From an uncultured bacterium (GTDB taxonomy: Bacteria > Schekmanbacteria > GWA2-38-11 > J061), in contig CAZJVM010000019.1 of NCBI GenBank assembly GCA_964549305.1, positions 1-28,493 on the forward strand: 28,493 bases of DNA. Direction: 5' to 3'. Below, one piece after another: positions 1-28,493 of the stretch. The position numbers were made by a program, and so were the translations under genes. The notes beneath the pieces are model-generated. The model made no database searches and was not told the DNA's origin. It saw only the letters and a list, made by a program, of their open reading frames with translations. Position 1 is the stretch's first letter. Each line of letters opens with the position of its first letter.

Positions 1-2
1 TT

Positions 3-1547
3 TTGATTATTTCCATTTTAATCCTCTCTCTGACATCCATCCCCGCTAAATGCGAAGACAGGGATTTAACAACCGGCCCCTATGATTCTCTTCGCGACTA
101 CATTGAGGCGCTTGATCAGCACGGGAGACTTCTGCGCATAGATAAAATCGATCAGGACAGATACGAAGCAACTGCTCTTCTGTACAGAATATTTGATAAG
201 TTAGGCCAAGACAAGGCTCCTGCTGTTTTGTTCGAAAATATAAAGATAAACGGAAAATGGATGAAAGGTCCGGTCCTTGTAAATGCCTATCCCGGATGGG
301 ACGCAGCTGCAATGATATTCGGTGCAAAAGAAATAAATAACAATCCGGGCGAAATGTACAGGGCGGCGCGTGATGTTCTTGTCAAATCCGTGGAAAGCAA
401 CGACGGAGAATGGAGGAGAATAAAACCGGTAGAACTGGGAGAGAAAGAAAGCAAAAAAGCTCCCTGTAAAGAGGTCATTCTAAAAGGTGATGATGTAGAT
501 ATAATGAGTTTTCCCTGGTTTAAAAACAATCCTAAAGATGCCTCTCAATATATAAACTCCGGAAATGTTTTTATGGAAGACTCCAAATTCGGAAGAAATG
601 TGGGAACATACCGGATTCAGGTAAAAGGGAAAAACAAGGTAGGCGTCAATACTGAACCGGGACAGCACGGATGGCGTTTTATGATGAAGGCAAAGGGGAT
701 GGGTCAGCACGCAGTTCCTGCGGCAATAGCAATAGGTACCGATCCGATTCTCTTTTCGATGAGCTCTACAAAAGTCGCGGATTTCGGAGAAGATGAACTG
801 GAATTTACAGGAGGATTGATGGGAAAACCGGTAGAACTTGTAAAATGTGAGACAAGCGACATTCTTGTTCCTGCAAATGCCGAGATCGTTATTGAAGGCG
901 ACATCATAACAGAACAGGAAGATGAAGGGCCTTACGGCGAGATGTTCGGCTATATGGGGAAACCGCACAAAAACTGGTATATGGAAGTAAAAGCCATAAC
1001 ACACCGCAAGAATCCTGTTTTCGTAAACAATTTTACAGGTATTGTCCACCCATCGATAATGATTCCGTGGTCTATCGGTTCATATATCAAACTTAAAACA
1101 GTAATGCCCTATCTTGTTGATATGTACAATCCAAGAGACCTGACAGGTGTCAGCATACTCAGCATAAGCAAGAGATTTCCGGGAATGGGAATTAATGCAG
1201 GCCAGCTTCTTCTCTCAACAACCTCTTCCAAGATTGCAATAGTCGTTGATGACGACATAGATGTAACGAATCTGCCGGAAGTTCTCAGGGCCGTATCCAC
1301 AAGATGGCAGCCCCATCCGGCAACTCTTATCATCCCTCAGACTTTCGGTATGGGTATTGACCCCAGTATGGCGCAAAGGGGAATAACAAGCAAAATCGTG
1401 ATTGACGCTACAAGGAGAAAGTCCATTGAAGGAGGCCCTGCAGAATGGCCTGAAGCTCTCAGAAAACTGCTTGAAGATAATGCACCTGATTCGTTCACGT
1501 TAGTAGATGAAAACTGGAATGAATACTTCAAAGGATGGAAGGAGTAA
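3..1547 (+). CDS. UbiD-family (prFMN-dependent) decarboxylase with signal-peptide-like N-terminus; 5' end may lie outside the window
   Basis: SLRDYIEAL...LLRI N-terminus, NVGTYR (N-x4-R), AIAIGTDP, EIVIEG, EGPYGE, IVVDDDID and KIVIDAT are UbiD motifs. The leader IISILILSLTSIPAKC is hydrophobic. Confidence 0.9.
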   Translation: MIISILILSLTSIPAKCEDRDLTTGPYDSLRDYIEALDQHGRLLRIDKIDQDRYEATALLYRIFDKLGQDKAPAVLFENIKINGKWMKGPVLVNAYPGWDAAAMIFGAKEINNNPGEMYRAARDVLVKSVESNDGEWRRIKPVELGEKESKKAPCKEVILKGDDVDIMSFPWFKNNPKDASQYINSGNVFMEDSKFGRNVGTYRIQVKGKNKVGVNTEPGQHGWRFMMKAKGMGQHAVPAAIAIGTDPILFSMSSTKVADFGEDELEFTGGLMGKPVELVKCETSDILVPANAEIVIEGDIITEQEDEGPYGEMFGYMGKPHKNWYMEVKAITHRKNPVFVNNFTGIVHPSIMIPWSIGSYIKLKTVMPYLVDMYNPRDLTGVSILSISKRFPGMGINAGQLLLSTTSSKIAIVVDDDIDVTNLPEVLRAVSTRWQPHPATLIIPQTFGMGIDPSMAQRGITSKIVIDATRRKSIEGGPAEWPEALRKLLEDNAPDSFTLVDENWNEYFKGWKE

Positions 1548-1599
1548 AACGCTTTACAACAGCAGGACATAAGTTTTTGACAGGTTAGATTTTTTTGAG

Positions 1600-2388
1600 A
1601 TGAATGGAAATTACGGTCTTATTACGCGGGTTTACTATCTCAGCGTGAAAGCTGTATCTTTTTTACAACAGGTAATCACTCTTCCCTTTGAGGCATTCTG
1701 GCTTGGTTTGATGGACAGGCGCGCCCTTTACGACGTGGACAAATACTACTACGATATCAATCTCTTCTACCAAAACGATGAATACATCAATCAGGGTTTC
1801 TTTGAATGGGAAGAAAAAGCCGTAAGAGAGCACTTTGGGGAATGCGGGGAAATACTCGTTGCAGGCGCAGGTGCGGGCAGAGAGATGCTTGCCCTTTTGA
1901 AAACGGACTTCAGGGTGTCGGGATTTGAATGCAACGGACATCTTGCCGAAATCGCAAACAGGACCTTTTTACAAAAGGGATATAACGCAAAGGTGGCAAT
2001 ATCAGAAAGAGACGGCGCGCCGGACACAGAAGAGATATACGACGGGATAATGGTGGGATGGGCAGTTTATATGCATATCTGCGAAAGTGAAAAACGAATA
2101 GAGTTTTTAAAAAAAATAAGACAAAATATTGCAGATGGCGGTCCTCTTCTCATCTCATTCTTCACGAAAAAGGGAAATCCAAAAATTTATCGAATCATAG
2201 CATCTTCGGGAAATGTTATAAGAAGACTGCTCGGCAGGAAAAAAATCGAAGCAGGCGACCGTCTTGCGCCTAACTTCATTCACTACTTCAGTATCGGTGA
2301 AATCGAAAAGGAATTACAGGCGGGAGGATTTGAGCTTATGGAATTTTCCGCAAAGCAGTATGGTTATGCCGTTGCCCGTGCAAAATAA
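1600..2388 (+). CDS. Class I SAM-dependent methyltransferase, substrate unknown
   Basis: Motif I ILVAGAGAGRE, acidic post-I GFE, YDGIMVGW..YMHI and GGPLLISF follow the class I MTase pattern. Confidence 0.8.
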   Translation: MNGNYGLITRVYYLSVKAVSFLQQVITLPFEAFWLGLMDRRALYDVDKYYYDINLFYQNDEYINQGFFEWEEKAVREHFGECGEILVAGAGAGREMLALLKTDFRVSGFECNGHLAEIANRTFLQKGYNAKVAISERDGAPDTEEIYDGIMVGWAVYMHICESEKRIEFLKKIRQNIADGGPLLISFFTKKGNPKIYRIIASSGNVIRRLLGRKKIEAGDRLAPNFIHYFSIGEIEKELQAGGFELMEFSAKQYGYAVARAK

Positions 2389-2481
2389 AATTAATTTCTT
2401 TTATTGATTTAATCACCAATTAGATATATTTATCTTTCCCCGAGGGTTTTCACAAAAACCATAAAAAACAGAATAAAGACA

Positions 2482-3924
2482 ATGGCATACAGGGATTTAA
2501 GGGAATTTATAAAAAAACTCGAAGACGAAGGAGAGCTTCACAGGATTAGCGCAGAAGTGAGCGCGGAGCTTGAAATCTGCGAAATTACCGACCGGGTGTC
2601 AAAGCAGGGAGGAAAAGCCCTGCTTTTCGAAAATGTGAAGGAAACGAAGATGCCCGTCCTTATCAATATGTTCGGCTCTGAGCGAAGGATGGAAATCGCG
2701 CTTCAGGCAGACTCCATTGACGCGCTTGCATCGGAAATAACAGAAATCCTCGAGACAAAAACTCCTGACTCACTCATCGAAAAGATTAAAATGCTTCCCA
2801 AGTTAAAGGAAGTGGGCGGCTTTTTCCCGAAAAAAGTGAAAGACGCCCCGTGCAAGGAGATAATTATAACTGACAACCCCTCTCTTGACGCTCTTCCCGT
2901 ATTGAAATGCTGGCCTGATGATGCAGGTAAATTCATCACGCTTCCCTGTGTCTTCACACACGACCCCGACACGGGCGCGAGAAACTGCGGAATGTACAGG
3001 ATGCAGGTTTATGATTCAAAAACCACGGGAATGCACTGGCACATACACAAGGACGGCGCGTCTATATATAAAAAATACGCCGAACGTAAACAAAAAATCG
3101 AAGTTGCCGTCGCCATAGGCACAGACCCGGCAGTCTCCTTTTCGGCAATAACTCCCCTTCCCGAGGGAATCGATGAGATGATACTTGCCGGTTTTATCAG
3201 GAAAAAGCCCGTTGAAATGGTGAAGTGCGAGACAATAGACGTGGAAGTGCCGGCAAACTCTGAAATTGTCCTCGAGGGTTATGTGGACCCTGCTGAAATA
3301 AGGACAGAAGGACCATTCGGCGACCATACAGGTTTCTACTCCCTTGCAGGCGAGTATCCCGTTTTTCATCTCAAGGCAATTACAATGAGGAAAGACCCCA
3401 TCTACAACACCATTGTTGTGGGGCGACCTCCGATGGAAGACTGCTTTATGGGCACGGCAGTTGAAAAGCTTTTTTTGCCTCTTTTAAAGAAACAGTTTCC
3501 CGAAATCGTAGACATACATATGCCCTATGAGGGCGTTTTTCATAATTTAATCCTCGTTTCAATCAACAAACGCTATCCCGGGCACGCGCGGAAAATTATG
3601 CACGGACTATGGGGTACGGGACAGATAATGTACACGAAAGTAATCATCGTGACAGACAGCGATGTCAACCTTCGCGACCCGAAGGAAGTCACGTGGAAAG
3701 TGCTGAGCAATATGGCGCCCGGGCGGGATATCGAATTTGTCACGGGACCAACGGAAACCCTTGACCATTCCTCGGAGTCGCACACCTACGGTTCGAAAAT
3801 GGGAATCGACGCGACGAAAACCTGGAAGGAGGAGGGGTTTGACAGGGATTGGCCCGATGAGTGCAAAATGACCGAAGAAGTCACCTCAATGGTTACAAAG
3901 CGATGGAAGGAATACGGTTTTTAA
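2482..3924 (+). CDS. mqnL: Menaquinone-biosynthesis UbiD-family decarboxylase (MqnL type)
   Basis: MAYRDLREFI, NCGMYRMQV, MHWHIHKDGA, EGPFGDHTGFYS, KRYPGHARKIMHGLWG, LDH and GSKMGIDAT. Its stop abuts the mqnA start (TAA-ATG). Confidence 0.85.
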   Translation: MAYRDLREFIKKLEDEGELHRISAEVSAELEICEITDRVSKQGGKALLFENVKETKMPVLINMFGSERRMEIALQADSIDALASEITEILETKTPDSLIEKIKMLPKLKEVGGFFPKKVKDAPCKEIIITDNPSLDALPVLKCWPDDAGKFITLPCVFTHDPDTGARNCGMYRMQVYDSKTTGMHWHIHKDGASIYKKYAERKQKIEVAVAIGTDPAVSFSAITPLPEGIDEMILAGFIRKKPVEMVKCETIDVEVPANSEIVLEGYVDPAEIRTEGPFGDHTGFYSLAGEYPVFHLKAITMRKDPIYNTIVVGRPPMEDCFMGTAVEKLFLPLLKKQFPEIVDIHMPYEGVFHNLILVSINKRYPGHARKIMHGLWGTGQIMYTKVIIVTDSDVNLRDPKEVTWKVLSNMAPGRDIEFVTGPTETLDHSSESHTYGSKMGIDATKTWKEEGFDRDWPDECKMTEEVTSMVTKRWKEYGF

Positions 3925-4737
3925 ATGGAAACAATTCGCTTTGGCTGTCACTCCTTTCTCAACGCAAAGCCGGTAATCAAGTATCTTACTGAAAACGAAA
4001 AGCAGAGGGAAGGCATAAGCATAGAGCTCGGGTCGCCTGCCCAAATTGCAATGGCACTTTCCGAAGGAAGAATAAATGTGGGATTCATTCCCTCAATAGA
4101 GTTTCTGAGAGATAAAGATCTCTTCCTTGTCCCGGGTTTTTCAATTTCATCGCAGGGAAAAGTGATGAGTGTTCTGCTCGAGTCCAGTAAATACATAAAG
4201 GACATTCAAAGCATTGCCGTGGATTCACGTTCGCGAACATCGATTGTGCTGCTTAAAATAATACTTCAAAAAAAATACGGAATTTCTCCTGTTTTTCTTT
4301 CACCTGATTCGCAGATTGGAAACTACAGGGCGGACGCGCGTCTTATAATCGGAGATGAAGCTCTCGAGCTTACTTACGGCGGGAAATTGCCCTATCATCT
4401 TAAAATAATCGACCTTTGCGAAGAATGGTACGATATGACGAAACTCCCATTTGTCTTCGCGCTCATTGCAAGCAAAAGAAAGACGGTGCCCGCGCAATTC
4501 GTGAAACTTCTCACAAAATCACGGGACAAGGGGGTAAGGCGGATAGGAGAAATTGCCGCAGAAGAATACGAGAAATGTGCCGTGAGCAGGGATGCAGTTG
4601 TGGATTATCTCGGAAAAAGAATCTCCTACACACTCTGCGAAAAAGAGCTTGAAGGAATGAAGATGTTTCAGAAGCTTGCTTTCGAAGAAGGCCTGATTGA
4701 CTTCAAACGCCACATAACGCAAGTCGAAACTGTATAG
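3925..4737 (+). CDS. mqnA: Chorismate dehydratase MqnA (futalosine pathway)
   Basis: FLNAKPV, IPSIEF, ISSQGKVMSVLL, SRTSIVLLKI, LIIGDEAL and DLCEEW...LPFVFA match the MqnA family. Confidence 0.85.
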   Translation: METIRFGCHSFLNAKPVIKYLTENEKQREGISIELGSPAQIAMALSEGRINVGFIPSIEFLRDKDLFLVPGFSISSQGKVMSVLLESSKYIKDIQSIAVDSRSRTSIVLLKIILQKKYGISPVFLSPDSQIGNYRADARLIIGDEALELTYGGKLPYHLKIIDLCEEWYDMTKLPFVFALIASKRKTVPAQFVKLLTKSRDKGVRRIGEIAAEEYEKCAVSRDAVVDYLGKRISYTLCEKELEGMKMFQKLAFEEGLIDFKRHITQVETV

Positions 4738-4807
4738 GCACGCAACAGACATTTCACATATTCTTAAAAAAATCTTTTTACAACATTAAAATATGTAAGA
4801 CGCTTTT

Positions 4808-5230
4808 TCAGGAAAAAAGCTCCAGCGCGCTGAAATAGAAGGGAATTTCTATACTCGCCGACTCCGGTGAATCTGAACCGTGAACGGCGTTTTTTTCTAT
4901 ATCCGTCCCGAATTGCGCCCTCAGGGTTCCTTCTTCTGCTTCTTTTGAATTTGTTGAGCCCATAATATCTCTTACCCTCTTGATTGCATTATCTCCCTCA
5001 AGGGCTATGGCAACCATTTTTCCCGAAGTCATAAATTTTACAAGGTCATTGTAAAAGGGTTTGTCGCTGTGCACCGCATAGAAAGCGCGCGCATCCTCTA
5101 CGGAAAGTTTTCTTACCTTAAGGGCAAGAATATTGAGCCCTTCCTTCTCGAAACGGCTGATAATCGCGCCGATTGCGTTCTTTTCCACTGCGTCCGGCTT
5201 TATCATTACAAGTGTTCTTTCAGATGCCAT
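4808..5230 (-). CDS. ndk: Nucleoside-diphosphate kinase
   Basis: [22 protein letters not shown] and catalytic NAVHGSDS. Start moved to the ATG at 5230 (MASERT), which has an AGGAG RBS upstream. Confidence 0.97.
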
Positions 5231-5432
5231 AGTTTGTCTCCTGATTTTTTTTTTGATTTGAAGTGCACTCAATACTTGATAAGAAAAGTGTTGTCAAGGC
5301 GCAATGAATCTATACTATTTACAAATATTTTACAGGACACCAATAAATATCAATTAACATTGTGTTTTAAAAAAGGTTACAATTGCAAAAATGTTCGCAA
5401 GCCATATTTAAATTAATAAAAAAGGAAATTTT

Positions 5433-6746
5433 ATGGATTCCAAAAACGGCGCGCCCCTAAGAAAGATTGTGGGAATAGAAATGCCCCCGGACCTGCATAA
5501 GTACAATTTTTACGCACTTTTCTGGTGTTCAATGGTAATGCTCATCGCCATAACGGCACCAACTGTAATACAGCCCATTTATCTGAAAGAAGTAATCGGA
5601 ATCGCTCCCAAAAATTTCGGCAAAATTAATACCGCTCTCGTTGTAATGAATGAAGTGGCATCAATTCTTCTAATCGGTTACGTGGGGCTTCTTTCGGACC
5701 GTTTCGGCAGAAGGAAAATTATGACTTTCGGTCTTGCCGCAAGCGGAATCAGCTTCATAGTTTACGGCTATTCTCACAACATAGCGGCACTGATAAGCGT
5801 CAGCCCCATCATATTGGTTTTCATTTTGAGAACACTTTACGCGCTTTTTCTTCAGTTTGCCTGGCCTCACGTCTTCACCATTATCGGAGACTATACATAT
5901 CCCTCAAGCCGTGGTAAGGGCATGGCGGCAATAGGACTGACATCTGCTTTAGGCGCTCTTTTCGCGTTCAGCGTATTATCTGTCATACCGAGACAGTTCA
6001 GCATACTCGCGGCTTTTTATACCTGCGGAATAATTTTTCTCGTAAGCGCACTTGTCTCCCACTTCGGAATAGTTGACAGAACGGAAAAGCCGTCCGAAAG
6101 CCACAGCAAGGGAGAGCTTCAGCTTTTAAAGGAAGCGTGGCAGGTGGTGAAGGACAGCTCGCCTCTGAAGATGAGCTACGGCGCGGGATTCATATCGAGA
6201 GCTAATGTGGGAGTCCTGGGCACAATAGTGATGATATGGGCGGTAAACTCGGCGCAGGATTTCGGATTGTCCACGACAAAAGCAATGGCTGTGGGGGGAA
6301 TTTCCGTGGGAATATCAGGAATATTCGGAATAATAACGGCTCCTCTTTGGGGAATCCTCACCGACAGGTGGGGCAGGATGAAGACGATATCGTTAAGTTT
6401 AGGATTGACGGGAGTGGGTTTTCTGCTTCTCTATCCTCTCGAAAGCCCTTTCGGTACAGCACTTAAAGTAATTGTCGTTCTCATAGGGGGAGGACAATTC
6501 GGCGCGATGACTGCCGCGACCACCCTTACCACGGATCTTTCGCCGAAAAGAGTTCTCGGTTCGGTGCTCGGGGGATTCAACACTTCAGGCGCTCTGGGCA
6601 TTTTCGTTCTCACGTCATTAGGCGGAATACTATTTGACAGTTTCGGATATACAAGTCCCTTTCTAATCGTCGGGCTTGTAAATCTTGCCGTTGCCCTCTG
6701 GTGCGCGGTAATTTATTTCAAATACGGCGAGAAACAAATTTCATAA
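5433..6746 (+). CDS. Major facilitator superfamily transporter
   Basis: About 12 hydrophobic segments, with MFS motif A twice (GLLSDRFGRR and GILTDRWGRM). Confidence 0.9.
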   Translation: MDSKNGAPLRKIVGIEMPPDLHKYNFYALFWCSMVMLIAITAPTVIQPIYLKEVIGIAPKNFGKINTALVVMNEVASILLIGYVGLLSDRFGRRKIMTFGLAASGISFIVYGYSHNIAALISVSPIILVFILRTLYALFLQFAWPHVFTIIGDYTYPSSRGKGMAAIGLTSALGALFAFSVLSVIPRQFSILAAFYTCGIIFLVSALVSHFGIVDRTEKPSESHSKGELQLLKEAWQVVKDSSPLKMSYGAGFISRANVGVLGTIVMIWAVNSAQDFGLSTTKAMAVGGISVGISGIFGIITAPLWGILTDRWGRMKTISLSLGLTGVGFLLLYPLESPFGTALKVIVVLIGGGQFGAMTAATTLTTDLSPKRVLGSVLGGFNTSGALGIFVLTSLGGILFDSFGYTSPFLIVGLVNLAVALWCAVIYFKYGEKQIS

Positions 6747-7022
6747 AGTCATCGGGGTGCGCGCCATATTTTTCATGGAAAAGCTTCGCTTAATTTAAAA
6801 ATTTTATCTGCAAACCCGGCACCTTCCATAAAGAACTGTTTTGGCAGCACAACTAAAGTTGTAACGGATTGCCTCGCCCCGCTTTATGTTATGGTTATTG
6901 CGAAAAAAAAGAAATGGCAGGTCCGGATATTAACTCTCTCTTTTGTTTTTCCCCAAAAGTCTGATATTATATAATTCCGATTTTTTGATTTGCCATAAAA
7001 ACAGATTAATTCGTTGTTAAAA

Positions 7023-8753
7023 ATGGATTCTCAAAAAAAACCTTTATACCATTATGTAATATTAACATTCGTTATTCTCGCGGGATTAACTTTTAGATTA
7101 TGGGGTATCGGTTTCGGTCTTCCTTTAAAATACGCAAGACCTGATGAAGACCAGATAGTGGAGTCGGCGCTTTATCTTTTCACCGGTGATTACAATCCGC
7201 ACTTTTACTACTATCCCCACATTTTCATCTACCTTAACCACATTATTTATCGCATCATATATTATGCTGGCCTGCTTTCAGGGGTATATGCCGAAAAAGG
7301 GGATTTTCTTAAAAATTTCATTCTTGCACCATCAATTTTTTTCTATGCGGCTAGATTTATTTCAGCAATTGCCGGCACTCTTACCATATGGTTTACCTAT
7401 ATCACCGCGCGCCGTTTTTACGATTCAAAGGTCGCTCTGTTTTCGTCCGCGCTCCTCTCCTTTGCCTTTCTTCACATAAGAGACTCGCACTTCGGCACAA
7501 CGGATATATGTTTTACCGCGGCAATATTGCTTACCGCCTACTATTCCCACGATTTAATGACAAAGGGGAAAGGTTACATATCCGCTGCAATTGCCGGAGG
7601 AATTGCCGCAGGGTTTAAATATAACGGAGCGCTTTCGTCAATCTTCATTTTCCTTGCCCACGTCATTTACAATATAAAAAGCGGAAATGGTGTGAAAAGA
7701 ATGTTTCTTGACATCAGACTCTACATATCAGGCGCGCTGATGACGGCTGTTTTCATTGCCACATCTCCGGGACTTATCGCCGATTTTTCAAAGTTTTTGA
7801 ACAGAATAACATTTATGGCACAATGGATAGCAAAAGGTGTCGAAGTAAATGACCTGATAGGATGGGCATTTTATCTCAAAACATCACTGTTGTCGGGCAT
7901 AGGAATCCCCTTTTTGGTTTTGGCCGCAACGGGAATCCTTTACGCCCTGTTCAGGCATGGAAAAGAAGATATTCTAATTTTAAGCTTTCCTCTCATATAT
8001 TTCATAAGCATCGGCGACGGATACGGCGTCTTTTCCCGATATATGATTCCCCTCATTCCTTTCCTTTCAATCTACGCGGGAAGACTGCTTCGATACATTT
8101 CTTCGCCGGAAAGTGTTTTCGGAAAAAAAGGAAAAGCCGTTGCCCTCGCTTTTTTAATAATTGCCCTTATACCCAATATTTCAAAGAGCGTTCAATTCGA
8201 TATACTTTGCTCAAAAGAAGATACAAGGGTTGAGGCAAGACATTGGATAGAAACAAATATCCCTACCGGAAGCAGAATCTTTATGCTTGGCAACTACATA
8301 TACAATCTTCCTTATCTCGATATGGGAAAGAAAAGTCTGGAAAGAGAGGTAAATCTTCTTGAAAAGGCTTCAAAAGGAAAAAACCGTTACAGACTTTACC
8401 TGCTTGCCTACGACTATATACTTTCAAATGACATTGTCCCCTCAACGGGCACATACGAATACATAATAGGAAACCACTTCAGCGAAGAAGATATCGAAAA
8501 GTATGACGCAGAATACTTTGTAACGGGAGAAGGTTTCCTCAAATTTTATTCCGGAAAATCGGAAACTGTTGCGCCTCTTCTCGAAAAAAGATTCCGGTTA
8601 ATTAAAACTTTTTCTCCGCTTTCAGGAAACATCGAAAAACCTGAAAAAGCGGTTTTTGATCCCATAGACGCATTTTACCTGCCTCTTTCGGGATTTGGAG
8701 AGTTCGAACGACCGGGTACCGTGATAAAGATATATGCCTTAAAAAAAGAATGA
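7023..8753 (+). CDS. GT-C fold membrane glycosyltransferase (ArnT/PMT-like, GT39/GT83)
   Basis: LRLWGI-type first TM, RPDE acidic loop, YYP, ARFISAIAG, SHFGTTD, GFKYNG and RYMIPLIPFL, followed by a soluble C-terminal domain. ATG 7023 preferred over TTG 7014. Confidence 0.8.
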   Translation: MDSQKKPLYHYVILTFVILAGLTFRLWGIGFGLPLKYARPDEDQIVESALYLFTGDYNPHFYYYPHIFIYLNHIIYRIIYYAGLLSGVYAEKGDFLKNFILAPSIFFYAARFISAIAGTLTIWFTYITARRFYDSKVALFSSALLSFAFLHIRDSHFGTTDICFTAAILLTAYYSHDLMTKGKGYISAAIAGGIAAGFKYNGALSSIFIFLAHVIYNIKSGNGVKRMFLDIRLYISGALMTAVFIATSPGLIADFSKFLNRITFMAQWIAKGVEVNDLIGWAFYLKTSLLSGIGIPFLVLAATGILYALFRHGKEDILILSFPLIYFISIGDGYGVFSRYMIPLIPFLSIYAGRLLRYISSPESVFGKKGKAVALAFLIIALIPNISKSVQFDILCSKEDTRVEARHWIETNIPTGSRIFMLGNYIYNLPYLDMGKKSLEREVNLLEKASKGKNRYRLYLLAYDYILSNDIVPSTGTYEYIIGNHFSEEDIEKYDAEYFVTGEGFLKFYSGKSETVAPLLEKRFRLIKTFSPLSGNIEKPEKAVFDPIDAFYLPLSGFGEFERPGTVIKIYALKKE

Positions 8754-8777
8754 ATAAAAAAGCTTATGGCAAACCTT

Positions 8778-9245
8778 CTAAATGATGTACTTCAGCTTTT
8801 CCGTAATATCCTTCATACGTTTATCCGAGCTTTTTTCCATATCTCTGAGAAAAGCGAGCCTTTTCTTGGAAAGATTGTACTGCTCGACGGCATTCTTTAC
8901 GAGAAGCAAAAGTTCTTTGTGATCAAAGGGTTTATTGAGAAAACCGAATGGTTGAAGCTCATTCACTATGACATTCTCGTCCATATCGCCGGGATAACCG
9001 GTTACGAAGATAAAGGGGATGCTTCTTGTCTTTCTTGCTCTCTTTAAAACGGTAAATCCGTCAATACCCGGCATTTTAATGTCGCAGACAACTGCTGCAT
9101 ATTCATTCGCGGCAATCTTTTCAAGTGCTTCGTCGCCGTTGCATGCTTCGGAAATTTCATAATCGGTATTTTCAAGTGTGTTGCATATTGTCTGTCTTGC
9201 TATTTCGTCATCATCTACTACAAGAACTGCGTTAACCTCTTTCAT
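8778..9245 (-). CDS. Stand-alone response regulator (receiver domain plus short helical tail)
   Basis: VLVVDDD, phospho-acceptor CDIKMPGIDG, FVTGY, KPF. GGAG RBS upstream on the minus strand. Confidence 0.9.
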   Translation of the reverse strand: MKEVNAVLVVDDDEIARQTICNTLENTDYEISEACNGDEALEKIAANEYAAVVCDIKMPGIDGFTVLKRARKTRSIPFIFVTGYPGDMDENVIVNELQPFGFLNKPFDHKELLLLVKNAVEQYNLSKKRLAFLRDMEKSSDKRMKDITEKLKYII

Positions 9246-9467
9246 ATCTGGTTCTCCTTACTTTTACTTTATAAAAATTCCTTTTTTTTCAGTTCTGTGA
9301 TATGCTTATTAATTTAAGAAATACATAAATGTCAACAACAAGTTTCGCGTAAACTAACTTCTTGACATATTTTGACCCCTTATGTTAGCTAATTAGCCCA
9401 ATTTTTAAATTTTTTCAAACTGTTAAACCAAAACATTAAAGTTTAAGGAGAAGGAGAGACAGAAACA

Positions 9468-11468
9468 ATGAACAATGAATTTTTGTTTTTGGCAAACCCC
9501 ATAATGGGAATTATTGGAATAATAATTGCCTCATTGATATATTTCAATATAAAGGGGCGTCCCGCGGGAAATGAAAAGATGCAGGAAATAGCAAGCGCCA
9601 TTCACGACGGCGCAATGGTATTCCTTTTCAGGGAATATAAAATCCTCATCTTTTTTGTGATTATAGTAGCCGGACTGCTCGGCGCTTTCCTCGATATCTA
9701 TACCGCAGTGGCATTTACCACAGGCGCGTTTTGCTCCGCTTTTGCCGGTTTCTTCGGTATGAAGTCGGCAACAAGGGCAAATGTGAGGACTTCACAGGCG
9801 GCAGGCGAAGGACGCGCAGACGAAGCGCTGAATGTTGCATTCAAAGGCGGTACCGTAATGGGACTTTCCGTGGCAAGCCTCGGCTTGATAGGTGTTGGTC
9901 TCTATTATCTTGTTTTTCAAAAGGTTTTCGGCGGTGACCCTGCAATGGCAAAATTCATAAACGGCTTTGCCATGGGAGCAAGCTCAATAGCGCTTTTTGC
10001 AAGAGTGGGCGGCGGTATCTACACAAAAGCTGCCGACGTAGGAGCAGACCTCGTTGGAAAGGTTGAAGCCGGAATCCCCGAAGACGACCCGAGAAACCCC
10101 GCAACCATTGCAGACAACGTGGGCGACAACGTGGGCGACATCGCGGGAATGGGCGCGGACATCTTCGAATCCTATGTTGGTTCGATTATCGCCACAATAG
10201 CAATCGCGGCGACTTCCGTATCATTCGCGTTTGACCGCTCTGAGGGAATGCTTCTGCCCCTCATTCTCGCCACAGTGGGACTTATAAGCTCACTCATAGG
10301 CATTGCGTCTATGTCGGTGCTTAAAAAATTCAATCCGCAGAGCGCGCTTCGCTACTCTACATTTATTGCCGCAGGTATCTTTCTCGTTGCCGCGTATGCC
10401 ATCGTAAACACCTTCTTTAAGGGAAACGTGAGCATCTTCTGGGCAATCCTTTCAGGATGTCTTGCAGGTATCATAATCGGTCTTCTCACGGAATATTTCA
10501 CATCGGCAAGCCCCATAAGAAGAATCGCGGAGTCCTGCAAAACCGGTTCGGCGACAAACATTATCACAGGCCTTGCCGTTGGAATGGAAAGCACTGCGCT
10601 TCCTATTCTCACAATCTGCATCGCAATATTCGTTTCATATAAATTCGCCGGACTTTACGGAATAAGCATCTCAGCTGTGGGAATGCTCGCAACTGTTGGA
10701 ATCACAATGTCCGTTGACGCATACGGTCCTATCGCCGACAACGCCGGCGGAATCTCGGAAATGGGCGGACTTGGACCCGAGGCAAGGAAGATAACCGACG
10801 GACTCGATGCCCTTGGAAACACCACTGCCGCCATAGGAAAAGGTTTTGCAATAGGTTCCGCGGCTCTTACGGCAATTTCACTCTTTGCCGCATACAGCTC
10901 CGCGGCAAAACTTGAGTCTATCAACATTATGAACCCGATGATTGTAATCGGTCTTTTTATCGGCGGAATTCTTCCCTTCTATTTCGGCGCACTTACAATG
11001 AGCGCAGTCGGTAAAGCCGCCGAAGATATGGTGACCGAGGTAAGACGCCAGTTCAAGGAAATAAAAGGCATAATGGAAGGAAAGGCAAAGCCGGATTATG
11101 CGAGATGTGTTGACATCTCAACGACAGGCGCTCTGAAGCAGATGATATTCCCCGGACTTCTTGCAATACTCGCGCCGGTTATCGTAGGATTTACACTTGG
11201 CAAAGGACCTCTCGGCGGACTTCTCGCAGGCGCAACGGTTACGGGAGTCCTTATGGCGCTCTTTATGTCAAACAGCGGCGGCGCATGGGACAACGCAAAG
11301 AAATACATAGAAGAAGGTAATCTCGGCGGCAAAGGTTCGGATGCTCATAAAGCCGCGGTTGTAGGTGATACGGTAGGCGACCCCTTCAAGGATACGTCAG
11401 GCCCTTCGATGAACATTCTCATCAAGCTTATGTCAATCGTTTCGCTGATACTTGCTCCTCTGCTTTAA
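9468..11468 (+). CDS. hppA: Membrane-integral ion-pumping pyrophosphatase, K+-dependent, probably Na+-translocating
   Basis: [63 protein letters not shown] and [14 protein letters not shown]. Strong AGGAG RBS. Confidence 0.97.
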
Positions 11469-11484
11469 TAAAAAAAGAAACCGT

Positions 11485-11521
11485 GAGTGCCGGGCGCTTT
11501 TGTGTCCGGCATTCTTTTTTT
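11485..11521 (+). terminator. Rho-independent terminator of hppA
   Basis: GAGTGCCGGGCGC-TTTT-GTGTCCGGCATTC forms a 13-bp stem (3 G-U pairs) followed by a T tract, 16 nt after the hppA stop. Confidence 0.75.
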
Positions 11522-11533
11522 AAGGGGAAAGAT

Positions 11534-11965
11534 ATGAACGATGAAAATCTGAAAGAGCTTGCACGCAGCACTTATCTGAAGGGCTTTAACTGCGCCGAGG
11601 CGATAGTGGCTTTCTTCAATGAAAAATATTCCTTGAACATAAGCCCCCGCATAGCGACGGCAATGGGCGCGGGCATAGGAGGAGCGAAAAATCTTTGCGG
11701 CGCGTTAAACGGCGCTGTAATCGTGTTGGGGGCAATCTTCGGAAGGGATAATCCCTCGGAAAATTCCGCTGATGTCTACAAGATGTCCTCTGAATTCTAT
11801 AAAAGATTCAACGAAAAAATGAAGACCACCATTTGCTCGGAAATCACTTCGGAAATCGAATGGAAGACTCCCGCGCACAAAGATCTTTGCTCGGGGATTG
11901 TAGCCGAAGCCGCGTCAATACTCGATGAAATAATAAAAGAGAAAAAAGAAAGTCCCGGCAAATAG
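11534..11965 (+). CDS. C-GCAxxG-C-C family putative redox protein
   Basis: GFNCAEA, GAGIGG..LCGALNG, TICSEI and LCSGIV. ATG 11534 with AAGGGG RBS is preferred because the GTG start would run through the terminator. Confidence 0.85.
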   Translation: MNDENLKELARSTYLKGFNCAEAIVAFFNEKYSLNISPRIATAMGAGIGGAKNLCGALNGAVIVLGAIFGRDNPSENSADVYKMSSEFYKRFNEKMKTTICSEITSEIEWKTPAHKDLCSGIVAEAASILDEIIKEKKESPGK

Positions 11966-11972
11966 GTCTTCT

Positions 11973-12629
11973 TCAGTTTTTCTTCACAAAAATATCCCGC
12001 GCAATCTCATCATCCATTGCAACGGTAGTTTCGTCAAAGCATACCACAAGAGAAGGCATTTTCTGGTGCATTTTTACTATTGTTCCCGGCACCAGTCCCA
12101 TAGACGCGAGTTTGTCTATTCTTCCGTGGTCATTGGAAAACATATAGGCAATTCTGCCTTCCTCCCCCACGTCGAGAGAAGCAAGGGATTTCACTATGCT
12201 TTCAAGCTTGTTGCTGTTTTTTACACAGCATTCTCCCGGCGGAATCGGTTTTCCGTCTGGACAAAACTTGGGATGTCCGAGAAGAGTGCATATGTTGTCG
12301 GCGACATTTTCTTCGAGAACATGTTCGAAATCGCAGGCGTGCCTCTCAGCCGCTTCCTCGTCTTCAATCCCGAGTACATCGTGCAGAAGACGCTCTGCAA
12401 GGCGATGCCGTCTTATAATCTGACGGGCCTCCTTTTTTCCCTTCCCCGTAAGACAGAGATTTCCCGAGTCGTTGACTTCTATCATTTCAAGCTCTTGAAG
12501 ACTGGCCAATAGCTTATCAACCTCTTCTTTTCCGAAATACTTTTTCAGCTCGTCTATTTTTGCAGTGCCGTCATCGGAAATGGATTCAATAAGCTGAAGC
12601 ATCTCTTCTTTGTATTGATTGTTCAACAT
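11973..12629 (-). CDS. DtxR/MntR-family metal-binding protein with C-terminal FeoA (SH3-like) domain
   Basis: LTGKG...RRHRLAERLL, ACDFEH, LGHPKFCPDGKPIP and FeoA-like LASMGLVPGT. Directly downstream of feoB. Confidence 0.85.
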   Translation of the reverse strand: MLNNQYKEEMLQLIESISDDGTAKIDELKKYFGKEEVDKLLASLQELEMIEVNDSGNLCLTGKGKKEARQIIRRHRLAERLLHDVLGIEDEEAAERHACDFEHVLEENVADNICTLLGHPKFCPDGKPIPPGECCVKNSNKLESIVKSLASLDVGEEGRIAYMFSNDHGRIDKLASMGLVPGTIVKMHQKMPSLVVCFDETTVAMDDEIARDIFVKKN

Positions 12630-12666
12630 CGCTCATTCCCTTCTTTAAAATTATTCCCCATTCTGA

Positions 12667-14667
12667 TTAAAAAACATTCAGAATCCTTAAAATCTGATTT
12701 AAAAGAGCGCCCGATAAAACCGCATATATAATCACAAAAAGCGTAATAGCCGACGCGACCTTAATTCCGAGCTCTTTTATCATAACGAAAAGATGCGCCA
12801 CACAGGGGACAAAAAGCACCATTACCGTAACGGAAACAGTTGTCTGAAGAAGGTCTATATACCCTTCGCGGGCAAGTCTGAAGAGTCCTGCCGCGCCGAA
12901 ATCACGCCTTAAAAAACCGACTATAAATGCCTCTGCAGTCTCAGGCGGCAATGACAGCAGGCCTGAAAGAAGCGGTTTTACCCCATCCTGCATCATTGCA
13001 AGAATCCCGGTTTTTGCAAAAAGGAAAAGGCAGAATGTGCCAAGAAGAAAAAGCGGCACCGCTTCCTTCATAAACCAGACCACGCGGTGAAAAGTCTTCA
13101 CTATTATGTTATCAATCTTTGGAATTCTAACGGGAGGTATCTCGCTGAGAAAATCCGAGGATTTTCCCGGAATTATCTTTGCGGCAAGAAGACCCACGAC
13201 GAAAAGCTGAATAATTACCGTAACAACGACAATGAGAAGCGCCTTCATTGACATCGAGCCGAGCATTCCCATAATTACGCCAAGTTGCGCCGAACAGGGC
13301 ACTCCCACTGCAAGCAGAAGCGTGGCTATGATTCGCTCCCTTCGCGTCTCGAGAATTCTCGTTGTAAGCGTTGCCATCGTATCGCACCCAAGCCCTAAAA
13401 CCATTGGAAGCACCGCGCGCCCCTGAAGTCCTATTTTCTTGAATATGCGGTTTGACATTATTGTAAGGCGGGGAAGATATCCCGAATCCTCGAGAATTCC
13501 GAAGAAGATGAAGAAAAACCCCACGATGGGAAAGACGATGGCAACGGCGTATGTAAGGCCCATACTTATAAGTCCGTATTCTCCCATTAAAAGCTCCATA
13601 AGAAACCGCGGGGTGCCCATCGACTTTAAAAAGCCGGAAATAGCGGGATTCACGAATTTTCCGAAAATTATTGATTCGAAAAAATCAACTGCAATCCCTG
13701 CGCCTGCTACTCCGACAAGCTCATAGAGCAAAAAGAGCACGAAAAGAAGCACCGGAATTCCATAGACGGGATGAATCATAATGTCCCCGATACGGTTTCT
13801 GAATTTATCGCTTTTTTTCTTTCCCGCATTTACGCACTGATTGTATATCTCGTTGACAAAAACAAACCTCTCCCTGCTGATTATGAAGTTCAACGGGTCC
13901 CTGAAATTAAGCTTAATCCCTTCGGTGATTTCTTCGACAGTTTTCCAATCGCACTTCGGATAACGAGCCCGCAAATCTCTTAACAGGGACTTGTCGCCCG
14001 CTACGAGCATAAGCGCTAAAGACCGTCCCGATATGGACAATTCCTCTTTTGGTAAAAGCGTTTCAATTTCCGCCACTGCCTTTTCGATTGCCTGATTGAA
14101 TTTGAAGGGCCCTTTTGGAACGGAAAAGGCGGTGAGTGATTTTTTAAGCTCGTTCATTCCCTTCTTCTCCGTTGCAACCGAGGCAATCACGGGCACACCG
14201 AGAAGGGATGAAAGCTTTTTCGTATCTATATTGATTCCCCTTTCCACCGCTTCGTCAAAAACATTGAGGACAAGGACAATGGGAATGTTCATCTCCGCAA
14301 GCTGAGTGGTAATCAGAAGCGAGCGTTTCAGGTTTTTGGCATCTGCTACCTGAATTACTCCGAGGGGTTTTTCCTCGAGGATAAGGTTTCTTGTCACTCT
14401 TTCATCTTCAGAACGGGGAATCAGAGAATTCACACCGGGACTGTCAATAAGCCGCACATTTAATTTCCTGTTTTCCTTTTCATCAAAAAACGCAATATGA
14501 CCTTCGCTCACATCAATGGTGGTGCCCGGATAATTTGAAACAATTACATAGGTGCCGGTGAGATTTCCGAAGATTACACTTTTTCCAACATTGGCATTAC
14601 CTACAAGGAGAATGGAAGGTTGTGCTTCCTCTTCGAGTTTTTTAAGATTTGTCTTCATATTACCCAT
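12667..14667 (-). CDS. feoB: Ferrous iron transporter FeoB
   Basis: G1 GNANVGKS, G2 NYPGTT, G3 DSPG, G4 NVFD; LEDSGYLPRL, LGLGC, PCSAQLG, FVPCVA. Start is likely ATG 14667 or 14658, because the ORF-track TTG at 14727 coincides with a TTGACA -35 box. Confidence 0.95.
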   Translation of the reverse strand: MGNMKTNLKKLEEEAQPSILLVGNANVGKSVIFGNLTGTYVIVSNYPGTTIDVSEGHIAFFDEKENRKLNVRLIDSPGVNSLIPRSEDERVTRNLILEEKPLGVIQVADAKNLKRSLLITTQLAEMNIPIVLVLNVFDEAVERGINIDTKKLSSLLGVPVIASVATEKKGMNELKKSLTAFSVPKGPFKFNQAIEKAVAEIETLLPKEELSISGRSLALMLVAGDKSLLRDLRARYPKCDWKTVEEITEGIKLNFRDPLNFIISRERFVFVNEIYNQCVNAGKKKSDKFRNRIGDIMIHPVYGIPVLLFVLFLLYELVGVAGAGIAVDFFESIIFGKFVNPAISGFLKSMGTPRFLMELLMGEYGLISMGLTYAVAIVFPIVGFFFIFFGILEDSGYLPRLTIMSNRIFKKIGLQGRAVLPMVLGLGCDTMATLTTRILETRRERIIATLLLAVGVPCSAQLGVIMGMLGSMSMKALLIVVVTVIIQLFVVGLLAAKIIPGKSSDFLSEIPPVRIPKIDNIIVKTFHRVVWFMKEAVPLFLLGTFCLFLFAKTGILAMMQDGVKPLLSGLLSLPPETAEAFIVGFLRRDFGAAGLFRLAREGYIDLLQTTVSVTVMVLFVPCVAHLFVMIKELGIKVASAITLFVIIYAVLSGALLNQILRILNVF

Positions 14668-14681
14668 TATCGTCAAATTGT

Positions 14682-14702
14682 TATTGAGAATCAATTGCAA
14701 TA
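14682..14702. promoter_or_regulatory. Fur-box-like imperfect palindrome in the feoB promoter
   Basis: TATTGAGAATCAATTGCAATA. The core matches 10 of 14 positions of TGATAAT-N-ATTATCA and lies at the putative -10/+1 region of feoB. Confidence 0.55.
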
Positions 14703-14727
14703 TTAGATGATTAAATATTTTTGTCAA
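14700..14727 (-). promoter_or_regulatory. Putative sigma70 promoter of feoB
   Basis: Minus-strand TTGACA (14727-14722), 16 nt spacer, TAATAT. Confidence 0.45.
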
Positions 14728-14736
14728 GAAATTTTC

Positions 14737-14760
14737 TTATATGAGCAAATATTCATATAA
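14737..14760. promoter_or_regulatory. ArsR/SmtB(CzrA)-type operator-like inverted repeat
   Basis: TTATATGA-GCAAATAT-TCATATAA, perfect 8-bp arms, between the divergent feoB and comM genes. Confidence 0.5.
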
Positions 14761-14858
14761 ATTCCTGTTTTTGCCATAACCGGAAAGAGATTTCATCACT
14801 TGACAAAAACACTTATAAATATAAAAATAGCTAAATTAATACAAAAAAGGGGTTAGGT

Positions 14859-16391
14859 TTGCTTTCAAGAGTTGAGAGTTCATCAACAGTGGGAGTTGAG
14901 GCATATTCAGTACACGTTGAGGTGGACGTCGCGCCCGGAATGCCCGCATACAGCACTGTGGGGCTTCCCGATACTGCTGTGCGCGAAAGCCGTGAAAGAG
15001 TTAAATCGGCAATACTAAACTCAGGATTCCGTTTCCCCGCAAAGAGAATTACCGTAAATCTTGCCCCCGCGAGTATCAAAAAGGAAGGACCCGTATTCGA
15101 CCTTCCCATAGCTGCAGGAATTTTAAGCGCCAGCGACCCTCAGGCAAGAGTTTCAAGAGAGGGCTATGTAATAGCCGGAGAGCTTTCACTTGACGGAAGT
15201 ATCAGGGCTGTAAAAGGAGTACTTCCTATGGCGATAAACGCGAAGAAAAACGGCAGGCGCGGAATCATCATTCCATATCACAATCGTCTCGAAGCGTCGA
15301 TTGTGAGGGGAATCGACATAATACCCGTCTTTCGCCTTTCAGACGCTGTCGATTTTTTAAGCGGAAATAAAAATATCACGCCATTTGCATCTCAAATAGA
15401 TAAATTATTCGGTGAAAAGGAAGAAAAAGTACCGGATTTCTGTGAAGTCAAGGGACAGGAACACGCGAAAAGGGCGCTCGAGATTGCCGCGGCAGGAAAC
15501 CACAATATTCTTATGATTGGCTCCCCGGGTGCCGGCAAAACTATGCTTGCACGCCGCCTTCCCTCGATTTTACCTGCAATGACATTCGATGAGGCAATAG
15601 AATGTACACGAATTCATTCGGTAATGGGATATATTAATCCGAAATTTCCCATACTCAGCAAAAGACCCTTCAGAAGCCCTCATCACTCTATTTCAGACGC
15701 GGGGCTTATCGGGGGAGGCACATCTCCAATGCCCGGCGAGGTAAGCATTGCCCATAACGGAGTCCTTTTTCTCGATGAATTGCCGGAGTTTAGAAGAAAT
15801 GTCATCGAAGCGCTGAGACAACCCCTGGAAGACGGCAATGTAACAATATCGAGGGCAAAAAGATCGCTTACTTTTCCGTCGAGGTTTATGCTCGTTGCGG
15901 CGCTGAATCCCTGCCCCTGCGGATACAGGTTTGATGAAAGGAAGCAATGCCTCTGCACTCCCAATCAGATACAGCGCTATCTGGGAAAAGTTTCCGGACC
16001 AATGCTTGACAGGATTGATATTCATATCGAGGTGCCGTCGCTGAAATTCCGGCAGATGACGGAAGAAGCGAGAGGGGAAACATCGCGGGAAATCAGAAAA
16101 AGGGTTAACGGGGCAAGAAACATACAGATAAAAAGATATGAAGGAAGGGGAATAAATTTCAATTCGCGAATGAATCAGAATGAATTAAAGGAATTCTGCG
16201 CGCTGCATCAGGAATCGAAAGATCTTCTCGAGGCAGCAATAAAAAAATTCTCACTTTCCGCGCGCGCTTTTGACAGAATACTTAAAATCTCACGCACAAT
16301 TGCGGACCTTGAATCATCGCAAGATATAAAAACCGAACATATTGCCGAAGCAATACAGTACAGAAGTCTTGACAGGGGTGAATATCAGTGA
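14859..16391 (+). CDS. comM: ComM/YifB Mg-chelatase-like AAA+ helicase
   Basis: VGLPDTAVRESRERV, ITVNLAPA, FDLPIA, GSPGAGKT, PFRSPHHS, GVLFLDELPEF, NPCPCG, SGPMLDRID and AEAIQYR. Confidence 0.95.
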   Translation: MLSRVESSSTVGVEAYSVHVEVDVAPGMPAYSTVGLPDTAVRESRERVKSAILNSGFRFPAKRITVNLAPASIKKEGPVFDLPIAAGILSASDPQARVSREGYVIAGELSLDGSIRAVKGVLPMAINAKKNGRRGIIIPYHNRLEASIVRGIDIIPVFRLSDAVDFLSGNKNITPFASQIDKLFGEKEEKVPDFCEVKGQEHAKRALEIAAAGNHNILMIGSPGAGKTMLARRLPSILPAMTFDEAIECTRIHSVMGYINPKFPILSKRPFRSPHHSISDAGLIGGGTSPMPGEVSIAHNGVLFLDELPEFRRNVIEALRQPLEDGNVTISRAKRSLTFPSRFMLVAALNPCPCGYRFDERKQCLCTPNQIQRYLGKVSGPMLDRIDIHIEVPSLKFRQMTEEARGETSREIRKRVNGARNIQIKRYEGRGINFNSRMNQNELKEFCALHQESKDLLEAAIKKFSLSARAFDRILKISRTIADLESSQDIKTEHIAEAIQYRSLDRGEYQ

Positions 16392-16440
16392 AGTTTTCAT
16401 TTTTAGAAACTCATAAAAGGTCTGAAAAAAAAGATATAAA

Positions 16441-17328
16441 ATGAGCGGGAACAAGCTGGTAAAACATGATGAAATTAAAAACAGGATTTACACAATTCGC
16501 GGTTTGCAGGTAATGCTGGATGAAGAACTGGCAGAGTTATACGATATAAATACAAAAGTGCTTAACCAAGCTGTCAAAAGGAACAATGAACGATTTCCTG
16601 AAGAATTTATGTTTCAAATTACTGATAATGAATTCAATAGTTTGAGGTCACAAATTGTGACCTCAAACCAGAGAGGTGGAAGACGATATCTGCCTTATGT
16701 TTTTACTGAGCAGGGTGTTGCAATGCTTGCCGGAGTTCTTAAGAGCGAAACGGCAGTAAAAATGAGCATTCAAATTATCAATGCCTTTGTCGCCATGCGC
16801 CGCTTTATTAATGCCAATGCTATGATTTTTCAAAGGTTGGATACCCTTGAAATCAAACAGATTGATACGGATAAAAAAATCAATAACGTGTTAAACGCCA
16901 TTGAGAGCAAAGAAATTAAACCCAAACAGGGTATTTTCTTTGACGGACAGATTTTTGATGCTTATAAGTTTATTTCTGATTTAATCCGATCCGCGCAGAA
17001 ATCAATTATTTTAATCGACAATTATATTGATGATAACGTACTGACTCTTTTTTCAAAACGGCAAAAAGATGTTTCTTTCACGATAATGACAAAAACCATA
17101 TCAAAACAGCTGAAACTTGATGTTAATAAATTCAATAAACAATACTCACCTGTTGTATTAAAGGAATTCAAAAAGTCGCATGATCGTTTTTTGATAATTG
17201 ATGATTATATAGTATATCACTTTGGAGCTTCCCTAAAAGACCTTGGAAAAAAATGGTTTGCATTCTCAAAAATGAAGTTCGAGGCATTGGAAATGCTTAC
17301 CAGATTGGAGAATTTAGAAGAGAAATAA
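16441..17328 (+). CDS. ORF6N (KilA-N-related) DNA-binding domain fused to a PLD-like C-terminal domain
   Basis: IYTIRGLQVMLD..LAELY, LNQAVKRN..RFPEEFMFQ and YVFTEQGVAML (ORF6N); C-terminal IILIDNY, HDRFLIID and HFGASLKDLG. Confidence 0.85.
   Translation: MSGNKLVKHDEIKNRIYTIRGLQVMLDEELAELYDINTKVLNQAVKRNNERFPEEFMFQITDNEFNSLRSQIVTSNQRGGRRYLPYVFTEQGVAMLAGVLKSETAVKMSIQIINAFVAMRRFINANAMIFQRLDTLEIKQIDTDKKINNVLNAIESKEIKPKQGIFFDGQIFDAYKFISDLIRSAQKSIILIDNYIDDNVLTLFSKRQKDVSFTIMTKTISKQLKLDVNKFNKQYSPVVLKEFKKSHDRFLIIDDYIVYHFGASLKDLGKKWFAFSKMKFEALEMLTRLENLEEK
16640..16668. repeat. Perfect 14-1-14 palindrome inside the ORF6N CDS
   Basis: GTTTGAGGTCACAA-A-TTGTGACCTCAAAC, encoding (S)LRSQIVTSN. Confidence 0.97.
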
Positions 17329-17394
17329 CTCGGTCCATAATTAAAAAACAATTTCTCACATAGAGAAAATATAAATCCCATAAATATAAATTAC

Positions 17395-18366
17395 CTAATC
17401 ATCAAGCTTTCTTCTCTTGCCTAAATCTGTTTTTGCAGCCAATTCTTCAGGATAAGGATTGAGAAATCTTTGATTTAAAAGATATTTTTCATCAAAACGA
17501 AGTGCCAGGGAACGAATCAGATTACAGGGGACACTAAGAGATATCTTTTTATTCCTGAATTCTTCAACAATGCTTAAAAATTTTTTTTTCTCTTTATATG
17601 AGAGTTTTTTTGAGACAAAACCAAAAGCGTGAAGAAGAACATTAATCCGGGATTTCCGCGACGGTTTTTTCGATAAAAGTTCATTCATAACATTTTCATA
17701 GTTTAAAATCACTTTTTTAACAGATTTCTTCTCTAAATTTGCAGTAATCAATCCAAGTTTCCGCATATTCACCTCATTATAGGAAAGAAACAGGAATTTA
17801 CATTCATTTTGAAAATTTATTAATGATTTCATAGATAAATGGGATTTAATTCTTCTAAATAAGGCATTTATAAAAATTCTTGTCAAAAAATTTTCTATTA
17901 TCTCGTATTTTTTTAATTTAATCTCATCTTCTACAGGTAGAGTGGGATATGCAGACATAACACATTCAGCAAAAAGGCCTGCGCCTTTGGTTGTGCCGGC
18001 TCTTTTTTTTATACTCTCGTAAATTTTTACATCCCTCAGTCCGCAGGAGGGTGAGCGGCTTTTAAGAATTGCGCCGTCAATCTCTCTTAAATTCGATAAA
18101 AAATTCTTTGAAAATGATACAATTGACCTTGTGTGGTATTTTCCTGTTCCCGGCTGATATATCTTTCTTTTTCCGTTTTGAGATACAATTCGAATCGGTT
18201 CACGGGGCACACCCAATCCTGCTTCCGTCTCAGGGCACAGGGGAATGAAGGTTACATATTTCCTCAGAGATTCGACAAACGGGTCATCTATTTTTTCTCC
18301 GTTATATCTGCAGGCGGCAAATCCGAGGCATTTACTTACAAGAATTATTGGTTTATTATCATTCAT
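17395..18366 (-). CDS. DUF523 (TudS-like Fe-S domain) plus DUF1722/YbgA protein
   Basis: VSKCLG..CRYNG, CPE...GLGVPREPIR, KSRSPSCG and GLFA; C-terminal NVLLHAFGF and YLLNQRFLNPYPEEL. Confidence 0.85.
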   Translation of the reverse strand: MNDNKPIILVSKCLGFAACRYNGEKIDDPFVESLRKYVTFIPLCPETEAGLGVPREPIRIVSQNGKRKIYQPGTGKYHTRSIVSFSKNFLSNLREIDGAILKSRSPSCGLRDVKIYESIKKRAGTTKGAGLFAECVMSAYPTLPVEDEIKLKKYEIIENFLTRIFINALFRRIKSHLSMKSLINFQNECKFLFLSYNEVNMRKLGLITANLEKKSVKKVILNYENVMNELLSKKPSRKSRINVLLHAFGFVSKKLSYKEKKKFLSIVEEFRNKKISLSVPCNLIRSLALRFDEKYLLNQRFLNPYPEELAAKTDLGKRRKLDD

Positions 18367-18380
18367 TATTATATGATATA

Positions 18381-19409
18381 TTATGATAAAATAAGCACAT
18401 TTGCACCGCGGATATCGCCCTTTTTTATCTTTGCAAGAACATCGTTCGCATCTTCGAGAGGAAAAGTACTTATTTCGGGCCTGAGTTTCATCTCATCTGC
18501 AAGAGATAGAAACTCTTTTACATCCCGTCTTGTCACATTTGCAACGCTTTTAATCTCTTTTTCAAGCCAAAGATGTTCGGGATAGTCAATATTTAGCAGA
18601 TTATCCTTATCGTTTTCCTCTTTTCTTATAGCATTTATGACAAGACGTCCTGAAGGACCAAGCTTTTTCATAGATTCTACTACAGGCATCCACGCCGGTG
18701 TCGTGTCGATGACAGCGTCGAGTTTAGTGGAAGGCGCATCTTGAATACCTCCCGTCCACACTGCACCCAATTCGAGGGCAAAACGGCGTTCTTCTTCACT
18801 TCTGGCAAATACATAGACAGGACTTTCGGAATATTTGTGTCTTGCCATCTTCAAAACGAGGTGTCCCGATGCGCCAAAACCTGTCAATCCAAGCTTGTCG
18901 CCGTTTTTTATTCCTGTAAGGGCAAGAGATCTGTAACCGATTGCGCCCGCGCATAGAAGAGGCGCCGCTTCAATATCCGAAAGATATTCAGGTATTTCAT
19001 ATGAAAAATCCGCCCTGACTGTCATATATTCGGCATAACCTCCGTTTACATCCCTCCCCGTAGCTTTGAAATGAGAGCAAAGATTTTCCCTTCCGGTTAT
19101 GCACAACTTGCATTTTCCACAGGCGGAATGTATCCAGGCAACACCTACACGCCTTCCGTACACATTTTTTTCAACATTTTTCCCCGCTTTTTCCACAATC
19201 CCCACAACCTGATGCCCGGGAACCACGGGGAATTCAGGAGGTGGAGTTCTTCCTTCGATTTCATCAATTTCCGTATGGCACACAGCGCAGGCATTCACCT
19301 TTATCAAAATCTCGTCATCCTTTGGTTCGGGAATCGGCAAATCTTTTATTTCAAGAGGGCGTTCATCTTCATTTAGTGATGATATCTTATTTAAAATCAA
19401 TGCTTTCAT
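18381..19409 (-). CDS. Zinc-dependent alcohol dehydrogenase family protein
   Basis: CHTE, PGHQVVG, structural Zn C-x2-C-x2-C-x7-C, GGYAEY, APLLCAG and GFGASG. Confidence 0.92.
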   Translation of the reverse strand: MKALILNKISSLNEDERPLEIKDLPIPEPKDDEILIKVNACAVCHTEIDEIEGRTPPPEFPVVPGHQVVGIVEKAGKNVEKNVYGRRVGVAWIHSACGKCKLCITGRENLCSHFKATGRDVNGGYAEYMTVRADFSYEIPEYLSDIEAAPLLCAGAIGYRSLALTGIKNGDKLGLTGFGASGHLVLKMARHKYSESPVYVFARSEEERRFALELGAVWTGGIQDAPSTKLDAVIDTTPAWMPVVESMKKLGPSGRLVINAIRKEENDKDNLLNIDYPEHLWLEKEIKSVANVTRRDVKEFLSLADEMKLRPEISTFPLEDANDVLAKIKKGDIRGANVLILS

Positions 19410-19430
19410 CGTATATCAGCCCTTTCGCGG

Positions 19431-20471
19431 TTAAAGACTGTGCACCAGATCAACGAGAAATTTAACTTTTTCAGGCGGAGTACCCCTTACAATCCACCCA
19501 CCGAGACTGAAGATGTGGGAAAGCGCATTTTTTCCTTCTTCCACAATCCCGCGCACCCTTTTTTCGATTACATCTTCCGGGGCAAAGAGGCAGTGAGGTT
19601 CGAGATTGCCCTGCACAACCTGATTTTCGCCAAGTCGTTTTATTGCATCGGACATCTTTATAGTCCAGTCAAATCCGACCACATCGATATCAAGCTCATT
19701 TAACGGCGCGGACATAAAACTCGTGCCGTCTGAGGCGAAAAAAACTGCCGCACCTGCGTTCTTTATAGATTTTACAAGGCGCGTCGCATAGGGATAGCAG
19801 AATTCAAGGTAATTATGAGGTGACATCGACGAAGGTGAGAAAAGGTCCAAGACCATAATGATGTCAGCGCCCGCCTCAACCTGCGCGGGAATGAATTTCT
19901 CATACATTGAGGTTATTTTATCCAAAAGCTTGTGAAAAAGGGCGGGTTTTTCATAAATCATCCGTTTCAGTCTGTTAAAAGGCGTAACTCCCGAAGGAAA
20001 ACCGCCTTCCACAAGGAATGCCGATGTGCTAAGCGGCGCGCCAACCCATCCGATCAGGGGGACTTTTCCCTGTAGCGCCTTTTTCCCCAGGCGCATTCCC
20101 TCAAGCCATACCTTCATTGCCTCTTCAGGTTCGGGGATAGAGAACTTTTCTATATCCGATTCGCTCCTTATGGGATTTGAAACAACTCTCGAAGGGTCTT
20201 TCAGTCCAAAATTAATCTTTGCGCCGAATGCCTCGAGAAGAATGGAGAGGTCTGACATATGAATTGCCGCATCAAATCCAAAATCCTCGATGGGTGCAAC
20301 GGTGCATTCAGCGCTCAACTCCGGATTTTTACAGATTCCTTCAAATCCATACTTCTTTTCAAGCTCGAGAAAACGCCGTGTTATTAGCATCTGAATTTCA
20401 ATGACAATGGGCATTTTCGAAGGACACCTGCCCTGTGCCGCCTCCATATAAATCATTTTATCCTGCGACAT
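19431..20471 (-). CDS. Uroporphyrinogen-decarboxylase (HemE/URO-D) family protein, divergent
   Basis: FDAAIHMSDL, VPLIGWVGAP, AQVEAGAD, VGFDW, VQGNLEP and HIFSLG...TPPEKV follow the HemE scaffold. The RQAGR motif is absent. Confidence 0.8.
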   Translation of the reverse strand: MSQDKMIYMEAAQGRCPSKMPIVIEIQMLITRRFLELEKKYGFEGICKNPELSAECTVAPIEDFGFDAAIHMSDLSILLEAFGAKINFGLKDPSRVVSNPIRSESDIEKFSIPEPEEAMKVWLEGMRLGKKALQGKVPLIGWVGAPLSTSAFLVEGGFPSGVTPFNRLKRMIYEKPALFHKLLDKITSMYEKFIPAQVEAGADIIMVLDLFSPSSMSPHNYLEFCYPYATRLVKSIKNAGAAVFFASDGTSFMSAPLNELDIDVVGFDWTIKMSDAIKRLGENQVVQGNLEPHCLFAPEDVIEKRVRGIVEEGKNALSHIFSLGGWIVRGTPPEKVKFLVDLVHSL

Positions 20472-20553
20472 TTTAACTCCCTCCCTTTTTTTGAGAAAGG
20501 ATAAAATAAATTCCCTGTCAATGCAAGATTCAAAAGGTGGCGTGAATTAAAAA

Positions 20554-20569
20554 TGTTCCACGTGGAACA
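20554..20569. promoter_or_regulatory. parS site 1
   Basis: Perfect TGTTCCACGTGGAACA, upstream of parAB. Confidence 0.95.
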
Positions 20570-20778
20570 TTTCACCCTGTTAAAAAGATGTTTAAAAGTT
20601 TATATTTTTATAACCGAAATCTTTATCTATTTGATTTTAAAGGTTTTTTATTGCCAAAACCCTTTTTTTCTTTATTAACAGGTTATCAACACTAAAAATA
20701 TCTGAAACAAAAAAAAGACCTTTGCTTTTTTATCTCCTTTGTGCTTATCTTGTGAAGGAGCTTTTAAAATATTTTAAA

Positions 20779-20794
20779 TGTTCCACGTGGAACA
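20779..20794. promoter_or_regulatory. parS site 2
   Basis: Perfect TGTTCCACGTGGAACA, about 85 bp upstream of parA. Confidence 0.95.
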
Positions 20795-20878
20795 TTTTTC
20801 AAGCTTGTATTTTTCTGTTGCCCATATTTTTTGAGTTCTGTAGTATGGGCTTGGTTTTTAATTTCCTTTGACTCATAG

Positions 20879-21670
20879 ATGGCTTATCAAAAAATGGGAA
20901 AGGTTATTGCCATAGCAAACCAGAAGGGAGGAGTGGGTAAAACCACGACCTCAATCAACCTTTCTGCCTGTCTCGGTAAAAAAGGGATAAGCACCCTTCT
21001 AATAGACCTCGACCCTCAGGGAAACGCAACAAGCGGACTTGGACTGAATCACGCAGGCACCACTAAATCCATTTATCGCGCTATTCTCGGCAGGAAAACA
21101 ATATCGGAAGTGCTCGCTGACAGCGTTTTTCCTCAACTTAAGGTAATTCCCTCCACAGACGAGCTTTTCGGCGCGGAGGTAGAACTTATGGATGTTTCAC
21201 CGCGCGAATCCCTTCTGAAAAGCTGTCTTGGCGACATAATCGACGATTTCCAGTATATCATCATAGACTGCCCACCGTCACTTGGCGTTTTAACCGTAAA
21301 TGCCCTTTGCGCGGCGGATTCCGTCCTAATTCCTCTTCAGTGTGAATACTACGCCCTCGAAGGCGTTGCTCAAATTCTCACCACAATCGGCAAAATAAAG
21401 GAAGCGCTCAATCCCGGACTCTACATTGAAGGAATTCTCCTTACAATGCAGGATTTAAGGACAAATCTTTCCGGCGAAGTATGTGAAAATGTGAGGGAAC
21501 AATTTGGGGATAAAGTGTTTAAAACGGTAATTCCGAGAAATGTACGCCTCTCTGAAGCGCCGAGTTATGGACAACCTATTATTCTTTATGACCCGAATTC
21601 AAAGGGCGCGGAAACCTATAAACAACTTACAGAGGAAATTATAAACAATGAAAAGGAAATCGCTGGGTAA
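20879..21670 (+). CDS. parA: Chromosome partitioning ATPase ParA/Soj
   Basis: ANQKGGVGKTTT, DLDPQGNAT, IIDCPPSLG, QCEYYALEG and IPRNVRLSEAPSYG. Start could be ATG 20894. Confidence 0.97.
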   Translation: MAYQKMGKVIAIANQKGGVGKTTTSINLSACLGKKGISTLLIDLDPQGNATSGLGLNHAGTTKSIYRAILGRKTISEVLADSVFPQLKVIPSTDELFGAEVELMDVSPRESLLKSCLGDIIDDFQYIIIDCPPSLGVLTVNALCAADSVLIPLQCEYYALEGVAQILTTIGKIKEALNPGLYIEGILLTMQDLRTNLSGEVCENVREQFGDKVFKTVIPRNVRLSEAPSYGQPIILYDPNSKGAETYKQLTEEIINNEKEIAG

Positions 21671-22508
21671 GGGACTGGACGCGTTAATATCGCCAAAAGG
21701 CAAAATAGACGGTGATAAAAAAGATTATGTTTCCAATATTGAAGTAAAGGATATAAAACCGGGACCTCATCAGCCAAGAAAAAGCTTTGACGACGACAAG
21801 ATGAAAGAGCTCATATCTTCAATCAGGACAAAAGGCGTCATTCAGCCGATTCTCGTGAAGAAAACAGGGAAACACTTTACCATTATCGCCGGTGAAAGAA
21901 GGTGGAGAGCGGCTAAAAAGGCAGATCTCAAGAAAATCCCCGCAATTATAAAGAATATTTCAAATAAAGAGCTTGAGGAGATAGCGCTGATTGAAAACAT
22001 TCAGCGCGAGGATTTAAATCCCATCGAGGAAGCACAGGCATACAAACACCTTATGGAAGACCACAACCTGAACCAGAATGAGCTTGCATCGTTAGTTGGA
22101 AAGGAAAGAAGCACCATAACAAACTACCTAAGATTACTGAAACTTCCAAAAAAGGTGAGAAACTATCTACTTGAAAACAAAATATCGATGGGGCATGCAC
22201 GCGTTTTATGCGGTGTCGACGATGAAGCAAAACAGACTGACCTTGCGGAAATGATTATCAGAGACAATCTGTCCGTACGACAAACCGAAAAAATTGCTTC
22301 TAAAGGAATTAAAGTCGAAAAAAAGAAAAAAGAACACAAAGGCAAACAGGTTTCTCCGGAAATTCTTTCCCTCGAGGAAAAGTTGAGAAGCGCTCTTGCA
22401 ACAAAGGTAAAGCTTTCTCATAACGAAAAGACAAACCACGGAAAGATTACCATCGAATATTACTCCCTTGATGAATTGGACAGGATGCTGGACATACTAA
22501 CTGAATAA
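21648..22508 (+). CDS. parB: Chromosome partitioning CTPase ParB/Spo0J
   Basis: LGKGLDALI, QPRK.F, GVIQPI, IIAGERRWRA, ENIQREDLNPIEEA, HTH GKERSTITNYLRLL and GHAR. Confidence 0.97.
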   Translation: MKRKSLGKGLDALISPKGKIDGDKKDYVSNIEVKDIKPGPHQPRKSFDDDKMKELISSIRTKGVIQPILVKKTGKHFTIIAGERRWRAAKKADLKKIPAIIKNISNKELEEIALIENIQREDLNPIEEAQAYKHLMEDHNLNQNELASLVGKERSTITNYLRLLKLPKKVRNYLLENKISMGHARVLCGVDDEAKQTDLAEMIIRDNLSVRQTEKIASKGIKVEKKKKEHKGKQVSPEILSLEEKLRSALATKVKLSHNEKTNHGKITIEYYSLDELDRMLDILTE

Positions 22509-22558
22509 CCAATGCTGTAGCTCTTATGCCCATACTGGCTATATAGTTGATATAACAG

Positions 22559-23956
22559 CTAAATATTTTCCATAAGTTTTTTATGGAGATTCCCGAAATC
22601 GCCGTTGCTCATTACGATGACAATATCTCCGGTTTTTACAATTTCGCAAATATACTTCACGATTGAATCTGCATTTTCAATAAAATGCGCGTCTTTCCCC
22701 CTGTTTTGAAGCGATTTTACAACATTCTGTGACGAAAAACGGGTTTTTTCATCAAGCACGTCCTTGTTGAACGGTTCGGCAAGTATTGAAATATCCGCTG
22801 AATCAAATGCTTCCGAATATTCTTTCTCAAAGATATTTCTCCTGCTCGAGTTTGACCTTGGTTCAAAAACGGCAATTATTCGCTTCCCCGTAAATCTTGC
22901 CCTGAAACCCTCGAGAGTTTTTCTCACAGCAGTTGGGTGATGGGCAAAATCATCATATATTTCAATATCATTTTTCACTCCGAACAACTCCTGCCTCCTT
23001 TTTACTCCGCTGAAACCGGAAACTTTTTCACAGGCATTCTTCAAATCCAAACCCATTAACCTAATTACAGCAATCGCACCCGTAAGGTTCGCGTAATTAT
23101 GTTTTCCCATAAGTTTTGTATTGAATGCAATTTCACCCTCTTCTTTCATAACGACAGAAACTCTTCCCTTTTTCTCATCAATATCCTTTATAATCCAGTC
23201 ATTTGAATCATCATAACCGTATGTAATTACCGGGCATTTTGCCCCTGAAAGCACTCTTTTTACATTTTCGCTGTCACCGAATGCGGCGATCGCGCCATTT
23301 GCCGGAATCAAATCGATAAGTTTTGAAAAATTGGAAAGAATATGCTCCAGGTCGCGGTAAATGTCCGCGTGGTCAAATTCGATATCGTTTAAGAGGAGAT
23401 AGTCAGGATAATAATGCAGAAACTTCGGACCCTTGTCGAAAAATGCCGTATCATACTCGTCACCTTCGCTGACAAAGCAGTTACCACTTCCGATTCTGTA
23501 ATTTTTCCCGAAATCTACGGGCACTCCTCCTATCATAAATCCCGCGTCCTCCCCCAACTCATTCAAAAGATATGCAAGCGCTGAAGATGTGGTGGTCTTT
23601 CCGTGAGTGCCTGCGGCGACTACCGACTTTTTTCCCTTTATGAAATTATTCCACAGCGTTTCAGGAAAGGAAAAGCAGGGAATTTCCCGCCTCTTTAACT
23701 CAACTGCATCGGGATTGTCACGGGAAACGGCATTGCCGATTACGGCAAAGTCAACTTCTTCGGGGATATTCTCTTTCGAATAACCGATTTTAACAGGAAT
23801 CGACAACTCTCTGATAAGCTCGCTCGTAGGATAATAAAGCCCCTTGTCAGAACCGGAAACGTCAAATCCCGATGTCTTGAGCATTCCCGCAAGAGCGCTC
23901 ATTCCCGTACCGCCTATGGCAACAACATAAACCGATTTCCCCTTTTTCAGCGTCAA
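22559..23956 (-). CDS. mpl: Murein peptide ligase Mpl (MurC-like)
   Basis: IGGTGMSALA, GNAVSRDNP, AGTHGKTTTS, EGDEYDTAFFDKGPKFLHY, IEFDHADIY, DDFAHHPTA, FEPRSNS and MSNGDFG. TTG start overlaps the upstream TGA. Confidence 0.9.
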   Translation of the reverse strand: MTLKKGKSVYVVAIGGTGMSALAGMLKTSGFDVSGSDKGLYYPTSELIRELSIPVKIGYSKENIPEEVDFAVIGNAVSRDNPDAVELKRREIPCFSFPETLWNNFIKGKKSVVAAGTHGKTTTSSALAYLLNELGEDAGFMIGGVPVDFGKNYRIGSGNCFVSEGDEYDTAFFDKGPKFLHYYPDYLLLNDIEFDHADIYRDLEHILSNFSKLIDLIPANGAIAAFGDSENVKRVLSGAKCPVITYGYDDSNDWIIKDIDEKKGRVSVVMKEEGEIAFNTKLMGKHNYANLTGAIAVIRLMGLDLKNACEKVSGFSGVKRRQELFGVKNDIEIYDDFAHHPTAVRKTLEGFRARFTGKRIIAVFEPRSNSSRRNIFEKEYSEAFDSADISILAEPFNKDVLDEKTRFSSQNVVKSLQNRGKDAHFIENADSIVKYICEIVKTGDIVIVMSNGDFGNLHKKLMENI

Positions 23957-25128
23957 CCCTCCGTCCTAAGGGGTTTTGGCGGATAAATTTTTGAGGCGCC
24001 CAGCACATTCATTACGGCATCGTGAATAACAGGGCGCGCCTTTACGAATTTCCTGTTAGCCCTGTCAGGATGCACTCTGTTTGAAAGAAGGGCAACAACA
24101 ACCTCCTTTTTCGTATCAATCCAGAGAGATGAGCCCGTATATCCAGGATGCCCTATGGACTCCTTGGAGAAGAAATGTCCCGACGTGGAAAATCCCTCTG
24201 AAGGGGTGTCCCACCCTATTGCCCACGATGAGCTTCTGTCAATGAGCTGGCGCTTTGAAAACTCCCTTACAATTCTCTGATGAAGAAAATCGCTCCTTCC
24301 GTGAAAGCAGTCAAGGATTACCATGCCGAATTTATAGACATCCGCCGCAGTGGAAAAAAGCCCGGCGTGTGCCGACACACCGCCCATGGCGTAACAGTTA
24401 TCATCGTGGACTTCTCCGCGAATGAGGCAGTTCCGCCATTTGGAATCCTCCGTAGGCGCGATTCTTTCAAGCCGGTCACCGGTCAATGTTTTTTCTTTAT
24501 CTTCAAGGTTGATAAAAAAAGTGTCCTCAAGCCCCAGGGGCGAAAATATCTCCCTTCGGCAAAATTCATCGAAGGCCTCGCCGGTTATCATCTCTATTAT
24601 TTCGCCTAAAATTATAAATCCTATGTCGCTGTACTTCGTAACGGAAAAGTCTTTATTTACAAGCTCCTGCGAGTTTGCAATGGAATAGACCAGATTCTTT
24701 CCCCGCTTATTCGCGAGCAACCGGGTCCCGCCCACTGTTTCCTTCCTTCTTATCTCCTCAAAAAAGGGATACCAGTCGGCAAGTCCCGACACATGGCAGA
24801 GAAGATGCTTCAGTCTGACCGCGCTTTTCTCCTCTTCACGAAACTCATCGATAAACTCAGAAACTTTCATTTCGATATTGAGTTTTCCTTTTTGCACAAG
24901 AAGCATTACCGCCGTTGCAGTTGCCATCACTTTTGTCACTGAGGCAATATCGTAGATTGTGTTGACGCTGTTTGGCAACTCCTCGGGAACAAGCTGTTTT
25001 TTCCCGTATGATTCCAGCAGAAAATTTTCGTCCTTCCTGCCTGCGGCAACTACCACGCCCGGCATTGTCTTATCATTCAAAATCGATTGCACGGTTTCCC
25101 CGAGCATTTCAAGATTAAGATTTGTCAA
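23953..25128 (-). CDS. Serine hydrolase, beta-lactamase/PBP-like family (AmiE/YbbE-like)
   Basis: YDIASVTK (SxxK), YSD, GEVHDDN...GGVSAHAGLFS, GHPGYTGS and LSNRVHP. No signal peptide. Confidence 0.85.
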   Translation of the reverse strand: MTNLNLEMLGETVQSILNDKTMPGVVVAAGRKDENFLLESYGKKQLVPEELPNSVNTIYDIASVTKVMATATAVMLLVQKGKLNIEMKVSEFIDEFREEEKSAVRLKHLLCHVSGLADWYPFFEEIRRKETVGGTRLLANKRGKNLVYSIANSQELVNKDFSVTKYSDIGFIILGEIIEMITGEAFDEFCRREIFSPLGLEDTFFINLEDKEKTLTGDRLERIAPTEDSKWRNCLIRGEVHDDNCYAMGGVSAHAGLFSTAADVYKFGMVILDCFHGRSDFLHQRIVREFSKRQLIDRSSSWAIGWDTPSEGFSTSGHFFSKESIGHPGYTGSSLWIDTKKEVVVALLSNRVHPDRANRKFVKARPVIHDAVMNVLGASKIYPPKPLRTEG

Positions 25129-26059
25129 TTACAGATTCTCCTTCTATTTCAATGTTTCCCTTGTCGCCGTCCATTGCAACGATTCCCCCCACGGGCAGTG
25201 TGAGCGACCCTTCGCCGTGCCCCGTGGGAAAGTTGCAGCAGACCGGATAATCGTATTCTTTTGTAAACTCCGCTACAATTTCTTCAACAAGACTGTTCCA
25301 CTCCTCTTTTTTCCGTCCCAGTCCGTTCACTATCTGGCATATTACAAGGCCGGAAAGTTTAGCGAGTTTGCCTTTCTCCTTCAACTGCCAGAGCATTCTT
25401 TCTACCCTGTAGGGCGCTTCGGCAATATCCTCGAGAAAAAGAATGTTCCCCCGCGTTTCTATTTCCCACTTGGTACCTATTACGGAATTCATAACAGAAA
25501 GGCATCCGCCCGAAAGCGTGCTCCGCCCCTTTCCGCCCTTCAGAAATTTGATTCCGTCCTTCTTTCCCAGCTTAAAAGATTTCCCCTTAGCGGCAAGGTC
25601 GAAAAAGAACCGAAACTCTTCTTCATAATTTTTAACAGTGCTGTTTCCCGCGGACATAGGCCCGTAGAAGGAAACCATCGCGCATTTTTGCAGAAGCGCG
25701 GCATTTATAAGGGTTATGTCGCTCGAACCGCAGAAAACCTTGGGGTTTTTTCCAATGGTTTTAAAATCAAGAAAAGGGAGAATTCTGCAGGCGCCGAAAC
25801 CGCCGCGCGCAGCAATTATTCCTTTTACTTCTTTATCCCTGAACGCGTTGTTTATAATCTCGGCGCGAAGTTTGTCGCTTCCGGCAAAATATCTTTTTTT
25901 CTCGAAGATGCGCTCATCGTAACAGGTTTCAAAACCGCACTCTTCGATAATCTCGATACCACGGAAAAAATGCTTCTCTTTAAAAATTCCCGAAGGCGCC
26001 ACAATGCAAAGAAGGTCTCCCTTTTTAAGCCCTGCCGGTTTTATAATTTTATTATGCAT
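25115..26059 (-). CDS. ldcA: LD-carboxypeptidase (peptidase S66, LdcA-like)
   Basis: IVAPS, ARGGFG, GSSDIT (Ser), LFLED (Glu) and TGH (His) give the S66 triad. Confidence 0.88.
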   Translation of the reverse strand: MHNKIIKPAGLKKGDLLCIVAPSGIFKEKHFFRGIEIIEECGFETCYDERIFEKKRYFAGSDKLRAEIINNAFRDKEVKGIIAARGGFGACRILPFLDFKTIGKNPKVFCGSSDITLINAALLQKCAMVSFYGPMSAGNSTVKNYEEEFRFFFDLAAKGKSFKLGKKDGIKFLKGGKGRSTLSGGCLSVMNSVIGTKWEIETRGNILFLEDIAEAPYRVERMLWQLKEKGKLAKLSGLVICQIVNGLGRKKEEWNSLVEEIVAEFTKEYDYPVCCNFPTGHGEGSLTLPVGGIVAMDGDKGNIEIEGESVIDKS

Positions 26060-26223
26060 AAATCCTTACGGCAATTAAGCCTGTGGCATATTGCGGAATT
26101 GAGTAAATTAGAAATTCTAAACACCCCGGGTTTAATGACAATAAATTCAAATCAAATTATAATTACAACTGCGATTTATAGAAAGAAAATATATACTATT
26201 ATCTTACCAAAGTCTATTTCGCC

Positions 26224-26706
26224 ATGAAGAAAAAAAAAGAGATAAACTACGACGAGAAACGCCTCTTTGATTATGCCTGCTGGTATATTACGAGATACCC
26301 GTCTTCGCGCCTCAGGATGAAGGAAAAACTTTCCGAAAAAAACGAGGACCTCTCTGTTGTTGAAAAAGTGCTGATGCGCCTGGAATCCTTTGGATATATC
26401 GACGACAGAGCAGTGACGGAATCGGTGGTGAGAAGTTTCTGCAGGCGCGGTTACGGAAAAAGCAGGATTATTCTCAAACTTCGTGAGAAAAAAATCACCG
26501 ACAGAAAAATGATAGATGATGTACTTCAAAGCGAAGGCGCTGAAGAAAAGGAAGCGGAAGGTTTGAAAAAAATCATAGAAAAACGGTATGAAAAATACGA
26601 CACAGGAACACCGCCGGGCAGAAAGAGATTCATCGACTATCTTCTGCGAAGAGGTTTCAGGATGGAATCAATATTAAATGAACTTAGGACACGTGGAATT
26701 ATCTGA
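26224..26706 (+). CDS. recX: Regulatory protein RecX
   Basis: Three-helix repeats: RLESFGYIDD, GYGKSRIILKLREKKI and YLLRRGF. Confidence 0.8.
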   Translation: MKKKKEINYDEKRLFDYACWYITRYPSSRLRMKEKLSEKNEDLSVVEKVLMRLESFGYIDDRAVTESVVRSFCRRGYGKSRIILKLREKKITDRKMIDDVLQSEGAEEKEAEGLKKIIEKRYEKYDTGTPPGRKRFIDYLLRRGFRMESILNELRTRGII

Positions 26707-26766
26707 AAAATGAGCTCTTTTATAGCTCCCAAAATGTATTTTAGAAGTATTCCTCACATCCACGTG

Positions 26767-26835
26767 TTCTGTGTATTCCGTGGTAAAAAATTAAAATCAA
26801 AAACATTAACCACGAAACACAGTGACTGCACAGAA
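26767..26835. repeat. Degenerate inverted repeat (REP-like or terminator-like) downstream of recX
   Basis: TTCTGTGTATTCCGTGGT ... ACCACGAAACACAGTGACTGCACAGAA. The arms are partly complementary. Confidence 0.35.
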
Positions 26836-26971
26836 AAAAGAATATTGTGGTGGTGACATTTATTTCAATAAACAACCTCGATTTTCATAAATTTAATGAC
26901 TTCAATAAAATCAAAATGTTAAGCTTTCTAAAAAGCCGTTTTTAATATTTCCTGTAGAGCAGCGACCGGAT

Positions 26972-27748
26972 ATGGATAATAAAAATAATCAAACTCTCTA
27001 TTCTGAAATAATCAACAAAGAAATTTTGGACCAACTGCCTCGGGTGCTGGGCGAGGAAAAATCCCGAAGGATTCTTGAACGGGGAACGCTCACAGAAGAG
27101 GAGGCAAAAGAGATTGCCGCAACGCCCGAAGCCCCATCTGACCTTCTCGCCCTCATTGCAAAGACGACGGACTACGAGGACCTTTACACAATAAGGCGCG
27201 CGCTCATATCAAATCCCAAAACTCCGGTACACGTTTCAAAAAGCCTCATCGCATATCTTAACAAACACGACCTGATACAACTCCTCGACTCGAAAAACGT
27301 TCCCTTCTCCCTCAAAAACATCGTTCTTGAATATTTAAGGAATAAACTTCCGGAAATTCCCGCAGGAGAAAAAATATCTCTTGCAAGAAAGGCGCCGCGA
27401 AATCTTCTGCGTCTTCTTCTTTATGATGAAGACATAATGGTTTTTGAGGCATCCTTATGGAATCCCAAGCTAACGGAAGGCGACCTTCTTGTGCTTCTCC
27501 AGAAAAAAAGGGAGCATTCGCGTCTTCTTTCCGTTATTGCTTCACATCCTAAATGGAAAAACCGTTATCCCGTAAAACTTGCCCTTGTAAGAAATCCTTC
27601 AACTCCCGTCGATGTTTCACTGAGGTTTATTCCCCAGCTTCTTCTTCAGGACCTCGTTTCCCTTAACAATATTCCGGCCCTCAACAGAAGAATTCGTGAA
27701 TCCGTCAAAGAATTCATCGCCTTAAAAAAGCACAAAAAAAATTATTGA
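26972..27748 (+). CDS. Conserved hypothetical protein with LRV/HEAT-like helical repeats
   Basis: Recurring ALISNPKTP / SLWNPKLT / IASHPKW / ALVRNPSTP units. Confidence 0.6.
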   Translation: MDNKNNQTLYSEIINKEILDQLPRVLGEEKSRRILERGTLTEEEAKEIAATPEAPSDLLALIAKTTDYEDLYTIRRALISNPKTPVHVSKSLIAYLNKHDLIQLLDSKNVPFSLKNIVLEYLRNKLPEIPAGEKISLARKAPRNLLRLLLYDEDIMVFEASLWNPKLTEGDLLVLLQKKREHSRLLSVIASHPKWKNRYPVKLALVRNPSTPVDVSLRFIPQLLLQDLVSLNNIPALNRRIRESVKEFIALKKHKKNY

Positions 27749-27844
27749 GAACATGAAAATTTTATAGGCTTCTTGCCTGCTGTGTTAAAAATAATCTTCA
27801 ATGATAAAAATATTATTTTGTACAGATATAAGGAAAAATAACAT

Positions 27845-28492
27845 ATGAAACCCGAAGGATCAAAAGGCGAAATCATTATCTATAAACCGCAAAAGGGAGA
27901 AGGCCATATCGAAGTACATCTTGAAGATGAAACCGTATGGTTGACACAGGCACAGATGGTAAAACTGTTTCAAAAAACAAAGCAAAATATAAGTCTTCAT
28001 ATTCGCAATATATTCAAAGAAGGTGAATTAAATAAGAAATCAGTTGTCAAGGATTCCTTGACAACTGCCAAAGATGGAAAAAGATATAAAACACAATATT
28101 ACAACCTGGATGTTATTATTTCCGTAGGTTATCGTGTCAGGTCAAAACGGGGCACCCAATTTCGTATCTGGGCAACTACCGTGTTAAAAGACAACCTTAT
28201 CAATGGGTATTCCATCAACGAGAAGCGGCTAAAAGAACAAAACATCCGGTTGCAGGATCTTCAAAAAACCGTGAACCTGATGGGACGCCTTCTCGATGTC
28301 AAGGAATTGGATCAAAACGAAACGGCTGGACTGTTTAAAGTAATAACCGATTACTCATATGCTCTTACTGTTCTTGACCGCTATGACCGGTCAAAGCTTA
28401 AAATTCAAAAAACTACCTGCAAAAAAGAATTTGTTCTGACATATGAAAAAGCATGTTCGGTAATTTCACTACTCGGCAAAGAACTCAAAAAT
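27845..28492 (+). CDS. RhuM-family protein, probably a RhuM-Fic/Doc fusion; truncated at the window end and absent from the ORF track
   Basis: Manual translation: MKPEGSKGEIIIY...ETVWLTQAQMVKLFQKTKQNISLHIRNIFKEGEL...YNLDVIISVGYRVRSKRGTQFRIWAT...DYSYALTVLDRYD. AGGA RBS upstream and no stop before the window end. Confidence 0.85.
   Translation, partial: MKPEGSKGEIIIYKPQKGEGHIEVHLEDETVWLTQAQMVKLFQKTKQNISLHIRNIFKEGELNKKSVVKDSLTTAKDGKRYKTQYYNLDVIISVGYRVRSKRGTQFRIWATTVLKDNLINGYSINEKRLKEQNIRLQDLQKTVNLMGRLLDVKELDQNETAGLFKVITDYSYALTVLDRYDRSKLKIQKTTCKKEFVLTYEKACSVISLLGKELKN
28041..28067. repeat. Perfect 13-1-13 palindrome inside the RhuM CDS
   Basis: CAGTTGTCAAGGA-T-TCCTTGACAACTG, encoding SVVKDSLTT(A). 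Confidence 0.97.
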
Positions 28493-28493
28493 C

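Follow-up and report, generated by a model that had tools for sequence, protein, structure and literature searches.

The window, as we call the whole 28,493-nucleotide stretch of DNA analysed here, carries a perfect inverted repeat inside the coding sequence of an ORF6N-domain protein. We give a probability of roughly 0.55 to the reading that this repeat is a DNA element with the potential to fold into a hairpin or cruciform, lodged in a permissive linker within ORF6N, a nucleic-acid-binding domain, and kept symmetric across a very long span of evolution through concerted changes of its two arms. Among the alternatives that the initial annotation of the site had offered, a hairpin or cruciform fits best. 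Below we consider first the repeat and its gene, then the homologues that carry it, and bring in the competing explanations as the relevant observations arise.

The palindrome, GTTTGAGGTCACAA-A-TTGTGACCTCAAAC, occupies positions 16640..16668 (no strand assigned). By repeat search its arms, 16640-16653 and 16655-16668, are 14 nt each, 100% complementary and 1 nt apart, and the Ile72 codon begins at its centre, 16654. Translation of codons 67-76 (16639..16668, + strand) gives SLRSQIVTSN, flanked by RFPEEFMFQ before and GGRRYLPYVFTEQG after, so that the in-frame 14-1-14 repeat between these two blocks stands as first described. Folded as single-stranded DNA, the 29-mer yields a 13-bp stem with a 3-nt loop at -13.8 kcal/mol (z -7.18), and none of 200 shuffles was equally stable. 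The earlier judgement that a chance origin is very unlikely was borne out by dinucleotide shuffles, which rule out chance as the source of the palindrome: no match to the 29-mer turned up in 100 shuffles, and 100 shuffles of the window gave three counts in total of perfect palindromes with arms of at least 13 and a loop of at most 5, all from one shuffle. The window itself gives three such counts, which amount to two sites, as the 14-1-14 repeat also scores as 13-3-13. Throughout the genome of 2,943,108 bases there are 22 perfect palindromes with arms of at least 12 and a loop of at most 5; seven of the 22 lie in open frames of at least 190 aa, and two of these seven belong to this ORF6N gene and to the RhuM gene of the window. 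The ORF6N gene occurs once in the genome, and so does the 29-mer with up to three mismatches allowed; a single site in 2.94 Mb at that tolerance rules out a dispersed palindromic mobile element of the REP or RPE type.

The host gene (16441..17328, + strand) stands alone, with housekeeping genes on either side, and encodes a 295-aa protein in which an ORF6N domain is followed by a long helix and then by a PLD-like C-terminal domain. The ORF6N domain (Pfam PF10543; residues 14-99, 16480..16737, + strand) is matched over model positions 1-86 of 86 with E 1.5e-36 and 125 bits (125.9 in the genome profile search) against a cut-off of 27.8. The C-terminal alpha/beta domain of PLD-like fold (about residues 160-295, 16918..17325, + strand) is assigned from AlphaFold2 secondary structure and Foldseek, which finds this part to resemble NucT, Zucchini and PLD (E about 1e-04) and the whole model to be TrmBL2-like (E 1.4e-05); solved structures searched by sequence gave no significant match, the best having E 0.15. 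The AlphaFold2 model has a mean pLDDT of 91.4 and only 64 at residues 71-80, and in it the palindrome-encoded peptide runs from the end of a helix (62-71) into the start of a low-confidence loop (72-85). A homodimer prediction scored 0.28 against a mark of 0.42. The protein belongs to the PADLOC candidate defence family PDC-S05 (PDLC04869, E 5.9e-127, residues 5-291, profile positions 10-302 of 306) and also matches PHROGs anti-repressor families. One PDC-S05 representative is reported in a preprint to lower plating of T7 and T5 about 1000-fold and of T4 about 10-fold, and it is described with a RhuM domain (10.1101/2024.09.26.614923); its architecture therefore differs from that of the 295-aa ORF6N protein. 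Among 97 representative homologues, the PLD-like domain is present in 35, absent from 61 and cut by a contig end in one, and for 58 of 60 short-form homologues no such domain lies within 1.5 kb. Most palindrome-carrying homologues do without it: the palindrome is tied to the ORF6N domain family and is independent of the C-terminal domain.

How well the symmetry is kept was read from 98 representatives sharing less than 85% nucleotide identity with one another. Of the 14 possible Watson-Crick pairs in register, all 14 are formed in 20 of them, 13 in 21, 12 in 28, 11 in 16, 10 in 8 and fewer than 10 in 5, and the palindrome centre falls on the identical base in 90 of the 98. Peptide patterns had been used to collect the main homologue set, and one of them, TDNEFNSL, overlaps codons 67-68. 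A second sample, drawn by the Pfam model alone from 121 genomes of the phylum of Epilithonimonas, answers this bias: at the site, 9 or more of 12 pairs are formed in 58 of 59 distinct full-length ORF6N hits, and 8 in the last one. Carriers span bacteria, archaea and viral contigs; a search for ORF6N in cultured phages returned only five records, all of them uncultured, and hence no model phage. The alignment of homologues is gappy and length-variable at the palindrome, the symmetry reaches 14-20 bp per arm, and some ORF6N genes hold two or three tandem units, each self-complementary and differing in sequence from the others. These gaps and tandem units, together with the low-confidence loop of the model, point to a permissive linker within the ORF6N domain. 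The earlier remark that this segment varies among ORF6N homologues was right in part; Q71 is conserved at 90% or more, and it is the other residues that vary, in coupled pairs.

Might the symmetry simply follow from the peptide? In 90 non-redundant homologues, a mean of 12.26 of 14 arm positions were paired, compared with 5.24 after synonymous resampling, which rules out a peptide-driven artefact; at 82 of the 90 loci the observed pair count exceeded all 200 synonymous resamples. This codon-aligned comparison, which the initial annotation had predicted would find symmetry persisting despite amino-acid change, came out as expected there. Folding energies computed with RNA parameters (ViennaRNA default) averaged -15.5 kcal/mol for the observed sequences versus -3.5 kcal/mol for the synonymous resamples. 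Synonymous codon entropy drops only at codons 68-76: the R69 codon is AGG in 57 of 68 sequences, compared with 6 of 98 at R20, and I72 is encoded by ATT in 52 of 53 and S75 by TCA in 66 of 71.

The two arms change together. Paired cells make up 80.1% in the alignment versus 70.2 +/- 0.6 in shuffles, with none of 500 shuffles reaching the observed value, although such cell counts overstate independent events, the homologues coming mostly from metagenome-assembled genomes and being mutually related. The ORF6N covariation score of 0.301 compares with 0.136 in shuffles (none of 500 reaching it) and falls to 0.06-0.10 when the partners are slid. Changes on both sides are seen in 14 of 17 position pairs, accompanied by amino-acid changes of the kinds S/V, F/G, C/G and S/A, while cells changed in one arm only are near zero in the stems. 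Counted on a FastTree tree of about 100 columns, from which the palindrome columns were left out, independent switches between fully complementary states number at least 15 at offsets 5,4, at least 8 at offsets 8,7 and at least 25 at offsets 13-10. The proposal that this DNA does double duty is upheld by these two-arm changes, which keep the palindrome across differing peptides far above synonymous-shuffled controls. The reading frame, too, is not fixed. With arms of at least 8, 79 distinct sequences have the palindrome centre at codon phase 0 and nine have it at phase 1, and the core TC[AG]CAA-W-TTG[CT]GA is common to the main group and to a divergent subclass that reads it in another frame; GGTCGCAAATTGCGACC is translated RSQIAT in locus L179 and VANCD in loci L192-L194. 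It appears, from these sequence comparisons, that the DNA symmetry rather than the peptide is under conservation, and that LRSQIVTS is a by-product.

Is the conserved object DNA or RNA? At offsets 3-14 the mismatches comprise 20 G.T, 58 A.C and 56 transversions, where resampling expects 92, 160 and 446. Synonymous codons that would give wobble pairs are found in 3 of 71 sequences for T74 (ACT) and in 0 of 71 for S75 (TCG), and G.U cells number about 15 in roughly 980 ORF6N stem cells and 2 in about 310 of RhuM. The central 5-mers occur as reverse-complement pairs, AAATT in 45 and AATTT in 22, AGATT in 6 and AATCT in 4, AAAAT in 4 and ATTTT in 2, and at the very centre A stands in 57, T in 29, G in 2 and C in 1. 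The element is DNA-like and strand-symmetric in that wobble is not tolerated and centres occur in both orientations, though absence of wobble would be equally expected of an RNA hairpin needing a perfect duplex. The initial annotation had listed an mRNA hairpin, which could act on translation, by ribosome pausing for domain folding, or on transcript stability or processing. Such a hairpin would make sense of the stable RNA fold (-20.0 kcal/mol in the window, and the energy gap to the resamples given above), of covariation that preserves pairing, of a constant distance from the start codon and of independence from the host. On the other hand, G.U is tolerated no better than other mismatches, the two orientations of the central segment would make two different RNA loops, and Rfam in permissive mode over 16000-17600 returned 11 weak matches, none close to the gathering score; a terminator role is excluded by the missing T-run. 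Wobble intolerance and the strand-symmetric centre thus disfavour the mRNA hairpin, which we regard as decidedly unlikely. Three more specific candidates were rejected on their own grounds: an intrinsic terminator, as the palindrome is mid-gene and followed by CAGAGAGGTGG without a T-run; an internal Shine-Dalgarno sequence with a GTG start, as the GAGG is lost in K, I or W variants; and a CRP- or lac-operator-like site, whose half-site arrangement in the consensus sequences differs from that found here.

The second site in the window lies in a RhuM-family gene (Pfam PF13310, Virulence_RhuM, E 1.3e-24, residues 66-153; 27845..28492, + strand) that is truncated by the window end. It is a perfect 13-1-13 palindrome, CAGTTGTCAAGGA-T-TCCTTGACAACTG, at 28041..28067 (no strand assigned), encoding SVVKDSLTTA. 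As an independent replicate of the ORF6N case, it is kept in 30 of 30 RhuM loci with 10 or more of its 13 pairs, at an offset of 3 nt in one of them. There are 18 distinct arms in 31 sequences, the covariation score is 0.663 versus 0.243 (none of 500 shuffles reaching it), and one-sided changes are almost absent. A profile comparison of ORF6N with RhuM gave a probability of 1.6% over 19 columns in the helix-turn-helix region; homology of the two is not established by it, and the similar palindrome positions are therefore to be taken as analogy rather than as shown common descent. In Rha, at a fixed domain position, at least 10 of 12 pairs are formed in 23 of 29 hits as compared with 26 of 262 flank windows, and in Bro-N in 13 of 27 hits as compared with 27 of 272, with the best palindrome centre of Bro-N at nucleotides 124-157 in 23 of 27 hits. 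Within the phylum of Epilithonimonas, Rha was hit in just 1 of 121 genomes, and that hit was set aside, being actually an ORF6N gene. The feature is weaker in cultured-phage Rha genes, four of six of which have a short palindrome at the site; it is absent from phage BTP1 rha and from a Bacteroides phage gene. BTP1 belongs to the genus Lederbergvirus, which is also that of P22. IHF is stated to regulate rha of phi80 and P22 (PMC4936722), and this lead was dropped, BTP1 rha being without a strong palindrome at the site.

Let us consider whether the symmetry could persist with no function at all, as a self-perpetuating quasipalindrome in which template switching copies arm onto arm in a tolerant loop. 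Concerted changes with almost no one-sided cells and no wobble intermediates are what such neutral copying would leave behind, the central segments in inversion pairs match its prediction of spacer inversion, and the RhuM arms, with their 18 distinct forms, drift widely yet stay complementary. Published models have imperfect inverted repeats preferentially corrected to perfect ones (PMC5941160). However, 58 of 59 ORF6N hits and every one of the RhuM loci have kept the palindrome despite the tolerance of the loop, and the ORF6N core sequence is conserved over two reading frames. Neutral quasipalindromes, moreover, should build up in the tolerant loops of many genes, yet this genome has only seven in long frames. 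Retention and rarity in other genes together make an indirect case against neutral maintenance, and we hold it to be unlikely.

The initial annotation had proposed an intragenic operator, bound by the encoded dimeric protein, possibly by means of the peptide written in the palindrome itself; protein and site would then co-vary in a self-addressing manner. In favour of this, the protein is predicted to bind DNA, has a long helix and resembles TrmBL2 in architecture, and its gene holds a perfect dyad; the core TC[AG]CAA-W-TTG[CT]GA is conserved, the element follows the domain family and not the C-terminal domain, and any change of the site necessarily tends to change the peptide that it encodes. 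Sites for a protein within its own gene have precedents in parS within spo0J and pac within small-terminase genes. A dyad-symmetric site inside the gene is what an operator predicts; an operator would also be expected to constrain only the contacted half-site positions and to have further sites elsewhere, and the findings differ on both counts. The covarying stretch of 14-20 bp per arm, with its many independent switches, exceeds the expected half-site of a dimer. Within 1.5 kb, extra half-sites with one mismatch show no excess (63 versus 55 in the control), and with no second genomic copy either, a regulator would have a single site only; exact half-site matches over the same distance number 7 versus 1.6, partly at the tandem-unit loci L033, L035 and L040 and otherwise at L015, L039 and L078. 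The encoded peptide fits poorly as a reading head: the same DNA in the second frame yields an unrelated peptide (RSQIAT versus VANCD), tandem units of differing sequence stand in one gene, and the peptide lies in a loop of low model confidence. Paralogues within one genome have palindromes no more distinct than those of random pairs of the family (mean arm differences 4.56 versus 4.40), and of 41 within-genome paralogue pairs one has identical arms, against a background of 1.8%. We know of no stereochemical code linking a peptide to its encoding DNA, which also counts against self-addressing. An operator of this self-addressing kind is, in our estimate, very improbable.

Palindromes are recombinogenic, and the superfamily is known for shuffled architectures. 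One may then suppose that the site is a recombination or breakage hotspot promoting exchange of gene halves among family members, a form of domain shuffling, and the C-terminal domains do differ among carriers. Distances before and after the palindrome, however, correlate with r = 0.303, compared with 0.347 +/- 0.048 for random column partitions, other splits being similar; the site is mid-domain rather than at a domain boundary, and the genome of the window has one copy of the gene. We consider such a hotspot hardly credible. Of the annotated possibility of a cruciform or hairpin diversification site, the hairpin or cruciform remains the best fit; the correlation of the halves, as a test of crossover, bears no sign of a hotspot.

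Returning to the hairpin- or cruciform-forming DNA repeat as the preferred reading, we propose the following scenario. The selected property would be intrastrand pairing, as a DNA hairpin or cruciform with arms of 12-17 bp and the A/T-rich centre CAA-W-TTG. Perfect symmetry would be restored through copying one arm from the other by quasipalindrome template switching, and selection would then keep the element in ORF6N genes, as suggested by its loss in almost none of them, although the loop accepts insertions, duplications and a change of frame. The element would most likely be a cis-acting site of its own gene, whose DNA-binding product would probably recognise it as a structure, given that the encoded domain is the only feature common to all carriers; on these grounds it is plausible that the product recognises the site in its own gene. 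A phage-conflict gene that is horizontally mobile and probably toxic would thereby have a control or sensing site independent of the host. Cruciform extrusion in vivo with arms of 13-14 bp is kinetically difficult. More tentatively, and with far more doubt than belief, we suggest that Bro-N-like domains (ORF6N, RhuM, Rha and Bro-N) may be structure-specific binders of hairpins or cruciforms, each gene carrying its own target. The protein would occupy the structure, hairpin or cruciform, that forms within its own gene, and perhaps be released or titrated by invading DNA or by a change in supercoiling. If this were true, the palindrome would be a defining and previously unnoticed part of the family in which DNA dictates peptide, and toxic genes acting in phage-host conflict would have a module for control or sensing that is self-addressed and independent of the host.

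Irrespective of the details of the scenario, elements that make the protein follow the DNA are rare, and this palindrome has outlasted changes of amino acids, reading frame, copy number and domain architecture in a very widespread phage-conflict family. If functional, it is a missing part of the working or control of ORF6N, RhuM and possibly Rha and Bro-N genes, candidate single-gene defence systems included, and cloning would be affected, as codon optimisation would destroy the palindrome. If template switching alone maintains it, it would represent an unusually clean natural case of mutation shaping a protein over deep time. In either case, the palindrome offers a simple nucleotide signature for recognising genes of ORF6N/RhuM type.

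In the literature on ORF6N, PDC-S05, Bro-N and KilA-N we found no earlier description of the element, and the core 13-mers led to an unrelated table of CRISPR-like repeats. Several known systems nevertheless resemble it. Perfect inverted repeats of mitochondrial coding sequences likewise keep protein coding and a strict secondary-structure potential together; those repeats are many per genome, reach 284 bp and lie in conserved protein regions of a few mitochondrial lineages, whereas the ORF6N element is one short repeat that occupies a permissive loop at a single, fixed place in one domain family. The parS and pac sites mentioned above are joined by replication origins located inside the gene of their own protein, as in phiX174 gene A and in pT181 repC, whose origin is a repeat that forms a cruciform. 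All are dyad or hairpin-forming DNA sites within the coding sequence of a DNA-acting protein, and they serve in segregation, packaging or replication. In those systems binding or nicking is demonstrated and the sequence is conserved, while the ORF6N site is known from sequence and covaries along its length. Viral cis-acting replication elements share with it the local suppression of synonymous change and the covariation within an open reading frame, but coding-region RNA elements tolerate G.U and have strand-specific loops, and the ORF6N element shows neither, nor does it match Rfam. Rickettsia palindromic elements are also palindromic DNA translated in tolerant surface segments; they are dispersed, mobile and found in many unrelated genes, in contrast to the single-copy, one-family element considered here. 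A further parallel is the correction of quasipalindromes by template switching, which homogenises arms without intermediates, inverts central spacers and leaves perfect repeats conserved above expectation, all as in the ORF6N element (PMC5941160). That correction is described there as a genome-wide mutational process, whereas the ORF6N element is bound to a family and almost never lost, which suggests that selection acts on top of template switching.

The repeat search returned a perfect inverted repeat of 14-1-14 (GTTTGAGGTCACAA-A-TTGTGACCTCAAAC) at 16640-16668, inside a 295-aa open reading frame on the + strand (16441..17328) with an ORF6N domain at residues 14-99 (Pfam, E 1.5e-36), in agreement with the perfect 29-bp palindrome that the initial annotation had placed in this domain. 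Codons 67-76 at this site encode SLRSQIVTSN, and the Ile72 codon begins at the palindrome centre, 16654. For the 29-mer as single-stranded DNA, folding predicts a stem of 13 bp closed by a loop of 3 nt (-13.8 kcal/mol, z -7.18). A chance origin had been considered very unlikely, and we concur, the 29-mer being absent from 100 dinucleotide shuffles. Perfect palindromes with arms of at least 13 and a loop of at most 5 were counted three times in the window, representing two sites because the 14-1-14 repeat is also scored as 13-3-13; by the same criteria the 100 shuffles gave three counts altogether, all from one shuffle. In the 2.94-Mb genome to which the window belongs, the palindrome and the ORF6N gene each occur once, with no second copy of either.

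The ORF6N domain family keeps, at a fixed site, a strand-symmetric inverted repeat at the nucleotide level. A scan of one genome per species yielded 594 relatives, of which the best 80, with 54-69% identity across the domain, were kept; these span many bacterial phyla and also include archaea (record titles include Nanoarchaeota, Methanosarcinales and Woesearchaeota), and a viral-contig scan added 80 further relatives. Among the first 61 loci, namely those aligning without indel across the ten codons, all 14 same-register arm positions were complementary in 18, 13 in 12, 12 in 15, 11 in 12, 10 in 3 and 3 in one. After reduction to 98 representatives of <85% nucleotide identity, themselves mutually related and mostly from metagenome bins, the centre fell on the identical base in 90, and the complementary positions numbered 14 in 20 representatives, 13 in 21, 12 in 28, 11 in 16, 10 in 8 and at most 9 in 5; several low-scoring loci have another unit, a perfect one, a few codons off. 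Because one of the peptide patterns by which this first set was drawn touches codons 67-68, a second sample was drawn by Pfam model and nothing else; it covered 121 genomes from the same phylum as Epilithonimonas mollis (Bacteroidota), 37 of which had matches. At least 9 of the 12 positions at offsets 2-13 (arm positions counted from the palindrome centre) were complementary at the site in 58 of 59 distinct full-length matches, and 8 of 12 in the remaining one.

The encoded peptide does not explain the palindrome. When each locus was resampled synonymously, combining its own codon usage with family usage outside the element (200 resamples), the mean number of complementary positions was 5.24 compared to 12.26 observed, and the observed count exceeded all 200 resamples in 82 of 90 loci. 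The initial annotation had envisaged that codon-aligned homologues would stay palindromic despite amino-acid change, and this is what the comparison bears out. Assessed among sequences sharing the majority amino acid, synonymous codon choice along the domain is constrained at codons 68-76 only and free elsewhere: R69 is AGG in 57/68 sequences, compared to 6/98 at R20 and 6/98 at R51; I72 is ATT in 52/53, compared to 39/78 at I12; and V73 is GTG in 50/55, T74 ACC in 60/71 and S75 TCA in 66/71.

The element changes by concerted switches of both arms, and the DNA dictates the peptide. Arm-pair variants include TCA...GTG (S..V), TCG...GCG (S..A), TTC...GGA (F..G) and TGC...GGC (C..G), and longer ones are TTGAGG...CCTCAA (LR..TS), TGGAAA...TTTCCA (WK..IS) and TTGATA...TATCAA (LI..IS). 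In the 90-sequence homologue alignment A2, 80.1% of cells are paired compared to 70.2 +/- 0.6 in shuffled controls (0/500 reach the observed value), the covariation score is 0.301 compared to 0.136 shuffled and 0.06-0.10 with partners slid by 1-3 columns, and 14 of 17 pairs show two-sided changes. On a tree built without the element columns (FastTree, ~100 columns), rough minimum counts of switches between fully complementary states were at least 15 at offsets 5,4 (shuffled-label mean 25.0, minimum 21), at least 8 at offsets 8,7 (mean 8.9, minimum 8, equal to that observed) and at least 25 at offsets 13-10 (mean 31.8, minimum 27). Among distinct sequences with arms of at least 8, 79 have the centre in codon phase 0 and nine in phase 1, the latter class having peptides ..E[LV]VANCD[HR]L.. 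or ..ELITICDKL.. with the same core as phase 0. GGTCGCAAATTGCGACC is read as (A)GG TCG CAA ATT GCG ACC, RSQIAT, in the homologue L179 and as GTC GCA AAT TGC GAC, VANCD, in the homologues L192-L194, while TCACAATTTGTGA encodes SQFV in one frame class and ITICD in the other. With the same core in two frames, the conserved unit is therefore the nucleotide sequence TC[AG]CAA-W-TTG[CT]GA and its symmetric extension, not the peptide.

The window's sole other long perfect palindrome, a 13-1-13 repeat (CAGTTGTCAAGGA-T-TCCTTGACAACTG) at 28041-28067, lies inside a RhuM-family gene on the + strand (27845-28492, cut by the window end; Pfam PF13310, E 1.3e-24). All of the best 30 RhuM loci in the 121 genomes sampled above show complementarity at 10 or more of 13 positions of the aligned site, one locus being shifted by 3 nt. 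The RhuM arms are far more varied than those of ORF6N, with 18 distinct 8-mers among 31 sequences, and the amino acids track them (VKDSLT, VRNFRT, CAKFAH, VSILET, TEKISV); the covariation score is 0.663 compared to 0.243 (0/500), both sides change in 13 of 14 pairs, and one-sided cell changes are nearly nil. Profile comparison did not establish homology between ORF6N and RhuM (probability 1.6%). Rha and Bro-N domain genes (loci L293-L322 and L254-L288), for which the sample was 151 genomes from the phylum to which a Gammaproteobacteria genome belongs, are also enriched for a palindrome at a fixed domain position: at least 10 of 12 pairs were found in 23/29 Rha matches compared to 26/262 flank windows, with the centre ~108 nt into the domain, and in 13/27 Bro-N matches compared to 27/272 flank windows, with the best centre at nt 124-157 in 23/27. 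Among six named phages (L323-L328), a short palindrome was seen at the site in the Rha genes of four, scoring 10/12 in ICP1 gp87.8 and SPbeta yoqD and 9/12 in the other two; it is lacking in rha of phage BTP1 and in the gene from a Bacteroides phage. The Rha core CGC AAT TTT GCG, encoding RNFA, is a third reading of the ..GCAA..TTGC.. core.

An mRNA hairpin had been offered as an alternative, and with RNA parameters (ViennaRNA default) the observed elements fold at -15.5 kcal/mol compared to -3.5 kcal/mol for resampled ones. Mismatches at offsets 3-14, on the other hand, comprise 20 G.T, 58 A.C and 56 transversion pairs, where resampling predicts 92, 160 and 446; the two clearest synonymous wobble codons, ACT at T74 and TCG at S75, occur in 3/71 and 0/71 sequences, and G.U fills ~15 of ~980 cells in the A2 stems. 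G.T wobble is not tolerated. Strand symmetry is seen as well. At the centre there are 57 sequences with A, 29 with T, 2 with G and 1 with C, and the central 5-mers form reverse-complement pairs (AAATT 45 / AATTT 22, AGATT 6 / AATCT 4, AAAAT 4 / ATTTT 2), each of which would as RNA make two different loops; for 29 of 89 sequences, the reverse complement of a 21-mer is found in another member. Rfam gave no family near threshold, and no T-run follows the hairpin. Wobble intolerance and strand symmetry point to DNA over RNA, and the mRNA hairpin is disfavoured as an explanation.

The protein tolerates variation where the element lies, and the element does not depend on the remainder of the protein. 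On either side of it the alignment has many gaps and varies in length, and among the longer-loop homologues listed, many contain two or three LRSQ-type units spaced by 12-13 codons. Tandem palindrome units, two or three per gene and each self-complementary with its own arm sequence, were seen in L003, L012, L035, L051, L079 and other homologues; L003, L035, L051 and L079 have two units, each a perfect palindrome with its own sequence (TTTGAGGTGCCAAaTTGGCACCTCAAA and TTTTTTGAGGTCACAAtTTGTGACCTCAAAAAA in L035). An AlphaFold2 model of the 295-aa protein (71 sequences, mean pLDDT 91.4) consists of a helix/strand domain at the N-terminus, a long helix (residues 103-156) and an alpha/beta domain at the C-terminus; the palindrome-encoded peptide runs from the last part of helix 62-71 into the beginning of loop 72-85, the only part of the N-terminal domain modelled with low confidence (mean pLDDT 64 at residues 71-80). 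The window's C-terminal domain is present in 35 of 97 representatives, absent from 61 and cut off in one; those without it are mostly proteins of 136-214 aa, and 58 of 60 short forms have no such domain within 1.5 kb.

By Foldseek, the whole architecture resembles the archaeal chromatin protein TrmBL2 and the C-terminus has a PLD-like fold (NucT, Zucchini, PLD). This domain contains a conserved H-D-R...KD..KK..GF pattern at ~17180-17260 (residues ~247-275; consensus of homologue alignment A1), where PLD enzymes carry H-x-K, so the domain may or may not be catalytic. The gene is flanked by housekeeping genes: upstream lies one of Mg-chelatase/YifB type, and downstream, on the opposite strand, one of 2-thiouracil desulfurase/DUF1722 type. 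An ORF6N match was found in four of the five genomes covered from the window's phylum, one with three copies, and not in the other genome of its own genus. Over its full length the protein is a match to PDC-S05 of PADLOC, a candidate defence family (E 5.9e-127), and it also matches PHROGs anti-repressor families. In a preprint, a PDC-S05 representative described as having a RhuM domain is reported to lower plating on E. coli B ~1000-fold for T7 and T5 and ~10-fold for T4 (10.1101/2024.09.26.614923).

The genome of the window holds 22 perfect palindromes (arms of at least 12, loop of at most 5), many of them terminator-like, with A-run and T-run flanks and outside long open frames. Seven lie in open frames of at least 190 aa, two of these being the ORF6N and RhuM genes. 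One of the other five, on contig C15, looks terminator-like, and four (arms 12-15) are at C110:3170-3203, C59:12999-13024, C5:32012-32040 and C2:66556-66583, in an unknown 287-aa ORF, a TorD-like chaperone, a hybrid histidine kinase (HATPase_c region) and an unknown 191-aa ORF, Pfam giving no match for two of the four. Two identical 22-bp perfect palindromes (AAATGTTCCACGTGGAACATTT) at 20551-20572 and 20776-20797 are intergenic, upstream of parA (20879-21670) and parB (21648-22508); they are probably partition sites, since they resemble the parS consensus.

The property maintained is probably intrastrand pairing, because the symmetry covaries over 14-20 bp per arm, beyond what is expected for a dimer half-site, and the RhuM arms are nearly free in sequence. 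The centre of the element is A/T-rich, which favours cruciform extrusion. The missing intermediates and the inverted centres are consistent with template switching that copies one arm onto the other, which is proposed to correct imperfect repeats (PMC5941160). We think that selection, not template switching alone, keeps the element, because near-zero loss is seen from a loop accepting insertions, duplications and frame change, because the ORF6N core sequence is kept across frames, and because comparable coding palindromes are very rare in the genome's other genes. Since the carriers share the encoded domain only, the simplest functional idea is that the domain product and the element act together, the element perhaps being recognised as a structure; it might then serve a mobile and probably toxic gene as an autonomous site of control or sensing. 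Several points weigh against this explanation: no further half-sites were found near the element and the genome has no second copy of it, no recombination signal was detected at the palindrome, the palindromes of paralogues differ no more within genomes than between them, and the homologues are interrelated and mostly from metagenome bins. Maintenance by mutation alone is a less likely alternative.

The palindrome is family-wide, independent of reading frame and directly testable, and it is relevant to anyone recoding ORF6N-type genes. Some proteins use a DNA site located in their own gene, as with parS in spo0J and pac in terS, and likewise with the origins inside pT181 repC and phiX174 gene A. 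In a literature search largely confined to journals open without subscription, we found no description of a palindrome in these genes; the closest published cases are coding palindromes in hairworm mitochondria (PMC6649704) and the upkeep of inverted repeats by template switching.

What the first reader, a model, noticed from the sequence alone, without database searches (positions are those of the whole stretch)
16441..28492. Candidate general system: solitary accessory genes with 'self-palindromic' N-terminal domains fused to effector domains
The two longest perfect palindromes I found in the window (longer than the 22-bp extended parS sites) both fall about 200 nt after the start codon (codons ~66-76). 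Both genes are AT-rich, stand-alone, and built as a putative DNA-binding domain plus an effector (PLD-like nuclease; probable Fic). I noticed nothing similar in the housekeeping CDSs. Inference: a convergent design in which a one-gene module carries its own operator within its CDS. It could then self-limit a potentially toxic effector wherever it inserts, and could change specificity by coordinated mutation of both arms. I do not know of this being described as a named system, but I cannot check the literature.
Basis: inference. Interest (0 to 1): 0.8.

Follow-up and report, generated by a model that had tools for sequence, protein, structure and literature searches.

The report
DNA-binding genes carrying their own operator
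Two stand-alone accessory genes carry, inside the coding sequence of their own DNA-binding domain, a perfect DNA palindrome that is conserved across the gene families and changes in step with the protein's DNA-reading helix, so the protein most likely binds its own gene.

Summary
Perfect palindromes lie at 16640-16668 (arms 14) and 28041-28067 (arms 13), covering codons 67-76 of an ORF6N gene and 66-75 of a RhuM/Fic gene. They are the only palindromes of this length inside Pfam-supported coding domains in the 2.94-Mb genome. The same site is palindromic in nearly all homologues examined: at least 10 of 14 symmetric pairs in 120 of 123 ORF6N and 132 of 132 RhuM sequences. Compensatory changes are heavy, Watson-Crick pairing is strict, and there is no G·U tolerance. 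Bro-N, KilA-N and DUF1016_N genes show the same trait. The palindrome sequence tracks a few residues of the helix-turn-helix recognition helix (i, i+1, i+4). The correspondence resembles base-amino-acid readout (CA-Gln, CG-Glu/Arg, GC-Arg, TC-Lys/Arg, TT-Leu) and held in 24 of 27 held-out genes. Wobble bases are fixed in identity, and one purely synonymous base-pair change still tracks the helix. Best reading: a self-encoded operator bound by the gene's own N-terminal domain, probably for autoregulation. Binding and regulation are not shown. Extra intergenic copies do not match the neighbouring gene's specificity better than chance. I found no prior description.

The parts
16441..17328 (+). 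ORF6N-domain gene (295 aa): an N-terminal winged-helix-like DNA-binding domain plus a C-terminal domain of uncertain kind
   Evidence: ORF. Pfam ORF6N E 1.5e-36, residues 14-99. C-terminus gives only a weak PLDc_2 hit, E 0.077. Absent from the syntenic site in sister species G001. GC 0.343.
16552..16581 (+). Codons 38-47, the predicted recognition helix of the ORF6N domain. K39, V40 and Q43 are the positions that co-vary with the palindrome.
   Evidence: AlphaFold2 helix H38-47. Association z-scores 9.7, 11.8 and 15.1 for residues 39, 40 and 43, against below 4.5 for every column outside the helix, the palindrome-coded residues 67-76 and the 79-83 segment (residues 77-78, just after the palindrome, reach 3.6-4.0). 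The window has K-V-Q with inner bases CA, as the derived code predicts.
16640..16668 (.). Palindrome P1: 14-nt arms around a single central nucleotide, covering codons 67-76 (SLRSQIVTSN)
   Evidence: As single-stranded DNA it folds at -13.8 kcal/mol, z -7.3. The site is conserved with covariation in 121 aligned homologues: 90.7% of cells paired, 247 double-change cells against 64.6 in shuffles.
16675..16689 (+). Codons 79-83 (GGRRY), a loop or wing segment that co-varies with the outer palindrome bases
   Evidence: z 5-11. TGAGG goes with GGRRY, TAAGG with GHRKY and GGAxx with MGLRR.
27766..27827 (+). Upstream copy of a 62-nt direct repeat bracketing the RhuM/Fic gene. The second copy is at contig C19:28850-28910, beyond the window.
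   Evidence: Local alignment, 57 of 62 identical.
27845..28492 (+). 5' part of a RhuM-family/Fic gene, cut by a 100-N scaffold gap at the window end. The gene ends at C19:28845.
   Evidence: Pfam Virulence_RhuM E 1.3e-24. After the gap, Fic E 7.4e-10. Absent from the syntenic site in G001.
27974..28018 (+). Codons 44-58: the turn plus the predicted recognition helix of the RhuM N-domain. Residues 44-48, 50 and 51 (KTKQN-SL) co-vary with the palindrome.
   Evidence: AlphaFold2 helix H46-58. z 12.5-22.7 for residues 44-48, 50 and 51, against 8.1 or less for all other non-palindrome columns. The window has KTKQNISL with the GTCAAG arm, as in 28 of 28 sequences with that arm.
28041..28067 (.). Palindrome P2: 13-nt arms around a single central nucleotide, covering codons 66-75 (SVVKDSLTTA)
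   Evidence: As single-stranded DNA it folds at -12.3 kcal/mol, z -6.6. The site is conserved with covariation in 131 aligned homologues: 93.0% of cells paired, 395 double-change cells against 101.5 in shuffles.

Best explanation
Each palindrome is a double-stranded DNA binding site (operator) for the winged-helix-type N-terminal domain encoded by the same gene. The recognition helix lies 20-30 codons upstream of the site, so reader and site travel together as one block of about 100 bp whenever the gene or domain moves.

A symmetric dimer would place its two recognition helices on the inner bases (3-6 bp from the centre, about 8-10 bp apart). A following loop or wing would sit on the outer bases.

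Bound inside the reading frame about 200 nt from the start, the protein would block elongating RNA polymerase. That would give negative autoregulation of a potentially toxic effector (Fic; possibly a nuclease) whatever promoter the gene lands behind. Specificities have diversified by paired changes in both arms plus the helix.

Shown here: conservation, covariation, base-identity constraint, helix-site co-variation and out-of-sample prediction. Inferred: physical binding, dimer geometry, and the roadblock or autoregulatory consequence.
For: 1. Family-wide conservation.
- A perfect arm >=10 at the site occurs in 64 of 123 non-redundant ORF6N and 84 of 132 RhuM genes.
- Synonymous-codon shuffles give 0.18% and 1.9%. 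Elsewhere in the same aligned segment the figures are 1 of 123 and 3 of 132.
- Allowing mismatches, at least 10 of 14 symmetric pairs occur in 120 of 123 and 132 of 132. The centre falls on a fixed codon position in 117 of 121 and 129 of 132.

2. Covariation. RhuM has 12 of 13 pairs with changes on both sides and a score of 0.662, against 0.219 for shuffles and 0.05-0.13 for slid controls. ORF6N has 11 of 14 pairs and 0.423 against 0.141.

3. DNA-type rather than RNA-type symmetry. Inside the stems, G·T versus A·C mismatches are 18 versus 27 (ORF6N) and 20 versus 15 (RhuM).

4. Base identity is fixed, not only pairing. At RhuM wobble-wobble pairs:
- Ser TCA / Thr ACT: 85 of 85.
- Ala GCA / Phe TTT: 29 of 29.
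- Lys AAG / Ser TCC: 25 of 27.
- Arg CGG / Phe TTC: 19 of 20.

5. Specific co-variation with the recognition helix.
- ORF6N residues 39, 40 and 43, and RhuM residues 44-51, stand far above all other columns.
- The highly variable columns between helix and palindrome show none.
- The ORF6N contingency is CA-Q 64, CG-E 26, GC-R 11, TC-K/R 10 and TG/TT-L 5, with 3 exceptions.

6. Control for relatedness.
- Among disjoint close pairs (at least 70% identical elsewhere in the domain) that differ in the inner bases, the helix differs in 28 of 30 (ORF6N) and 25 of 25 (RhuM).
- Among pairs with the same inner bases it differs in 1 of 27 and 14 of 38.

7. Synonymous test.
- The identical peptide SVVKESLTTA encoded GTC..TTG goes with helix KQN.SL in 28 of 28 sequences. 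Encoded GTT..TTA it goes with VPN.SM or KNN.SM.
- Within Val..Leu sequences, the silent base pair associates only with residues 51, 47 and 55 (z 6.8, 6.3, 5.7; all others 2.5 or less).

8. Hold-out. 24 of 27 new ORF6N genes obey the code, where I estimate chance at about 36%.

9. Stand-alone copies of the same about 25-29-nt element, without coding context, lie near some genes. In 9 of 123 ORF6N loci they sit about 35-110 nt upstream of the ATG.

10. Paralogues within one genome differ. All 11 within-genome RhuM pairs in 7 genomes have different inner triplets.
Against: - No binding or expression data. No RNA run was listed, and the homodimer prediction never ran.
- The fold assignment is weak. 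Foldseek's best hits are the Ski/Dachshund domain at E 0.1, then MarR-type winged helices. No solved relative was found by sequence.
- Extra intergenic sites match the adjacent gene's residue-43 code in only 8 of 20, one of the 20 being a doubtful non-family site, which is about chance. The promoter-proximal copies therefore do not support simple self-repression.
- The tree-based independent-contrast test had no power: 1-4 supported pairs, all in the same direction, p >= 0.125.
- For RhuM the residue chemistry also fits contacts within the protein (strand Arg with helix Glu, strand Glu with helix Lys). The synonymous test that separates the two readings rests on 4-6 sequences.
- Arms that are perfect over 13-15 bp are more symmetric than most known operators. 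This hints at an added constraint, such as cruciform formation or homogenisation of the arms by template switching.
- The window's own ORF6N gene has only 49 nt upstream and no second site.
Confidence: 0.6

Rival explanations
1. The element works as a folded nucleic acid, and only pairing matters. It would be either a DNA cruciform or hairpin (for instance a supercoiling-sensitive block to transcription) or an mRNA hairpin controlling translation or decay. The gene's own protein need not recognise it.
For: Strong compensatory covariation. Predicted single-strand stems of -12 to -14 kcal/mol, z about -7. An A/T-rich centre. Perfect complementarity over 13-15 bp, more than most operators need. 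Stand-alone copies upstream and just downstream of some genes, which could lie in untranslated regions.
Against: Wobble-wobble pairs are fixed in base identity rather than drifting among the four complementary pairs. There is no G·U tolerance or strand asymmetry, which argues against a sense-strand RNA helix. Nothing reaches any Rfam family's gathering score; the one listed match, IS102 at E 0.33 and 26.9 bits against 46, is below it. No T-run follows either palindrome. This model does not explain why the sequence tracks three residues of the recognition helix, including across a silent change.
Confidence: 0.15
2. The domain does bind the site, but the purpose is not self-repression. Possibilities are cross-regulation or immunity-like exclusion among co-resident paralogues with different specificities, or tethering the effector to its own locus.
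For: About 12 of the 20 extra intergenic sites carry a specificity different from the adjacent gene's. Many genomes hold several paralogues, for example 13 ORF6N matches in G109 and tandem clusters in G095 and G282. Within-genome RhuM paralogues always differ (11 of 11 pairs). These gene families sit in Type I restriction-modification loci (passages of PMC9881135).
Against: Every gene carries a site of its own specificity inside itself: 116 of 119 in the first set and 24 of 27 held out. That is what self-recognition predicts. The window's genome has a single ORF6N and a single RhuM copy, so there is no partner to cross-regulate.
Confidence: 0.2
3. A mutational by-product. Once a near-palindrome exists in a protein segment that tolerates change, template switching during replication keeps copying one arm onto the other. 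The helix changes are then compensation within the protein for the amino-acid changes this forces on the encoded strand.
For: Strict Watson-Crick pairing on both strands. The palindrome-encoded peptide is the most variable stretch of the domain and, in ORF6N, partly a low-confidence loop. The segment is tandemly duplicated in L004, L017, L190 and L194. RhuM strand/helix residue pairs such as Arg-Glu and Glu-Lys look like contacts.
Against: In this genome only these two genes carry such palindromes. The trait persists across bacteria, archaea and viral contigs. Wobble bases are fixed in identity. A silent base-pair change still tracks the helix. Perfect stand-alone copies persist without any coding context. 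In ORF6N, Glu73 pairs with Leu43 and Gly73 with Lys/Arg43, the opposite of contact logic.
Confidence: 0.07
4. A recombination or mobility site: a joint for swapping N-terminal and effector modules, or an attachment site for moving the single-gene cassette.
For: Both genes are insertions relative to the sister species. The RhuM/Fic gene is bracketed by 62-nt direct repeats. A palindrome reads the same on both strands and in frame.
Against: Mosaic breakpoints do not pile up at the palindrome: ORF6N 0 of 5, RhuM 6 of 41 within 30 nt. A site in the middle of the gene would split it on integration. No recombinase is a conserved neighbour in the window.
Confidence: 0.05

Closest known systems
Autoregulation by an operator inside or at the end of the regulator's own coding region: lacI O3 roadblock (PMC3711431, abstract seen in a search listing) and purR O2 (recalled, not checked here)
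   Same: A dimeric helix-turn-helix repressor binds a dyad-symmetric site downstream of its own promoter, within its own transcription unit, and lowers its own synthesis by blocking elongation.
   Different: Those are single-gene cases. The site is not tied to the DNA that encodes the DNA-binding domain. It is not conserved across a protein family and does not co-diversify with the recognition helix. Those proteins are metabolic regulators, not N-terminal modules fused to Fic or nuclease-type effectors.
ParB/Spo0J with a parS palindrome inside the spo0J gene (recalled). The window has its own parS-like sites at 20551-20572 and 20776-20797, upstream of parA/parB.
   Same: A palindromic binding site for a DNA-binding protein lies within that protein's own gene.
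   Different: parS is one near-invariant 16-bp sequence used for chromosome segregation. It occurs at several chromosomal places and does not co-vary with the protein. The window's parS-like sites are intergenic.
Promoter operators of toxin-antitoxin modules and of restriction-modification regulators: YefM-YoeB paired palindromes (PMC1802561, abstract in listing), RptR with TAGCTA repeats (PMC12255303, passages read), and C-protein C-boxes (recalled)
   Same: Tight negative feedback on a potentially harmful mobile module through short palindromes. RptR is also linked to Type I restriction-modification islands.
   Different: In those systems the sites lie in the promoter and the regulator is a separate protein or antitoxin. 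Here the site lies in the coding sequence of the regulator domain itself, in a one-gene module.
Cis sites embedded in the gene of the protein that uses them: pac inside terS, the pT181 origin inside repC (both recalled)
   Same: Protein and its DNA site are inherited as one unit, and specificity variants of the pair exist.
   Different: Those sites serve packaging or replication initiation by nucleases or nickases, not a winged-helix domain. No family-wide palindrome at a fixed codon position is known for them.

Membership tests
ORF6N domain (PF10543) | Match to the Pfam profile above the curated cut-off | tested here: met
   125 bits against a cut-off of 27.8, residues 14-99, full profile 1-86.
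Virulence_RhuM (PF13310) | Match to the Pfam profile above the curated cut-off | tested here: met
   87.4 bits against 33.7, but only profile positions 1-88 of 252, because a scaffold gap cuts the gene.
Fic/DOC (PF02661) | Profile match including the catalytic-loop region | tested here: met
   The piece after the gap gives 40 bits against 24, E 7.4e-10, profile 62-93. The sequence reads HSFVDGNKRIAA. The canonical motif I compare it with is recalled, not checked.
PLD-like nuclease (PLDc_2, PF13091) | Profile match above the cut-off, or an HxK(x)4D motif | tested here: not met
   13.3 bits against a cut-off of 27, E 0.077. An H-D-R-F-L-I-I-D stretch is visible, but this is only a resemblance.
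Transcription factor with dyad operator | Helix-turn-helix or winged-helix DNA-binding fold | tested here: inconclusive
   AlphaFold2 models (pLDDT 83 and 77) show a beta-beta-alpha-alpha...beta-beta-alpha layout. Foldseek finds only weak hits: Ski/Dachshund domain at E 0.1, MarR family at E 0.3-1.
Transcription factor with dyad operator | Two-fold symmetric site whose sequence co-varies with the recognition helix | tested here: met
   Hold-out test 24 of 27.
Transcription factor with dyad operator | Physical binding and an effect on transcription | not testable with these tools
   No RNA run was listed. The homodimer prediction was never accepted because the queue was full.
Structured RNA element | Rfam match, or G·U-tolerant and strand-specific covariation | tested here: not met
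   Only IS102 at E 0.33, below its gathering score. G·T is about equal to A·C inside the stems.
Dispersed palindromic repeats (REP/MITE-like) | Many copies per genome, mostly intergenic | tested here: not met
   The ORF6N arm has no other copy with up to 1 mismatch; the RhuM arm has none exact and only 5 scattered single half-site look-alikes at up to 1 mismatch.
Intrinsic terminator | G+C-rich stem followed by a T-run | tested here: not met
   No T-run follows either palindrome, unlike the nine A/T-flanked palindromes elsewhere in the genome.

The most novel reading that the evidence does not exclude
A self-referential specificity cassette. In at least five families of N-terminal domains of mobile accessory genes (ORF6N, RhuM-N, Bro-N, KilA-N, DUF1016_N), in bacteria, archaea and viral contigs, the recognition helix and the DNA site it reads are co-encoded within about 100 bp of the same domain-coding segment, and they diversify together. 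Each horizontally moving one-gene module would then bring its own private operator. The public databases would already hold thousands of natural matched protein-site pairs from which a recognition code can be read directly.
Probability: 0.5. Interest if true: 0.85.

Novelty: new variant of a known kind. Interest (0 to 1): 0.8.

Why it matters
If the reading holds, it would matter in four ways.
- It would explain how solitary, potentially toxic genes (Fic, nuclease fusions, phage Bro/KilA-type regulators) stay controlled wherever they insert: the control site is inside the gene.
- It would give a simple sequence rule for finding the binding sites of very common but uncharacterised domains that populate restriction-modification and defence islands.
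- It would offer a large natural data set of matched recognition helices and sites. The simple rules derived here already predicted 24 of 27 unseen cases. Such a set is useful for learning protein-DNA recognition and for building orthogonal repressor-operator pairs.
- It shows that a DNA-level constraint can dictate the amino-acid sequence of part of a domain. In RhuM, residue pairs are coupled through base complementarity. Anyone reading conservation or co-evolution signals in these families should know this.

Tried and rejected
- Recombination-joint idea. A maximum chi-square breakpoint scan over 429 ORF6N and 733 RhuM sequence pairs found no pile-up at the palindrome: 0 of 5 and 6 of 41 strong breakpoints within 30 nt.
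- Protein-symmetry idea (a beta-hairpin with cross-strand pairs). The palindrome centre falls in the middle of a strand in the RhuM model, and at a helix end plus loop in the ORF6N model. Wobble-wobble pairs are constrained as well.
- Decayed-gene-fragment idea for the extra sites. Their flanks show stops and no family motifs; only L190 has a faint remnant.
- Second operator of identical sequence at the promoter. An extra copy of the same 10-nt arm occurs in 4 of 99 ORF6N and 0 of 85 RhuM loci.
- Tree-based independent contrasts. The FastTree built on the remaining columns was too poorly resolved. I used matched close pairs instead.
- No RNA holder was listed for the ORF6N gene, so no reads were laid.
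- The Bro-N and the full DUF1016_N alignments were too diverse for a collection scan. A ten-sequence DUF1016_N subset worked. Bro-N was not enlarged.
- Sequence search of solved structures found nothing relevant.
- Literature. Full-text searches returned no paper describing palindromes inside ORF6N, RhuM, Bro-N, KilA-N or DUF1016 genes. Subscription journals and supplementary files were not searched.

Full report
**1. The observation**

The repeat scan finds two perfect palindromes in the window.
- P1, 16640-16668, has 14-nt arms around one central nucleotide.
- P2, 28041-28067, has 13-nt arms around one central nucleotide.

They are the longest perfect palindromes in the window. The next are the 11+11 parS-like sites at 20551-20572 and 20776-20797, upstream of parA/parB.

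P1 covers codons 67-76 (SLRSQIVTSN) of ORF 16441-17328. P2 covers codons 66-75 (SVVKDSLTTA) of the ORF that starts at 27845.

The window is the first 28,493 nt of a 45,658-nt contig and ends at a 100-N scaffold gap inside the second gene. That gene resumes after the gap and ends at contig position 28845.

Pfam results:
- ORF6N, E 1.5e-36, for the first gene.
- Virulence_RhuM, E 1.3e-24, for the second gene.
- Fic, E 7.4e-10, for the piece after the gap.
- The ORF6N gene's C-terminal half gives only a sub-threshold PLDc_2 hit: 13.3 bits against a cut-off of 27.

- GC is 0.343 and 0.38-0.39, against 0.414 for the genome.
- In the sister species G001 the flanking genes are adjacent, with 60 nt between them where the window has 1079 nt holding the ORF6N gene. 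The gene before RhuM is followed directly by proC.

**2. More than chance, and not a generic repeat**

The whole genome (2,943,108 nt) has 14 perfect palindromes with arm >=12 and loop <=4. My own estimate for random sequence of this composition is about 1.3.
- Nine of the 14 are A-run/T-run terminator-like.
- One lies between two genes.
- One sits in the first about 35 codons of a TTG-start frame, ahead of the TorD-like domain.
- One is in an ORF with only a sub-threshold GAF hit.
- The two in the window are the only ones inside Pfam-supported domains.

Neither arm has another copy in the genome at up to 1 mismatch (ORF6N). The RhuM arm has only scattered single half-site look-alikes. The genome has one ORF6N and one RhuM copy.

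**3. The palindrome is a property of the gene families**

In relatives' genomes, the DNA aligned to the same codons has a perfect arm >=10 in 14 of 27 ORF6N matches and 17 of 26 RhuM matches. The sequences often differ from the window's.

I enlarged the sets from genome, metagenome and viral collections. This gave 181 ORF6N and 185 RhuM segments spanning the site. After removing segments at least 90% identical around the site, 123 and 132 remained.

| Measure | ORF6N | RhuM |
|---|---|---|
| Perfect arm >=10 at the site | 64 of 123 | 84 of 132 |
| Same, in synonymous-codon shuffles | 0.18% | 1.9% |
| Same, elsewhere in the same segment | 1 of 123 | 3 of 132 |
| At least 10 of 14 symmetric pairs | 120 of 123 | 132 of 132 |
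| Centre on a fixed codon position | position 1 in 117 of 121 | position 3 in 129 of 132 |

On ungapped 35-nt alignments, the count of structure pairs gives:

| Measure | RhuM | ORF6N |
|---|---|---|
| Cells paired | 93.0% | 90.7% |
| Pairs with changes on both sides | 12 of 13 | 11 of 14 |
| Double-change cells (shuffles) | 395 (101.5 ± 12) | 247 (64.6) |
| Covariation score | 0.662 | 0.423 |
| Score in shuffles | 0.219 | 0.141 |
| Score with partners slid 1-3 columns | 0.05-0.13 | 0.07-0.09 |

The loci come from many bacterial phyla, archaea and viral contigs.

**4. Other families**

- Bro-N matches carry a palindrome at nt about 131-170 of the domain. The arm is >=10 in 9 of 29, and reaches 17.
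- KilA-N has arms of 18 and 13 in 2 of 8 matches.
- DUF1016_N has one just upstream of its LSWSH motif. Of 53 distinct sequences, the 47 in which that motif was found were scored: the arm is >=8 in 23 of 47 and >=10 in 9 of 47. A second site occurs in two members.

The density of arm >=10 palindromes is about ten times higher inside the domain matches than in their flanks.

| Family | Inside domain match | In flanks |
|---|---|---|
| Bro-N | 1.10 per kb | 0.095 per kb |
| KilA-N | 0.65 per kb | 0 per kb |
| DUF1016_N | 0.77 per kb | 0.074 per kb |

Several of the flank palindromes are the same kind of element in a neighbouring gene of another of these families. A published survey lists DUF1016 and RhuM proteins as enriched neighbours of inversion-targeted genes, largely in Type I restriction-modification loci (PMC9881135, passages read).

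**5. What kind of constraint**

Three results point to double-stranded DNA read for its sequence rather than to a fold that only needs pairing.
- Mismatches inside the stems show no G·U tolerance or strand bias. G·T versus A·C is 18 versus 27 in ORF6N and 20 versus 15 in RhuM. Rfam gives nothing, and no T-run follows either site.
- In RhuM, four stem positions pair wobble base with wobble base. Any complementary pair would keep a hairpin, yet base identity is fixed. Ser TCA with Thr ACT occurs in 85 of 85, Ala GCA with Phe TTT in 29 of 29, Lys AAG with Ser TCC in 25 of 27, and Arg CGG with Phe TTC in 19 of 20.
- The protein models give no symmetric structure at the palindrome. The centre falls mid-strand in RhuM, and at a helix end followed by a low-confidence loop in ORF6N. 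Protein symmetry therefore does not explain the palindrome.

**6. The palindrome co-varies with the recognition helix**

I scored the association of the arm sequence with every protein column against 100 shuffles.
- RhuM: residues 44-48, 50 and 51 reach z 12.5-22.7. These are the turn and the first half of predicted helix 46-58. Every other column outside the palindrome is 8.1 or less. That includes the very variable residues 53-65 between helix and palindrome.
- ORF6N: residues 39, 40 and 43 of predicted helix 38-47 reach z 9.7-15.1. Residues 79-83 reach 5-11. Residues 77-78, immediately after the palindrome, reach 3.6-4.0, and every other column is 3.8 or less.

In ORF6N the pattern is i, i+1, i+4. 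In RhuM the matching positions 47, 48 and 51 carry the code tabulated below, although the raw signal covers the whole 44-51 block.

The ORF6N correspondence is almost one-to-one (116 of 119 fit):

| Inner bases | Residue 43 | Count |
|---|---|---|
| CA | Gln | 64 |
| CG | Glu (with Arg40) | 26 |
| GC | Arg | 11 |
| TC | Lys or Arg | 10 |
| TG or TT | Leu | 5 |
| exceptions | | 3 |

This fits the usual amino-acid/base preferences, which I recall rather than checked. The outer bases follow the 79-83 segment independently: TGAGG with GGRRY, TAAGG with GHRKY and GGAxx with MGLRR. Inner and outer variants combine freely.

In RhuM:

| Inner triplet | Helix residues |
|---|---|
| GCA | Ser47, Thr/Val48, Arg/Lys51 |
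| AAG | Gln47, Asn48, Leu51 |
| CGG | Glu51 |
| GAG | Asp47, Asn48, Leu51 |
| TCC | Ala48, Lys51 |

The window's two genes fit both codes: K-V-Q with CA and GGRRY, and KTKQNISL with GTCAAG.

**7. Controls for the helix-site link**

*Relatedness.* A tree built on the remaining columns was too poorly resolved for independent contrasts. It gave 1-4 supported pairs, all in the same direction, p >= 0.125. I therefore took disjoint pairs of close relatives, at least 70% identical in the rest of the domain.

| Pair type | ORF6N: helix differs | RhuM: helix differs |
|---|---|---|
| Pairs that differ in the inner bases | 28 of 30 | 25 of 25 |
| Pairs with the same inner bases | 1 of 27 | 14 of 38 |

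*Linkage.* The columns between helix and palindrome carry no signal. Co-transfer of a DNA segment is therefore not the cause.

*Contact within the protein.* This remains a real alternative for RhuM, where strand Arg goes with helix Glu and strand Glu with helix Lys. Against it:
- The same peptide SVVKESLTTA encoded GTC..TTG goes with KQN.SL in 28 of 28 sequences. Encoded GTT..TTA it goes with VPN.SM or KNN.SM. The GTT/ATT group is not a clade: identity is 0.61 within it and 0.59 between groups.
- Within Val..Leu sequences (33 C·G, 4 T·A, 2 A·G), the silent pair associates only with residues 51, 47 and 55, which lie on one helix face (z 6.8, 6.3, 5.7). All others are 2.5 or less. These numbers are small.

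*Out of sample.* In 27 ORF6N genes from genomes not used before:
- 26 have at least 10 of 12 symmetric pairs.
- 24 obey the code.
- I estimate chance agreement at about 36%.

**8. Copies outside coding sequence**

In all loci held up to (995 kb), 167 distinct palindromes have arm >=11, and 132 of them lie in frames of at least 100 aa.

ORF6N-type palindromes also occur as stand-alone elements.
- In 9 of 123 loci they sit 235-310 nt before the in-gene site, which is about 35-110 nt upstream of the ATG.
- Others lie further upstream.
- In three loci they lie just after the stop codon.
- RhuM-type copies lie upstream in 3 of 132 loci.

Their flanks show no family coding context. They are therefore discrete elements of about 25-29 nt, not decayed gene pieces. 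This supports a cis-acting site.

However, only 8 of 20 match the residue-43 code of the adjacent gene (one of the 20 is a doubtful non-family site), which is about chance. They may serve other paralogues, and many genomes hold several. Within-genome RhuM paralogues always differ in the inner triplet: 11 of 11 pairs in 7 genomes.

The window's ORF6N gene has only 49 nt upstream and no second site.

**9. Mechanism**

The best-supported reading is that the N-terminal winged-helix-type domain binds, probably as a dimer, to the palindrome in its own coding sequence.

The co-varying inner bases lie 3-6 bp either side of the centre, so the two sets are about 8-10 bp apart, the distance between successive major grooves. 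The outer bases at 10-11 bp go with the following loop or wing.

The most economical consequence is a transcriptional roadblock that gives promoter-independent negative feedback on a Fic or other effector. This step is inference.

I put about 0.95 on a selected DNA-level element, about 0.6 on own-protein binding, and about 0.4 on autoregulation being the main role.

Rival readings and why I rank them lower:
- A structure-only hairpin or cruciform. Fixed wobble identity and the helix link argue against it, but the unusual perfection of the arms leaves room for an added structural role.
- Binding for cross-regulation or exclusion among paralogues.
- Arms maintained by template switching, with compensation inside the protein.
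- A recombination site. There is no pile-up of breakpoints at the palindrome.

**10. Comparison with what is known, and novelty**

Operators inside a regulator's own transcription unit are known: lacI O3 (abstract of PMC3711431), and purR O2 and parS in spo0J (both recalled). So is palindrome-based feedback on toxin-antitoxin and restriction-modification modules: PMC1802561 (listing) and PMC12255303 (passages).

I did not find the following in eight full-text searches:
- a binding site built into the DNA that encodes the binding domain;
- conserved at a fixed codon position across whole families;
- diversifying together with the recognition helix.

Subscription journals and supplements were not covered. 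I rate this a new variant of a known kind, with high interest.

**11. Limits**
- All evidence is comparative.
- The fold assignment is weak.
- Homology between the ORF6N and RhuM domains rests on the same order of secondary-structure elements and an hhalign E of 0.0034 at 9.5% probability.
- The Bro-N, KilA-N and DUF1016_N samples are small, and I did not test helix-site association in them.
- No expression data or complex prediction could be obtained (complex prediction never ran).

Noticed in passing
window 27766-27827 and contig C19:28850-28910 (beyond the window): The RhuM/Fic gene is bracketed by 62-nt direct repeats (57 of 62 identical). They start 17 nt before the ATG and 4 nt after the stop. 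This looks like duplication of the intergenic target upstream of proC when the gene inserted.
   Followed up: partly
window 16392-17394 and 27749-28493, against G001 loci L432 and L436: In the sister species of the same genus both insertion sites are empty. The yifB-like and desulfurase genes are 60 nt apart, and the gene before RhuM is followed directly by proC. At 64-75% identity the two species are too diverged to fix exact insertion boundaries.
   Followed up: partly
window 20551-20572 and 20776-20797: Two identical 22-nt perfect palindromes (AAATGTTCCAC/GTGGAACATTT) lie upstream of the parA/parB genes (20879-22508).
   Followed up: no
L004, L017, L190, L194 (ORF6N genes of other genomes): The palindrome-encoding segment is tandemly duplicated inside the reading frame, for example LRSQFVTLKVDINQEDLKSQIVTSS. 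These genes therefore carry two in-frame sites about 50 nt apart.
   Followed up: partly
L148, L190, L319 and others: Some loci have arrays of two or three family-type palindromes upstream of the gene. L319 has two RhuM-type sites, with different inner sequences, 48 nt apart before the ATG.
   Followed up: partly
L453 and L472 (DUF1016_N), nt 140-167 of the domain: Two DUF1016_N genes have their long palindrome (arm 11) at a second position about 100 nt upstream of the usual one.
   Followed up: no
G109, G095:C3, G282:C1: Some genomes hold many copies: 13 ORF6N and 12 DUF1016_N matches in G109. Tandem clusters also occur, with five ORF6N genes within 8 kb in G282 and four or five in G095:C3. 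ORF6N, Bro-N and DUF1016 genes are often neighbours.
   Followed up: no
RhuM alignment A3: The outer arm comes in two forms, CAGTT...AACTG (peptide S-V...T-A) and CAACT...AGTTG (peptide S-T...V-Q). This is a Val/Thr to Thr/Val swap forced by base complementarity, so the DNA constraint dictates coupled residues in the protein.
   Followed up: partly
window 14749-14828: An imperfect 28-nt inverted repeat (71% complementary, 24-nt spacer) lies in the divergent intergenic region between the feoB-like and the Mg-chelatase-like (yifB-type) genes.
   Followed up: no
G000:C2:66556-66583 (locus L524): This is the only other long palindrome (arm 12, loop 4) of the genome that lies well inside an ORF. 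It covers codons about 47-56 of a 180-aa protein with a sub-threshold GAF hit (E 0.007).
   Followed up: partly
whole genome: The collection holds only 5 genomes of this organism's phylum, so the window comes from a sparsely sampled lineage.
   Followed up: no

Follow-up and report, generated by a model that had tools for sequence, protein, structure and literature searches.

The RhuM-family gene at one end of a 28,493-nucleotide stretch of DNA from an uncultured bacterium (GCA_964549305.1, CAZJVM010000019.1:1-28493; this whole stretch is called the window below) contains a perfect palindrome at 28041-28067. Comparison with related genes suggests that this palindrome is probably the operator of the winged-helix domain that the same gene is predicted to encode. 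In RhuM genes the dyad is kept by changes that compensate each other in the two arms, and its bases follow the residues of the predicted recognition helix.

A perfect palindrome inside the RhuM gene

The RhuM gene (27845..28492, plus strand) is open at its 3' end, the window stopping after its first 216 codons. The palindrome, CAGTTGTCAAGGATTCCTTGACAACTG, has two 13-nt arms with 100% complementarity around a single T at 28054, and its stem is 41% G+C. It overlaps codons S66 to T74 (SVVKDSLTT) and is centred on the third position of codon D70. The first-pass annotation had described this 13-1-13 palindrome, the peptide that it encodes and its position between a helix-turn-helix-like block and YNLDVIISVGYRV, and the sequence agrees with it on each of these points. 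Base composition predicts 0.0005 palindromes of this form per window, or 0.003 if spacers of 0-5 nt are allowed. When the window was shuffled in 3-nt blocks, an arm of at least 13 nt arose in 2 of 200 shuffles.

Extra copies of the arm, for which the annotation suggested a search, are absent: the copy search in the source genome covered the window alone, and elsewhere in the window there is no 13-mer with fewer than three mismatches to the arm. A second copy or an inversion partner of the whole palindrome is likewise not seen in the window, which speaks against the suggestion of a variable specificity cassette in the sense of a switch. The inner half-site TGTCAAGGA has an exact 9-nt copy at 28297-28305, in the same gene and 250 nt further in; about 0.2 such matches are expected by chance per window, and this one may mean nothing. 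The motif TTGACA is present at 28058-28063, as had been pointed out. It is confined to one type of half-site and absent from the other types, so the idea of a promoter element in the arms finds no support.

The RhuM gene product and its predicted fold

The gene product matches the RhuM family (PF13310) over residues 66-153, with an E-value of 1.3e-24 and a score of 87.4 bits against a cut-off of 33.7. The match covers profile positions 1-88 of 252, the remainder of the profile falling past the end of the window, and it begins exactly at residue 66, which is the first codon of the palindrome. The family is large, 7999 RhuM relatives were scored in one search. Homologues of 54-75% identity are about 335 amino acids long and contain PF13310 together with a Fic/DOC domain (PF02661). 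The annotation had expected a Fic/Doc domain downstream, and this expectation holds for these relatives; the window itself stops at residue 216. A protein of 266 amino acids that is 99% identical to the window product (P0003, on a contig of 999 nt) departs from the family past residue 216. The precomputed Pfam listing gives no Fic match for P0003, and over its tail the alignment with the Fic region of the other relatives is poor; this lineage may have a disrupted Fic part.

The gene product was modelled with AlphaFold2 using 36 relatives. The model is weak overall (mean pLDDT 57.9), with 10-residue block means of pLDDT 67-88 over residues 31-100. The predicted N-terminal layout is that of a winged helix-turn-helix: a strand (residues 30-34) is followed by the first helix of the helix-turn-helix (codons 35-42, 27947..27970, plus strand), by the recognition helix (codons 46-58, 27980..28018, plus strand) and by a beta hairpin. 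The blocks that include the two helices, over residues 31-60, have mean pLDDT values of 78-88. The hairpin would form the wing, its first strand being codons 68-74 (28046..28066, plus strand) and its second strand codons 80-86 (28082..28102, plus strand). The palindrome thus falls in the codons of the predicted first wing strand, some 200 nt from the start of the reading frame. A Foldseek search against the PDB gave no match at an E-value of 0.001 or below, the weak top matches include winged helices of TFIIE, PadR, MarR-type and ArsR-type proteins. Among solved structures, PDB 9vzc matches the Doc part only (E-value 7.6e-06) and the N-terminal domain has no match.

Conservation of the dyad in RhuM genes

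Codon alignment of RhuM homologues had been proposed as a check on the palindrome. Our sample consisted of 93 genes: 80 genome loci from representative genomes of many phyla (36-70% identity), 12 plasmid genes (31-46% identity, including Actinomycetota and Alphaproteobacteria) and the window gene. A dyad is present at the same codon in all 93, each with at least 8 of 11 dyad pairs. Among the 77 loci that align by codon without gaps, all 13 pairs are complementary in 13 loci, 12 pairs in 19, 11 in 34, 10 in four and 9 in two. The other five of the 77 score 2-4 pairs at this centre, but they do contain the palindrome, with its centre shifted by 1 nt. The palindrome is also present in three loci that were aligned with gaps.

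The sequence of the palindrome is not itself conserved. There are 34 distinct left-arm 10-mers among the RhuM genes, and the peptides encoded by the palindrome vary in the same way (VVKDSLTT, VVAKFATT, VVRNFRTT, VCAKFAHT, VIRNFRIT, TVKESLTV and TTEESSVV are examples). The encoded wing strand switches among A/A, R/R, K/L and E/S pairs while the dyad persists.

The dyad stands out from the rest of the gene under three controls. When the centre was slid along the aligned gene, 609 centres gave a mean of 3.42 of 13 pairs (sd 0.74); the centre at codon 70 position 3 gave a mean of 10.68 and the runner-up 5.88. Codons were then redrawn among synonyms according to the gene's own codon usage, keeping the peptide, in 73 genes (the five shifted and three gapped loci were omitted). 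The observed number of complementary pairs was 842 of 949, against 622.6 in 2000 draws (sd 9.0, maximum 654). Four of the pairs join a third codon position with another third position, and these are complementary in 71, 57, 73 and 73 of the 73 genes, against an expectation of 26-35%. Mismatches in the same 73 genes number 30 at pair 12 and 21 at pair 13, next to the centre, and there are none at pairs 8-11. In an alignment of 78 rows, 88.1% of cells pair (64.0% in shuffles), and both sides have changed in 276 cells (90.4 in shuffles). The arms co-vary with a score of 0.694 (shuffles, 0.252), a value that none of 500 shuffles attained; with the partners slid by 1-3 columns the score is at most 0.094.

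These controls bear on the possibility that the palindrome is there by chance, its amino-acid sequence being one that a palindrome can encode. The peptide SVVKDSLTTA does fix 7 of the 13 pairs, and the codon-shuffle null already reaches 8.53 of 13. The 842 pairs are nevertheless far beyond the maximum of the shuffles, and the peptide varies while the dyad stays. Codon-aligned conservation, the centre slide, the codon shuffles and covariation together refute this explanation, and we give it next to no credence. Since the slide, codon-redraw and covariation controls are all exceeded, we infer that the dyad is held at the level of the nucleic acid, either by selection or by a strong homogenising process, and that it is the protein sequence which yields. 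A DNA signal can in this way override amino-acid conservation, which matters when RhuM proteins are aligned or modelled.

The palindrome co-varies with the predicted recognition helix

When the RhuM genes are sorted by type of palindrome, the type follows the second helix. The base at position -4 from the centre, in both arms, can be compared with residue 51 (in the window L51, codon 27995-27997, plus strand) in all 93 genes. Glutamate occurs with G in 15 genes, arginine with C in 35 and lysine with C in 13. The base is A in the remaining classes, which have leucine (20 genes), methionine (three), glutamine (five), tyrosine (one) or histidine (one). This rule has no exception among the 93 genes. 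It was formed on 78 genes, the 15 genes that were added later being held out; 14 of 14 held-out genes obey it, and the fifteenth has a new residue, histidine, with A.

Bases further out follow other residues of the same helix. The bases 7-8 nt from the centre are GT with K46/S50 (the residues of the window gene), TG with R46 and glycine or threonine at 50, and AT with V46/N50. These combinations are found within different residue-51 classes. Expressed as normalised mutual information (MI/H), residues 44, 45, 47, 48 and 51 score 0.47-0.68 against the core bases, and residues 46 and 50 score 0.68 and 0.54 against the outer bases. MI/H is 0.02-0.26 throughout residues 53-65, whose codons are closer to the palindrome. 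Most of these residues vary about as much as those of the helix, the entropy of residues 54, 56, 58-60 and 63-65 being 1.2-2.9 bits and that of the helix residues 2.0-2.7 bits. Judged from these alignments, the coupling is localised at the predicted recognition helix.

Residues 46, 47, 50 and 51 are positions 1, 2, 5 and 6 of the predicted helix. In helix-turn-helix proteins these are the positions of the recognition helix that face the DNA. The usual preferences in such contacts are glutamate with G:C, arginine or lysine with C:G and glutamine with A:T. The RhuM genes with a dyad displaced by 1 nt conform as well, having the core TGCA together with arginine or lysine. Two properties of an operator are found here: the dyad symmetry has a fixed centre and fixed half-site spacing, and the bases of the site co-vary with the DNA-reading residues, the phylogenetic control on this second property being underpowered.

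For that control a tree was built from 91 columns with the helix and wing excluded. The traits show 9-18 changes on this tree. The associations, given as both traits, first only, second only and neither, are 12/0/0/66, 24/0/1/53 and 40/0/1/37. Tests controlled for the tree were underpowered, with five independent pairs each on well-supported branches; 5 of 5, 5 of 5 and 4 of 5 pairs agree and none is opposite (p 0.06-0.125). The tree-controlled test alone does not settle the coupling of helix and palindrome.

The conserved stem might also be explained by selection for a hairpin in the mRNA, or in DNA that is single-stranded while it is transferred or replicated, the link to the helix then being a matter of shared descent with the adjoining DNA. 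Such a hairpin might serve in pausing, in processing, in stability or in priming. A selected stem does show compensatory change in both arms. The hairpin would be stable as RNA (-18.9 kcal/mol, z -4.57), and conservation is lowest at the pairs that flank the centre, as in a loop. However, the stem mismatches on the sense strand are 15 A.C and 5 G.T; because they show no preference for G.U, duplex DNA fits better than mRNA. The sequence downstream of the hairpin, GCCAAAGATGG, contains no T run and so does not resemble an intrinsic terminator. No RNA family is matched either: Rfam 15 returned nothing at the gathering score, its sole match being to sRNA154 with 19.7 bits against 88 (E-value 0.25). 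A selected hairpin also gives no reason for the rule between base -4 and residue 51, which holds in all 93 genes and in the held-out set and recurs in the ORF6N family (below), and it leaves unexplained why the variable residues 53-65 are uncoupled when they lie nearer in the DNA. We consider a hairpin of this kind unlikely.

Dyads in ORF6N and Bro-N genes

A second perfect palindrome in the window, 14-1-14 at 16640..16668, lies within an ORF6N gene (16441..17328). Its centre is the first base of codon I72, so the difference in codon phase that the annotation noted, position 3 in RhuM and position 1 in ORF6N, is correct. The two palindromes had been called unrelated, but they are the same class of element and obey the same helix-to-base rule. 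We collected 18 ORF6N dyads, comprising the window copy, 14 plasmid copies and three found within RhuM loci. All 18 have at least 8 of 10 pairs and a centre 81-99 nt past the helix codon, and their sequences differ. The helix residue that precedes A/S/T-V in the motif LNQAVKRN can be compared with the bases at -5 and -4. Glutamine occurs with CA in nine dyads (including that of the window), glutamate with CG in four, arginine with GC in four and lysine with TC in one. These assignments are those of RhuM, although the centre is on codon position 1 and the encoded residues consequently differ.

A salt bridge within the protein, between E51 and R69/R72, was considered as a cause of the coupling. 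It was rejected because ORF6N and the shifted RhuM class have the same bases and helix residues with other encoded residues.

A profile comparison of the RhuM and ORF6N alignments detected no homology (probability 0.2). The places of the two dyads may be regarded as analogous and are not proven homologous, their likeness being one of motif order.

A third family is represented by a Bro-N gene (PF02498, E-value 3e-07) that adjoins one of the RhuM loci. This gene and three phage relatives have 11, 11, 10 and 8 of 11 dyad pairs. In these four genes the dyad is found just upstream of a DGK/DGR motif, with its centre on codon position 2.

The retention of dyads in these families is relevant to an explanation in which the palindrome is functionless, changes in one arm are copied to the other by template switching during replication, and selection on the protein filters the outcome. 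Template switching is well known as a mutational process that corrects quasi-palindromes, and a dyad maintained in this way would have perfect arms, synonymous sites included, and lineage-specific sequences, as observed; single-transition intermediates of both kinds also occur. An unselected dyad should vanish irreversibly, yet it is retained in 93 of 93 RhuM genes, 18 of 18 ORF6N genes and 4 of 4 Bro-N genes, and this retention spans many phyla and identities down to 31%. Nor does conversion between arms explain why the palindrome is coupled to a helix whose codons lie about 60 nt upstream. A functionless palindrome of this origin seems to us improbable.

The RhuM N-terminal domain, ORF6N and Bro-N may each encode their own predicted operator within the codons of the domain, as a portable self-regulating module kept across bacterial phyla and phages. 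We put this forward tentatively, as a serious possibility suggested by the alignments. Such a module would explain how much-shuffled domains are controlled wherever they are inserted. With the site and its reader adjacent, a recognition code could be obtained from sequence alone, from helix position 6 to base -4; this code would read glutamate to G, arginine or lysine to C, and glutamine, leucine or methionine to A.

Genomic neighbourhoods of RhuM genes

The genes around the RhuM gene in the window are ordinary chromosomal genes, including RecX, LD-carboxypeptidase and ParA/ParB. Neighbours were annotated for 38 of the 76 loci for which they had been picked (68 of 136 ORFs). Among these 38 loci the neighbours include restriction-modification genes (eight), integrases (four) and AbiEii (two). 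These counts agree with the passages on RhuM in PMC9881135 and PMC3710099.

Such surroundings might suit a palindrome that serves as a recombination or integration site, exchanging the N-terminal and C-terminal modules of much-shuffled genes. In keeping with this, RhuM genes occur in restriction-modification and integrase contexts, the PF13310 model starts at the first codon of the palindrome, and the traits are scattered over the rest-of-protein tree, as described above. In addition, orphan dyads lie outside recognisable genes at 4962-4988 of one locus (L046) and at 5234-5260 of another (L029). Tyrosine-recombinase core sites of the dif and lox type have inverted arms of 11-13 bp and, as a textbook value, a spacer of 6-8 bp, whereas the spacer is 1 nt in the window palindrome and 1-5 nt in its relatives. 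Both flanks of the dyad are conserved together in the alignment, and similarity among relatives breaks near residue 130, not at residue 66. No recombinase is consistently adjacent, the integrases adjoining just those four of the 38 loci. A recombination site is in our view very improbable.

The L029 palindrome at 5234-5260 is a 13-1-13 palindrome of ORF6N type, it differs from that of the window at the outermost bases only. It is found in a high-G+C genome and in no ORF with a Pfam match, and may be a remnant or an orphan site.

A further locus (L053) has a direct repeat of about 70 nt on either side of its RhuM gene, at 4880-4960 and 6010-6080. The repeat contains a 13-1-13 palindrome upstream and a 9-1-9 palindrome downstream. 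It looks as if this RhuM gene was inserted into, or duplicated, a promoter region adjacent to a serine-recombinase-like gene. The palindrome upstream of the L053 gene was considered as support for an operator and was not counted, it is part of the repeat and its sequence is unlike the in-gene dyad.

A proposed self-encoded operator

We favour a candidate operator over the other explanations; none of the four accounts for the helix-to-base rule. The annotation had proposed an autoregulatory operator. The comparative evidence, with a compensated dyad in 93 of 93 genes and co-variation with the helix, supports that part of the proposal which concerns the site; binding and a regulatory effect remain predictions.

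In the operator reading, each half-site of the dyad would be occupied by one copy of the protein, with the recognition helix (residues 46-58) in the major groove. Residue 51 would read the base pair 4 nt from the centre, and the pairs 7-8 nt out would be read by residues 46 and 50. The bound protein could then block an elongating RNA polymerase about 200 nt into the gene, and negative autoregulation is the most likely consequence. The DNA-binding domain would always move together with its operator, regardless of the promoter or C-terminal module that the gene acquired, and a module that brings its own operator would stay controlled in changing surroundings.

We looked for further copies of the arms in 73 loci (641 kb, window included). 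No locus has a second exact copy of its own arm and there is no extra exact copy anywhere in this set, unlike what is expected of a dispersed repeat of REP or MITE type, which has many copies per genome and these mainly in intergenic DNA. Copies with at most one mismatch number 10, against two for a control with shuffled arms, and two of the 10 are accounted for by the single upstream copy in L046. The lack of a second exact copy counts against the operator reading, as autoregulators usually have a binding site at the promoter and the arrangement would be unusual.

A true second copy is present in L046 only, among the 73 loci. The upstream dyad of this locus (4962-4988, mentioned above) is 13-1-13 and precedes the start codon of the RhuM gene by 13-39 nt. 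It is one compensated pair apart from the in-gene dyad of the same locus (5215-5240). L046 also contains a weaker dyad of RhuM type at about 4860-4882, just past the upstream gene.

If the operator reading is correct, the N-terminal half of a very common and uncharacterised family would gain a testable function, down to which residue reads which base. Thousands of natural pairs of operator and reader could be read from genomes, and these could be used in the study of winged-helix specificity and in engineering. It would also explain a promoter-independent restraint of genes that lie in restriction-modification and defence islands, many of which are fused to a Fic/Doc toxin domain.

Comparison with known systems

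The phage lambda O protein binds the ori iterons, which are dyad-symmetric and lie inside gene O. The lambda O system is like the proposed RhuM operator in that dyad sites are within the coding sequence of their own binder, and in that sites and specificity differ together among related elements. It differs in having four tandem iterons, which serve replication and encode a linker, whereas RhuM has a single dyad in the codons of the predicted wing. Nothing about the RhuM dyad indicates an origin of replication.

The PurR site in purB and lac O2 in lacZ are intragenic operators that act as transcriptional roadblocks. As proposed for RhuM, these are palindromic repressor sites a few hundred nucleotides inside a reading frame which can hinder elongation. 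Their regulators are encoded elsewhere and the sites are auxiliary or gene-specific; in RhuM the predicted regulator is the product of the gene itself, and the dyad is present in three protein families.

Roi of phage HK022, a phage protein of Rha/KilA type, reportedly has a binding site within its own gene, an observation credited to Clerget and Boccard in 1996. Roi resembles the proposed RhuM system in belonging to a related group of domains, in being a phage regulator and in having its site inside its own gene. The HK022 roi gene (L095, 34655-35380) contains no perfect palindrome with an arm of at least 7 nt, and Roi is without a RhuM-type element in perfect-palindrome form. The 1996 work on HK022 Roi is cited in a passage of PMC3430580.

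In passages of PMC3710099 and PMC9881135, RhuM is presented either as a putative toxin or as a gene next to phase-variable hsdS. The RhuM and RhuM-Fic-DOC genes of restriction-modification and defence islands treated there belong to the same protein family as the window gene, and the passages on RhuM in these two papers mention neither an N-terminal DNA-binding domain nor the palindrome. We found no published description of an in-gene palindrome in RhuM, ORF6N or Bro-N in the open-access literature, supplements aside.

Other palindromes in the window and in RhuM loci

One locus (L072) contains a second RhuM paralogue at 230-1240, in tandem with the first and upstream of it. This paralogue has its own dyad of another type (10-5-10, at 430-454).

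Four loci (L022, L042, L048 and L054) contain palindromes that are G+C-rich or long and are repeated within the locus, those of L048 being of the type CCCTCTCCC and those of L054 having arms of 16-21 nt. These look like dispersed palindromic repeats that are unrelated to the RhuM dyad.

In the window, two identical perfect palindromes of 22 bp, AAATGTTCCACGTGGAACATTT, are found at 20551-20572 and 20776-20797, in the gap upstream of parA (20879-21670) and parB (21648-22508). They resemble parS centromere sites.
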